A stretch of 58,490 nucleotides of DNA, filler included, from Jimgerdemannia flammicorona (GCA_003990765.1; 2 parts of 2 records of this genome joined end to end with filler, not necessarily neighbours in it); one strand, 5' to 3'; positions 1 to 58,490 are shown, counted from the first letter of the whole stretch. Notes: generated by a model from the letters alone, not told the origin. Translations and numbers: made by a program.

Positions 1-116
1 CCCCCCCCCCCCCCCCCCCCCCAAAACACCCCCCCCCCCTTCAAGTCACAACAAAAACAACCGCCCTTCGTCTCTGACCTCGTTGCCCCTCACCATGCTC
101 TCCCCCCCTTTTCCAG

Positions 117-841
117 ACCCTCACCGGCAAGGAGGTAACTCAACGAATCTGCGCCACCTCTTGTTCATGAACATTCATGTTGAAATGGAAAAAGAAAACC
201 CGATTCCACCCTCACCCGCTGCTGACAACCGCACTTCTAGATCGAGATCGACATCGAGCCCGAGGATAAGGTACATCACTCGTGCCACACTCATCCGCTT
301 CTTGGTTCCCAAGTTCGAGCAATGTGGCACACGTCACCGATTCTTCATCGATCCTACTTACATACCTATCCTCACCACTGTCCCACAGATTACCCGGATC
401 AAGGAGCGCGTCGAAGAAAAGGAAGGCATTCCGCCTCCGCAACAAAGGTACGTTGGGTTTTACACGGGTTCAGGCGAGAGCATGAAACTGTTCTTGCGCA
501 AGCTATACTTTGGGGCTCTCCGTTGTACTTGTGATAAGATGTTATACTGTGGTAGGATGTTGTAGAAACCGTAACTTTACTTATTTATTTTTTCCTCTTC
601 GCGGTGGTATAAGATTGATTTTCGGTGGCAAACAAATGTAAGCATAAACTGTTGAATATATCAGGACTGAGATTATTGACCATATACTTATTTTTCACGC
701 CTGCTAACCCGAAAAAAACGAACTCTCGGTTTTCCGCGTATCCTTCAACGTAGGGTCGACGAGAAGACGGCTGTTGAATATGGTATCGAGGGCGGCTCTG
801 TGCTGCATCTTGTCCTGGCGCTCCGTGGCGGCGCGTTCTGA
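117..841 (+). CDS. NEDD8: NEDD8/Rub1 ubiquitin-like modifier, 5'-partial (first exon not in window)
   Basis: GT-AG exons 117-134, 241-270, 389-447, 614-637 and 754-841 splice to [84 protein letters not shown] and LVLALRGG are diagnostic of NEDD8 rather than ubiquitin. Confidence 0.95.
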
Positions 842-1225
842 GCGTTTCTATGAGCGCTGGGGCTGCGTCCGTCTAACCTTTTTCTTTTTTGTCTATGAAC
901 AATGGTATATGTGCGTGTGCTACATCAAAATTATTGGGTTATAAGAAGACAGAAAATCTATCCGATGTATTTTCATTCATTGATGGGCCTCATCTTAGAG
1001 CATGCGAGCAAATGTTTCGTGGTTTCGATAAAAACACTCGTGCTGTGCTATGCTTCAACATGCGAAACCTGCCTCTTTGCCCAATGCAAACTGATCGAAG
1101 GCTATGCTCCATTTATAGAGTGCAAGTCCCACAAAGTAAAGGCATTTTTGCCCATGGGTTTTAATAGAAAAAGAATGAATCAAACTTTTAACCGACAACA
1201 ATCATGACGTAATCCTATCATCTTG

Positions 1226-4061
<2,836 letters not shown>

Positions 4062-4298
4062 GGCGGAGTGTCTGAATTGTTGGAAAGTAGATGGTGATGT
4101 TTATGGGGTAGATTGATGACATCAACAGACATCGAAATTGTGACAGCCAAACGAATCTATATTTCAACAATCAAAGAATCTTTACAAGAAAAAATAACTA
4201 GTGGTAAAAAAAAAAAAAGGGGGGCTCTCTAATATTACTTCCTCCATATAATTGTGTGTGCTTTCCTATTTATTGTCTACAAACAGCCAACATGCCAT

Positions 4299-4955
4299 CT
4301 AAAACAATAAACCCCAGCCGCCGATAACCATTATCGTGACCATCATCATCGCCATCAGTTTGAATCCCTCATTGAGTCGAAGAGCTTCCGAGCTTGTTGG
4401 CGGTGGCGGCGGGATGCCTGTAAGGGATGGCATCACATCAGTACTTGCTTCAAATAGTTGAACCTTGATGCCATCCAAGGCCCTTTGCGGGCTACGCTCA
4501 ACCACAACCGAAGGTCTCGGATGCTCTTGGGAGAGTGACATGAAGTCTGGACAGATACTTATTTTACATGCACACTGCCAACTCTCACATTATCCGTAAC
4601 AACTCTGGTCCCTTAAACCCATTCTTCGACCGATCCTCCCAAAACAGTAGAACTACTTACCGATATAGGTCGCCACGATCGAGCTAGACTGAGTCGGAGA
4701 CTCCATGCCTGTTGTGACAACGTCGGAAGTGCTCAAAGGTGCAGACAATGAATTCGATGCGGAAGGCGATGTTCCGTTTGACGACGGCACAATCGACAAT
4801 GGGGACACGGAGGAAGTCGCGCGTGGAGTGCTTGAGATTGCAACCGTAGGGGTGGTAGCCTTGGAAGTGGTGGCAGTCAGAGCGTGAGGAGGAATGACGA
4901 AGAGAAGGACGGTTATGAAGAGGATGAGACTGAGGGAAGGTGTCGGTTGGCGCAT
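4299..4955 (-). CDS. Small secreted Ser/Thr-rich protein, probably GPI-anchored or C-terminally membrane-anchored
   Basis: Two exons (4955-4661 and 4546-4299) join in frame across a phase-1 GT-AG intron. Hydrophobic signal peptide, S/T-rich body, hydrophobic C-terminal tail. Confidence 0.7.
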
Positions 4956-5358
4956 GGTGATTCCAGTTGGTTAAATGTGAGTGTGTGTGGAGGCAGGAGT
5001 GTCAAAATGTACGTGCGGGTTTATTTTCTAAAATAAAGGAGCGAGGGGGCCCGGGGAAAGCCGGAGTGTAGAACAAGGTTTAGTCTTTCTTCTCACATTG
5101 TTGTTTGGTACAAAAGAAGACGGCCAACTTCAAGTAGGGTAATTACTATGTCCCACCTTTGAGGGAATTGTGTGGCTCGATCAGGCCAGCTTTTTTTACA
5201 TGGTGACGTTGTACCAGGCGACGTGACGCCAGCCAAATGGTCCAGCCCACCGGTGGCGTTTTCTGCTCTCGCGCCACGCTCCCGACCACCCACCCCCCCG
5301 CCCCAACCCACAAACCGCGAATGTTCCACACCAAGTCTCTAACAACTTCTTCTCCGTC

Positions 5359-7173
5359 ATGATCCAAATACTACTTTCCACCGTCTCGTGGTCCTACTCG
5401 CTTCTCCTCTACACCCTTCTCGTCGTCTTCCCCGCATTGGCATTCGACTTGGGAGGGAAGCGGACGGGTCTGGCTCTTTCTTTCGACTTGCTTCTCTTCT
5501 ACATGCTCATTGGCTTTGCCGCCATGTTTTGCCGAACCGGATCCTCGAGGTTGATTGTAGGTTTTGACTCCTTTGTCCGTTGTTTACGTCACCGTATTTT
5601 TACTTGAACAGAGTGCCAAACTCACGGTCGACAATTACTCACACCTAGTCCGAAATCCCTTTGTCTTGCTGCATTAAAGCCAACATTTCTCCGCTCTATC
5701 GAGCTCATCGTCATTGTTGCGAGCTTTTTTCATGCATTTCGGCATAACACTGGCGGAGCGCGTGGATCGTACCTCTATGCTCCTTATGAGGCCGTCCTCC
5801 ATTTCTGTGGCCCGTTGTTCACGTTACTCGAAGGTTCGTAGAAATACTTATACATGACGCTACATTTATCAGGATTTGAGTCGCTCAGTTACAATTTCAT
5901 TTCGGCTAACGGCGTGTCTTCCAACACTTATCAACTAGGGGTTGCATCGGTGCTCGTGATTCAAGCTCTAGGCGTTGCGACTCGATGGTGCGTTCAGAAT
6001 TGGTCGGAAAACTATCAGGCAAGCAAAAGTGGTTCTTCACGGAGAGCCACTACCCAGCATTGTTTTTTTTTTTATGTTGATATCACGTCTGACAGCGTTG
6101 TCCACGATTAATATTCCCACAGATTGTTTTCCTCGTTCTGTCAGCAGGCATCTACGTTGCTTCTTTTTTCTCGCTTTACTGGCTATTCCAAGTATCCCCC
6201 CTCGATGCCTACACTGCGGCCGGAATTGGCGCCATTATCACTCTTACCCTTGTGCTGTCATTTCTGGCGCTGTACTCCGGACGAGGAGTTGTCACTGAAT
6301 GCGCGTTGTTGGTATGTTTAATTTATCGTCCAGGAGTGATTTCTTGATGTAAGTATTGAGCGAATTGACGCGTCTTTTTTTTTTTTTTCCTGTGCATGAA
6401 ATAGCTCGTGTACCTTACGTACTGCCTCTACATGATTGGTTCCGAGGCACCTGCGATCCCGGTAATCCTGCGGAACGAGACTGTAGCGGAACAACTGCCG
6501 CCTTTACCGACTCTTGATTTCAAAATGTAAGCATACAAATATATATCTATACGTCGGGGCACATGTCTTCTCTCTCCGATTCCTTCCAATTCACAGTTCA
6601 TCCATCCCTTCCTTTTGTATGTGCTAGCTTCGACCCTTCCGCCTTCGTCTCGCAATCAACCCAATTCGTACGCACGGCTCTTCGGTTCTTTTTTGCCATT
6701 GCCAGTGTCGTCTCAGGTAACACTGTCATCGTGCTGGGTTACCGCCTCGGCATCCTTTTCTCTATGACCAAGATTGTGCCGGCTATGCGCAGTGAAGGGG
6801 AATTCGATGCCGAGACTTTACTGGATGTCAGTAGTCAGGTGCATATAATTTAAAGCCATATTATATTCTTGCTATCACCGAAAGTCACTTCTCACTCTTG
6901 AACCCCAAACCTTTCCCGTTTCTTACATTCTCCCATTTTTATTCATAGCCAACTTTGCTCCTCGTCGTCATGAGCTTTGCCAAAGCCATTCTACTCATGG
7001 TCTACACTCACTTACTGCTCTGCCACTTTGGCCACATCGAAGGCAGCAACATCTTTTGGCAATGGCTCAACGTCGCTGCCTGCCTGGGGCTCTATCTTAC
7101 TGACATGATTTTGGGTAGCGAAGACGGGTTTGATGGCGTTATGCCGCTGAAATATCATATGCACATCGATTGA
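5359..7173 (+). CDS. ICE2: ICE2-family ER membrane protein, multi-exon
   Basis: LAFDLGGKRTGLALS and spliced PLFTLLEG-VASVLVIQALG match ICE2 family motifs. Many hydrophobic segments across GT-AG exons, ending YHMHID*. Confidence 0.8.
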
Positions 7174-7628
7174 GGAAGCAACTATTAGATTGCGCTGCAA
7201 GACAGCTTTCGATTGTTGCAGTTTGAGGAGGTTGCATTCGTCGCTCCTTTTCCTGCTAGAGGTGCAAGGGATGCGAGTGGAGGTTAAAGGACGGACTTCA
7301 AAGTCCTTGGGATATTTTTAGATTCGGTCCATTGAATGAGGGACCTTGATAATTGAATAATTGTATATTAAGCTTTAGTTTTCTGCAGAAATCTAGTTTT
7401 GGCATCCTGTATTCCTGGGCATGTGGTTCCTTGTGTCGTTTCTATATGTAATTTCTTCTCACCTATCTCGCTCTTCGTTTTAACCTTGGCACGAGAGTAT
7501 GTGGCGATTGTTATGAGGGGGATATTCCACGCTTTCCAACTGGGCTTGGCACTGATGAATGATGACACGTGACTGTCTATATTTCCGGCCTCCCCCGCTC
7601 TGTTCTCCTGTAATTCTCGCCCAAAGTC

Positions 7629-8379
7629 ATGCCAAAAGTCCCCAAGATTCCCAAAGCCAAGAACGTCTTCAAGCACCGCCGTCGCTTCATCGAGCTACAC
7701 GATGACGACAACGGCTTTAGCAACGAGCAGTTTGAACGTCCCCCTTCCGAGAGTGAGTATCCAGTGTCGTCCAAGTTTGCCACCAGCAACGTTGCTGAAG
7801 GGGTATCAAACTTTTTGACGCCATGAACTCCTTCTCGACTTTGGTGAGTCGTCGACTCACCAGTGCAATATTCCCCCCTCTTCCCATATTTTGCTTTAGT
7901 CCCATACAAATCCATCGTCCTCGCTATTTTTCTCTTCGTCGTGGGCTCCACGGGAATCATCATAGGTGCTCTTATTGAGACAGGGTACATCCAGGCAGCT
8001 GTGAGTATGAGGCCATCGAGATAGATAGTCCGGCTCCGTTCATCGGGAAGCAATATGACCATCGTGAATGCCATTCTCCGTTCTGAGAAGCTGTCCACTT
8101 ACTCTATAACCTTGGTCTTCCCTCAGGATTGGCTTGACCGAGGCATGCCCTTTCTTATTCTAGGCTTGATCTTGTTTATCCCTGGTAGGTTACTCTCTAA
8201 TACAAGCGAACACGCGATCACATTGAACAGCGTGTGTTTCGAACGTCCCTCCTTGTTCTCTCATTGCTCGCTCGTTGATTCCTTGCGCTCCCACAGGATC
8301 CTACCATGTCTACTTGGCATGGTATGCCTGGCATAACACGCCTGGTTACGATTTCGGAATGATTCCAGACTTGGATTGA
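7629..8379 (+). CDS. TMEM230/TMEM134-like (DUF872) small membrane protein
   Basis: Spliced product FSNEQFERPP..PYKSIVLAIFLFVVG..DRGMPFLILGLILFIPG-SYHVYLAWYAW..GYDFGMIPDLD* matches the family pattern. Confidence 0.85.
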
Positions 8380-8600
8380 GGCTATTGTCTTGATATCCAG
8401 CTCGCACATATATTAGATCTTTAGTGTTTTTGCTTTCATATTGTTGTTCGCTAGAACGGAGCAAGCAACTATTTTCTCGCGTATTCTTTATCACAGTTCC
8501 ACCACCACCTTTCGTTATTTTTTTTGACTATTTTAGACTACCGTGCGCTTTACATAAATGCATCAATGTATATTTCGAATAAAATTCAAAAACACGTAGG

Positions 8601-8663
<63 letters not shown>
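8601..8663 (+). repeat. Poly(A) tract of ~63 nt with one G
   Basis: Seen directly. AATAAA lies ~20 nt upstream. Confidence 0.95.
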
Positions 8664-8666
<3 letters not shown>

Positions 8667-9399
8667 TATCTTGACCAGTTCCGACTGCATCTGCCTGATT
8701 GGTTCACACTTTGGCATCGGCTTTCAACGCTATCAACTGTACATAAACTCTAGAACTAAATGTCCTCCACTCAGAGGTAAAGCCCTTCATGTGTGCCTTC
8801 TCTATCAGATTCGATTCAGCCGCTCAAGTCGGACTCGGAGAGACAGGATTGGCCATTACCTTAAATTGACACAGTGCTCCCAAAGGGGTGGCGAACGGGC
8901 TAGCGGTGAGCAGTGAGCAGCGGCTAGTGAGCGCCGACGGTTGAAGTTGATTTATAACGATAGCAGGCCAATGCGCTAGAAGGATCTTCCTCTGGCTTTG
9001 CTGGACGGAGCTGACTTTAGGGCGAGGTGGATGTGGATATCTTGGACAAACACTCCCCAGAGTATGCATGGTCGAGACAAAAGGAGCATGGGAGATTGCG
9101 CGACTCCAAGAAGCGAAGAGAAAGAAAACGATGACATGTTGACCCAATAGAAAAGATCACGTACACGTTGGCTTTCAATAATCGAGCCCTTATCAGGAAA
9201 ATAAAAATCACGCCCCTTTCTCCGCTACCATACTGGTCACAAGGTATGGGCAGGCTCCCTTTTCCCCTAACTTCACCAGTGTGGTTTGCTGTACCTGTAA
9301 GAGTGCAGTGGGAGGAAGGTAATGGTGATGAGTTGTCCCTTTATTGGTGTTGGATTGGTGCTTCCTCCACTTTTTTGAGATTTCTGATATCTTCAGCTA

Positions 9400-10250
9400 T
9401 ACTGAAGTATATCCATTTTGATATAGCACCTTTATCCTTTTGTCATCATCAACTAGATGTCATCTTGGTGTGTCACAGGCTACATAGGGAGTTGGCCAAT
9501 CTTGGGTGTCAAGCCAGTGTAGGTTATCAGTAATATACTAATACTATTTCTGATCTTAGTCTTGAGATTCTTTAATATAAATAATATTCTATATCTTGCT
9601 CTTCTTGGTCTTATCAGGGTGTTTTTCTGTTGATCTGAAAGCTTTTTCTCCTCTATCAGAGGATGACAGTTCATTTGTTTCTTTAACTTTAAGATTATTA
9701 TATATTATCTTAATAATGGCTTAGATAATTTATTTTCTACATATAATTTCAACTGTCTTCTATTTAGTATTATAGTAGGATTTTAATTTTGTCTTTAAAT
9801 CTTTAGTCTACAACTCCTCTAGCTATATAGAGTCTTTTTTTCTTGACCAGGTTACTTCTTTTTATAAGATATATATAGGTTTCTTTAGAAACTTCTATTT
9901 TAATACCTATATTAATAGTTACTTATTTGCTTAATTTAATAGTTATTTCTATACTTAAGTGGAGATTGTAACTAGTATCAGATTTATGTACTTTGTTTGA
10001 AATTTTTACAGTAATGTAGAATCTCTTGATCTTGATTTTTTCAGAGATTTCTTTAGAATTATCTTCTATTATAATGATAATATATAAGAAAGATAGTTCT
10101 TTATTTATATTAATCTTCTTATCAGAGCATTCATGAGATATATGTCTCTTCTTTTTACAGTAAAAATATATTCTTTTTTTTATAAGTTTCTTTATTTTCT
10201 TATTGGACAATTTCTTAAATTCTTCTTATAATTTCAGAAAGTTATTTTAA
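9400..10250 (-). mobile_element. Heavily decayed LTR-retrotransposon gag/pol fragment
   Basis: YFYCKKKRHISHEC in ORF 9923-10210 reads as a mutated CCHC zinc knuckle. Surroundings are AT-rich, essentially CpG-free and full of stops. Confidence 0.45.
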
Positions 10251-10385
10251 GATTTATATTTCTTCTCAAATTGATATTACTTGTTTTCTTTATTGTTATT
10301 TCTATTATCTCTTAGTCTTTGAGCTGCTAAGAGTATATATGTATGCTCTGTTCTAAGTACTATTGTTTATGTGGATAATTATAGA

Positions 10386-10935
10386 TAGTACTTCAAATGA
10401 GTCAATTTAATTCAGATTGGATTTAGATTAGATTTGAATTGAATTCCATCTAGATGGAATTTAAATCTCATCCAGATTAATTTAAATTAACTATTGTTTT
10501 GATTTTCAAATTAAACAATTAAATATTTATATCAATAACTTGATAAATAATCATCTAATTTTAATGATCTTAATGTTATTTGAAAGCCCTTAATAAGGCC
10601 TTTCTAATGATATCAAGAATATTAAAATTGGATTATGTATTACTAAGCTGTTAAGGAAAATGTTCTTTTGAAGAAATTTTCAAAATTTGTAAGTCAAATA
10701 ATTTCCAAAATTAGTAAGTCAGATGTTTTTCTTGATAACTTAGCAATACATGATCCAATTTTAATATTCTTAATATCATTAGAAAGACCTTATTAAAGAC
10801 TTTCAAATAATATCAAGATTATCAAATTGGATGATTATTCATTGAGTTATTGATGTAAATATTTAATTGTCTAATTTGGAAATTAAAACAATAGTTGATT
10901 TGAATCTGATCCAGATTAACTTGTTTAAAGTACTA
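10386..10935. mobile_element. hAT-type non-autonomous foldback element (MITE)
   Basis: Ends TAGTACTTCAAA...TTTAAAGTACTA, flanked by a perfect 8-bp TSD ATTATAGA (10378-10385 and 10936-10943). Internal ~180-bp inverted arms. Confidence 0.85.
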
Positions 10936-13900
10936 ATTATAGAGTTATTTTTACTCTTAGATCTTTTTTGATAACTATCTGAGAATAGTATCAATGAAGT
11001 ATACTACTCTGGTTTCATTTATAGTTTGTTCTCATCAGCTATATTTTGCTCTTATAGTATTCAAGAGAATTTCTAATATTATTATAAATACTTCTAAGTT
11101 ATCTTTTCTATAATTATAGAATCAGAGGTTCTTAAGTTTAGTTCTGAATTTGGTAATATAGGTAGAGCTGCAGAACTATTAGATGATTAGCTTCTTTAGA
11201 CCTATAATAGCTAGATAGACTTTATAATTAGAGCAATTATTATCTCTTTCACTTATATTAATTTCAGCATAAGTTTTCTAAGTAAAAGGATATACTGGAA
11301 GATTATATTACTATTGAGTAGCTATATCAGTTAAATAGATAGTAACTTTCTCTATTTATAAGTCTATAGTTATATAGAGATCTTTAATCTTATAGTATTT
11401 ATTATTATTGAGAATACTCTCTGAATTCTGATTATTATTTCATCTATTAGTATAATAATTGATGTCAACTTATTTTATAAATATTATTACTTAGTCTGCT
11501 TTATCTTCAAATAATATGAGTTAGAGGTCTTTTGTAAAATCATTTATTTTGATGCTAAGATAGAGGACTTGGATAAATATAGCCACTTGGTCAGTCAGAG
11601 CTGCTATCTTTTCATCTACTAATATCATTCTACTATTCTCATCACTTATATAGTAAGATAGTAGTAGTCTTTCTTCAGATACTGTTATCTCAAGAATAGT
11701 ATAATATATAGTTATTTCTTTTATAATATTATCAAGATGAGTAAACTTAGTAACTAATCTATAAGTTGGTAGTTTTGATAGAGTTCTATAGAGACTTGAT
11801 ATTTTTAGTAATAAATCTATAGTAGTACTAAGGTTACTAATATTGAGTTTGAGTATTTCTTTAACTATTCTTCTAGATTGAGATAATATAGTAGAGGCTT
11901 TGCTGGGTCTAATAGTTTATAATTCTTGTTATTAGATTATCTTTGCTTATATATATATATAACTCAGTAATAGAGATGAGATTTTCTTTAGTTAGTATAA
12001 TATATATCTCTTATAGTTCAGGAAGGCCTTGATATTATAGTAGCAATTGTTGAAGAGAAGATTTAGAAAATGTTCACTTGCAGCTTCAATGAATTCTCTT
12101 ATATATTTCTTATAAAAGTGATAGCTGATTAATCTTTTAAATTCTCTTTTGACTTCTTAAGTATAGATGACTTATTTATTAAATATAATAAATATGTTGA
12201 ATATTTTTTAAATAGTTTTATTATTAAGTCTGTCAAATTCTTCTTAGCTAATATAAGTCTTAGTCTACTCAGTGATAATTCTATTAGCTTCTTTGACTTA
12301 GTTCTGAAGAGTAGTCAGAATAAAGATATTCTTTGGATATTACTAATAATGTTGGTAATATTGACTGAGTTGTTTATATTTATAGTAGATTTCTTACTCA
12401 TAGATAAGAGTAACTTCTACTACTATCAAATTATAATAAAACTATATACTAATAAAATTAATATATTACAGATAATTAAGATTAACTATTAGCTCTAAGT
12501 TCTGAGTTCTTGTGAGAAAGTACTAAGTTCTAATTGTCTATTATAGCAGTATAGTCTAAGTATTACTTTTAGATTCTTATACTGATGACAGAGGTATCAT
12601 ACTTGTATCTCAAGTTGATTAGGCTCAGAATTATTAATAAGTCAGATTAGAGAGTTCTTGATAAGAATACTATAGTTAGAGAAAGTAGAGCTGAGATTAT
12701 AATACACTTAGTATAAAGAGTATTTATATAGATTTTAAGCTATAACTAAATATAATATACTAGATATATCTATAGTTATACTATATTTAGTATTTATAAC
12801 TACTTATTGAAAATTTCATAGAAATTTCTAGTAGTTTATAGATATATAATAATTTATTATATATACTATTTTACTTAATAATTATCAAAAGAGGAAATAT
12901 TTAAGATAAAAAGTACTTTTAGCTAATAATATTAAATTCTTTCTCATATAGATAGTATACAAGCTGCTTATTGAAAGTAGTAATAATAGTAATAAAGAAG
13001 AGTTCTGGTAAAAAATTATAAAGACTCTTCAGATCTCAGAATTTATTGATCTTATAACTATATATAGCAGCCTTTGTAGAGTAGTCAATAGTAGATATAG
13101 ATTGCAATTATATAATATATTTTTATTATAGTATAACCAATTTCACTTTGAGTTGAATTTTTTTTTTTCTTTTTCTATTCTTAGAGTTTATAACTCTATA
13201 GTAAGATCTGCTAACTTTATTCACAATATCTGGTCAAAATAAAGCTGGAGAATAATTTAAGATATATCTTTAGTAATTAAGTTATTGAGTTAATATATTA
13301 TATAGCAGAGATCTTAAAAGAAACAAAAGCAAGTCTTTATGAGTATTCTAATATAACTTAACTATATATAACTCAATTCTCATACTTATACTCTTTTTTA
13401 AAAAAAAAAATTGTCAAAACTCATATATGACTCACATGACTCATAACTCATATTGTAATCTATTCTCAGATTCAAACTCAGTTTTACTATAGAGAGAAAT
13501 TCAAAGTAACTCAAGTTCAACTATATTTAGCTTCTGATAAATTAAAGAAGTTTAAAGATAAGTTATTCAGCATAAGTGATACTAGTTTAACTATTAAGAC
13601 TTGGAAGTTAATATTTAAATTAAAACTAATCATTCTCAACCAAGAAATCTACTGGCCTACAAGAGTCTTCAATAATGAAGAGAACTATATTATCATTAAA
13701 AAATTTAGAAAGATAGTTATAATAGTAGTAAAAAGTCTCTATAGTAAAGAACTTTATTATTATATTAATGAGATTTGTAAGAATTGTATCAAATATCAGA
13801 TAATAGAGAAAAGAGAGTATAATAAGTAAGGAGAAAGAGTTTGAATAGAAATTAGATATATAGTAATATTGGCAAAGAGTGGGATTTTCAATTTTTTTTG

Positions 13901-14844
13901 AATTTCTCACACTTAATAACTTTTTTAAGAATTTAACCAATTATATTAAAAAATCCAGAGATATATAGAATACTATATCTCTACTAGAATTTCAGAAGTA
14001 TAGTTAAAGAATAAGTTATATATAAGTATAATATAGTCTGTATAATGATGATAGCTATAATCTAGAGATTTTTTGAGTAGATTTCTGGAGTGAATAGTAG
14101 ACTAGCTTAGCAGTACTCTCAGTATAGCCATATATTTATTCTTAGTATAATTTAGTATACTATATGAGATAAGTACTTGACTATTTATATAACTGAGAGA
14201 GAGTTGCTTACAGAATAGAAGAATTGACTAAATACTGATCTGTTTTGATAGATATCTAAGCCAGAGCTCTCAGGGCTCAATAAAGAACAAGTCTTCTCTA
14301 GTACTATCTAACAGTACAAGGTTCTGAATCAAGAGTTCATACAACTATATACTTATATTATATTAGAGTATATCAGACACAATATTTTTCTACTTATATA
14401 TATAGATAACAATATCACTTTAGTAATATTCTATATTCTGAAAAAAAGAAGTCCTACTTGGGAGAGTAGTAAAAATATCTAGTATAATCTCACCTATGGC
14501 TTTAGGGTCCTATTTGTGATCAATATAGTAGTCTTATTCTAGCTATATAATCTCTACAATACTATTATCTTTAAAGAGAGCTCAAATATAACTATTATTA
14601 TACTTACAATAGACAATAGACTTATTATAGCTTAAAATTAGTAAGTAGAGTAGTTTTATAAAAATAAGATAATTCAGATATATTTTTTAGCAATTATTTA
14701 GTCTTCTTACTAAGTCTTACTAATCTCTTGACTCTGATATATAGTACTGCTGATGTGGTACTTCTATATAGGACCAGAGTGCTTATGAGACCTAAAACTA
14801 TACTAGATTCTAACTACTTAAAGCTACTTCTTATAGTAGATAGT

Positions 14845-15235
14845 AGAACTACAAATTCTGTAAGCTCTCTCCAGCCCTGGGCTCTAGTACTAGCTGCTTG
14901 AAGTTACTCCTCACAGCAGATAGAGGGCTATAAATTCTATATACTTTCTCTACTAATTCTCATTTTTTTTTTAATATTGGCTGCTTGAGATTACTCCTCA
15001 CAACAGATAGAGAGTCATAAATTCTATATACTCTCTCTGTCAATTCTCATTTTCCTTCTAATATTAGCTACTTAAGATTGCTCTTTATAGCAAACAGAAG
15101 ACTACAAATTCTGTATACTCTCTCTACTGATTCTTATTTTTTTTTCTAGTACTAGCTACTTAGAGTTACTTCTTGCAGCAGACAGAGAGCTATAAATTCT
15201 GTATACTCTCTCTACTAATTCTCATTTTTCTTTGT
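14845..15235. repeat. Degenerate tandem repeat, ~87-bp unit, ~4.5 copies
   Basis: The (c)TAYAAATTCTRTATACTCTCTCT motif recurs near 14928, 15016, 15102 and 15190. Confidence 0.8.
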
Positions 15236-17799
15236 ACTGTCTAGAGATATATAATATACTCTATTTTTTTTTTTTTTTTTATAATCACAAGGACTTTTAC
15301 TTTATTACCTAATTATTTATATTATACTAATACAAATGAACTCCTTACTCAATCCTACTTAGAAACTCTCTCCCCCCCTCACTATTCCTCTAAAATACCA
15401 TCAATCCTCTTACTACTTCTATATAATATAGTCTATAGTAGATTATAAATTCTACATATATCTCTTACTGTTTTTTTTATATTCTTTAATTTACAGAAAT
15501 CACATTTTCCTAAAGAAACTCTACTAAAAATAATTTATTTTATATTAATTATATAAATCATTAGTCTATATTCTACTAAAACTTCAAATATATATAAGTC
15601 TAGATTATCTCAGTATTTGAAAAAAAAATAGGATCCTTCTTACTAGAGAATACTCTCTTGACTAGAGTACTAGGGGCAGAAATACCTTTCTCTAATATAA
15701 TTTAAATTATACAAACTTCTGATAATACTTTCAGTATCATTTTTAGAGAAAAGATAATAATAATATAATAATTAATAAGTGTTTTGAGGAGTATACTAGA
15801 TAGGACAGCTCTAGTATATTCAACTAGCAGTATGTAGAGAGAAGTCATAGATTGGGAGAGAGCCTGTTGAGTACTCTCTCTGGTAGATGAGGAGGTAGAA
15901 GAGACAGATCTAGTAAACAGAGGTCTGAGAGAGTGAGTTTTACCAATAAGATCAAGACAGAGCATCTGGTGACTGAATTGGAGAGTTGGCTACAGAAGGG
16001 TAAGGAGAAGGAGGGGGCTGCAGAACCTAGTAGTGAGGCCCATAGTGGTAGTATATAATAGAATGAATGAACAGATAAGATGCAATAAGCAATCATATAA
16101 CCCAGTAATAACATCATCATATAATTGAGTGTAACATATAATAAATATAATAAATAATATGAATAATGTGAAATAATGTGAAAAATGATATCTAGCTTAT
16201 CTCTAACAATTGGTACTGCAGTAACTATTACTACAGTAGCTGATTATTATCTAGTAATTGAAGTCTTAATTATAAAGTATTTTTTGCTACAAACTATCTA
16301 ACAAAGATTATAATTACAAATCTCACTAGTTATCAAATTAGTCACTCATACTTAGTCAGAAATCATAGATCAACTTATATAAATACCCCTTAGTTTCTAT
16401 TTAAAATAAAGCAGTTTTAGCTCAGTCCTTAATATATATAAGAATCAAGTTCTCCTCTACACACACACATTCCCCTGAGTCTTAGTAATGATATCTAAGT
16501 AACTTTAGTATTTCTGACTAAACTCTAGAAGCCTAGCTAACTTCTGTCAGAACTGAGACCAGTATACAAATCACAAAAGACTTAAGTAAACTCATTGAAC
16601 CTAAATTCCAAGGTAAATTTAGTCTGTATATAGTAAAGAATAAGACTTTTAAAAGATAGAGCAAATAAGAAAGACTTTTGAAAGATAAGACACTACTGCT
16701 ATAACTACTTTTAAGCAAGCACTTCCTCAAACTAAAGGCTTCTTGGTATACATTATGTACTAAGTCTCTAAGTAATACCTTATTTCCCCAAGTATCTAAA
16801 GGATAAGAGAGAGATAGAAATAAGAGTTATTACAACTTAGTAGCAGCAGATTACTGAGCCAAGATAGCATCAAGAACATACTCCTGAGAAGTTAAAATAA
16901 GACCAATCTTAGACAGAAGTAACCCCCAGAACTAACTGTAGATTTTTTAAGATCAAACTCTCAAACCAGAGCCAAATAAGCTCTTGCTATTAGAACCAGA
17001 TAGTACCAGGAAACCATAGACCCAGGAATCCACTAGCTTGTAATTAACCAAGTATACAAGGATCTATACCAGATCTTTAGAACTTTTCACCCAGAACTTA
17101 AGAATATAGTCAGTCACTGTAGGTTCTCTAAACTTCTCTATGGCTATATTAGAACCACCAGGACTCCAGAATCTACTGCTACAGCCACCTAGGAATTTCT
17201 AGATCATATCTCACCTTCTGCAGCAAGAGAGATAGCTGCTGAGTAGATTACTTCTGACAGATATCATTATACTCCTATCAAGACCTCACTTTACTATAGA
17301 CTAGTTGTATACTATATCTCTGCCATAACAGGGTATGAGAACAAGTAAGCAGGCCACCTATCTCTTACTGCTGAATAAGAAGTAGGTCTATCTACCTAAC
17401 TAGAACCTAATATTCTCTTTGAAGGACCTAGTCAGTATGAGGATGTACTATCTCATCAGGAAAGAGAGTCAGATAAAGGTTCTACAGGATACCAGTCTGA
17501 TAATAGCTAATAAGAAACAGCAGGTCTAGAAATTTACTAAAGATCTATAGGTCAAGAAGATCAGACCTCAGAACCAATCCAGCTACCTATACAGAGATTT
17601 GGCCTACTATCTCTCATAGGACTATTTGATCTGATATCTAGGAATCAAGTAACCCTAAGTTATATAACACTACAATCTCATCAGACAGAATAATCTTCAA
17701 GAGAATCTACCCTCATAGGACCACCACCAATAGTCAACACAATAGTAGATATCAATATTATAGTACTGACTACTCAGCTAGCCATACTAGCAGAGATAG

Positions 17800-20700
17800 T
17801 AGGATAAATTTCTGAACAGAACAAACTAACTAAGATCTTGTAAATTCCAACATTCAGTAGAAAAAACAGTGATATTGAAACCTTCATCAATATAGTTAAT
17901 ACTAGCTACTGAGCAAATCAATAGAATGATAATCAAGTGTTTACAGGAATACTCACCAATAACCAGAACAACACTCTTCAACAGTTGTTTGCTACATCAG
18001 CAGCATAAGTGGAAATAGTAGCTATATTCTTTACTAGAACAGCAGCCAAATTCTGATATACCTTAGAAGAACACTTAGTAATCTGGGAAGACTGTTCTCC
18101 AGTTAATAGACAGATACCTGCCCATAACAGACCAGGTTAGAATAACTATAAAGCAGGCCCAGGACTCAAGACCCTGCTATTGACCAAATTCTGAAATATA
18201 GTCTACATATAAGAAACTTAGAACAAACTGGTCCAGATGAAGTTCTATAAGAATGACAAGGAGAATCTAGAAATCTTTGCTACCAGAATGAATGTCTATC
18301 TCAAAACTGTGGAACTTATCTACCAGAAAAACAATTTGGCCATCAATAATACCAGAGCCAACTATCTCTTTACAGCCTTACCAGACTGACTCATCCAGAA
18401 GATTAAGAAACAAGACCTCCCCCAAGGATATCCCTACTACTTATGGTACTTTGCTCAAGTATAAAGAAAAGCCTGTGAAATTCTTACTGCACAGGTCCTA
18501 CAAAATCCAGAATATAAGAAGGACAACCAATATAGGAGAAATTCCATCAAAAGGAATGATCAAAGGAATGATCAAAAGAATGATTAAAGGAACTAGCAAA
18601 ACTCCAGAGAATCAAGACCTCCCACTGAGGATGAAAAGAAGCAGCTTTATGAAAAAGAATTATACTTTATCTATAAGAAGGCAGAATATATCTCAATCAG
18701 ATGCCCTGAGAAGAGAGACAGATCAAGTGAACCTAGTAATCAGAACATTACTGTAATTGGAGAAGGTCTAGAAAAGAAGAACCCTGAGAATATTATCAAA
18801 GTGTAGAAGATATGGTACAAGGCTATCATCCCCACTAAGGCCTATCCTACTGATGTAGAATACATATAACCTCTACAGTAGCCAAGACCTCACCATCTCA
18901 CCAAGTATCAATGCTACAGTATGAATAGAGATTACAATATAAGCTCTCAAAGATATATATATCTGCCTTACTAAGTGAAGAAGCCTAGCCAAAGAATTCA
19001 ACATCAGGCTAGAAGAAGGAGTAGTTGACTAAGAATTTACTGGTAAAATCTATATCATCTTGCAAAATTTTGGAAATACCTTATTTGAAGTCAAAACAGA
19101 CCAAAGAATTACTCAAGCAATCATTGAAGAAATCCATCAAGATCTTACTATTGAAGAAGTTTCTGAGCTCTCCTAGATAGACTATGGCAAGAAAGGGTTT
19201 GGATCAACCAATAAACACCCTCAGTCAAAAGATTACCACTATGAAGGAAGATAATGAAAACTGGTATAAGAGAATTATAGATAGTTATATACTATATAGA
19301 TGATGCTCTCATTCTATCTAAATGTACTATATGGAATATATTAGTAAACGTCATGTATGCCTCTCTAAAGTTTTCAAAATTCAATCTGAGAAACACTAAA
19401 CCCAATAGACTGAGGAACCTAAACAAGATCACCCTCTTTGTGAAGAATGGGGAGAAACTAACTTCGAGGAGACTAATAGTAATTAGGACAATAATGAGAA
19501 TGAAGAGCTCAACACTATCAAGAAGGAGGATAGTTGTATCAAATTTACAGGCCAAGTCATAGAATTTCAATATCTTACTTAATAGTAGTATTACTAGAAA
19601 CTATATCAGTACTAAGACAGCCAAGAGGATTAGAGCCTAAAGTAGACCAGCTACTGAGAAAAGGAGTATTACCTTTGGTGATAGTAAGACTACACCACTG
19701 ACCAAGATCTGTGAAGATCTCTTGCTTAAGATTAGCAAATATTAAGAGAAGTTAGACTTCAGTATTATAGACCTCTTATGTAGGACAAGACATTATCCTA
19801 GGAAAAGCCTGATTGACCTAACATAACCCAGATATCAACTAGAGGACCAATGAGGTTAATCTGACCTATGAAGGCAGAAAGATCATTCTGATACTCCAGA
19901 AAGATACTAATTATCAAGAAATTGAAATCATCTCTATCATCCAAATGAAGAGACTCTCTCAAAAAAAAGAAAACACCTACTTCATCATACTATACAAGAA
20001 GTTACTAAAGCTCTGAGTAGTCCAATCTCAATAGAAGCTCAAGAACTATTTGAGAAATTCCAAGATATATTCCAGGACCCTCAAGGACTTCTACTCAAGT
20101 TCCAAATCCAATATGGAATTAATCTCATTCTAGAATCTGAACCTCCATATAAGAGTATCTATCAACTAGCCTAACCTAAACTCAAGACTCTCAAGGATGA
20201 GTTGACTAAACTATTGGCCCAAGAATATATTGAACCTAGCTGCTCTCTATTTGGAGCCCCCATTCTGTTTATCAAGAAGAAGGATAGCTCTCTGCAAATG
20301 TACATTGACTATAGAGCCCTTAATAAGATTACTATCAAGAACTGATATATCTTGCCTAGGATTGATAAGTTGTTATACCAAATCTTCAAGACCAAGACCT
20401 TTTCCCTACTAGACTTGTGAAATGGCTACTATCAGATTCTCATTGATGAGAAGAATATTGAAAAGACAGCTTTCCAAATATTGTTTGGATACTATCAGTT
20501 CTGAGTTATACTTTTTGATTTGATCAATATACCAGCAACATTCCAGTATCTGATAAATGACATCTTTGGACTACTCCTCAATATTTGTGTCCTTATATAT
20601 ATTGATAATATACTAATCTACAGTAAAACAGTAGAGTTACACTATACCTACCTCAGATAGATACTGACTCTTCCACAAGAACACCAGCTCTATACTAAGA

Positions 20701-22930
20701 TGAGTAAGTATAAGTTCTATCAAGATCAGATTAAGTATCTAGAATATATCATCTCTGCTGAAAGTATCAATGTAGACTCTTAAAAGGTATCAGCCCTCAA
20801 GAATATTCTCATCTCTACTACCCTCAAGCTACTCTAGCACTTCCTGAATATTGTCAGTTACTACTGAAGGTTCATCTAAAGATACTCTGTGATTGCAGCC
20901 CCACTGACCAGTCTGGCCTACAAAGGAGTAAACATCAAGACTAAATAGATCCCCAAGTGTACCCAGGCTATAGACTACCTCAAAAGACTCCTTACTGAGG
21001 CCCCAGTACTAATTACACCTGACCCTACTAGGCTATTTACTCTGAATATAGATATCTCTAATATTGCTATTAGGGCAGTACTCAGTCAAGAAGATCACCC
21101 AAGTGGCCTATCTTTCCCAAAAGCTTAAGCCAGCTAAGACTCAGTATACTATCTATGAGAAAAAACTCCTGGTCATTATCACTATACTCCAGAAATGATA
21201 TTATTTCCTCTTAGAACAACTATTTATAACCTATACTGATCACTATGCTCTGCAGTACATTTATATATAGCCTATGCTGACTCACAGATAAGTCTGCTGG
21301 ATGGAAATCATTGTCAATTTTGATATAGAAATTAAGTATATTCTAGACAAAACCAAATATATAGCTAATAGTTTCTTCAGGTATATAGAAGACAAACTTG
21401 TCTTTATGGTCAAGGTAATTAGAGACCTTACCTAGATAATTAAGAATAGTTATCAACAAGACAGCCCCCTGATGAAATTCCTTCAATTCTGCAAAGACCC
21501 AGAGGCCAAGATCCCAGAACCTATGAGATAAATATCCAAAAGATTTACTTACTATAATAAACTTATCTATAAGAACTATGACAGAGTGGTTGTATCTAAT
21601 AATGATACTCTGCAGCTCAAAATCATACAGAAACTCCATGATACTCCTGCAACAGGATACTTTGATTTTAAGAAGACCTACAACCTCCTCTCAAGAGAGT
21701 TCTACTGGGCAAAGATGACTAAGGATATTAAAGACTTTGTGGTCTCATGTAAGATATGCCAAAGATTCAAAAGTAGTAACAAGCTACTCACAGAACTTCT
21801 GCAACCCCTGCCTATCCCAAGTTACAACTAGGATTAGATTGCAATAGACTTTATTGTCCAGCTCTCCAAGACTAAGGCAGGATGAGATACCATTATAGTA
21901 TTCATAGACTACCTAAGCAAACAAGCCCATTTTGCATCTACTAAGACCACTGCAACAGTACTAGAGATTGCCAAGATTTTCCTCAACCAAGTATTCAGAC
22001 TATATAGTATACCTAGTATCATTGTATCTAACTAGGATGTGAAGTTTACAAGCAACTTCTGGAAGACATTCTTCTCTCTCTATAGAACTAAGCTGAAGTT
22101 CTCTACTACTTACTACTCCAGACTAATGGTCAAACTGAGTGAACCAACAGGACTCTCAAGCAGATGTTTAGTATCTTCTGCTGTTATAAGCAGAATGATT
22201 GGGATAAGTATCTAGCCTATACTGAGTTTGCTTACAATAATAGTCAGCAAACCTCTATAAAGAAGACTCCATTCTTCCTGAACCATGGTCAACAGCCAAG
22301 AACCCCAAGCACTACTGTAAAATCAGTAGTCTCAGTAGTCTAAGATTTAGCTGAGACCATTTCTGATCTTACCCAAATGATAAGAAATACTCTCATAGAA
22401 GCACAGAACTATCAGACCAAGTATATGAACTTGAAGTAAAGAGAAGTCTCTTATAATATTTGTAACATGGTCATACTTAGAACAGACCACCTTCATCTAG
22501 ATATCCTAGTACAACAATCAGTCAAGAAACTCTATACTAGAAGAATTAGACTATATAAGATTATAGAAAAAGTCAGTAAAGTCAACTATAAGTTACAACT
22601 TCTCTACAATATTTGAGTACACTCAGTATTTCATATTAGTCAACTAGTGGACTACCATGAGAATCCATTCCCTGAGTATATAGTTCCACCACCACTCCTA
22701 ATTAGGATCAATGATTATGAGGAATTTGAAATTGAGAAAGTACTTGATCACAAGGTCTACAAATATCTCAAAACAGCCAAACAGTTTTTCCTCATTAAGT
22801 AGAAGAGTTACCCTACCCATAACATTATCTAGGAAAAAGAAAAAGCTCTGGAGAATATATACAAAGCCCTTCAGGACTATATGGAAACACTCACTCTCCA
22901 GCAAAGAAAGGAATTGCAGCTCTAAGGCTT
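17800..22930 (+). mobile_element. Decayed Ty3/gypsy chromovirus: gag-ZnK-dUTPase-PR-RT-RH-INT-chromodomain (LTRs not resolved)
   Basis: Mutated knuckle YFIYKKAEYISIRCP (~18660), protease LLNSSITRNYIS (~19575), [17 protein letters not shown] and YIDNILIYS, integrase zinc finger HDTPATG..CKICQRFK, core QTNGQTE, chromodomain EEFEIEKVLDHK..FLIK*KSYP (~22720). Many stops. Confidence 0.92.
18790..19209 (+). pseudogene. dUTPase domain within the gypsy element
   Basis: Degenerate motifs in the correct order: IPTKAYPTD, NLYS, RSLA, GVVD*EFTGKIYIILQN, DQRITQ, YGKKGFGST. Confidence 0.85.
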
Positions 22931-23089
22931 AGAGCATACAGTAATAAAAGAAGATACTATATATTTATCTAGAATATACAATACCAAATATTAATAGAAA
23001 AAAGAAATATGATATCTAATTAACAAGAAAGATACTCAGGTGAAGGACAATTCAGCATAGTGAAGTAAAATACATTTGAACAACTCTAT

Positions 23090-23279
23090 TTCATACCATC
23101 TGTATCATCTCTACTGGATGATAATGGGGTCCTTGGAGGACCCAGTGAGTGGAGAGGAAATTTGCAAGGTTTTGGCTATAATGAGTAAGAGGATAGCTCT
23201 GGGGGAGAATGGACTTCCCTGGAACTTTTGAAAGAAGATGACTGGGGTGGGCGAGATATTGGTAGAGATGGCAGATATA
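23090..23279 (+). mobile_element. Short fragment of an older L1-like LINE RT
   Basis: LEDPVSGEEICKVLAIMSKRIALGENGLPWNF*KK corresponds to the KAPGxDGLPxEFW motif that also appears at ~26915. Confidence 0.6.
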
Positions 23280-26200
23280 TGTAGTGAGGTTTTTTGGTCA
23301 GGAACTTAGATTGGGGGCCAGCACCTAGGACTGGTCTCCTTCACCATCTTTCTCTGGCACCATTCAGGTTACACAACCTTTGGAAGGCACTTATAATATT
23401 ATTTTTAGAGAAAAGAGACTAACAACATGGTGACTGATAGGCAATCTGAGGTACATACTGGGCAGAGCAGCCCAAGCACTTTCAAATGGCAGCAGGTGGA
23501 GAGGGGCCCGGGTCTGGGGGGGGGCATAAGGGGGCTACTGGTGGGAGGATGCAGAAGAGGTGGCAGTATTGATGGTAGACAAGGGTCTGGGAGAGCAAGC
23601 TTTGTAGAGATGGTGAAGGGGAAGCAGCAGGCATCAGGGCTGGAGGGCTGGCTGAGGAGAGGCAAGGAGACTGAAAAGGTGGTGGCGCATGAGGGAGTAG
23701 CCCTTGAGAGGGGAGACAGTAGAGCTGGGAGAGTAGTGGCTGGGGGGAGTATGACTGCTGATGGCAATGGGACTGCCAATCTGGAAAAAAATCCAGATGT
23801 GATGGCTGTTGACAAGGCTGAGTGGCTGAGGCTTGGAAGACAAGGGGATTTGGTGGATGGCATGATGAGCCTGGTGGTGGCTCTGTTACTCAAAAATCAA
23901 TCTCAGCATTTGTGGTTATACTATGCTTCTGGGGCTTAGTGGTGATGGTGAAAATAGTACTGGAGCTTATCACTAAGCAGGTGGCAGGTGCCACATCAGT
24001 GAAGTTTTTGAAGAGACTAGAGGGTGTGGAGGTGGGTTTTGAGGAGGCAGAGTCACTGGAGGAGGCACTGAAGATTGGGTTGGTGGTTGGAGAGGTGTGT
24101 GTTCTGATGGTGAGGTATCTGAAATGAGATCCGAGGGTAGTCCAACTGCTGGTAAAAGGAGTGCCCATGGTGACAGTGATGGAGATGAGAAAGAGAGTTG
24201 AGGATGTTATGACAGAGTATAGAGAGGTGGTGGATATTGGATTCTGGGTCTGGGAAGGGACCTCACTCAGGACTGGAGATGTGGATATGAGGATTTGGCT
24301 GGCTGGGAAAGAAGCTACTGGGAAGACTAGGAACTGGTCTTCGGTGATGGTCTGGGGAGCAATCTTGTACAAGGTGATGAGGGTGAAAGGAAGTGAAGAG
24401 GAGGAAGAGGATTAATTGGAAGTGCTGGAAGAATTGGATGGTACTGTGGAGTGGCAAGCAAAGACTTAGAAGGCTTTTGTGGAGTCAATGTACCTAGAGG
24501 TGGTAGATAGAAAGAGGATTCAAATGGACAAGGTGTAGTGGGAAAGAGCTCAGGGGCATAAGAGATAGAAGGATCTGCTGGCTAAACTAGAGAGCAGACT
24601 ACAGGAAGATGTGAGCAAGTTGATGGGTATAGAAGGGGCCAAAGTGAGTGTCTGGGCTGGTGAGAGGGCTGGTGAGAGGAGTGGAAATGCTGGGGAGGAG
24701 ATAGGGAAGGCGAAGGAGGTGAAGATTAATGACCTGTATACTGATGGCACCTTGGAGGTTTGGGATGAGGTCTGAGAGAATTTTCCCACTCCTTCTCCTC
24801 TTATCAGGTGAGGCCCAGCTTCCAGAAACAAGATAGTGGAGGACATGACAATGCTGGAGACCCATCAAGTGAAATTTGGTGTTCCAGAGGTAATGAACAG
24901 GGAACATGTGGTGGTGGCCAGGGAGGAGGAACTGGTGGATGTCCCAGAGGTGTAGGATGAGGCTATGAGTACTGGAGCTGACACCACAATACTGGATGGA
25001 GGGAGGCTGGCAACTCCTGGAGGGAAGGAGATGGGGAACCTACTTTGGATGTACAGGATGATAAATAATCTGGTGGCTGAAGAGTTGGGGGAGGTGGACT
25101 TGTGAGTGATGGGTGATGAGCACTGGATGCAGATATTGCAGGGAGATGGAGTGATGATGGCACTGAAGGCAGAAATTCTTGTGGTGTATCTGGAGGAGGA
25201 GGGGTATGAGGTGGACAAGGAGCAGGAGGCGAAGATGGTGGTTGTCACTGGGGAGAGGGCTGAGTACTGTTGGAACAAGTATCATAGATTACAGCTTTGG
25301 CAGGAGGCTTACATTGAGTACTGAGAAGAGTTTGAGGAGAAGGCAGATAGGGAGATGAATGAGCTGTTGGCTGGATTGGAGGCTCAGAGGGCTGAAGAGG
25401 AGGAGGTGATAGCAGAACATAATCTGGACACAGCACAGGAGGAGATGAGTATGGAGCAGTAGAGATTGACTGATAATAAATTATATTTCATTATGAACAG
25501 TACAACCAACATTTTTTCTTTGAACATAAATGGGCTATGGGGTGCTGTAAAATATAGGACCATTTTTATTTGGCTGAAGGAATTGGAGGCCGATCTCTTC
25601 CTCTTACAGAATGTCAGGTGTGAGGATGACTCTGATAGAATGAAATGGACAAAGGAATAGGGTGGTATGGCGATTTGGAATGGCAAGGTCAGGATTCTGG
25701 TTCAGAAAGGCAGAGGGGAGATAAGAGATGTAAGAAGCTGGGGGGAGAGGCTGGTCTGGGGGGATTGGATTCATGCAGACTGAGAGCTAGTTATAGTTGG
25801 CTCCTGTTACTGCTCTGCCATAAGGGGGGAGCATGTAGATTGGGTGAAGGGTCTCCAGGAGAGTGGAGTCCTTGCAGAGGCTAGGGTAGATATACTTGGG
25901 GGAGACTTCAATATGGTTTGGGATATACAGATGGATAGAACTGATGGAGGATGGGATGCTGAGAGCAGAAGTGGGGGGCTGGCAATATGGGAGGATGTCA
26001 AAAGACTAGGAGTGCTGGTAGATGCTGGTAGGGAGTACTGGGGGAATAGAAGGGTATATACGCATTGAGCTGGAGGCCTGGGGACAAGGATCAACTTGAT
26101 TCTGATGGCCAACTGTTGGGGCCAAGATGTTTGGAAGTCACTGGAGGTGGAATGGTGCCCATGGTCGGATCACTGGGGTCTTTTGGGACAGGGGTGCTTT

Positions 26201-29199
26201 GGGGGAAGTGGGGATGGGTCTGGACATTGGCACCTAAATTCCTCCTTGTTAGATGATGAGTCCCAGTGGGAGGAGTGGGCTAAAGACATTTAGCTGAAGG
26301 TGGAGAACTGGTGGCAGGAAGGTGTCTCGATTGGGGTTTGGTGGATGAGAATGAAAGAGATGGCCAGGATATACTGGAGTGAGGCTGGTAGGGAGGCAGG
26401 GAAGCAGTGAAGACAGAGAGTGCATTGGGCTTCTACTAGATTGGCTAGGCTTCTGGAGGAGTGGGCGAGACTGGCAATAGTAGAGAGAGAAGAAGATTAG
26501 AGAGTAATGAGGGCGAAGATAGAGGTTGGGGAACTACAACAGGTACTGTGGGAAGAGGAAGAGGCAAGAGTGCAAAGCTTAGTGGCACAGCTTCAGTGGC
26601 AGGGGCTGGAGGAAGGGGAGAGGCCTTCCAAGTTTCTCACAAGGACCCTTAGGGCAAAAAGAATTCAGCAACAGTGGGAGGGGGTACTTGACTTGGATGG
26701 TGTACTAGTACATGGTGTACAGGATATTCTTGGATCACTGAAGGAGCAGTGGAGTGGATTGTGGAGTGAGGAGGAGAGTGGGGTGGATGCTACTACCATT
26801 GACCAAATATTGGAGGATTGGCACCCACCATGAGCTGAGGGACTAGGTGATCTGATGATATCTGTAAAGGAGGATAAGATCTACCAGGTTCTTGCCACAA
26901 CAGTCTCAGGTACAGCACCTGGGGAGGATGGCCTACCCTGGGACTTCTGGAAGTAAATGGTTGGTGTCTCAGGTGTGATGGAAGAGTTGACGGCATTGTG
27001 TAACTCTATATTGCAGACAGGGAGATGGGTAGGGGAGCAGGATCTTGGGCTGGTGATACTGCTTTATAAGAACAAAGGAAGGCGAGAAGATTGGAAGAAC
27101 TGGCAGCCAATAATGTTACTAGATATGGACAGAAAGTTGGTAACTAAGGTGGTGGTTGTGAGGCTACAAAAGATAGTCCAGCAAGTTATAGGTATTGAGC
27201 AGAGGGGATTTGTGGGTGGTCAGCTCATTAGGGATAGCACAGCCTGGGTATATGGAGTTATTGAAGGGGCTAGAGCCTGTAGACTGGATGGGCATCTGGT
27301 CTTCTTGGACCAGGAGAAGGCTTATGATCAGGTGCAATGAGTCTGGCTAGTGAAAGTATTGGATAGAATGGGGGTTCCAATCCAATTTTGGTCAGCAATA
27401 GTCAGCCTACTGGAAAGGAGTAGGGCTGCACTCATATATAATGGGTATAGAGGGATAGCATTCCCTCTGAGTAGGGGGGTGCCCCAGGGGGACCTGCTAT
27501 CCCCCATCTTGTATACTCTTTCCTTGGAATCCCTAATGAACAGAATTAGGTGGAGGATAGTGGAGCTCTCTATCTATAACATTGGGTGGAAAGTTGGGGC
27601 CTTTGTGGATGATATGGTGGTTGGTTTGGGTTCAATTGCTGATGTCAAGGAGCTCAAGAAGACAGTGGAGTGGTATGAGGAGAACTCTGGGGCAAAGCTG
27701 AATTGGTACAAGTGTGAAACAATGGTGCTAGGCAACAGTCTGGTGGGAGGAGAAGTTATAGGAACAATTGTCCCCACCAGTGAGGCAGTGCAGTACTTGG
27801 GCATCTATTTGTCAGTCTATAGGTCAGTTCTGCCCAAGCTTTGGTGGGAGCAGCGAATTGGAATTTGGGAGGAGGACCTGCAGGGTTGGGGGAGAAGACA
27901 CTTTTCTCTGGCAGGATGGGTCTCAATTTTGAATGTATATTGGCTGCCGAAGCTGTGGTATTTGGCTTACCATCTGGACTTCCCAGCCTGGGTGGTGAAG
28001 AGATTGGTGAAGGTGGCCAAGGGATGGATTTGGGCTGGCAGACGAAGCCAGATTGGTTGGGAGACCTTGTCCCTACTGGTGGCGAGAGGTGGTCTTGGGC
28101 TGGTGGACTTTCCCAAATGACTACACTGCTTGAGGGCATGGTGGCTTAAGAGGGTGGTGGAGTTGCGAGGAGGGGGTTGGGTTCCCCTGCTGCAGAAGGT
28201 CTGGGAGAGGTGGTCATCACCAAGAGGCTCAACTGGTGATCTTCTCTCATTGGTTGAACTTCAGAATACTGCACAATTGCAATATAAAGGTTTCTGGTAG
28301 GAGATAGTGGAGGGGGCACACTACATTGGTATTCACTGGTAGAGAAATGAGGGGGAGGAGGCTGGGACCTAGATATGTAGAGATGGGATGGTATACTGCT
28401 GGGCAGCATACCTCTACTTGAGTTTGACATTGGTGATGGAATAGAATGCCAAAGAGGACCAGGCCAGGATCTGAGGCCTAGTAGTTGGTAAGGAGTTGGA
28501 ATTGGAAAAGAGTGGGACTGGTATGGTGTTTGGATCTGAAGTACCACAGTGCAAAAATGGATGCCACTGAAGTACTGGGTGGTCTGGTGGCACATGCTGA
28601 GGAGGAATATAATGCTCAACTTCTGCTCAGGGCACCTTATCATAGGGGGTTGCTTTGACTGTGAGGAGTGCTATAATGTAGGGCAGGAAGGAGGCTTTGT
28701 ACAGATGCCAGAACATTGGCTAGGAGAGTGTGAGGTATTGGGAGACTTTTGACAGGTCATCAGGGACTACTTAGGGGTAAGGCATAGGAGAGATAATATA
28801 CAGGACTTGAGGGATCGATTGGTAGGAGGGGTAGGAAAGGAGTGGATTACCTTAAGTTGGGCATTGGCTATTTGGGTTGGGCTGGCCAGTTACTGGCTAT
28901 TTGTTTTTGAGGATGGGAGATGACAGAGCTCAGGGAGCCAGTTATCATGGTGGCAGAGACTTATGGAAGACACCTTGATAGGCTGGTGGCTTGGTTGGAG
29001 GCTATAGAGGGGTTGGAGATACTGCTTGGTGGAGAAAATCTGTGGACAGAGCAGTGGGAGAGTTGGAGTCATTGGTGAGAGGATGATCTTTATTCATAAA
29101 GGGGTGGGAAGGTGCTCCCCTATGGGGATTGGATAGTAGGTGGTGATATTGTATACTTATTCATAGACTGGTAATAAAGATGGAGTCTAAGTGACTAAA
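23280..29199 (+). mobile_element. Near full-length L1/Tx1-like LINE (ORF1 + APE-RT-Zn ORF2), pseudogenised
   Basis: ORF1 relic ~23427-25460. APE motifs SLNINGL, LFLLQ, GGDFN and SDH. RT motifs APGEDGLP, QRGFV, FLDQEKAYD, GVPQGDLLSP, AFVDDM and YLGI. C-terminal CFDC..EHWLGEC. AATAAA at ~29173 just before the contig end. 5' boundary is approximate. Confidence 0.92.
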
Positions 29200-29299
29200 N
29201 NNNNNNNNNNNNNNNNNNNNNNNNNNNNNNNNNNNNNNNNNNNTTAATTAATTAANNNNNNNNNNNNNNNNNNNNNNNNNNNNNNNNNNNNNNNNNNNN
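29200..29299. other. Artificial contig-joining spacer
   Basis: 44 N + TTAATTAATTAA (stops in all six frames) + 44 N. Flanking pieces are 29199 and 29191 bp, as expected for length-sorted concatenation. Confidence 0.95.
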
Positions 29300-29353
<54 letters not shown>

Positions 29354-29586
29354 AATATAATAAAGATATATATCTTTGATATTATTATTAAGATATCTAA
29401 TTTTATCTATTTTTCAGAATAATAAAAAGGTATATTTAATATATGAGATATTTTACTAAATATATAAATCTTTATATCTATCAACTAATAGTAATTATTT
29501 TTTTATTAGTATATATCTTTTTTACTATAATTTTATATCTAATTATCTTTAAAACTAATTCTTTAAATATAATATGTAACTATTGA

Positions 29587-29701
29587 TAATACTTTCAATC
29601 AAATTGAATTAGTTTAAATCAAATTAAATTAAATTAGAGATTTTTCTATTTGAATTGAATTGTGGTTAAATTTAATTCAATTTAATCTATTCTAAGCACT
29701 A
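29587..29701. mobile_element. Decayed hAT-type MITE, same family as 52728-52884
   Basis: Right end TTCTAAGCACTA is identical to that of 52728-52884. Mutated left end TAATACTTTC. TSD ACTATTGA/ACTATAGA matches 7 of 8. Confidence 0.7.
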
Positions 29702-31797
29702 ACTATAGATATTAATTTATTTTATTTTTCTTACTCTATCTATATAAAATTTTTAACTAAGATTCTTGAGAGCAAAATACTTATTAATAAAGTTCTCTAA
29801 TATAAAAATAAGATTAAGATCTCTATAACTCTAATCAGATACTTCATTTATATCTAATCTACAAATTACTAACTCTAAAAAGGTTTAAAATAAAATAATG
29901 CTTAGTTTTAAATAAATAAGATATTATAGATATCAAAGTCTATTTCAGACTTATATATAAACTTTAGAAGAATTATAAAAAGTTGATTTTCTACTTATTA
30001 TTAGTTTTCTATTCTTTTCTTCATAGACTATTGTAATAAGCAAAATATTATAGTATAGCCAGATGATATGCAAACCACCTAGTATAGTTACTCTATATAG
30101 TTACTCTTATATTACTTATATAAATAGCTAATATATCAAATTAGAATAATATATATATATTTGTATATATATATATTATTAGTATATAAGTATATTATTA
30201 GAATATATATTCTCACCTATATATACTTTTCTAAATTAGTCTTACTATATACTTTATAATTAGCTATATAGTAACTAGATAGTAATCACAACTATATAAA
30301 ATACTTCAGAGATAAGAGTAAATATATAAACCTCAGTCTGAAAATCTGAAATCAAAAGTAAAAGATAAGTCTGCTTACTATACTATAAGAAATATATCTA
30401 CCAAAATCACTTGATCCAGAAAGGATTATAACACTTAGGAGAAATGTCTGCTTAAAAACCACTTTTAGGAAATTATGAGCTTTATTCTGAATTTATACTC
30501 TGGTCTACTTTCTGATATAAAAAAGAGAAGATCTGATTTAGTATACTTGCCAGACTAAGTCAGAAGAACTTAAGAACTCTGTCATTTTGAACTTGAAGTC
30601 TATCACTATCTGCTATTCAAAAAGTCTGCCATTTTTGGAGAATATGAGAAATCTACTAAATCTACCATATTATACTGATTCTGTCTAATTAGAAAATCTG
30701 TCAAAATTATCCATATTATGCAAACAGAACTTGCATCAGAAACCATTGAATATTTTGTTACTTTTTGATAAAGTAACTGAGGGCTCAAGCCAATCTACAT
30801 AGTAGCCCTAACCCTGTAATTTGCATCCATTGAGCTAGCATATTATATTATAAATTATTGTTTTTTATATCAGTAGCCATTTTTTTTCCTTTTTCCTTTC
30901 GTTTCTTTTCCTTTGAATTTCTGGTTCATATGCTAAGCTTTTTGGACTAGAGACAGATTTCATAAAAGTCAAGATGCACATTTTATTACTACTATGTTTT
31001 ATATTGCAAATGTCTCACACATATGTCTTAAACAGATGAATTTGCATGTTGCAGATAAAACATATATATCTAAGACAAAATAAAGCATGCCAACACTTTC
31101 AGGATGGTATAACCAACTCTTCATGGTCCTTCCAAAACTCGCAAAGTCTGGGACAGACTTCGGCGCCTGCGGCGCCTCTTCCATCCGGGAATATAAGGAG
31201 CACAATATTTTCCAAAGAAAAATTCTGCACCATTATTCTCAATAACTGATATAGTACAAAATATATCTTCGTGGATATGCCGCTATATAACAAGTCATCC
31301 GATTTCGCCATTTTTTTCTATTATTTGAGTTCTCATCTCCCCAGACTTGGCAACTTCACACCATCGACGAGGTCATCCGATGTTGAATATATGAAAGAGG
31401 ATTGAACTGCAATACATTTGGAGTAAAAACGTCGTTGAAGAAAATATTTTATGTCCGGACTGGATAAGCGAACGAGTGAATAAGCGAACGTGGGCTGAAA
31501 CATTGGCTGAACGAGTGAACATGAACTAGCAAACGTAACGTGTGGATGAGCAAATGAATATAAACAACAGAATATGCGATAGATCGTGTGGGCAATTACG
31601 TGAGGGAAGTGTCTAACAGCCAAACCTTTAGAAGCAGCAAACCATACATTATAAAACCGCATCCCGTGAGTGCATACCAGTTTTTTTGTGTGCTGTATAC
31701 CCTTAACGGCCGCAATTTTATGTGCTGTATTCACTCAAGATCGCAATTTCGTGTGCGCTGTATTCGTCCAAAGGCCGGAAGACATGGGGATAGGCAA

Positions 31798-32350
31798 GTC
31801 AATCCTTGTCAGTAAACTCCGGTTTGCTTCAATTACGATGGTCTATGAAAATAATTACCTGATATCAAACAGGGAATATGCGAACAGTCAATTCTGGTAC
31901 GCCAGTTCCATTACGATGATCTGAGAAAATAATTAACTGATATCAAACACCCTCCTACAACCCTCACCCGCTCAACCCCTTTCCCGCCACCGCAGACACT
32001 ATTCCTTAAATGTTAATGGACTGTCAATTCTGGTATGCCTGGTCAAGCTCACTTCCATCACGATGATCTGTGAAAACAATTACCTGATAACGAAAACGCA
32101 CCTACAACCTTCTCACCCTACCACCGAAACTGTTTTCTAAGGATGCAAAAATTCAATCCTGATACGCCAACTCCGGTTCGGTTCCATTACGTTGGTGTAA
32201 GAAATAGCTACCTGGTATCAAACACCCTCCGATAACCCTTATCCTTTTCTCACAACTGCCGACACCGTTCCCTAAGGGTGAATGGGGATATGCGAACAGT
32301 CAATCCTGGTATGCCAGGTCAGGCTCGCTTCCATTACGATGACCTGCAAA
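31798..32350. repeat. Five degenerate direct repeats (90-145 bp spacing)
   Basis: TCAATYCTGGTAYGCC..TTCCATTACGATGATCTG..AATTACCTGATATCAAAC recurs near 31798, 31888, 32023, 32153 and 32299. Confidence 0.7.
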
Positions 32351-32523
32351 AATACATACATAATATCTGCACGAGATTCCAGGTAAGATTCGAACGATAA
32401 TTCTGAGTTAAATTTTGAAATCGATTTTTTATTATTATCAACGATGCAGATAAAAAATAAATAAATAAAATAAAAGAAAGCCAATTGTAAGACGAAACAA
32501 GACCTTTATAAAAAGAAGAGAAT

Positions 32524-32828
32524 TCATCCCCATCGACTCTGACGCACACACCTCTTCCACTCGTCCTCCCGGCTCTCCTCGTCACTTTCCTCCTCGCCCT
32601 CCAACACGCTGAACTGTATATCGAGCTCCTGATCGCATCCAGCGTACAAACCGCACATAAAGTACACTTTTGAATTCGTACTCTCCAGCCTTGGGCGCCA
32701 CGAAATCCAGTTTGATGGTGAGGCGTTTCTGCAGCGTAATCCTCTTGATAGCGAGCAAAAGGGATCACCAAGATGAGCCACCAACTCTCCTCCTTCTGAT
32801 TCGGGAAGGAACAATAACAGGTCCGAGA

Positions 32829-32874
<46 letters not shown>

Positions 32875-35800
32875 CTTCGCGCTCGAGCACGACCTTGACC
32901 TTGACAGGACTTCCAGCGTGCAGATCCTCGGCGTTCTCAATGTCGAAGTTGAGCTCGATGTTGGGATACCTGTTTACGAACCTTGCGAACCCAACACAAT
33001 AGCTACAAGGTCTTGTCCTGAACGCGTTAGGCTCGCAGTGGAGAAAGCGGTCAGTCTTGTCGTCGGCGGAGCAGAACGTGAGCAGCTCGACGGCAGTCAA
33101 GCGGCACTGCTTGCGGCAGGGGACGAAGACGATGGTGGGTTTCTCAGACGAGTAGGTGGTGATGGCGAGGTGAGTTGACTTGGCCATAGCCATCATGACT
33201 GACGCGAAGTGCGGGATGTTGTAGCTCTGGATGTGGATCTCGAGCGGCACGGGACAGACCGATGGGTGGAAGTTGAACATGGATTGGGCTCTTCGGACAG
33301 ATCCATTCGCCGAGGTCTCGCGCATTGGCTAGCGTGGTACTGAGCGCGATGATGCGGATGGGGTTTTTCGTCTGCGGTGCAATTAAATGCATGCGAGAGA
33401 CTATGACCTCGTGGGTGGGACCGACGTCGCCGCCAATGAGGTGCAGCTCGTCTGCGATGAAGAGTCCGACGGTCTGCACGTTCTTGCGCTGCTTCCATCG
33501 GCGGGAGATGACGTCCCCTTATGTACGTCGCCGCGCACGAGTAGCTTGAGATATGCGCTAGTTTCTCCAGTGGGTGCCACGATCTCCTTACCGAGCGGTT
33601 CGAATTTGTTTTTTCAGTCGACGACGCGTGGATCCACGAGCTCTTGGACAGCCTGAGCAGGGCGAACTCGGCGCAGATAGTCTTGTGGGGGACGCCAACA
33701 AAAACGTTCTCGTCGGTTGAGTAAAGCGTGTTGAAGGCCTGGGTCTGGATCGGGTTAAAATTGTCAATCCACTTGCTGTAGATGGCCTCATAGCGCGGGT
33801 TCCGCAAAGCCGATACGGGCAAGGGCTGGAGGTCGTGGGACGGGTACCGAGCAGCTCGCCGATCTCCTGCCGGTTCAGGTCGAAGTACCTCTCCCATAGG
33901 AATTCCTTCTGCTCAATCCTCTTGATCAGGTCCACGGGGACGCTCTTGAATTGCCTGAGAGGTTTCATACTAAGCCATATGCGCTTCTCGACCATCTTGC
34001 ACAAATCGAACGCCTTCTCCGTCAGCTGCGACCACCCGCGCTTGAGGCAAATCTCGAATACCGCTAGGATCCTCCCGCGCTCTGCGCTCTGCGTGACGTA
34101 AGCCATATCCGATACGAGTGCGAATCCCTCTAGCTTGAGCTGTGAAATGTACGCCTGGACTAGGACGTTGATCTTGCTCGTGGGCTCCCAGATGCCCTCC
34201 TTGACAGGGATGGGTACGCGTTCGAGCAGCTTTGACAGCTCTAGCTTCTCCTCCTCGCGGAAGGGGATGTACTTAAACTCGTCGGAGAGGGAGCAGCTCG
34301 GTATGGCTCATCATGGGCTTGAGATGTTGGTTGTACGTGGATATGGAATTATGCGTCCGCCCGAGCTCCATCCCCCGGAACCGCCCAGTCTTATTGTCGT
34401 ACTTGATGAGGTTGCACTTGTTCAGCACCGTCGCCGCCGCGTGTATCAGGTTTACGCGCTTCTGCTCTAGGTATTGGTCTTCCTCGAGATCCTCCTGCAT
34501 GACTCCATACAGGCTCGGGTTTCCCGTCATTCGGACGTACAGGGACGTGTAGCCTAGCCACTGGACAGCGTCATCGCGGTTTCGGAAAGAACCTAGTACG
34601 ATCTCTGCGTTGAGGTTATCTGCGAGCTTCGCGATGAACTGGGACTCGATGGACAGCTGAGTGTTGATGAGCGAAACCCAGTATTGCAGCTCCGTATGCG
34701 TCGTGATGATGATGCCCTCGCCGTACGTGTCGTACTGCGGGCTTCCCGCATGGCCCATCATCTTGTGGGCTCAGCTCGACCCAGCGACCTTTCTCCGGCG
34801 AATAAATCTGCGTGCCCTTCATGATGACGGCGTGCGCGGGCAGGTTGACACCCCATGCGAGCGTTGCGGTGGGGCTTTGGATCCTTGACGGAGGCGGCTT
34901 CGGACTGTAACTTGCGGAGTCCTGGCGGAGAAACTGCACGATGATGTCCTTCTCGAGCGCCATATCGCAGATGGTCTTTGCGGTCTCCTTTCGTGAATGC
35001 ACAATGGTGATGACCTGGTTCTCTTGGCGTGCGCCGATCTGCTCCATGACCTTGTCATAGTAGACCTCGTTCAAGACCTGATGGCCTTCTTCTCCGTGAT
35101 GCCAATGAATTGCTGTTGGAGCGGGCAAGGGCGATATGTGGATTCGAAGAAGAGTCCCGATTTTGGGTCGACGCGCAGGAAGCTTGCGACGTCCTCGTAG
35201 TTGGGGAGCGTGGCGGAGAGCCCGACGAGGCGGATGACTTCTTGGGTCTGTTTCCATGTTGTGTATGGTGCGGGAGACGATGCTCTCGAGCACGAGACCG
35301 GGCTCGTCGTGCAACAGATGGATCCCGTCGATTATGGTGAGGTAGACGAGGTTGGTTTAGCTGCGGTCCGTAGGCTTGCGGATGATGACATTCCATTTTT
35401 CAGGGGTGGTGACGATGTTCTGGGTTTCGGCTATCTGTTGTTTGGTCAGCTGCCTGTCGCCCGTGAGCTCCGCGACATTGATTCCATAGGGTTTGAGACG
35501 AGTCTCAAAGTTGCCGACCATCTCCTGGACGAAGGCCTTCATGGGGAATAATGCACCCAATCTTGAACGCGTCCAGGTCGATATCGTCCGTAGCCTCGTT
35601 GTGGTTCTTGCCGATTTCGTGCAGAATGGTGAGCATGGCGACGTTTGTCTTTCCGGCGCCGGTGGGCGCGTAAACAGGTTCTCGTCGCTTCCTAACGCTG
35701 TCCCACTAGAGGCGTGACTGGACGCGGTTGAGACTCACTGTGCTCCCAAACGCCCCCTGGGCCCACTTCGGAAGGGACTCGATGAGGACCAGCTTCTCGC

Positions 35801-37200
35801 CCTCTTCGAAAGGTTTGGGTTTCGATGCCGCGACGTGTATCTCCTCGAACTCTTTGCCATGTCATCTTTCAGACCCGTTGGGAAGCTTGACCTTCTTGTT
35901 GGACATGAGACGCGACCCTTGGTCGAAGATGAGTGTCCAGGTCCTCGACCTAGGTAGGCGAGCCTGTGGTCCCGGAGGCAAGGTTCGCTTTGACGGGCAG
36001 AGGAATTTTCCTACTTGCGCCGCGCTGCTGCTGCGGGTCGGCGATCTCCATGGCGTTCTCGATGACGCCCCGCGTGCCGTTCCCTCCCCACGCTTCGCGC
36101 GCTCGCCACCCAGATCCCTGAGAATCCAGTAGATCACGCTCCCTTATCTGGGCCTCAATGTTGTCGCCCTTGCCAGACGGGTGCACCAGACGATGATCTC
36201 GCGGTGCCGAGTAAGGATTTTGACGAGCTCGAACTTGTCGTAGTCGAGCAGGCCCTTGAGTTCATCCTCGCAGTAGCAGATGTCGATCCCATCGAACTCC
36301 AGGATACGTATGGTGGCAGCGGTTTTTTCTTGCGTGGTGTGCGGATCCGGGTAATAGGCGCTGCAACCAGAAGGCATCAATGTCGTGCGGGGTGAGGTCC
36401 TTCTCGTCGAGCTGTCCACCTTACGCGTCCCGTGGCCCCTGCACCGCCAGACGCTGACCGCTTGCCGTTCGATTCTGTTCGTACGCCAGGAAGTACGGTG
36501 CGGAATCCTTCATTCTCATCGTCAAGTTCTCGTCGCGTCGTCCCCGCCGCCGCCGCCTCCGCTGGCCCGTGTCGTTAAGTGTCCCGAGACCTATGCCTCC
36601 TGCCCCTCTTCGTCCTCGTCGTCCTCGTCTCTGACCTGGTACTGGTCCTCGCCCTCGTCCCCATCGAACATACCGCTACACCGAGCACATCGTCAATCTC
36701 CCCGATGCGATCTCCGTTCTGGTCCACGTCCATCCCTGGCGCCGGCGCCGCCTTGTAGTCGGTGATCTTCTTGCCGAGGTTGACGAGCCGGGCGAACCGC
36801 TCCATGGCGACGGGGCTCGACAGTGAGCTTCTTGTCCAGATCCTTGAGGGTGTCGGTCTTGAGTATCTTGAGGACGTCGTTGGCCGCGCTGCAGAGCGCA
36901 TATGTCGCGCGGGGCTCCTTGGTCCGTGGGCGGTAGTTGAGGCCTCGGTGGCGGTGAGGACGGAGTTGTAGCCGTACTCCTTGTTGAGGTGCTGTTGAAT
37001 TGGAATGTGTTTGACTGTGATTAGGTTGTTATGAAAGGGAGATTGGTTCGAATCACTAAAGGGGAACCAGAAACATTTCTCATAGCCGCCGAACGACGGA
37101 GATCCAGCCAAACTTTACATACCTCTCCTGCTTTGTCTTCCTCTTCTTCTCAAGCGCTTCCTTCCTTATTTCGACGTATGTTCTCGACCATTATGAGGTG
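32524..37200 (-). pseudogene. BRR2: BRR2/SNRNP200 U5 helicase pseudogene
   Basis: Motifs in order: [88 protein letters not shown]. They are spread over many shifting frames with deletions. One GT-AG intron is retained (~36992-37121). Confidence 0.92.
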
Positions 37201-37366
37201 TGTTGTAGGACGGGCGTACCCGAGGTTGTTTGTTACTCCATGTGACCAACATGTGACCAACGTCCTTGAAACGATGGGTGCCATGTCACTAGAGGATCCC
37301 ATGAAACATTCATCCAAATATCCCCTGAAAACTTCAAACTGTTCACAAAGCGTACAAACACACTAA

Positions 37367-37597
37367 ACACTGCATAGAATCATCCAATTTGATTCAATTG
37401 GAATTGAATCAAGATTTAACTAAAATTGAGTTTTGAATTTTCAAAATTCAATAATCTAATAAAAATATATAAATTTTCAATTATTAATTATAAATATATT
37501 TTAGTCAAGTTATTATATTTCAAATTTAACTTTCAATTTTGAATTAAATTAAACCTCAATTTAATTCAAATTTAATTTAATTTAATTAAAAGTATTA
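37367..37597. mobile_element. Decayed MITE of the TAGTGCT family (tentative)
   Basis: GCATAGAATCATCCAATTTGATTCAATTGGAATTGAATC resembles the reverse complement of the 52884 end, with GAATT/AATTC subterminal repeats. No clear TSD. Confidence 0.4.
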
Positions 37598-37727
37598 AAT
37601 ATACATATTAGTTAAATCTAGATTTAATATAAAATATTATAAATATACTAAATACTATAATATATAAAAATATTAAACTTATAATAATAATAAAACTAAA
37701 TATATATAATATAAAAAAATTAAAATA

Positions 37728-37761
<34 letters not shown>

Positions 37762-38260
37762 TCTACATATAGAAAATACTAAAATATATATATATATTTA
37801 AAAAAGAATCTATATATTTAAAAGAGTTGACAATTATATTAAAATGAGATAAATAAAATATCACATAGTGTGTATTTTTTTTATTAATAGTGAATAAATA
37901 AACAAACATTCAATCTTTTCAATTAGTAGAAATCTCAAAGCACTTATTACAGAAAAAATCTCATCAGCAAAGAGATCACAGCAGTTGAAGCGTTCTGGGT
38001 TGCACGGGTTCAAGTTGATCCCAGCTGATGCTCTCCAGCATCGAGAGTTATCCTCCCAGTAGCTGCGCGCAGCATGTGCGTCGTGAGTTGTCCACCGCAA
38101 CACCTAGCCTTTGCTGTCGTGAACGCCATCCTGAGGAGGTCGCAGCAGTAGAGGTTGCGGAGAGTTCGCAGAAGAGAAGTCGTAGCAGAGAGGTTGCAGC
38201 GGAGAAGTCGCTCGCAGAAGAGAGGTCGCAGCGGAGAGGTCGCAGTGGAGAAGTCGCATT

Positions 38261-39694
38261 TCCATTCACGTCGCCATTCAAGTTACCATTCCCACCATCT
38301 GGCAAGTTGTAACTCTTCCCCACAGCACCTCTTGTCTGATATATGAGTACTTACCTGGATGTATATTTCGTGCTTTATATCCTTTCGGACTCTCTGTTAG
38401 TTGCAAGAACGCTAAAAATCTCGGCGGTAGATAAGAAGAATAGCGCTGATAATGGCGGGTCGGCAGGTAAGGGCAAAAACGATGGCAAAAAACGGTGGCA
38501 AAAAAAAAATAAAATAAAATAAAAAATGAGACACAACAAGTAGACAGTCACATAATACGTCATCAGGGTCACTGATAATTAGCTCTGCGAATATACAAGG
38601 GACATTTTGTGCTGAATGAATAAATGTACAGCACATTTAATTCTGCACAATCACCAAATTGCAGAACCAACAATAATATAATCACGAAATTGAGATGCGG
38701 TCTACAACGATATCTGAAAGTACCCGAAAATATCCAATATTTTTCATAACTTGGGCCCAAGAGAATCCAATAGTTCTGCCAAAACATACCTGGCAGTTTA
38801 GCACAAAATCTCCTGATATATCTCAAGTGTTGTTTCGCAAATCTCCAGCACAATTTAATCATGTATTTTCATCCCAAAAATTGCATAGACATCTCACATA
38901 ACCTGCAGAGCAGCTCTGCTATATATCTGGATACATTTAGCTGTTCTGGAGAGCTCTAATTGATAAATGATTTTGTTTGTAGTATTTTTTAAATTAAGTT
39001 TTTTAATTAAACCAACCTGAATACATTCATTGATTGTTCTATAGATAATATCAACACGTTTGTTCGTCCCTCAGCAATTCGTCATCATCTAGTGTTTATT
39101 CCATCGATCCACTGTCTAGTTCATCATCCACAATAGCGATGAGGAATATCTGCAGAATAGTGACAACCAAGAATCATCCGCAGAATGGTGATGAGGAATA
39201 TCTACAGAACGATGTTTGCTGGTGACAAGTATCTGCTGAACAATGGCGACGATGGACATTCGCTGAATGATGACTGCCAAGCGATGGCAGACCGGATGAT
39301 GACTGAGTGACAATGGACTACTGAGCGATGGTAGAATGGACAATGGACTGGGCATTAGGCTTCTGAGCGACGATGGACTGGACTAAATTATGATCTCAAC
39401 AATGAATGACGACTGGCTGCTGAGCGATGACGATGGAATGGACAACGGACTGCTGAGCGACGATAGACTGGACAATGGGCGATGATGAACTACTAAATGA
39501 CGATAGCAATGATGGAATAGACAAAGACTGCTGACCGGCGACAGAATCGATGAATGGACTACTGCTGGTTGTGATGTGTTTTTCTGACTTACATGGAACC
39601 AAAGATAGAGTGATCGTGGAGTAATACTCTGCGCGACGGCCGGGTTGGAGTGCTTTTAGATGTAATTTGGACCACCTCCCAGAATTTATGGAAT
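38261..39694. repeat. Left arm of a long inverted repeat (partner 55801-57377)
   Basis: For example, CCATTCCCACCATCTGGCA..CTTGTCTGATATATGAGTACTTACCTGGATG and GAGTAATACTCTGCGCGAC..GGTTGGAGTGCTTTTAGATGT match the reverse complement of the right arm. Collinear in between. Confidence 0.9.
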
Positions 39695-41377
39695 GTAATG
39701 TAACGGTCAGGACGTAAGCCGTTCTATTCGCATACCGCACGAACTTCCACGAAATCACAACACATACCCTTTACCCTTACCTATGGCCGAGAGACTCGGC
39801 TTCCGTTTGGATCCCCCAGAATCGTTGACAGTCATTCCTTCAAGCCTCAAGATATCCAAAAGAGTTAATCCATCGCCGTCGACGTCTTCGTAAAACCCAA
39901 AGTAAAAAGTTGTTCTGGACCCTCTTTCGCAAGACGAGTGCTGCAGAATATATTACTGCCTCATTCAAACGGTCGGATCCTGCTCGAGCTCAATAGCTAC
40001 CATGGCCCTGGAAGTATTCGTGGGGCAACAAGACGTATCTGATTAACCAAATACGGGCACAAACGGAAAATGTCTCAGCCGTCGAAACTTCCGCTACTTC
40101 CGCTGCGCATCGTCACCGTCGTACCTGACCCATCATCCCGCCAACAATCCTAATGTAAAGAAATTTCCTGAATGATCTTCCAATAAACAATCAAACGGTA
40201 TTGCTGCAGCGTATGTTCTCGCCGACTGTTGAGCGAACGTACGAGTTGCTTATGAACATCCTGAGATGGGCACAGTGCTTCATTTCATGGGACACTGTGG
40301 CTCACAGAACGATGGTGCCAGAGCCCCCATCTTTAAATATCAAGATACGAGCAACCTTTATTTTATTGACGCATTGCGCCTTGCAAGGACCCGGGTTTGT
40401 CATTCCTATCTCCTGCCAAACTTACCATGTCGTCCAAACCCTGGTCGATCATGGCATTCCATACTCCATAGGTTCGTATTGCCCCCTGCCAGACGATCTC
40501 TCGAGAACAAATTCTATCTGTTCCTTGCCGGTGGCTGCACAGCCGAACAGCAATGTTGGAGGCGCGTGCGTCCGTGCAAGGACCAAATGACACCCGGCAA
40601 TGCGATTACTTCCCTGTCTAGAATAAGACTCAGATTTATATATAATGTCTAAATTAGACGTTAGAATTACAATTATCAGATATTTAGAAAAATATTGCTC
40701 AGTTTAACAAATAGTATTAAATCTGAAAATAATATTCTAAATTTAAATGTTTATCATATTTATCAGAGAAATAATAAATTAATAAATTTATATATAAATT
40801 CTTAGCCTTATAATATTCAATTATCAGGATTTTTATAAGATACAATCAAATATGACTATGTAGATATATTTTAAAATTAAATCAAACTATATCAATACCC
40901 ACTATTTAGTTTGATATTATCAAAATAATAATTTTTTTTTTACATTTAGAAGTTTATATATTTTCCGATAATATTAGCAGGACTAATGGTTGAAGGGTGT
41001 AGTTTGAAATATTTAGTTATTATACTTCTTTCTTCTTTTTTCTTTTTTTCTTTTTTTTTTAATAAAAAAAAAAAAAAAGCATAACTACATTGTAACCCTG
41101 ATATAATATGTCAAAGTGTCATCGTTCATATGTTCTGAAAATTGTCGTACTCATAGCACGCTCTGACAAGGGTAAAAATCGTGTGTGTGCTTGGATTTCA
41201 ATATCAAAGCCGGTAAGAAATGTGGCTTGCAGGTTGCGTGGTAATTATAGTGCCTAATTATTCTGTCAATCCTGAAGGTGTCACAAGTTACGCATTAGTA
41301 AATTGAAAGCTTATTTCCTTTGATTACGGCCCTCGTCCGCTGACAATTCTTTTGTATAACCCTCGATCTCCCTCACC

Positions 41378-44300
41378 ATGTCCTTCCCCGAACTTCCAAC
41401 CCCCTCGCTTGACGAAATCAAGACTTGGGATGAACACAGAGTCTTTGAGCACTTTCAACACCCTGCTTTCCAATTGAAACCTGACCATGTGGCAACCTTG
41501 CGCGATCAGGATACAGACGGAGCTGCTCTAATTATACTCACCGAAAATGACCTATTGAGACCTCCATATAACTTACGAGGCGGGCCTGTGAAGAAAATTA
41601 TGAACGAGATTGCCAGATTGAAAGGTAATTGTCATCATATTTATTCTGAATAACAGTCGTGGAGGGGCAACAAGGCTTCGTCCAACCCGTCGTTCGGTAA
41701 TGGCCACACCGACGGCAATAAACATCCCTTAAATTTGACTAGGAACGAGCGGTCAAGAGTCATCTATGGAAGGTGTGTAATATTTCCTTTGCTTTTGGTA
41801 ATTATTGCCTTGGCGCAACATAAAACTATATCTGAGATCATATTATAACTTGTGTTTGTCATTGTTTGACAGCTATTGCCCGGAGCACTGTGGAAGCTAG
41901 AATTAGGAATGAAATCGAAATCGAACTGGTGACAAAGAAGATCGATCAACTTCGTAAAGAACGATCGGAACTTCGTGAAAAAGATATCCTACTCCTCGAG
42001 CTCCAGAAAGAACAGCAGCGAGGTAGGTAGATTTTACGGTTTTATTGTGCAGTCATTTAAAGGGATAAAATTTCGGAAACCCCGCGAACATTTTACTGAT
42101 AATATATATATAACCAGGCTTATCTTCCAATCTGCCGTCGGTTAGTAGCATCGGTATTTTTTAGTGTCAGATTTTCGGGATGCGATTTTTATGCAACTTC
42201 CGTTTTCCTCCACACGTATATATTGTACAGGGCATGAGGCGTGATTCAGAAGAGATAAAAATCGACAAGAGAGACATCTTTAGCAGCCTCGACGAACTTC
42301 ACAGCAAGGTTGACAGTCTGCCCAAGACTATACTTGATCTTCATGAGGATATAGTCCCGCGACTCTTTTTCATCTTTCCCGAGGATGGTCATTGGTGGGC
42401 ACCATCAATTGACAGCCTCTTCATCAAAACGTTCCGTCTATACTTTCTATGCGAACACGAAGTAATCGAAAACGGCAGCACGAAAAAACAGTTCCATCTG
42501 GCATATCATGACGGTTACCATGTTGCCCGACCACGCGAGGTGGATTATTTTGATATTCGATAGACTATTACAATTCGAGTTCTTATTATTTATTATTTTT
42601 AACATATCTTCTTGAAATTATTTTAGTTTGTAGCTAAATATGGAGCATATATATGTTTGGTATGTTGTCTGTTTGAGCTTGAGCGTCCGAACTCTCTTTG
42701 CACGCCATCTAATATTTCTCGTATAAAATAGATTTTGCCTTGTCTATCACTGGCCGTACGCTTGGGAGGACACCTATTAGAACGTGTGCTTACATTCGGG
42801 GAAGCGACTTCAACAGCATACAAGGCAAAAGAGGCATCCATCTTTACGGACTACGAGCTTGAGTTCTGCGCAGAGACTGAGAAATGCTTTAAGATGATTG
42901 TCTCCAACCTCGAGGCTACTGATATCCACGTCAAAAAATATACAACTAATGTTCCACGGTCGGATCAGATTCAAGAAGGATCGTTAGGACTGATAGAAAG
43001 ACCTGATTTACGAGAACTTCAAGGTGCAGCAATACATCGATTTTCTTTGTTAAAGTGTGCACGCGCGGATTTCTGTATATGCTCATGATTTCTTTTCGAA
43101 TTTTGGCTTATAGCTTATCTTAAGGGTATAGATAACTCCAACCGACTTGGGAATCTGCAGCGTGTGCTCCGTCGTGGCAAAAACGGTAGTATAACAGTTC
43201 GATGGGTATGCAAGAATCATGCCTCAGAATGGGACACGACAAACGCTGTTCAGAGTCTTCAGACAGCCATCCAGAACAATTCCATAAATGGAAACATTGG
43301 GTTTGACGACGGGACCCTGGAGCTGATGTTCGTATTATTTACCGGTATTTTAAATTCATCCCGTATCGTTTATATATACTCAGATGGTCTTTATTATTAT
43401 TATTATCAGGATCAAAGGATTGTTAAGAGGACCTTTGCATACATTTCGAAATTCGGTGGCTCACGTGCTGTCAAGTATCCCGCTGCGGAAGATCAGGTAA
43501 TCAGTTTGACTTTAAGCTTTCTTTGCTTTCCTAGAAGGTCTAATGAGTGAGCAAACTCTAGTTTTGTAGATTGCAAAAATGCTGATCCAGAAGATATTGA
43601 AGCTTTTTTCAATGCTCTATCCATTATTGAAATTCTTGAGTAAGTTATATTGAATTATTGTTTAATGAACTTTATATAATAAATTGTAATATATCTTACT
43701 ATTGCCATACCTATATAGGGTGACATATATGGATATAGAAAATATAGGGTATGATAATTTATTGTTACATGTTTTGTCCAATGGCTAGCTGATTGAAAAC
43801 TCCATGATAGTTGCTAAAAAAAATCAATGATTATTGATCTATAGAATTACAAAAATCCTTCAAAAGTGTATCCACCTTAAATATTTGGATCTTCCAGGTA
43901 CACTATAATATAGTTACATTTTATATTTGAGATTTTCATCTCTGTGGATTTTTATGAGCTTTTGGGAGCAATGTCGGCAACAATGAACACGAATCCCCAT
44001 TTGGTTTTTCGTAACTGTTGGCTGTATCTAATCTTTTTCTGTCTCTACAGACTGTAATATTGGTTATAAGGAAACCAGTTTGCTAGCTGAAGCGCTGAAA
44101 CTGAACACAAGCCTGCAAACCCTGAATCTGGAACGTATGTGTGAATGAAACGCATTACATTTTTGTATTAATATGTTTGGTGTTCTAGCTAACAATCACG
44201 CCTAAATTTATGTATTTATCGGTAGGAAATGGTATTGACGAGAAGGGGGCCAGTGTGCTAGCTGAAGCACTGAAAATGCACACGAGCCTGCAAAACCTAA

Positions 44301-46523
44301 ATCTACGAGGTATGTAACGATGTGGAGAACGATATTGTTGAATACTTCTGTTTGTTGTTCTAGTTGGCAATTATGCATATACCTTTGCTGTAGACAATAA
44401 TATTGGCGAGAATGGAGCCAGCGCACTAGCTGAAGTACTGAAAGTGAATACGAGTCTGAAAACCCTGAATCTAGGAAGTATGTAGCAATGAAACCTGTCA
44501 TATTTTACATTCATATGTTTAGTGTTCTAACTGACAGCCCCGCATATAGATTTTTCGTTGTTCTCTGTAGAGAATAATTTTGGTGAGATAGGGGCCAGCG
44601 CACTAGCCGAAGCATTGAAGATGAACACGAGTCTGCAAACCCTGGAGCTAGGAGGTAATTATGTAGCAATGAAGCACATTAAATTTTTTGCATTCACCTG
44701 TTAGCACCCTAGCCGACAACCACGCGTATACATTGTAGGCAATAGTATTAGCGAGATGGGAGCCAGCGCGCTAGCCGAAGCGCTGAAGACGAACACGAAC
44801 CTGCGAAACCTAAATTTAAAAGGTATGTAGAAATGAAGCACACCATATTGATTATGTTTAACATTCTGGTTTACAACCACGCGTATACATTTTATGTGTT
44901 CCTCTGTAGGCACAGGTATCGGAGAGAAGGGAGCCAGCGCACTGGCCGAAGCATTGAGAATAAACTCGAGTCTGCAAACCCTTAATGTGGGAAGTATGTA
45001 GAAATGAAGTGTATTATATTTCTGTATGCATCTGTTTTGAATTCTATCTGACAACGTGTGTATACATTTTATGTGTTCCTTTGTAGAGAATGGCATTGGC
45101 GAGAAGGGAGCCAACGCAATAGCCGAAGTACTGAAAATGAACACGAGCTTGAGAAATCTGAATCTACACGGTATGTGTAAATGTAGCATATTATCTTTTG
45201 TATCAATCGGTTTGGTGTTCTTACACGCATACATTTATATAGACAATGATATTGGCGAGAAGGGAGCCAGCGCACTAGCCAAAGCATTGAAGATGAACAC
45301 GAGCCTGCAAAAAATAGGGCTAGGAAGTATGTAGGAATGAAGCGCGCTATATTTTGTATTAATTTTTTTTACTCTTCTAGCTGACAACCGCGTTTATACA
45401 TTTTATGCGTTCCTCTATAGGCAATGGTATTGGCGAAAAGGGAGCTGGCACATTAGCCGAAGCACTGAAAATAAACACGAACCTGCGAACCCTAAATTTA
45501 CAAAGTATGTGGCAAAGAAGCACATTATATTTTTCATTCATCTGTTGAGTGTTCCAGCTGTCAACCATGCATATACATTTGATATCTTCCTCTAGACAAC
45601 CGTATTCGCGAGAACGGAGCCAGCACACTAGCCGAAGCACTGAAAATGAACAGGAGCCTGCAATGCTTATATCTACAATGTAAGTAGATATAAAGTGCAT
45701 CACGTTATTGCATTCATCTGTTTAGTGTCCTAGCTGACAACCGCGCGTACGAATTTTTTGTGTTCCTTTGTAGACAATTATATTAACGACCAGGGAGCCA
45801 GTGAACTAGCCGAAGCATTGAAATTGAACACGAGCCTCCAAAACCTGGATCTAAAATGTAATTATGTAGGAATTAAGAACATTATCTTTTACACTCATCT
45901 GTTTAGAGTAATAGCTGACAACCACACGCATACATTTTTTGTGTTCCTCGGTAGGCAATCGTATTTACGATCAGGGAGCCAGCGAGCTAGCCGAAGCACT
46001 GAGAATGAACACGAGCCTGCAAACACTGGATCTAGAAAGTACGTAGGAATGAAGCGCATTATAATTTTGCATTAATTTGTTTAGTGTTCTAGCTGACAAT
46101 CACGAGTATGCATGTTTTGTGTTTTTCTGTAGACAATCGTATTTACGATCATGGAGCCCACGCACTAGCCGAAGCACTGATAATAAACACGAGCCTGCAA
46201 AACCTGTATCTACAGTGTATGTAGGAATGAAGCACATCACTTGTTGGCATTCTGTTTTTAGTGTTCTAGCTGATAATCACGTGTATACCTTTTTGCGTTC
46301 CCTGCAGACAATCGTATTTACGATCAGGGAGCCAGCGAACTAGTCGAAGCACTGAGAATGAACACTAGCCTACAAAATTTGGATCTACGATGTATGTAGG
46401 AATGAAGCCCACACATTTTTGCACTCATCTGTTTAATGTTCTAGCTGACAACCACGCTTATGTTCCTCTGTAGCCAATAACATAAGGCGGAAAGTCAACA
46501 CAAACTTCAGAGTCTTGTTTTAA
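41378..46523 (+). CDS. SAM / coiled coil / COR-like / RI-type LRR protein (NLRC3-like repeats), about 27 exons
   Basis: An open spliced model can be built with GT-AG introns throughout. SAM-like exon 41378-41624 (DQDTDGAALIILTENDL..GGPVKKI), coiled coil 41873-42022, LHEDIVPRLFFIFP..FRLYFLCEH..HLAYHDGY..PREFVAKYG, DLRELQAYLKGID..LGNLQRV..VRWVCKNH, degenerate LRRs, 14 regular LRR exons, terminal exon 46474-46523. The junctions between ~43300 and ~43850 are the least certain. Confidence 0.85.
44051..46391 (+). repeat. Tandem array of 14 intron+exon units, one 28-aa LRR per 84-nt exon
   Basis: Exons start at 44051, 44226, 44394, 44571, 44739, 44910, 45087, 45243, 45421, 45596, 45774, 45955, 46133 and 46308. 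Each is exactly 84 nt, phase 1/1 and stop-free, with consensus xNxIxxxGASxLAEALKxNTSLQxLxLx. Introns share GTATGTAGGAATGAAGC..GTTCTAGCTGACAACCAC..GTTCCTCTGTAG. Confidence 0.95.
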
Positions 46524-46617
46524 GAAGTATGTGAAAGTGGAGCATATTGCGTTTTTGCATCCATCTGTTTATCTTATAGCTGACAACCACACGTATGCAT
46601 TATGCGTTCCTCTGTAG

Positions 46618-46775
46618 CAAATAATATCGGAGCTGATTATGACAGATATCTATACACAAAAACATTTCTTCATCTCCACAAGCTCATGCCAATAAAAACG
46701 TCATGTCATCCCAGCCCTCGTCATCGACCACCGAACATCACGTGGTCACTCCGCCACTTCATAGCGTGTGGCTAA
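46618..46775 (+). other. Possible alternative terminal exon of the LRR gene
   Basis: Preceded by a full array-type intron (branch GCTGAC, TTCCTCTGTAG). Phase-1 open frame xNNIGADYDRYLY...IACG*. Confidence 0.45.
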
Positions 46776-48415
46776 ACAAGACCTTAAAGTACCACCCATG
46801 CTCACTTGTTCACATCCTACACCTAAGGCAAACATAACCGCTTCTTATACCCTACGCCTAGGGTATACATAACCGATTCTCACATACCCTACACCTAACC
46901 GATCCGCGACGGAACTGCACTGCCACATCCAGAGGCTGGGCAACGTTATCACCTGGCGTATAGCAATTCAGCCCCAAAGGATATGTTTACATATTGTGTG
47001 TCAATTTATTCTCGTGGTCATATAGGGGTGCCCACGATGCACGACAATAGTTTTATTTTGTTTTATCTGATGCTTTATTTTTTGATTCCGCAACCTCTCT
47101 TTGTTTCGTTTGCACCCGTTTGTTCTTTTCACACACAGAATGGCTCTCTCCGAGAGGATAACCCATATCGACCGCTTCGGTGTGCCCTGCTCTGGTGTCC
47201 GCCAATTGCTGAAGGAGGCGGCGAAACCAAAATGGACGCGGTGTAAATTGAGGGGGTCGGATACGTTGGTAAGTTGGGTTGGTGTAGGTTTAGGAATTTA
47301 GAGGGTTCGACAGAGGCGGTATACAGGACATTGGAAAACTTGATCGTCGGGGCTGGTAAAGACGTTGGGGTGCGTGAGTCATTTTAACAATTCTCATTCA
47401 CTCTATGACAAAATGTTATTTAATCTGTTTAACGACTCAGGTAAAAACTGACAGACGAATCACTCTCCGAGCGGCACTCCCTGCCCTATACAAACCACAG
47501 ACAAGACTAGGGACACGACCGCCGCGCACATCTCCATCCACAAGCGCTGCGGCCTTGTCGATTTCGGCATCTACATCTGCGGACGTCGATGAGCGCCACA
47601 TTGGCAGTTTGGAGATAGACATTGAGCGATGCTGCTGATAATAGCGCTGCTGGGCTTCAATGACGAAGACGTCAACGATGGCAATGGTGGTGGCAGTCGC
47701 CGCAGCCTACCTGCCGACCAATGGGGGAAATCCGCCTACGTGACCTGGCGACACCAGTGCCTCGTCCGGCACCGTCAGCGCCGCCTCGTCTAGTACCTTT
47801 TCGTCTAGCACCGCTAGGACCGCTCCCAGCATTTCCCCCATCCTGCTTCAGAGGCAAAGCAAGGGAGGTGCTGCACCTGAAGAAGGACGGTGGCCTGAGG
47901 ACGAGGGGGTGACGACGACTGTTGAAAAAGATCTGCCGGCGGATCCTATAAAGCGTCGGGAAATCCTGGTCTTCAGGATTCGGTCGTTGAATATCCGGAA
48001 AGCTGCTAGGATGGCGGCCCAGGAGAAGGAAAAGTAGTGGTGCGAAAACATGAGGAGAGGGACACACGGAAGTAGCGAGGGAAATAGCAGGAGGGGGGGT
48101 GGGGGTGGGCCGGCGGCAAGGTGTTGATGACGCTTCGCTGTCGAGAGAGAGGGGAGGCATACATTTGTATTTTTAATCGTCAGGTGATTATGTTCTTGCT
48201 TCATGCGGTTACCAGATTAACCACGGCTGAATTGGAGCACTAAGATCGACTTAGAGTAACTTTGCCTCTCTAATATTTTTATGGAAAAATGGGCAGTAAA
48301 ACCGGAACTATGAAGCTGATCACGACCTGAATATTGGTGAACCATTTGTTTATGTACGATCACATCGAATTCACGATTTATGTACGGTTGCTTATCGCCT
48401 GTTATTTTTTTTTAG

Positions 48416-49168
48416 AAAACAGCGTCGGCTAAGGCTCTGAAGCAGAATACGACCTTTACCGAGCCAAAGCTCGAGGTATGGTAGATTGTAAACTACTGTT
48501 TGCATCTGCATGATGGAGTCAAACTCACCGTTTGCGCGTGTTCACTCTTCACGTACTCATCCTCGGGGAACTACATCGGCGACGAGCCATCGTCCGTCGT
48601 CGTCCGTCCTGTGGCCCGTCGTTCATCATCCATTGTCGTCCTGTGGTCCGTCGTCTGTCGCCCATCGTTGTCCTTTTGTCCGTTCTCCTGCTGTCTGTCG
48701 TTCATCGTCCATCGTCGTCCTACGATCCATCATCACCCTGCGGTCAATCGTCGTCCTGCGGTCCATCGTCCTCATGCGAACCATCGTTATTATGCGGTCC
48801 ATCCGTCGTCCTGCAGTCCATCGTCGTCCGAACGACGATAAACCGTAGAACGACGATTAACCGCAGAACGTGGATCGACGGTTAACCGCAGAACGCGAAG
48901 CGACGATTAACCACAGAATTAACATTATCCACAGAATGCAGAACGGCGATTAATCATCGCCGCTGAGTGACTCAGTAGTCAATGGCCTCGGATTGGGTTC
49001 GGATTGGGTTCGGATTGGGTCCGGATTGCGATACGAAGCTTTATGTGCCATTGAATCAATCTCACGATCGGTGAATATTCGTTCACCCCCTACCCACCTC
49101 CAGACAATATTAACGATGAAGGGCCTCACACCGCTGTGCCTGAAGCAGAATACGACCCGAATCTTGTG
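48416..49168 (+). pseudogene. Orphan degenerate LRR exons (second subfamily, LKQNTT type)
   Basis: AG-flanked relics at 48416-48475 (AKALKQNTT) and 49104-49168 (NINDEG..LKQNTT) with GTATG donors, plus a truncated start at ~48567-48587 (GNYIGDE, acceptor mutated). Interrupted by TCGTC-rich simple repeats. Confidence 0.7.
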
Positions 49169-51269
49169 GTATGTCAAAATTTATGGATAATTGTTTGCAG
49201 CTGCATGACAGAGTCTATTGGGAAAACGGCCTATTCTTAAAAAAAAAAAAAAAAAAAAAAAAGAGCTCATCTTGCTCCGTATTCGCCACCGCATCGTTCT
49301 AGGTATTATAGATAATTGCTGCAAAAGCTCCGAATTTTGTCTGTGGAAATTGGATAAGCGAAACTCGTACAGGATCCGAATCAGTCATTCATCGTCGTCG
49401 TTCTGTGTTTGTCCTGCATTATGCGGTTCATCATCGTTCCCCATTCGTTTTGTCATGCGTCCTGCGATTCATCGTCGTTCCGCGTTCGTCCTAGCCTAAA
49501 TGGGTTTAAAGACACTGGACAAGGCATTCGGCGCAAGGTCCTTGACAATGGCAAAGTGTACACCATTGACGTGAGATTGGCGTGGTGCTGCTCCACAATT
49601 TTGTTATTTATTTATTTATTTTGGAAAGGGGGAGGATAGTTGATATTATCTGCGGTCTGCGTCATTTAGTCGAGCTCAACCACCACCGTTCCCTTACTTC
49701 CCTGCAACATACAGGCAGCCGAACGCTTCCGATTCGGAATCGCCCGCAGATTGGACGAGGAAGTCAATCAGGACGAAAAGGTATTTGTGCTATAGCAACT
49801 TATGAGAATAATGGAGCAAATAAATTATTTTCTTGCTCGAGACTGTGACGTCACCATCGGACTGAGACGTCACCGGAACGTGACGTGATCGGCTTTGCGT
49901 CATCATCGTCAATTCCTGTCGGCAATCATGTTTTCTCAGGAGGCTCTCAAGACGCGGAGGAGGTAGTGGATGAGGCGGTGGCAGAGGAGGATAGGCGCTC
50001 AGGCGCGCAGTTGAGGCGGTGAATCTCCCCCCACCAAGGACGATGCCGTCACTACAACGTGATCTCGCACGTGATCTTGCACGGTCACCAATGTAGATAA
50101 TGTGTAATGTGGATAATGCGGATAATACGGATAATGCGTATGCAGAATGCGGATAATGTCTACGAATAAGTCAGCCAATTATTACGTCACATGACCTGTC
50201 GTAACGTCACGGTGTCCCGCGAGACCGGGTCTCGTCACTCGTTCCGTTCGGAGCATATTATAGAAGAACATTATTATATGAACCACGTGTATAGAACATT
50301 ACCTGAAGGAACTTACTGGTTGTATTGACCATTTTTCGTGGTGCGGAGGTCATTGACGCGGATGGTGTTGGTGCGGAGAGTGTTTTTTTTTTTTTTTTTT
50401 TTTAATAGCGGTAATAGTATCACCAACATATTTACTACCTAATACTTCTAACTCTGTTTGATAGCTCCTTTGATTAGTGAGAGTGTTTTTAATTTAGTAG
50501 GTAATAAGTCGAAATCAAATTGAATATTTTCAACCTACTTATTTAATAGCGTTTTTCGAGAATATTTTGTTTGGTCTGATGGGCCAGAGGGTGTTGGTGC
50601 GGAGGGTGCCAGTGCGGAAGGTGCGGAAGGCGACGTCGATGCGGCCAGAATCCGTCCGGAGTGCCCTGGTGTGGACAATATCAAGGAGGAGGGAACGAAA
50701 AATTGGTGTGGACAGCATCGATGCGGACAGCACCCCTGGTCATGTTGACGGGAGGATAACTTTTCGAGGACAAACTACACCAGGCAATATCATGACCAGT
50801 GCCGTTTATCAGAAAGGTGCAAGTGCGCTGCTCGAAAACAGAGGACCCTGCCGAGACGCGACATCGCGGCCTGCTGAGTACACCATCAGTGCGGACGGGA
50901 CGGGTATGGACGGGACCAGTGTGGACAGCGTGGGTGTAAGGGACATACATTTAAGTAAACATACCAAAGTGAATCAAAGATAATTATAGCCTCAACCATA
51001 GTAAAAAAATAAAAATAAAAGTAAAATAAAAACAAACCCGAACACTTTTGATAGTGCTCCAAATGTTTGAGATCTCGGAGTTGGCTGAGAAGGTAGTCAG
51101 GCGAGCGGCGCATCGTCACTTAGCGGTTCGATCCTGTTTTAGGCATCACGACGGTTTGACCGACTTGGCGGCCATTGATTGAATTATGAGATCGAATTCT
51201 GAGTGGGCACACAAGTGTCCATCACCCTCCTATTAATAATCATTGGCAGAATGGGAGAGAGCAACATTC

Positions 51270-51410
51270 TGTCGTCGTTTGCCCAATAATCGGTATTCTC
51301 CCTGTGCAAATAATTGTCATCCTGCCTGCCAATAATCGCCATTCTGCTAAATAATCATCATTCTGCCAAATAATCATCGTTCTGCCAAATAATCATCGTT
51401 CTGCCAATAA
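51270..51410. repeat. Short tandem repeats of ~19 bp (TGCCAAATAATCATCGTTC)
   Basis: Seen directly, with several degenerate copies. Confidence 0.75.
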
Positions 51411-52294
51411 TGGTTACACGGGTCCGGGACGATCGGCCGATCGGAATCGGACCGAACCGAACCCGTAAATTTCCACAACACAGATCACGTGCTCCATCCA
51501 CCTTACCCACTAACCTGGTCAAATATATAACCCGTTGTATCTCAGTCAGATCAGATTACGCCTGGTAAGGCGTGACAGCAAAGACTTTGAGGCCACGCCT
51601 CGCCAGGGTCGGTTTCGAATTTCCATAGAGCGCTAGCACATCTCTACCATTGTTTTTTCAAAACCCAAATTTGATGACGTCACATGGTGGCGATAAAAAA
51701 ATAGATGCAAGGGTGGTTGGTTGCTTCTTCTACGCGTTCAAGCATTTCTAACCCAAACTTCACCACACCATGACTTTCTCCTCCTTGAATACCCTGCTGG
51801 AAACCATCACTGTGGTTCTCCAAGTTATGCGCCATTAAAACAAATATGCATCCACTCACACAGGTTGTTTATTTCACATTATTAAGGTTAAAGGTTCCCA
51901 CTGCCTCCTTCATCAGGCACGCCCCCCAACTCGATACCTCCTATTCTGTCTATACTGTGCTGTCCGCACTAGCCATACCGATGCCCTTCGCGCTGGGGTG
52001 GCTGACTTCGAGCTTCCCGTGCTGATGCTTTCCGTCCCGCCGCCTAAAGAGCAAAAAGAAGGTGAAGCACAATATCGAACAGTGCGCAGAGAGAAGAATT
52101 TTGATCAGAATTCTTGTAGTATGCTTGGAGAGCGGCAGATCTCTAGAGAAAATTGAGCAAGACTGGAGAGGTAACCGTTGACGGTATTACACCTTCGATG
52201 TAAAAGCTCAGGCGTTTAGGATAGACTAGAACAGCCAAGAACCCCAATGGCAATACGACGAGGCTTAAAACTCCGCCCTCGGAGCCTCGCTACA

Positions 52295-52710
52295 TCTTCC
52301 AAGGATCGCAAAATTGACATGGTGCGACGCCTTATGGTAGGCGATCAACGCGTTAAAACGCGTAATTCACCTCCCAAAAAGTACGACAAGGTCAGAGTCA
52401 TCAAGGGTGAGCCCCGCAGACGGCTGGGAGAACTATGCCGGACTCTTCCAAGGATCGCAAAGCTGACATGGTGCGACGCCATATGGAGAACGATCAACGC
52501 GTTGAATCGCGTAATTCACCTCCCAAAAAGTACGACAAGGTCAGAGTCATCAAGGGCGAGTTCCGCACACGGCTGGGAGAACTACGCTGGACTCTTCAAA
52601 GGATCGCAAAGCTGACATGGTGCGACACCTTATGGAAAACGATCAACGCGTTAAAAGGCGTAATTCACCTCCCAAAAAGTATGACAAGTTCAGGGTCATC
52701 AAGGGCGAGT
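52295..52710 (+). repeat. Three tandem 149-bp repeats containing a SAP/HeH-like coding fragment
   Basis: TCTTCMAAGGATCGCAAARYTGACATGGTGCGAC at 52295, 52444 and 52593. KDRKIDMVRRLMVGDQR resembles RDPKTDMVRRLLEDDQR at ~57685. Confidence 0.85.
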
Positions 52711-52727
52711 TATGCACTATGCTGGAC

Positions 52728-52884
52728 TAGTGCTCCCAAATAAATCGAATCAATTTGAATTGAATCGAATTGGGGTTGATTTGAATTGAATCAAATTGAA
52801 GATTTTTTTGATTTGAATCAAGTTGAGGTCTATTGAATTGAATTGGCCCTCAATTCAATTTAATTTGATTCATTCTAAGCACTA
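52728..52884. mobile_element. hAT-type MITE, 157 bp
   Basis: Ends TAGTGCT...AGCACTA with 8-bp TSD TGCTGGAC (52720-52727 and 52885-52892). Internal GAATT/GAATC repeats. Confidence 0.85.
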
Positions 52885-53736
52885 TGCTGGACAAATGAGT
52901 CAGGTTTATAGATACAGCTAATTATAAATTTATAGATATGATTTATTTGGCAAAGTTTTTGAGAAGTAAGATGTATCTGGAAAATAAGATATAGGGTTCA
53001 AAGATGATATTGCCAAATTCTAGAAAAAATTAAAGTTATATATTATAATAAGTATATTGCAAATTACTACCTATACTATTCTGTAACAAAATATATATAT
53101 TTAAATTTGTAACTCTATCAATATAAATACTATTGAGCTAAAAATACAATAACTTAGTTATTAGTTTAGTTAACTAAATTAACTAAATTTTATAATAGTT
53201 ATATATAACTATTTAAATAATATAATATAATTATAATATATTATATAATACTAAATTATTTAAATTTAACTTTATATTCTTTCAGACTTAATTATTTAAA
53301 TTTTTATCTTATTTTTAATCAATTTTAATTAAATCTACTTTACATTAAGCATTAGATAATATCTTTTCAAATTATAAAAGGTCTTAATTAAATGTTACAT
53401 ATATCAAATTAAAATTTACAAGTAGAAAAAATGATAATATTTAAAAGAAATTATATTTTTATAATGTATTTTATTTTATTTTATTTATTAAAATTAACTT
53501 TATTTTAATATAAATTCTTACTTAATAATCTTAATAATTTATCATTTTATTGGTAGCTTATAAATATAATCTAAAGGAGATGTTGATAGTATAAAATACA
53601 TTGTAATAAGGTCTAAATTATCAGCCAAAAAAAAAAAAAAAGGCTATTAAAGGGGAATAAATGAATACACGGGCTTGATTCCATCGCACGGCTGTACACA
53701 ATGATGCACACAATGCTTCTCACAGCTCCAACATAC

Positions 53737-54294
53737 TATGGTATGGTCGAGGTGGTGTTCTGCATCAAGGACTCACCTAGGGCGTGTGCCACCTCGTGGC
53801 GGATCCTGTTCCCGGAATATGAACAGGATGAGCGAACACACAAATGGTGAGCTTGATTCCATCACGCATACCTTTGATATTCAGCGTGGTCAAGGTCGTG
53901 TTCTGCTTCAGAGATTCAACTAGCGCGTGAAATCTCGTCTTTGATGTTATTGGCTGAACATGAATAGGAGATGGATGAGCGAACACACACATATCAGGAG
54001 CTTAATTCCATCGCAGAGCTGTACACAATTCTTCACATAGTTTCGACATACATTTGATATCCAGCTCGTGTTCTGCTTCAATGACTCGGCTAGAGCGCGT
54101 GCCCCCTCGTTGCCGATTTTGTTCCCTGAACATGGGTGAACACGCACATATCGTGAGCTTTAATCCATCGCGCAGCTGCACACAATGCTTCATAGAGTTC
54201 TGACATACATTCGAGATTAAGCGTGGTCAATATATCGCATTTTGCTTCAGAGACTCGACTAAGGCACGGGGCCTCTCGTCGCTGATATTGTTGC
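53737..54294 (-). pseudogene. Four orphan frameshifted LRR exons (LKQNTT subfamily)
   Basis: Exon relics 54294-54209 (86 nt), 54125-54052 (74 nt), 53953-53872 (82 nt) and ~53812-53737, e.g. GNKIGNEGARALAESLKQNTS. GTATG donors and a shared intron motif GATGGAWTYAAGCTCAC..GTGTTC. Confidence 0.85.
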
Positions 54295-54348
54295 CTTTAT
54301 ATGAACAGGGGGACTGTGAGTCTGATTTTATCTCGTAAAGCTTTAGAC

Positions 54349-54620
54349 TAGTGCTCCCAAACGAATGATTCGAATCAATTCGAAGTGATTTCCAAATTAG
54401 GCCACGAACGTTTTCCTCAATAACTCCATGAGATTTTATCCGATTTTGGTGCTCTTGGTGTTATTGGAAAGCCATTATAGAGAGCTTTCCGATGACACTA
54501 GTTATATCAAAATCGGATAAAATCTTGTGGAGTTATTGAGGAAAACGTTCGTGGCCTAATTTGGAAATCAAAACAATGTTCGAATCGATTCGAATACCAT
54601 ATCTGATTCGAATCATGCAC
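54349..54620. mobile_element. TAGTGCT-family foldback element with a long internal hairpin
   Basis: Starts TAGTGCTCCCAAA like the 52728 element. 54386-54570 folds back with a perfect 43-bp outer stem. Right end and TSD are unclear. Confidence 0.75.
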
Positions 54621-55800
54621 AGTAAGAAGATTGTGGCGCAGGTGTTGGTCAGACGAAATAACAGTCACCCACGCTCAAGTCTTTCCCACACCTTTCCCAC
54701 AACGAGATTACCGAAGCTGAGGAAGCCCACACTCTATACCAAAAAAGAAAAAAAGAAAACAATTTAAATTACTCTCACGGCCACTTTACACACCCCACTG
54801 CAAACACCCCAGCGAGATAACACCATGGAGACCCCTCCACCGAGATCTCTTCAAGATCAGCATCATTGGCCGGCGAGATTAGACCACACCAACGAATTTC
54901 ATCCCGACATGGCCAAATCACTTCCCGAGTAGGTCTTGTTGGTCCTCTAGGTTGGGAGGGTTTCAGGTCAAGTTCGGGTTGATCCTATATGTGACTCGAC
55001 CTACAACAAAAACACGCAATGGCGGAAACACCTGTTCATGTCGTACGTTTGTCAATGGGGGTGAACGGTCTTTTATATTATATTAATACATCTACCCATT
55101 TGCCCATAGCGACAGGCATATGCTTTCGCCAATATCGCAGGGGAGGGAGCAGTGGACAAGGCCATGAAGGCTCATTTTCGTGCTGCAGGTAAGTAATTAA
55201 GAGTCTATAAAGTAGTCAAAGAAATTGAATCGACAGCGATTCCCATGCTGGTTTTTGCAATCTCTCGTAATTGCGGGACACAGTATTGGCTAAGTTTCGT
55301 TGGTTGCTCCGAACAATTTTACAACCCACACCTATCAAGGCAAGGAAATCCGCGTCGCCTCGCCAATTAGCTGCAACAAAGCCGCTACGATCCGGCCAAC
55401 CCTGTCCCGAAACCCACGCGCTCCCAGTCAAAACTCTTGCCCGCCTCCCTAACAAAACGCCACTTCAGCTACACGCACTCGCAGCGAAAGACAATGGCAA
55501 CCTCTACGATCCCGCTGAGTTCATGTGTACACGGCGGATGGCATGTATGGGTCGAGTAGGAGGCATCGATGGAGCTCGATTCGACGAGTTTGTCAGAGTC
55601 GTCGAGTCATATAGTCTAATGTAGGTGAGGTGACTTATTACAGGGATCTCAATGTATATGGAGGAAAAGGGGAATGCGAGGTAATCGCACTGCATCGGAG
55701 AGAGTGAAATGCAGCACCTTGTCGTCCGGCAATATTTCTACTCCCTGTCCAAAGCCACTCATCGTCTTCTTTAATTTGCACATAAGCCAACATAGGACGT

Positions 55801-57377
55801 GTTCCGCAAATTCTAGGAGGTGGTCAAAATCACATCTAAAAGCACTCCAACCCTGTCGTCGCGCAGAGTATTACTCCTCGGTCACTCTATACACCTGCGA
55901 TATCTTGTTTGCGGATCTGAAAATGTTGCTCACGGTATGCTTTGGATCCGTGTAGGTCAGAAAAACATATCATAACCAGCAGTAGTCCATTGTTCAGTCC
56001 ATCATCGATATTGTCGCCAGTCAGCCGTCTATAATTGTCCATTCTATTGTCATTCAGTAGTATATCATCCAGTCCATCATCGCTCAGCTGTCAATCATCA
56101 TTCAGTGATACATCATTGTCCATTGTCCAGTTATCGGCGCTCAGCAGTCCATTGTCCATTCCATCGTCATTCAGCCGGCATCGCTCAGCAGTCCGTCGTC
56201 ATTCATTGTTGAGTTCATAATCCAGTCCAGTACATTGTCCATTCCATTACTGCTCAGTAGTCCATCGTCACTCAGCCATCCATCGCTCGGCAGTCATTAT
56301 TCGGCGAATGTCCGATGGTGCTGTTGTTCAGCAGATATTTGTCACTGGATATTCCTCATCGCCATTCTGCGGATGATTCTTGGTTGATACCATTCTGCAG
56401 ATATTCCTCCTCGTCGTTTTACGGATGATGAACTAGACAAGGGACTGCTAAGCGAGCGACAACTGCTGAGCGACAATGGAATAAACAGTGGATGACGACG
56501 AATTGCTGAGCGACGACAACAAACGTGATGGCGATTATCCCATAGAGCGTACCTGGGTTGGGTTTAATAAAAAGAAAAAATAAAATAAAAAACATTTATC
56601 TCTGGAACAGCTTTGTATATATCCATGAATATGCCAGAGCTGGTCTAGATTGTGACTGTAGATTATGCGCGACTTTTGTGATGAAAATATCATCTCTGGA
56701 TATATGAATGAATTGTGCTGAGATTTGCAAAACAATACTTGAGACATCAAGAGATTCTCTAAAGAGCTCTCAGGTTGTTCTCTGAAAAATATATATAACA
56801 TATCAGGATATTTTGTATCAAATTACCAGGCATGTTCTGGCAGAACTGTTGGGTACTCCTGGGGCCCAGGTTGTGAAAAATACCAAATATTTTCGAGTAT
56901 TTCCAACCACATCTCAATTTCGTGATTATATTGTTGGTTCTACAATTTGGTTATTATGCAGAATTAAATATACTGCGCATTTATTAATTTGGCACAATAT
57001 ATTTGTACCAACATACCGAATACTTTGCAACCGCTGTGAAAAAGCAAAGGCGAGTCCGAAGCTTGATCTAATTATAAGTGGTTCTGATGACGTATGTGAC
57101 TGTCTATTTGGGTTGTGTTTTTTTTTTGCCACCGTTTTTTTTGCCACAACTTTTGCCCTTTACCCCCCAACCCGCCGTTACCAGCACTATTCTTCTTATC
57201 AACCGCATCTCCGCCGCCGGGATTTTGTTTTCTTGCAAACTAACTGAGTCAAATAGAATAGAAAGCATGACGTATCCATCCAGGTGAGTACACATATATC
57301 AGACAAGGGATACTATGGGAAAACTTACAACTTGTATGCCAGAAGGTGGGAATGGCAACGTGAGTGGTAACGTTGGA
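55801..57377. repeat. Right arm of the long inverted repeat (partner 38261-39694)
   Basis: Reverse-complement collinearity with 38261-39694, with substitutions and indels (e.g. an extra ~50 bp near 55890). Confidence 0.9.
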
Positions 57378-57442
57378 ACTGTCAGAACAGACATAGCGTA
57401 GAGTGACAACCTATTTGAAACCTGTGATATCTCTATTCATGT

Positions 57443-58388
57443 ATGGTTGCGTCACCTCGTTTCTACCATAGCACAAAATTCAAACCCACTTACAGGAAGA
57501 AGTGCCGCAACGAACTTCTCGAACTTTGTGCGGGGAGGCATCTTCAAGTAGACCAAAGCGATAGCAAGGACAAGTTGGCACAAAGTCTCGTAGACTATGA
57601 CATAGCCAAGGACCCTTATGTGCATAGGACGAAGCTTGAACTGGCTGCTCTTCTTAGGGCTCGGAATCTGGTTGTGGCTATTAGGGATCCCAAAACTGAC
57701 ATGGTCCGACGCCTCTTGGAAGACGATCAGCGGATTGCTTCAAATATTCGCGGTGACGGTGACAGCGCCACCAGCACTAGTGTGTATGGTTCATCAGCAT
57801 ACAAGTCTGCAGATGATTCTGGCAGTGATACATCTGACTCGAGTATATCCAGTTTGTATGAGTCTGATGGAGCTGGGAGTAGGACCTCGGAAGCTGGTAG
57901 TAGGTAAGTACGGCGGGTCAACGGTTGAGGTATAGAATGTTGGGATCTATATGCTTAGGAGGTGGGCGAGTTGGAAATGAAAGGATTTTTTTTTATAACT
58001 ATGTGCTGATGTACTTTTTATTCATTCTGTTTTTTCTATAGTGACGAAGGTACGCAGAAGGACAATAGGAGACATCAGTTAGCTACTCATGATATGTCCA
58101 GATCAGCAGCCCATGACACCCTCACGACAACGCCGACCTCTGCAATCCACGACACCCTCACAACAACGCCGACCTCTGCAGCTCATGACACCCTCACGAC
58201 AACGCCGACCTCTGCAATCCACGACACCCTCACAACAACGCCGACCTCTGCAGCTCATGACATCCTCACAGCAACGCTGCCATCTGCAGCCTCGTCGCTC
58301 GTGCTCGCAGCCCCAGAACCTTTGTCGATGTCGACCCATTCTCCGCAGATACTATTCACTTCAGATGGGAATACTGCTGAGGAGAGAA
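57443..58388 (+). CDS. Protein with two SAP/HeH-like helical motifs, a Ser-rich linker and 12-aa Thr-rich repeats; start uncertain, 3'-partial
   Basis: ELLELCAGRHLQV..SKDKLAQSL and ELAALLRARNL..KTDMVRRL. Intron 57904-58041 joins in frame to the (HDTLTTTPTSAx)n exon. Next donor at 58389. Confidence 0.6.
58104..58290 (+). repeat. Coding minisatellite, 36-bp unit, ~5 copies
   Basis: CAYGACACCCTCACRACAACGCCGACCTCTGCA repeats, alternating SAIHD and SAAHD. Confidence 0.9.
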
Positions 58389-58490
58389 GTATGTGTTTGG
58401 TATTGTGAAAATCGTTTATTTCATTAATGAGTTGGCATTACCCATATATGAAGCTGACGACCTGTTTCACAATCCACCCCCATCCCCCCC

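Follow-up and report, generated by a model that had tools for sequence, protein, structure and literature searches.

The LRR array encoded in Jimgerdemannia flammicorona is probably the C-terminal binding domain of an expressed and intact gene, in which a SAM-like domain, a coiled coil and a conserved middle domain precede LRRs of the ribonuclease-inhibitor type (RI-type). The array would be old and its repeats would have diverged in place, and the protein would serve as a sensor or adaptor that is not an NLR. The DNA analyzed, referred to here as the window, is a stretch of 58,490 nucleotides, filler included, in which 2 parts of 2 records of this genome (GCA_003990765.1) are joined.

Between positions 44051 and 46391 on the plus strand lie 14 consecutive exons, every one of them exactly 84 nt long, preceded by AG and followed by GT. 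Each carries 2 nt of a split codon at its start and 1 nt at its end, so that all introns are of phase 1, and each encodes one 28-residue RI-type LRR. The initial annotation had described the same 14 exons, and its description is confirmed. The exons are as follows:

44051-44134, plus strand, LRR exon 1
44226-44309, plus strand, LRR exon 2
44394-44477, plus strand, LRR exon 3
44571-44654, plus strand, LRR exon 4
44739-44822, plus strand, LRR exon 5
44910-44993, plus strand, LRR exon 6
45087-45170, plus strand, LRR exon 7
45243-45326, plus strand, LRR exon 8
45421-45504, plus strand, LRR exon 9
45596-45679, plus strand, LRR exon 10
45774-45857, plus strand, LRR exon 11
45955-46038, plus strand, LRR exon 12
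46133-46216, plus strand, LRR exon 13
46308-46391, plus strand, LRR exon 14

The 13 internal introns measure, in order, 91, 84, 93, 84, 87, 93, 72, 94, 91, 94, 97, 94, and 91 nt, in keeping with the homologous introns of about 70-95 nt noted before, and can be aligned over their full length with a mean pairwise identity of 0.705 (range 0.56-0.81). For the LRR exons, the mean is 0.737 (range 0.63-0.87). When one intron+exon unit was used as a blastn query, all other units were matched over both parts, with E values down to 2e-42, and Tandem Repeats Finder reported periods of 178 and 353. Since blastn, alignment, and Tandem Repeats Finder all find the units homologous throughout, the duplicated unit is the intron together with its exon, as had been proposed, and the pattern is not due to chance. 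With all its exons at 84 nt and phase 1-1, the array is strictly modular, so any exon gained or lost keeps the frame.

Within the repeats, the scaffold residues G7, A8, L11, A12, E13, L15, N18, L21, L24, and L26 are invariant or nearly so, and of the RI-type pattern LxxLxLxxNxIxxxGaxxLaxaLxxNxx, the residues L21, L24, L26, N1, I3, G7, A8, L11, and L15 are kept in at least 12 of the 14 repeats. The variability is centered on the x positions of LxxLxLxxNxI and the loop after it, and the columns of highest entropy are 28, 27, 2, 6, and 4 (2.95-2.06 bits). Across the 14 repeats, the last full codon (column 27) reads ERGGKGHGQQKEQR, and the 5' split codon of exons 1-14 reads D,R,D,K,G,G,K,D,S,N,Y,C,N,Y, with column 28 giving the same series shifted by one exon. 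Both lists had been given exactly in the initial annotation, and its distinction between variable x positions and a nearly invariant helical part agrees with the per-column entropy. The Pfam profile LRR_6 (PF13516), for which single exons are too short, gave an E value of 0.041 on one exon and no match on another.

The array forms the C-terminus of a gene model of 26 exons and 913 aa that has no internal stop and in which 25 of 25 introns are GT..AG. The domain order of the model is a SAM-like domain, a coiled coil, a conserved middle domain without a Pfam match, and the LRRs. Besides the 14 LRR exons, the features of the locus are as follows:

41378..41624, plus strand, exon 1 with the start codon and the SAM-like domain (82 aa), phase 1 at its end, from the ORF and splice sites
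41873..42022, plus strand, exon 2, coiled-coil segment, in frame with exon 1 and with exact-match contigs
42118..42140, plus strand, tentative exon of 23 nt between the coiled coil and the middle domain, a splice-site fit without displayed read support
42231..43327, plus strand, middle domain in four exons (42231-42539, 42627-42659, 42732-43023, 43114-43327), from relatives and exact contigs
43410..43897, plus strand, linker and irregular N-terminal LRR or cap in four short exons (43410-43496, 43562-43639, 43719-43748, 43845-43897)
44550..44570, plus strand, possible alternative acceptor that would extend LRR exon 4 by 21 nt at its 5' end, in frame (+7 codons)
46474..46523, plus strand, terminal exon with a 15th LRR unit truncated by about 30 nt, the tail SNNIRRKVNTNFRVLF, and the stop codon TAA at 46521-46523
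46527..46640, plus strand, relic of a further (16th) unit in the 3' UTR, an intron-like copy at 46527-46607 with GT..AG and then a decayed exon start

Expression was judged from two small public runs (X1 and X2), which contain 0.17-0.18 of the words. The RNA type is a guess in their records, and they are taken as RNA because of the intron-less joins in their contigs. Contigs from both runs match the exons of the model exactly, with the introns absent, and end at predicted exon boundaries. At 90% identity or more, 446 and 185 contigs align, and the look-alikes at 90-99% number hundreds, which points to a large family of expressed paralogues. Taken at the level of sequence, the evidence indicates that the gene is intact, expressed, and one of a large expressed family. 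Contig bins 41000-41200, 42005-42205, and 43412-44014 have little cover and were given no weight.

Support for the upstream exons varies. Exon 1 falls below threshold in Pfam (SAM_1 at E 0.017, 16 bits against a cut-off of 23; SAM_2 at E 0.12), and its 26 PDB sequence matches at E<=1 are nearly all SAM domains, the best being L3MBTL3 (E 5e-4, residues 15-80), with polyhomeotic and SARM1 also matched. A 40-nt exon at 41657-41696 was dropped, as exon 1, ending in phase 1, joins 41873 directly. For exon 2, X1 record 2 and X2 record 9 are exact over 41871-42020/42023, with extra letters on both sides. The 23-nt exon is the sole AG/GT pair found that fits between the donor at 42022 (phase 1) and the acceptor at 42231 (phase 0), for which 42250 is an alternative. 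In the middle domain, exact contigs cover 42731-43023 and 43112-43327. The four short exons that follow sum to 248 nt, equal to the letters between the X1 record 6 pieces 43112-43327 and 44048-44134; this agreement is one of length, the four short-exon pieces themselves not being among those listed. At the 3' end, X2 record 14 spans 46474-46647 without splicing and keeps the relic, in which the unit blastn match lies at 46553-46617 (79%). The array first described thus extends in the 3' direction, by a truncated 15th unit with a stop codon and then a non-coding relic.

No nucleotide-binding domain (NACHT, NB-ARC) was matched by Pfam on 5 upstream ORFs, and no ROC-COR GTPase on those ORFs or on two relatives, P0023 (Mortierella antarctica KAF9989650.1) and P0017 (Gryganskiella KAG0053389.1). 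The roughly 500 aa that precede the LRRs are all taken up by the SAM-like, coiled-coil, and middle domains. With neither NACHT nor NB-ARC, and with no space for one in the 913-aa model, the predicted gene is not an NLR, which leaves the LRRs as the sole footing of an immune-receptor reading. RI-type LRRs also occur in RanGAP and in axonemal and actin-regulating proteins, as PDB matches show.

The middle domain defines the family. A HMMER scan with 42231-42539 found 347 relatives (clusters at 50% identity) at E<=1e-3; an earlier homologue search on 42165-42563 had produced 166 candidates, none scored, and the full scan later recovered the family. In the reverse direction, tblastn of relatives against the window covers 42237-43301. 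Of 20 relatives looked up, 15 come with an organism name, in each case Endogone or Mortierellaceae, with middle-domain identities of 69% and 38-42%, respectively. Judged by these relatives, the family is lineage-specific to Mucoromycota fungi. The model is collinear with residues 192-717 of P0023 (35% identity, E 1e-74), and the LRRs of the two are 46-48% identical. P0023 matches LRR_6 at E 5.5e-44 and is without an NTPase domain. Among the 80 relatives scanned by Pfam, only 4 have LRR_6 and none has NACHT or NB-ARC, P0023 and P0017 included; Pfam has no match for the middle domain in either the window ORFs or the relatives scanned. In the PDB, the LRRs of P0023 match RI (E 1e-27), NOD2, NLRP, axonemal LRR proteins, LRRC34, DRC5, and RanGAP1, and its model superposes on RI with an rmsd of 3.4-3.6 A over 287-289 columns. 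For another relative, P0109 (model pLDDT 75), Foldseek gave no match at E<=1e-3, and the VIA-wide structure search placed every row on residues 246-350, an LRR-like tail (best Z 6.9), so that the middle domain was barely covered. The ESM Atlas returned LRR clusters only (0.77-0.79). An LRRC9-type ART domain was considered for the middle domain and rejected, as the motifs in the available part of PMC7955679 were not seen there by eye.

The initial annotation read the array as part of a diversifiable non-self receptor, serving immunity or allorecognition and varied by exon skipping, unequal crossover, conversion, and positive selection on the concave face. This reading is unlikely, even though much of the layout suits it. 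The modular exons are frame-neutral, variability peaks at the x positions of strand and loop, and an oligomerization module, a central conserved domain, and LRRs make a receptor-like whole, albeit one without NACHT, NB-ARC, or ROC-COR. Hundreds of paralogue-like contigs are what a recognition family would be expected to give, and in the listed joints, the paralogue contigs diverge over the last few bases of one exon and the first few of the next, which are the variable codons. The listed joints, 15 of 82, come from contigs of high depth that carry foreign letters where the exons meet, and most likely represent paralogues that map in pieces; another 741 pieces lie beyond those listed. There is one possible alternative acceptor, based on a single contig (X2 record 13, depth 5.8, 0 mismatches) that starts at 44550, directly after the AG at 44548-44549, and lies inside a longer record. 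No exon-skipped form is present among the contig pieces listed, which are a minority of all. Elsewhere, exon-modular LRRs are alternatively spliced in human NLRP3 and in brown-algal ROCOs, according to the available parts of PMC6642158 and PMC11378527.

Selection speaks to the same reading. In estimates that compare repeats within one gene, the rate of change at concave-face codons is about 4 times that at scaffold codons and close to the synonymous rate, and the nonsynonymous/synonymous ratio of the scaffold is 0.22-0.27. Concave change is thus equal to or above the neutral proxies, as a receptor would have it, but the excess is not significant on the better-supported trees, where the ratio to the synonymous rate is 1.18 (p 0.15) and 1.02 (p 0.47), and the nonsynonymous excess that had been predicted is not established. 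The sole significant value, 1.40 (p 0.009), comes from a poorly supported intron tree. In pairwise comparison, the concave codons give a dN/dS of 1.93 on their own 3.4 synonymous sites and of about 1.35 when dS is taken from all codons. The pairwise and intron-tree values leave room for diversifying selection.

Recent duplication or conversion between units, which active diversification would call on, has left no sign. The closest unit pairs share 87% identity in exons and 81% in introns, and the unit trees are star-like, with terminal branches of 0.07-0.37 substitutions per site and one supported clade only (units 10-14, at 84-86%). Identical runs between units reach 30 nt at most (units 12-14). 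The array's introns are uniform (72-97 nt) and hold no decayed, inactivated, or inverted exon copies, unlike those of Ectocarpus as described in the available part of PMC3341825, and blastn and tblastn found no second array or tandem paralogue in the 58-kb window. With identity of at most 87% and 81%, star-like trees, and no decayed copies inside, the array looks old and stable as far as its sequence tells. A permutation test for conversion tracts, which ignores site heterogeneity, left a single pair out of 78 below the Bonferroni threshold; low p-values were not accepted as gene conversion, as the tracts fall in the conserved scaffold. Exon distances are without correlation to flanking-intron distances (Mantel r -0.04 and -0.10), and the lag+1 control gave r 0.42 (p 0.026), which could reflect old exon-level exchange. 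The initial annotation holds for the modular, frame-neutral array, the variable x positions, and the published precedents; recent crossover or conversion finds no support, and the concave excess is not established.

An old and stable array whose x positions change at about the neutral rate is also what a housekeeping scaffold would show, that is, an RI-type LRR adaptor like RanGAP, axonemal LRR proteins, tropomodulin, or CARMIL, with the x positions as unconstrained surface. The PDB matches of the relative's LRRs to axonemal LRR proteins, LRRC34, DRC5, and RanGAP1, besides RI and NLRs, fit this as well. Nonetheless, a scaffold of this kind is improbable, given that the gene is lineage-restricted (all 15 named relatives among the 20 looked up) and strongly multiplied, with 347 clusters at 50% identity and many paralogue contigs, which is unusual for scaffolds. 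A decaying pseudogene or a tandem-repeat assembly artefact is highly improbable: the 3' end is decayed in its truncated 15th and relic 16th units, yet there is no internal stop, every intron is GT..AG, exact-match contigs lack the introns, and the units differ by 13-37% and so are not collapsed or duplicated reads.

In the preferred explanation, that of an old binding domain in a non-NLR protein, the LRR domain would go back to a single 84-nt exon that was, long ago, repeatedly duplicated in tandem together with its intron, and the units would since have diverged in place. Purifying selection would keep the hydrophobic and helical scaffold, while the solvent-exposed strand and loop positions would drift at a roughly neutral rate, so that each repeat presents a different surface on one horseshoe. 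By analogy with RI, NOD2, and NLRP, whose structures are matched by the relative's LRRs, the concave face of the horseshoe and its strand-to-helix loops may form the binding site for a protein partner, and the SAM-like domain and coiled coil may mediate self-association. The protein would then be a non-NLR sensor or adaptor. Symmetrical phase-1 exons would permit in-frame exon loss, gain, or skipping, as rare evolutionary events here rather than as an active generator of diversity.

Research on fungal innate immunity has focused on NLRs with WD40, TPR, or ankyrin sensors, and LRR sensors are viewed as the animal and plant solution. Here, an early-diverging fungus has the exon grammar of animal NOD/NLRC sensors, joined to a family-defining domain instead of NOD. 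A broader and rather doubtful proposal is that Mucoromycota have a large and expressed family of LRR receptors that lack a NOD (SAM or coiled coil, a novel Cys/His-bearing domain, RI-type LRRs) for recognition of non-self or symbionts, diversified among paralogues at the level of exons and on the concave face, with an 84-nt module that is the same as in animal NOD/NLRC and either predates the fungus-animal split or was reinvented. A recognition family of this kind, if real, would amount to a new class of receptor in fungi and would allow the LRR exon module to be tested as ancestral to fungi and animals. If there is no recognition role, the locus is still a clean case of domain growth by intron+exon duplication. 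It also flags a conserved domain without a Pfam match in the relatives scanned.

Among known systems, the closest relatives share the middle domain: P0023, P0017, and the Endogone proteins RUS16121/2 (P0001/2) all have it. In P0023, the order of coiled coil, middle domain, and LRR_6 is equal and collinear, without the SAM-like start. Ribonuclease inhibitor (RNH1) shares the 28-residue repeat with strand, Asn ladder, and helix, but it consists of LRRs only and alternates 28- and 29-residue repeats (as given in the available part of PMC6642158, where NLRP3 is modelled on RI), whereas the fungal repeats are all of 28 residues and stand behind three other domains.

Metagenomes provide another comparison. 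A family-specific nucleotide pattern found 0 loci there, and the degenerate pattern GAxALAEALKxNxxL at least 131. Of the 68 locus strands with at least 3 motif matches, nearly all have gaps in multiples of 84 nt and hence no introns. Loci flagged with more than one frame are, besides L040/L041, L006, L011-13, L044, L059, L062, L074, L075, and L079. The LRR-only gene on the contig behind L040/L041 has 12 exons of exactly 84 nt in the same register (NxIGDxGA...LxLx) and phase, and its first three introns are alike. It differs in its introns of 44-55 nt, its GC of 48%, and its LRRs from the start, without a middle domain upstream.

According to the available part of Hoss et al. (2019, PMC6642158), the LRR exons of most vertebrate NOD and NLRC genes code for a single repeat of 28 aa each and have a fixed border in the beta-sheet, which is a precondition for in-frame alternative splicing. 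Shared with the fungal gene are the 28-aa LRR per exon and a border fixed at the strand; in the array, the border lies two residues past the strand marked by DSSP in the relative's model. The fungal gene differs in having no NACHT, in an N-terminus made of a SAM-like domain, coiled coil, and middle domain, in its early-diverging fungal host, and in introns that are still homologous among themselves. Given the 84-nt layout in the unrelated metagenome contig and the 28-aa LRR exons of NOD/NLRC, the layout is not special to the fungal gene. That fungal NLRs mostly use sensors other than LRRs, as the initial annotation noted for Dikarya, is stated in the available part of PMC10197012.

The brown-algal precedent it named is likewise published. 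In the available part of Zambounis et al. (2012, PMC3341825), the type I LRR exons of Ectocarpus ROCO genes encode one LRR each (72 nt, 24 aa, plant-like type) and are attached to ROC-COR GTPases. Further LRR copies, some intact and some inactivated, occur there within introns and on the opposite strand, and many of the loci are either recent or pseudogenes. As far as that text goes, what is common to both is one LRR per frame-neutral exon of equal length, in a multigene family of candidate receptors, whereas the fungal gene has 84-nt exons, no GTPase, and relic copies only past the stop codon. No description of exon-per-LRR genes in these fungi was found in the open-access literature, and the gene is a new variant of a published architecture, fungal and set in the context of a SAM-like domain, a coiled coil, and a middle domain.

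The 14 leucine-rich-repeat (LRR) exons form the end of a gene that is likely to be an expressed member of a Mucoromycota-specific family, in which SAM-like and coiled-coil segments are joined to a middle domain of no known type and to RI-type LRRs. Its binding horseshoe would have been assembled by ancient duplication of intron+exon units and would have remained structurally stable since. Upstream exons and the array join into a 26-exon model of 913 codons, with GT..AG borders at 25 of 25 introns and no internal stop codon. The parts of the model are as follows.

Exon 1: SAM-like domain, below the Pfam cut-off; PDB sequence matches (best E 5e-4) are SAM domains in nearly every case
One exon, after the SAM-like exon 1: coiled coil
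42118-42140: 23-nt exon, tentative, the weakest call in the gene model
42231-43327 (+): middle domain, about 270 residues in four exons
Four short exons between the middle domain and the array: irregular LRR or cap-like sequence
44051-46391 (+): 14 regular LRRs, the C-terminal part

Contigs from two public sequencing runs (X1 and X2) that match exactly end at predicted exon borders (41871-42020/23, 42731-43023, 43112-43327 and 46474-46647). In one 698-letter record, the pieces 43112-43327 and 44048-44134 are separated by 248 letters, across 720 nt of genome. Because the four exons predicted in that interval add up to exactly 248 nt, the record is read as a spliced transcript, the RNA type of both runs being a guess in the run records. 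Another contig starts at 44550, its first base directly following an AG; LRR exon 4 begins 21 nt further on, and from this single contig the AG may be an in-frame alternative acceptor. Contigs matching at 90% identity or more number 446 (X1) and 185 (X2), most of them at 90-99%, which, on the guessed RNA type, points to expression of many close paralogues in this organism. Summed contig depth is very high across the LRR exons. Some 2 kb beyond the 3' end of the gene, 48600-49500 holds a cluster of short tandem repeats with periods of 11, 18, 25, 32, 41 and 54 nt.

The family is large. With the 103-aa exon 42231-42539 as query, 347 cluster representatives were found at E<=1e-3, and an organism was named for 15 of the 20 relatives looked up: two Endogone sp. 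(69% identity) and 13 Mortierellaceae. These matches assign the window to a fungus of the Mucoromycota, with Endogonales as its nearest group among the database sequences. The whole model is collinear with P0023, a Mortierella antarctica relative (E 1e-74). Across relatives P0010-P0150, the middle domain (42231-43327 (+)) follows the pattern PRLF..LP, FRLYFLCE(C/H).EH, H..HLA.H.GY, P.EF, LGNL.R..T..G.V.WVC..H, with Pro, Arg, Phe, Glu, His, His and Tyr positions that do not vary and Cys residues that hardly do. The conserved Cys and His residues hint that this domain binds metal. It has no Pfam family among the 80 relatives scanned, and no clear PDB fold was found in a search that covered it only as part of a longer relative model. 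Pfam LRR_6 was detected in 4 of the 80 (P0017, P0023, P0071 and P0084), and F-box-type LRR matches in two further relatives. In the AlphaFold model of a relative lacking Pfam LRRs, the final stretch (residues 246-350) is nevertheless LRR-like in fold, so LRRs are probably present in a larger share of the family than the Pfam count indicates. NACHT, NB-ARC and ROC domains are absent from every family member scanned.

The initial annotation described 14 consecutive 84-nt phase-1 exons with homologous introns, and the splice borders and full-length intron alignment bear this out. Every exon is exactly 84 nt long, with AG directly 5' and GT directly 3'; the first two bases and the last base of each belong to split codons, which makes every intron phase 1. 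One exon encodes one 28-residue repeat (consensus N-x-I-G-E-x-G-A-S-A-L-A-E-A-L-K-M-N-T-S-L-Q-x-L-N-L-x-x), and both series of variable residues reported for the last full and split codons proved exact. The 13 internal introns (72-97 nt) share a consensus 5' end, a pyrimidine-rich 3' end and a branch-site-like CTGAC motif inside a conserved TAGCTGACAAC stretch. A single intron+exon unit used as a blastn query matches all other units, in intron and exon parts alike, and finds no second array in the 58-kb window. A truncated 15th unit (46474-46523) continues the array, with about 30 nt missing, the tail SNNIRRKVNTNFRVLF and the stop codon of the gene; 3' of it lie a relic intron-like copy and then a decayed exon start. 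These decayed units mean that units can also be lost.

On the opposite strand, a 177-codon stop-free frame (44701-45234 (-)) covers about three LRR units including introns; Pfam gave no match for this frame, which probably arises from the composition of the repeat. A lone weak tblastn match of one LRR unit (54064-54123 (-); 55% over 20 aa, E 6e-4) lies at a site with no array.

Mean pairwise identity in the 14-unit array is 0.705 for introns (range 56-81%) and 0.737 for exons (63-87%). Maximum-likelihood trees are star-like whether built from exons, introns or both, with terminal branches of 0.07-0.37 substitutions per site; the sole supported grouping, units 10-14 (84-86%), is missing from the intron-only tree. 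The longest identical tract between any two units is 30 nt. Together, these identities, trees and tracts argue for an old duplication of intron+exon units, and they give no sign of recent unequal crossover or exon conversion, the processes proposed initially. Introns far apart in the array are no more divergent than neighbouring ones, and exons only slightly more so. Between exons and their adjacent introns, distances are uncorrelated (r -0.04 and -0.10). When each exon was instead paired, as a control, with the next intron downstream of the adjacent one, r was 0.42 (p 0.026, one of four tests); this may be chance or a relic of ancient exchange between exons.

Selection was compared among repeats within one protein rather than among alleles or paralogues. 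The concave set (columns 22, 23, 25, 27, 28 and 2) was fixed from the canonical motif, independently of the data. Pairwise values are by Nei-Gojobori and tree values by parsimony counts against the global synonymous rate.

Table. Substitution among the LRR exons
Pairwise, concave codons: pN 0.448, pS 0.282, dN/dS 1.93 (on 3.4 synonymous sites)
Pairwise, all codons: pN 0.233, pS 0.368, dN/dS 0.55
Pairwise, scaffold codons: pN 0.109, pS 0.381, dN/dS 0.22
Concave nonsynonymous rate, exon+intron tree: ratio 1.18, p 0.15
Concave nonsynonymous rate, exon tree: ratio 1.02, p 0.47
Concave nonsynonymous rate, intron-only tree (weakly supported): ratio 1.40, p 0.009

Relative to dS over all codons, the concave codons reach a ratio of about 1.35; introns, which serve as another neutral proxy, differ by 0.295 on average. 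Tree counts place loop and helix x positions at about 0.9-1.1 and scaffold positions at 0.27. Exposed positions therefore change at a roughly neutral rate, about four times that of the scaffold. The strong variation of the exposed face stands; an excess over neutrality at concave codons is suggested, not established.

A diversifiable immune receptor, as first proposed, would fit exons that keep the frame, a concave face that varies and a family that is both large and expressed, but the protein lacks a nucleotide-binding domain, its units are old and the selection test is non-significant, so this role is unlikely. A plain scaffold role is rather more doubtful still and falls well behind the reading preferred here, and an artefact or pseudogene is highly improbable beside it. 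That preferred reading remains an expressed Mucoromycota family member with an old, stable horseshoe.

Elsewhere in the window, about 1 kb separates a reverse-transcriptase fragment (27341-28120 (+); RVT_1 E 1.7e-15) from the N runs 29200-29243 and 29256-29299, and the fragment is read as a retroelement beside an assembly gap. An ORF at 33588-34307 (-) carries a Sec63 Brl domain (E 1.8e-37), and together with same-strand neighbour ORFs (32334-35356 (-)) it suggests a Brr2/Sec63-type helicase gene.

Exon-modular LRRs are known from other eukaryotes. According to Hoss et al. (2019, PMC6642158), one exon equals one 28-aa LRR in most human NOD and NLRC genes, the exon border sits at a fixed beta-sheet position, and this modularity allows in-frame alternative splicing, demonstrated for NLRP3. 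In the predicted model of a relative, the beta strand occupies columns 23-25, and the border in the array would therefore fall two residues after the strand. In Ectocarpus ROCO genes, Zambounis et al. (2012, PMC3341825) describe LRRs that are each encoded by a 72-nt exon; further exon copies lie in introns or inverted, and there are signs of positive selection. When metagenome contigs were scanned with a degenerate motif, most arrays among the matches listed had no introns. One contig (loci L040 and L041, reverse strand), from a eukaryote, holds an LRR-only gene in which 12 or more exons are 84 nt long, in the register and phase 1 of the array; its introns measure 44-55 nt, and the first three resemble each other. 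This gene is an independent example of the 84-nt exon module, and the layout thus recurs. The Jimgerdemannia gene is distinguished by its fungal host, its still-homologous introns and its attached domain set.
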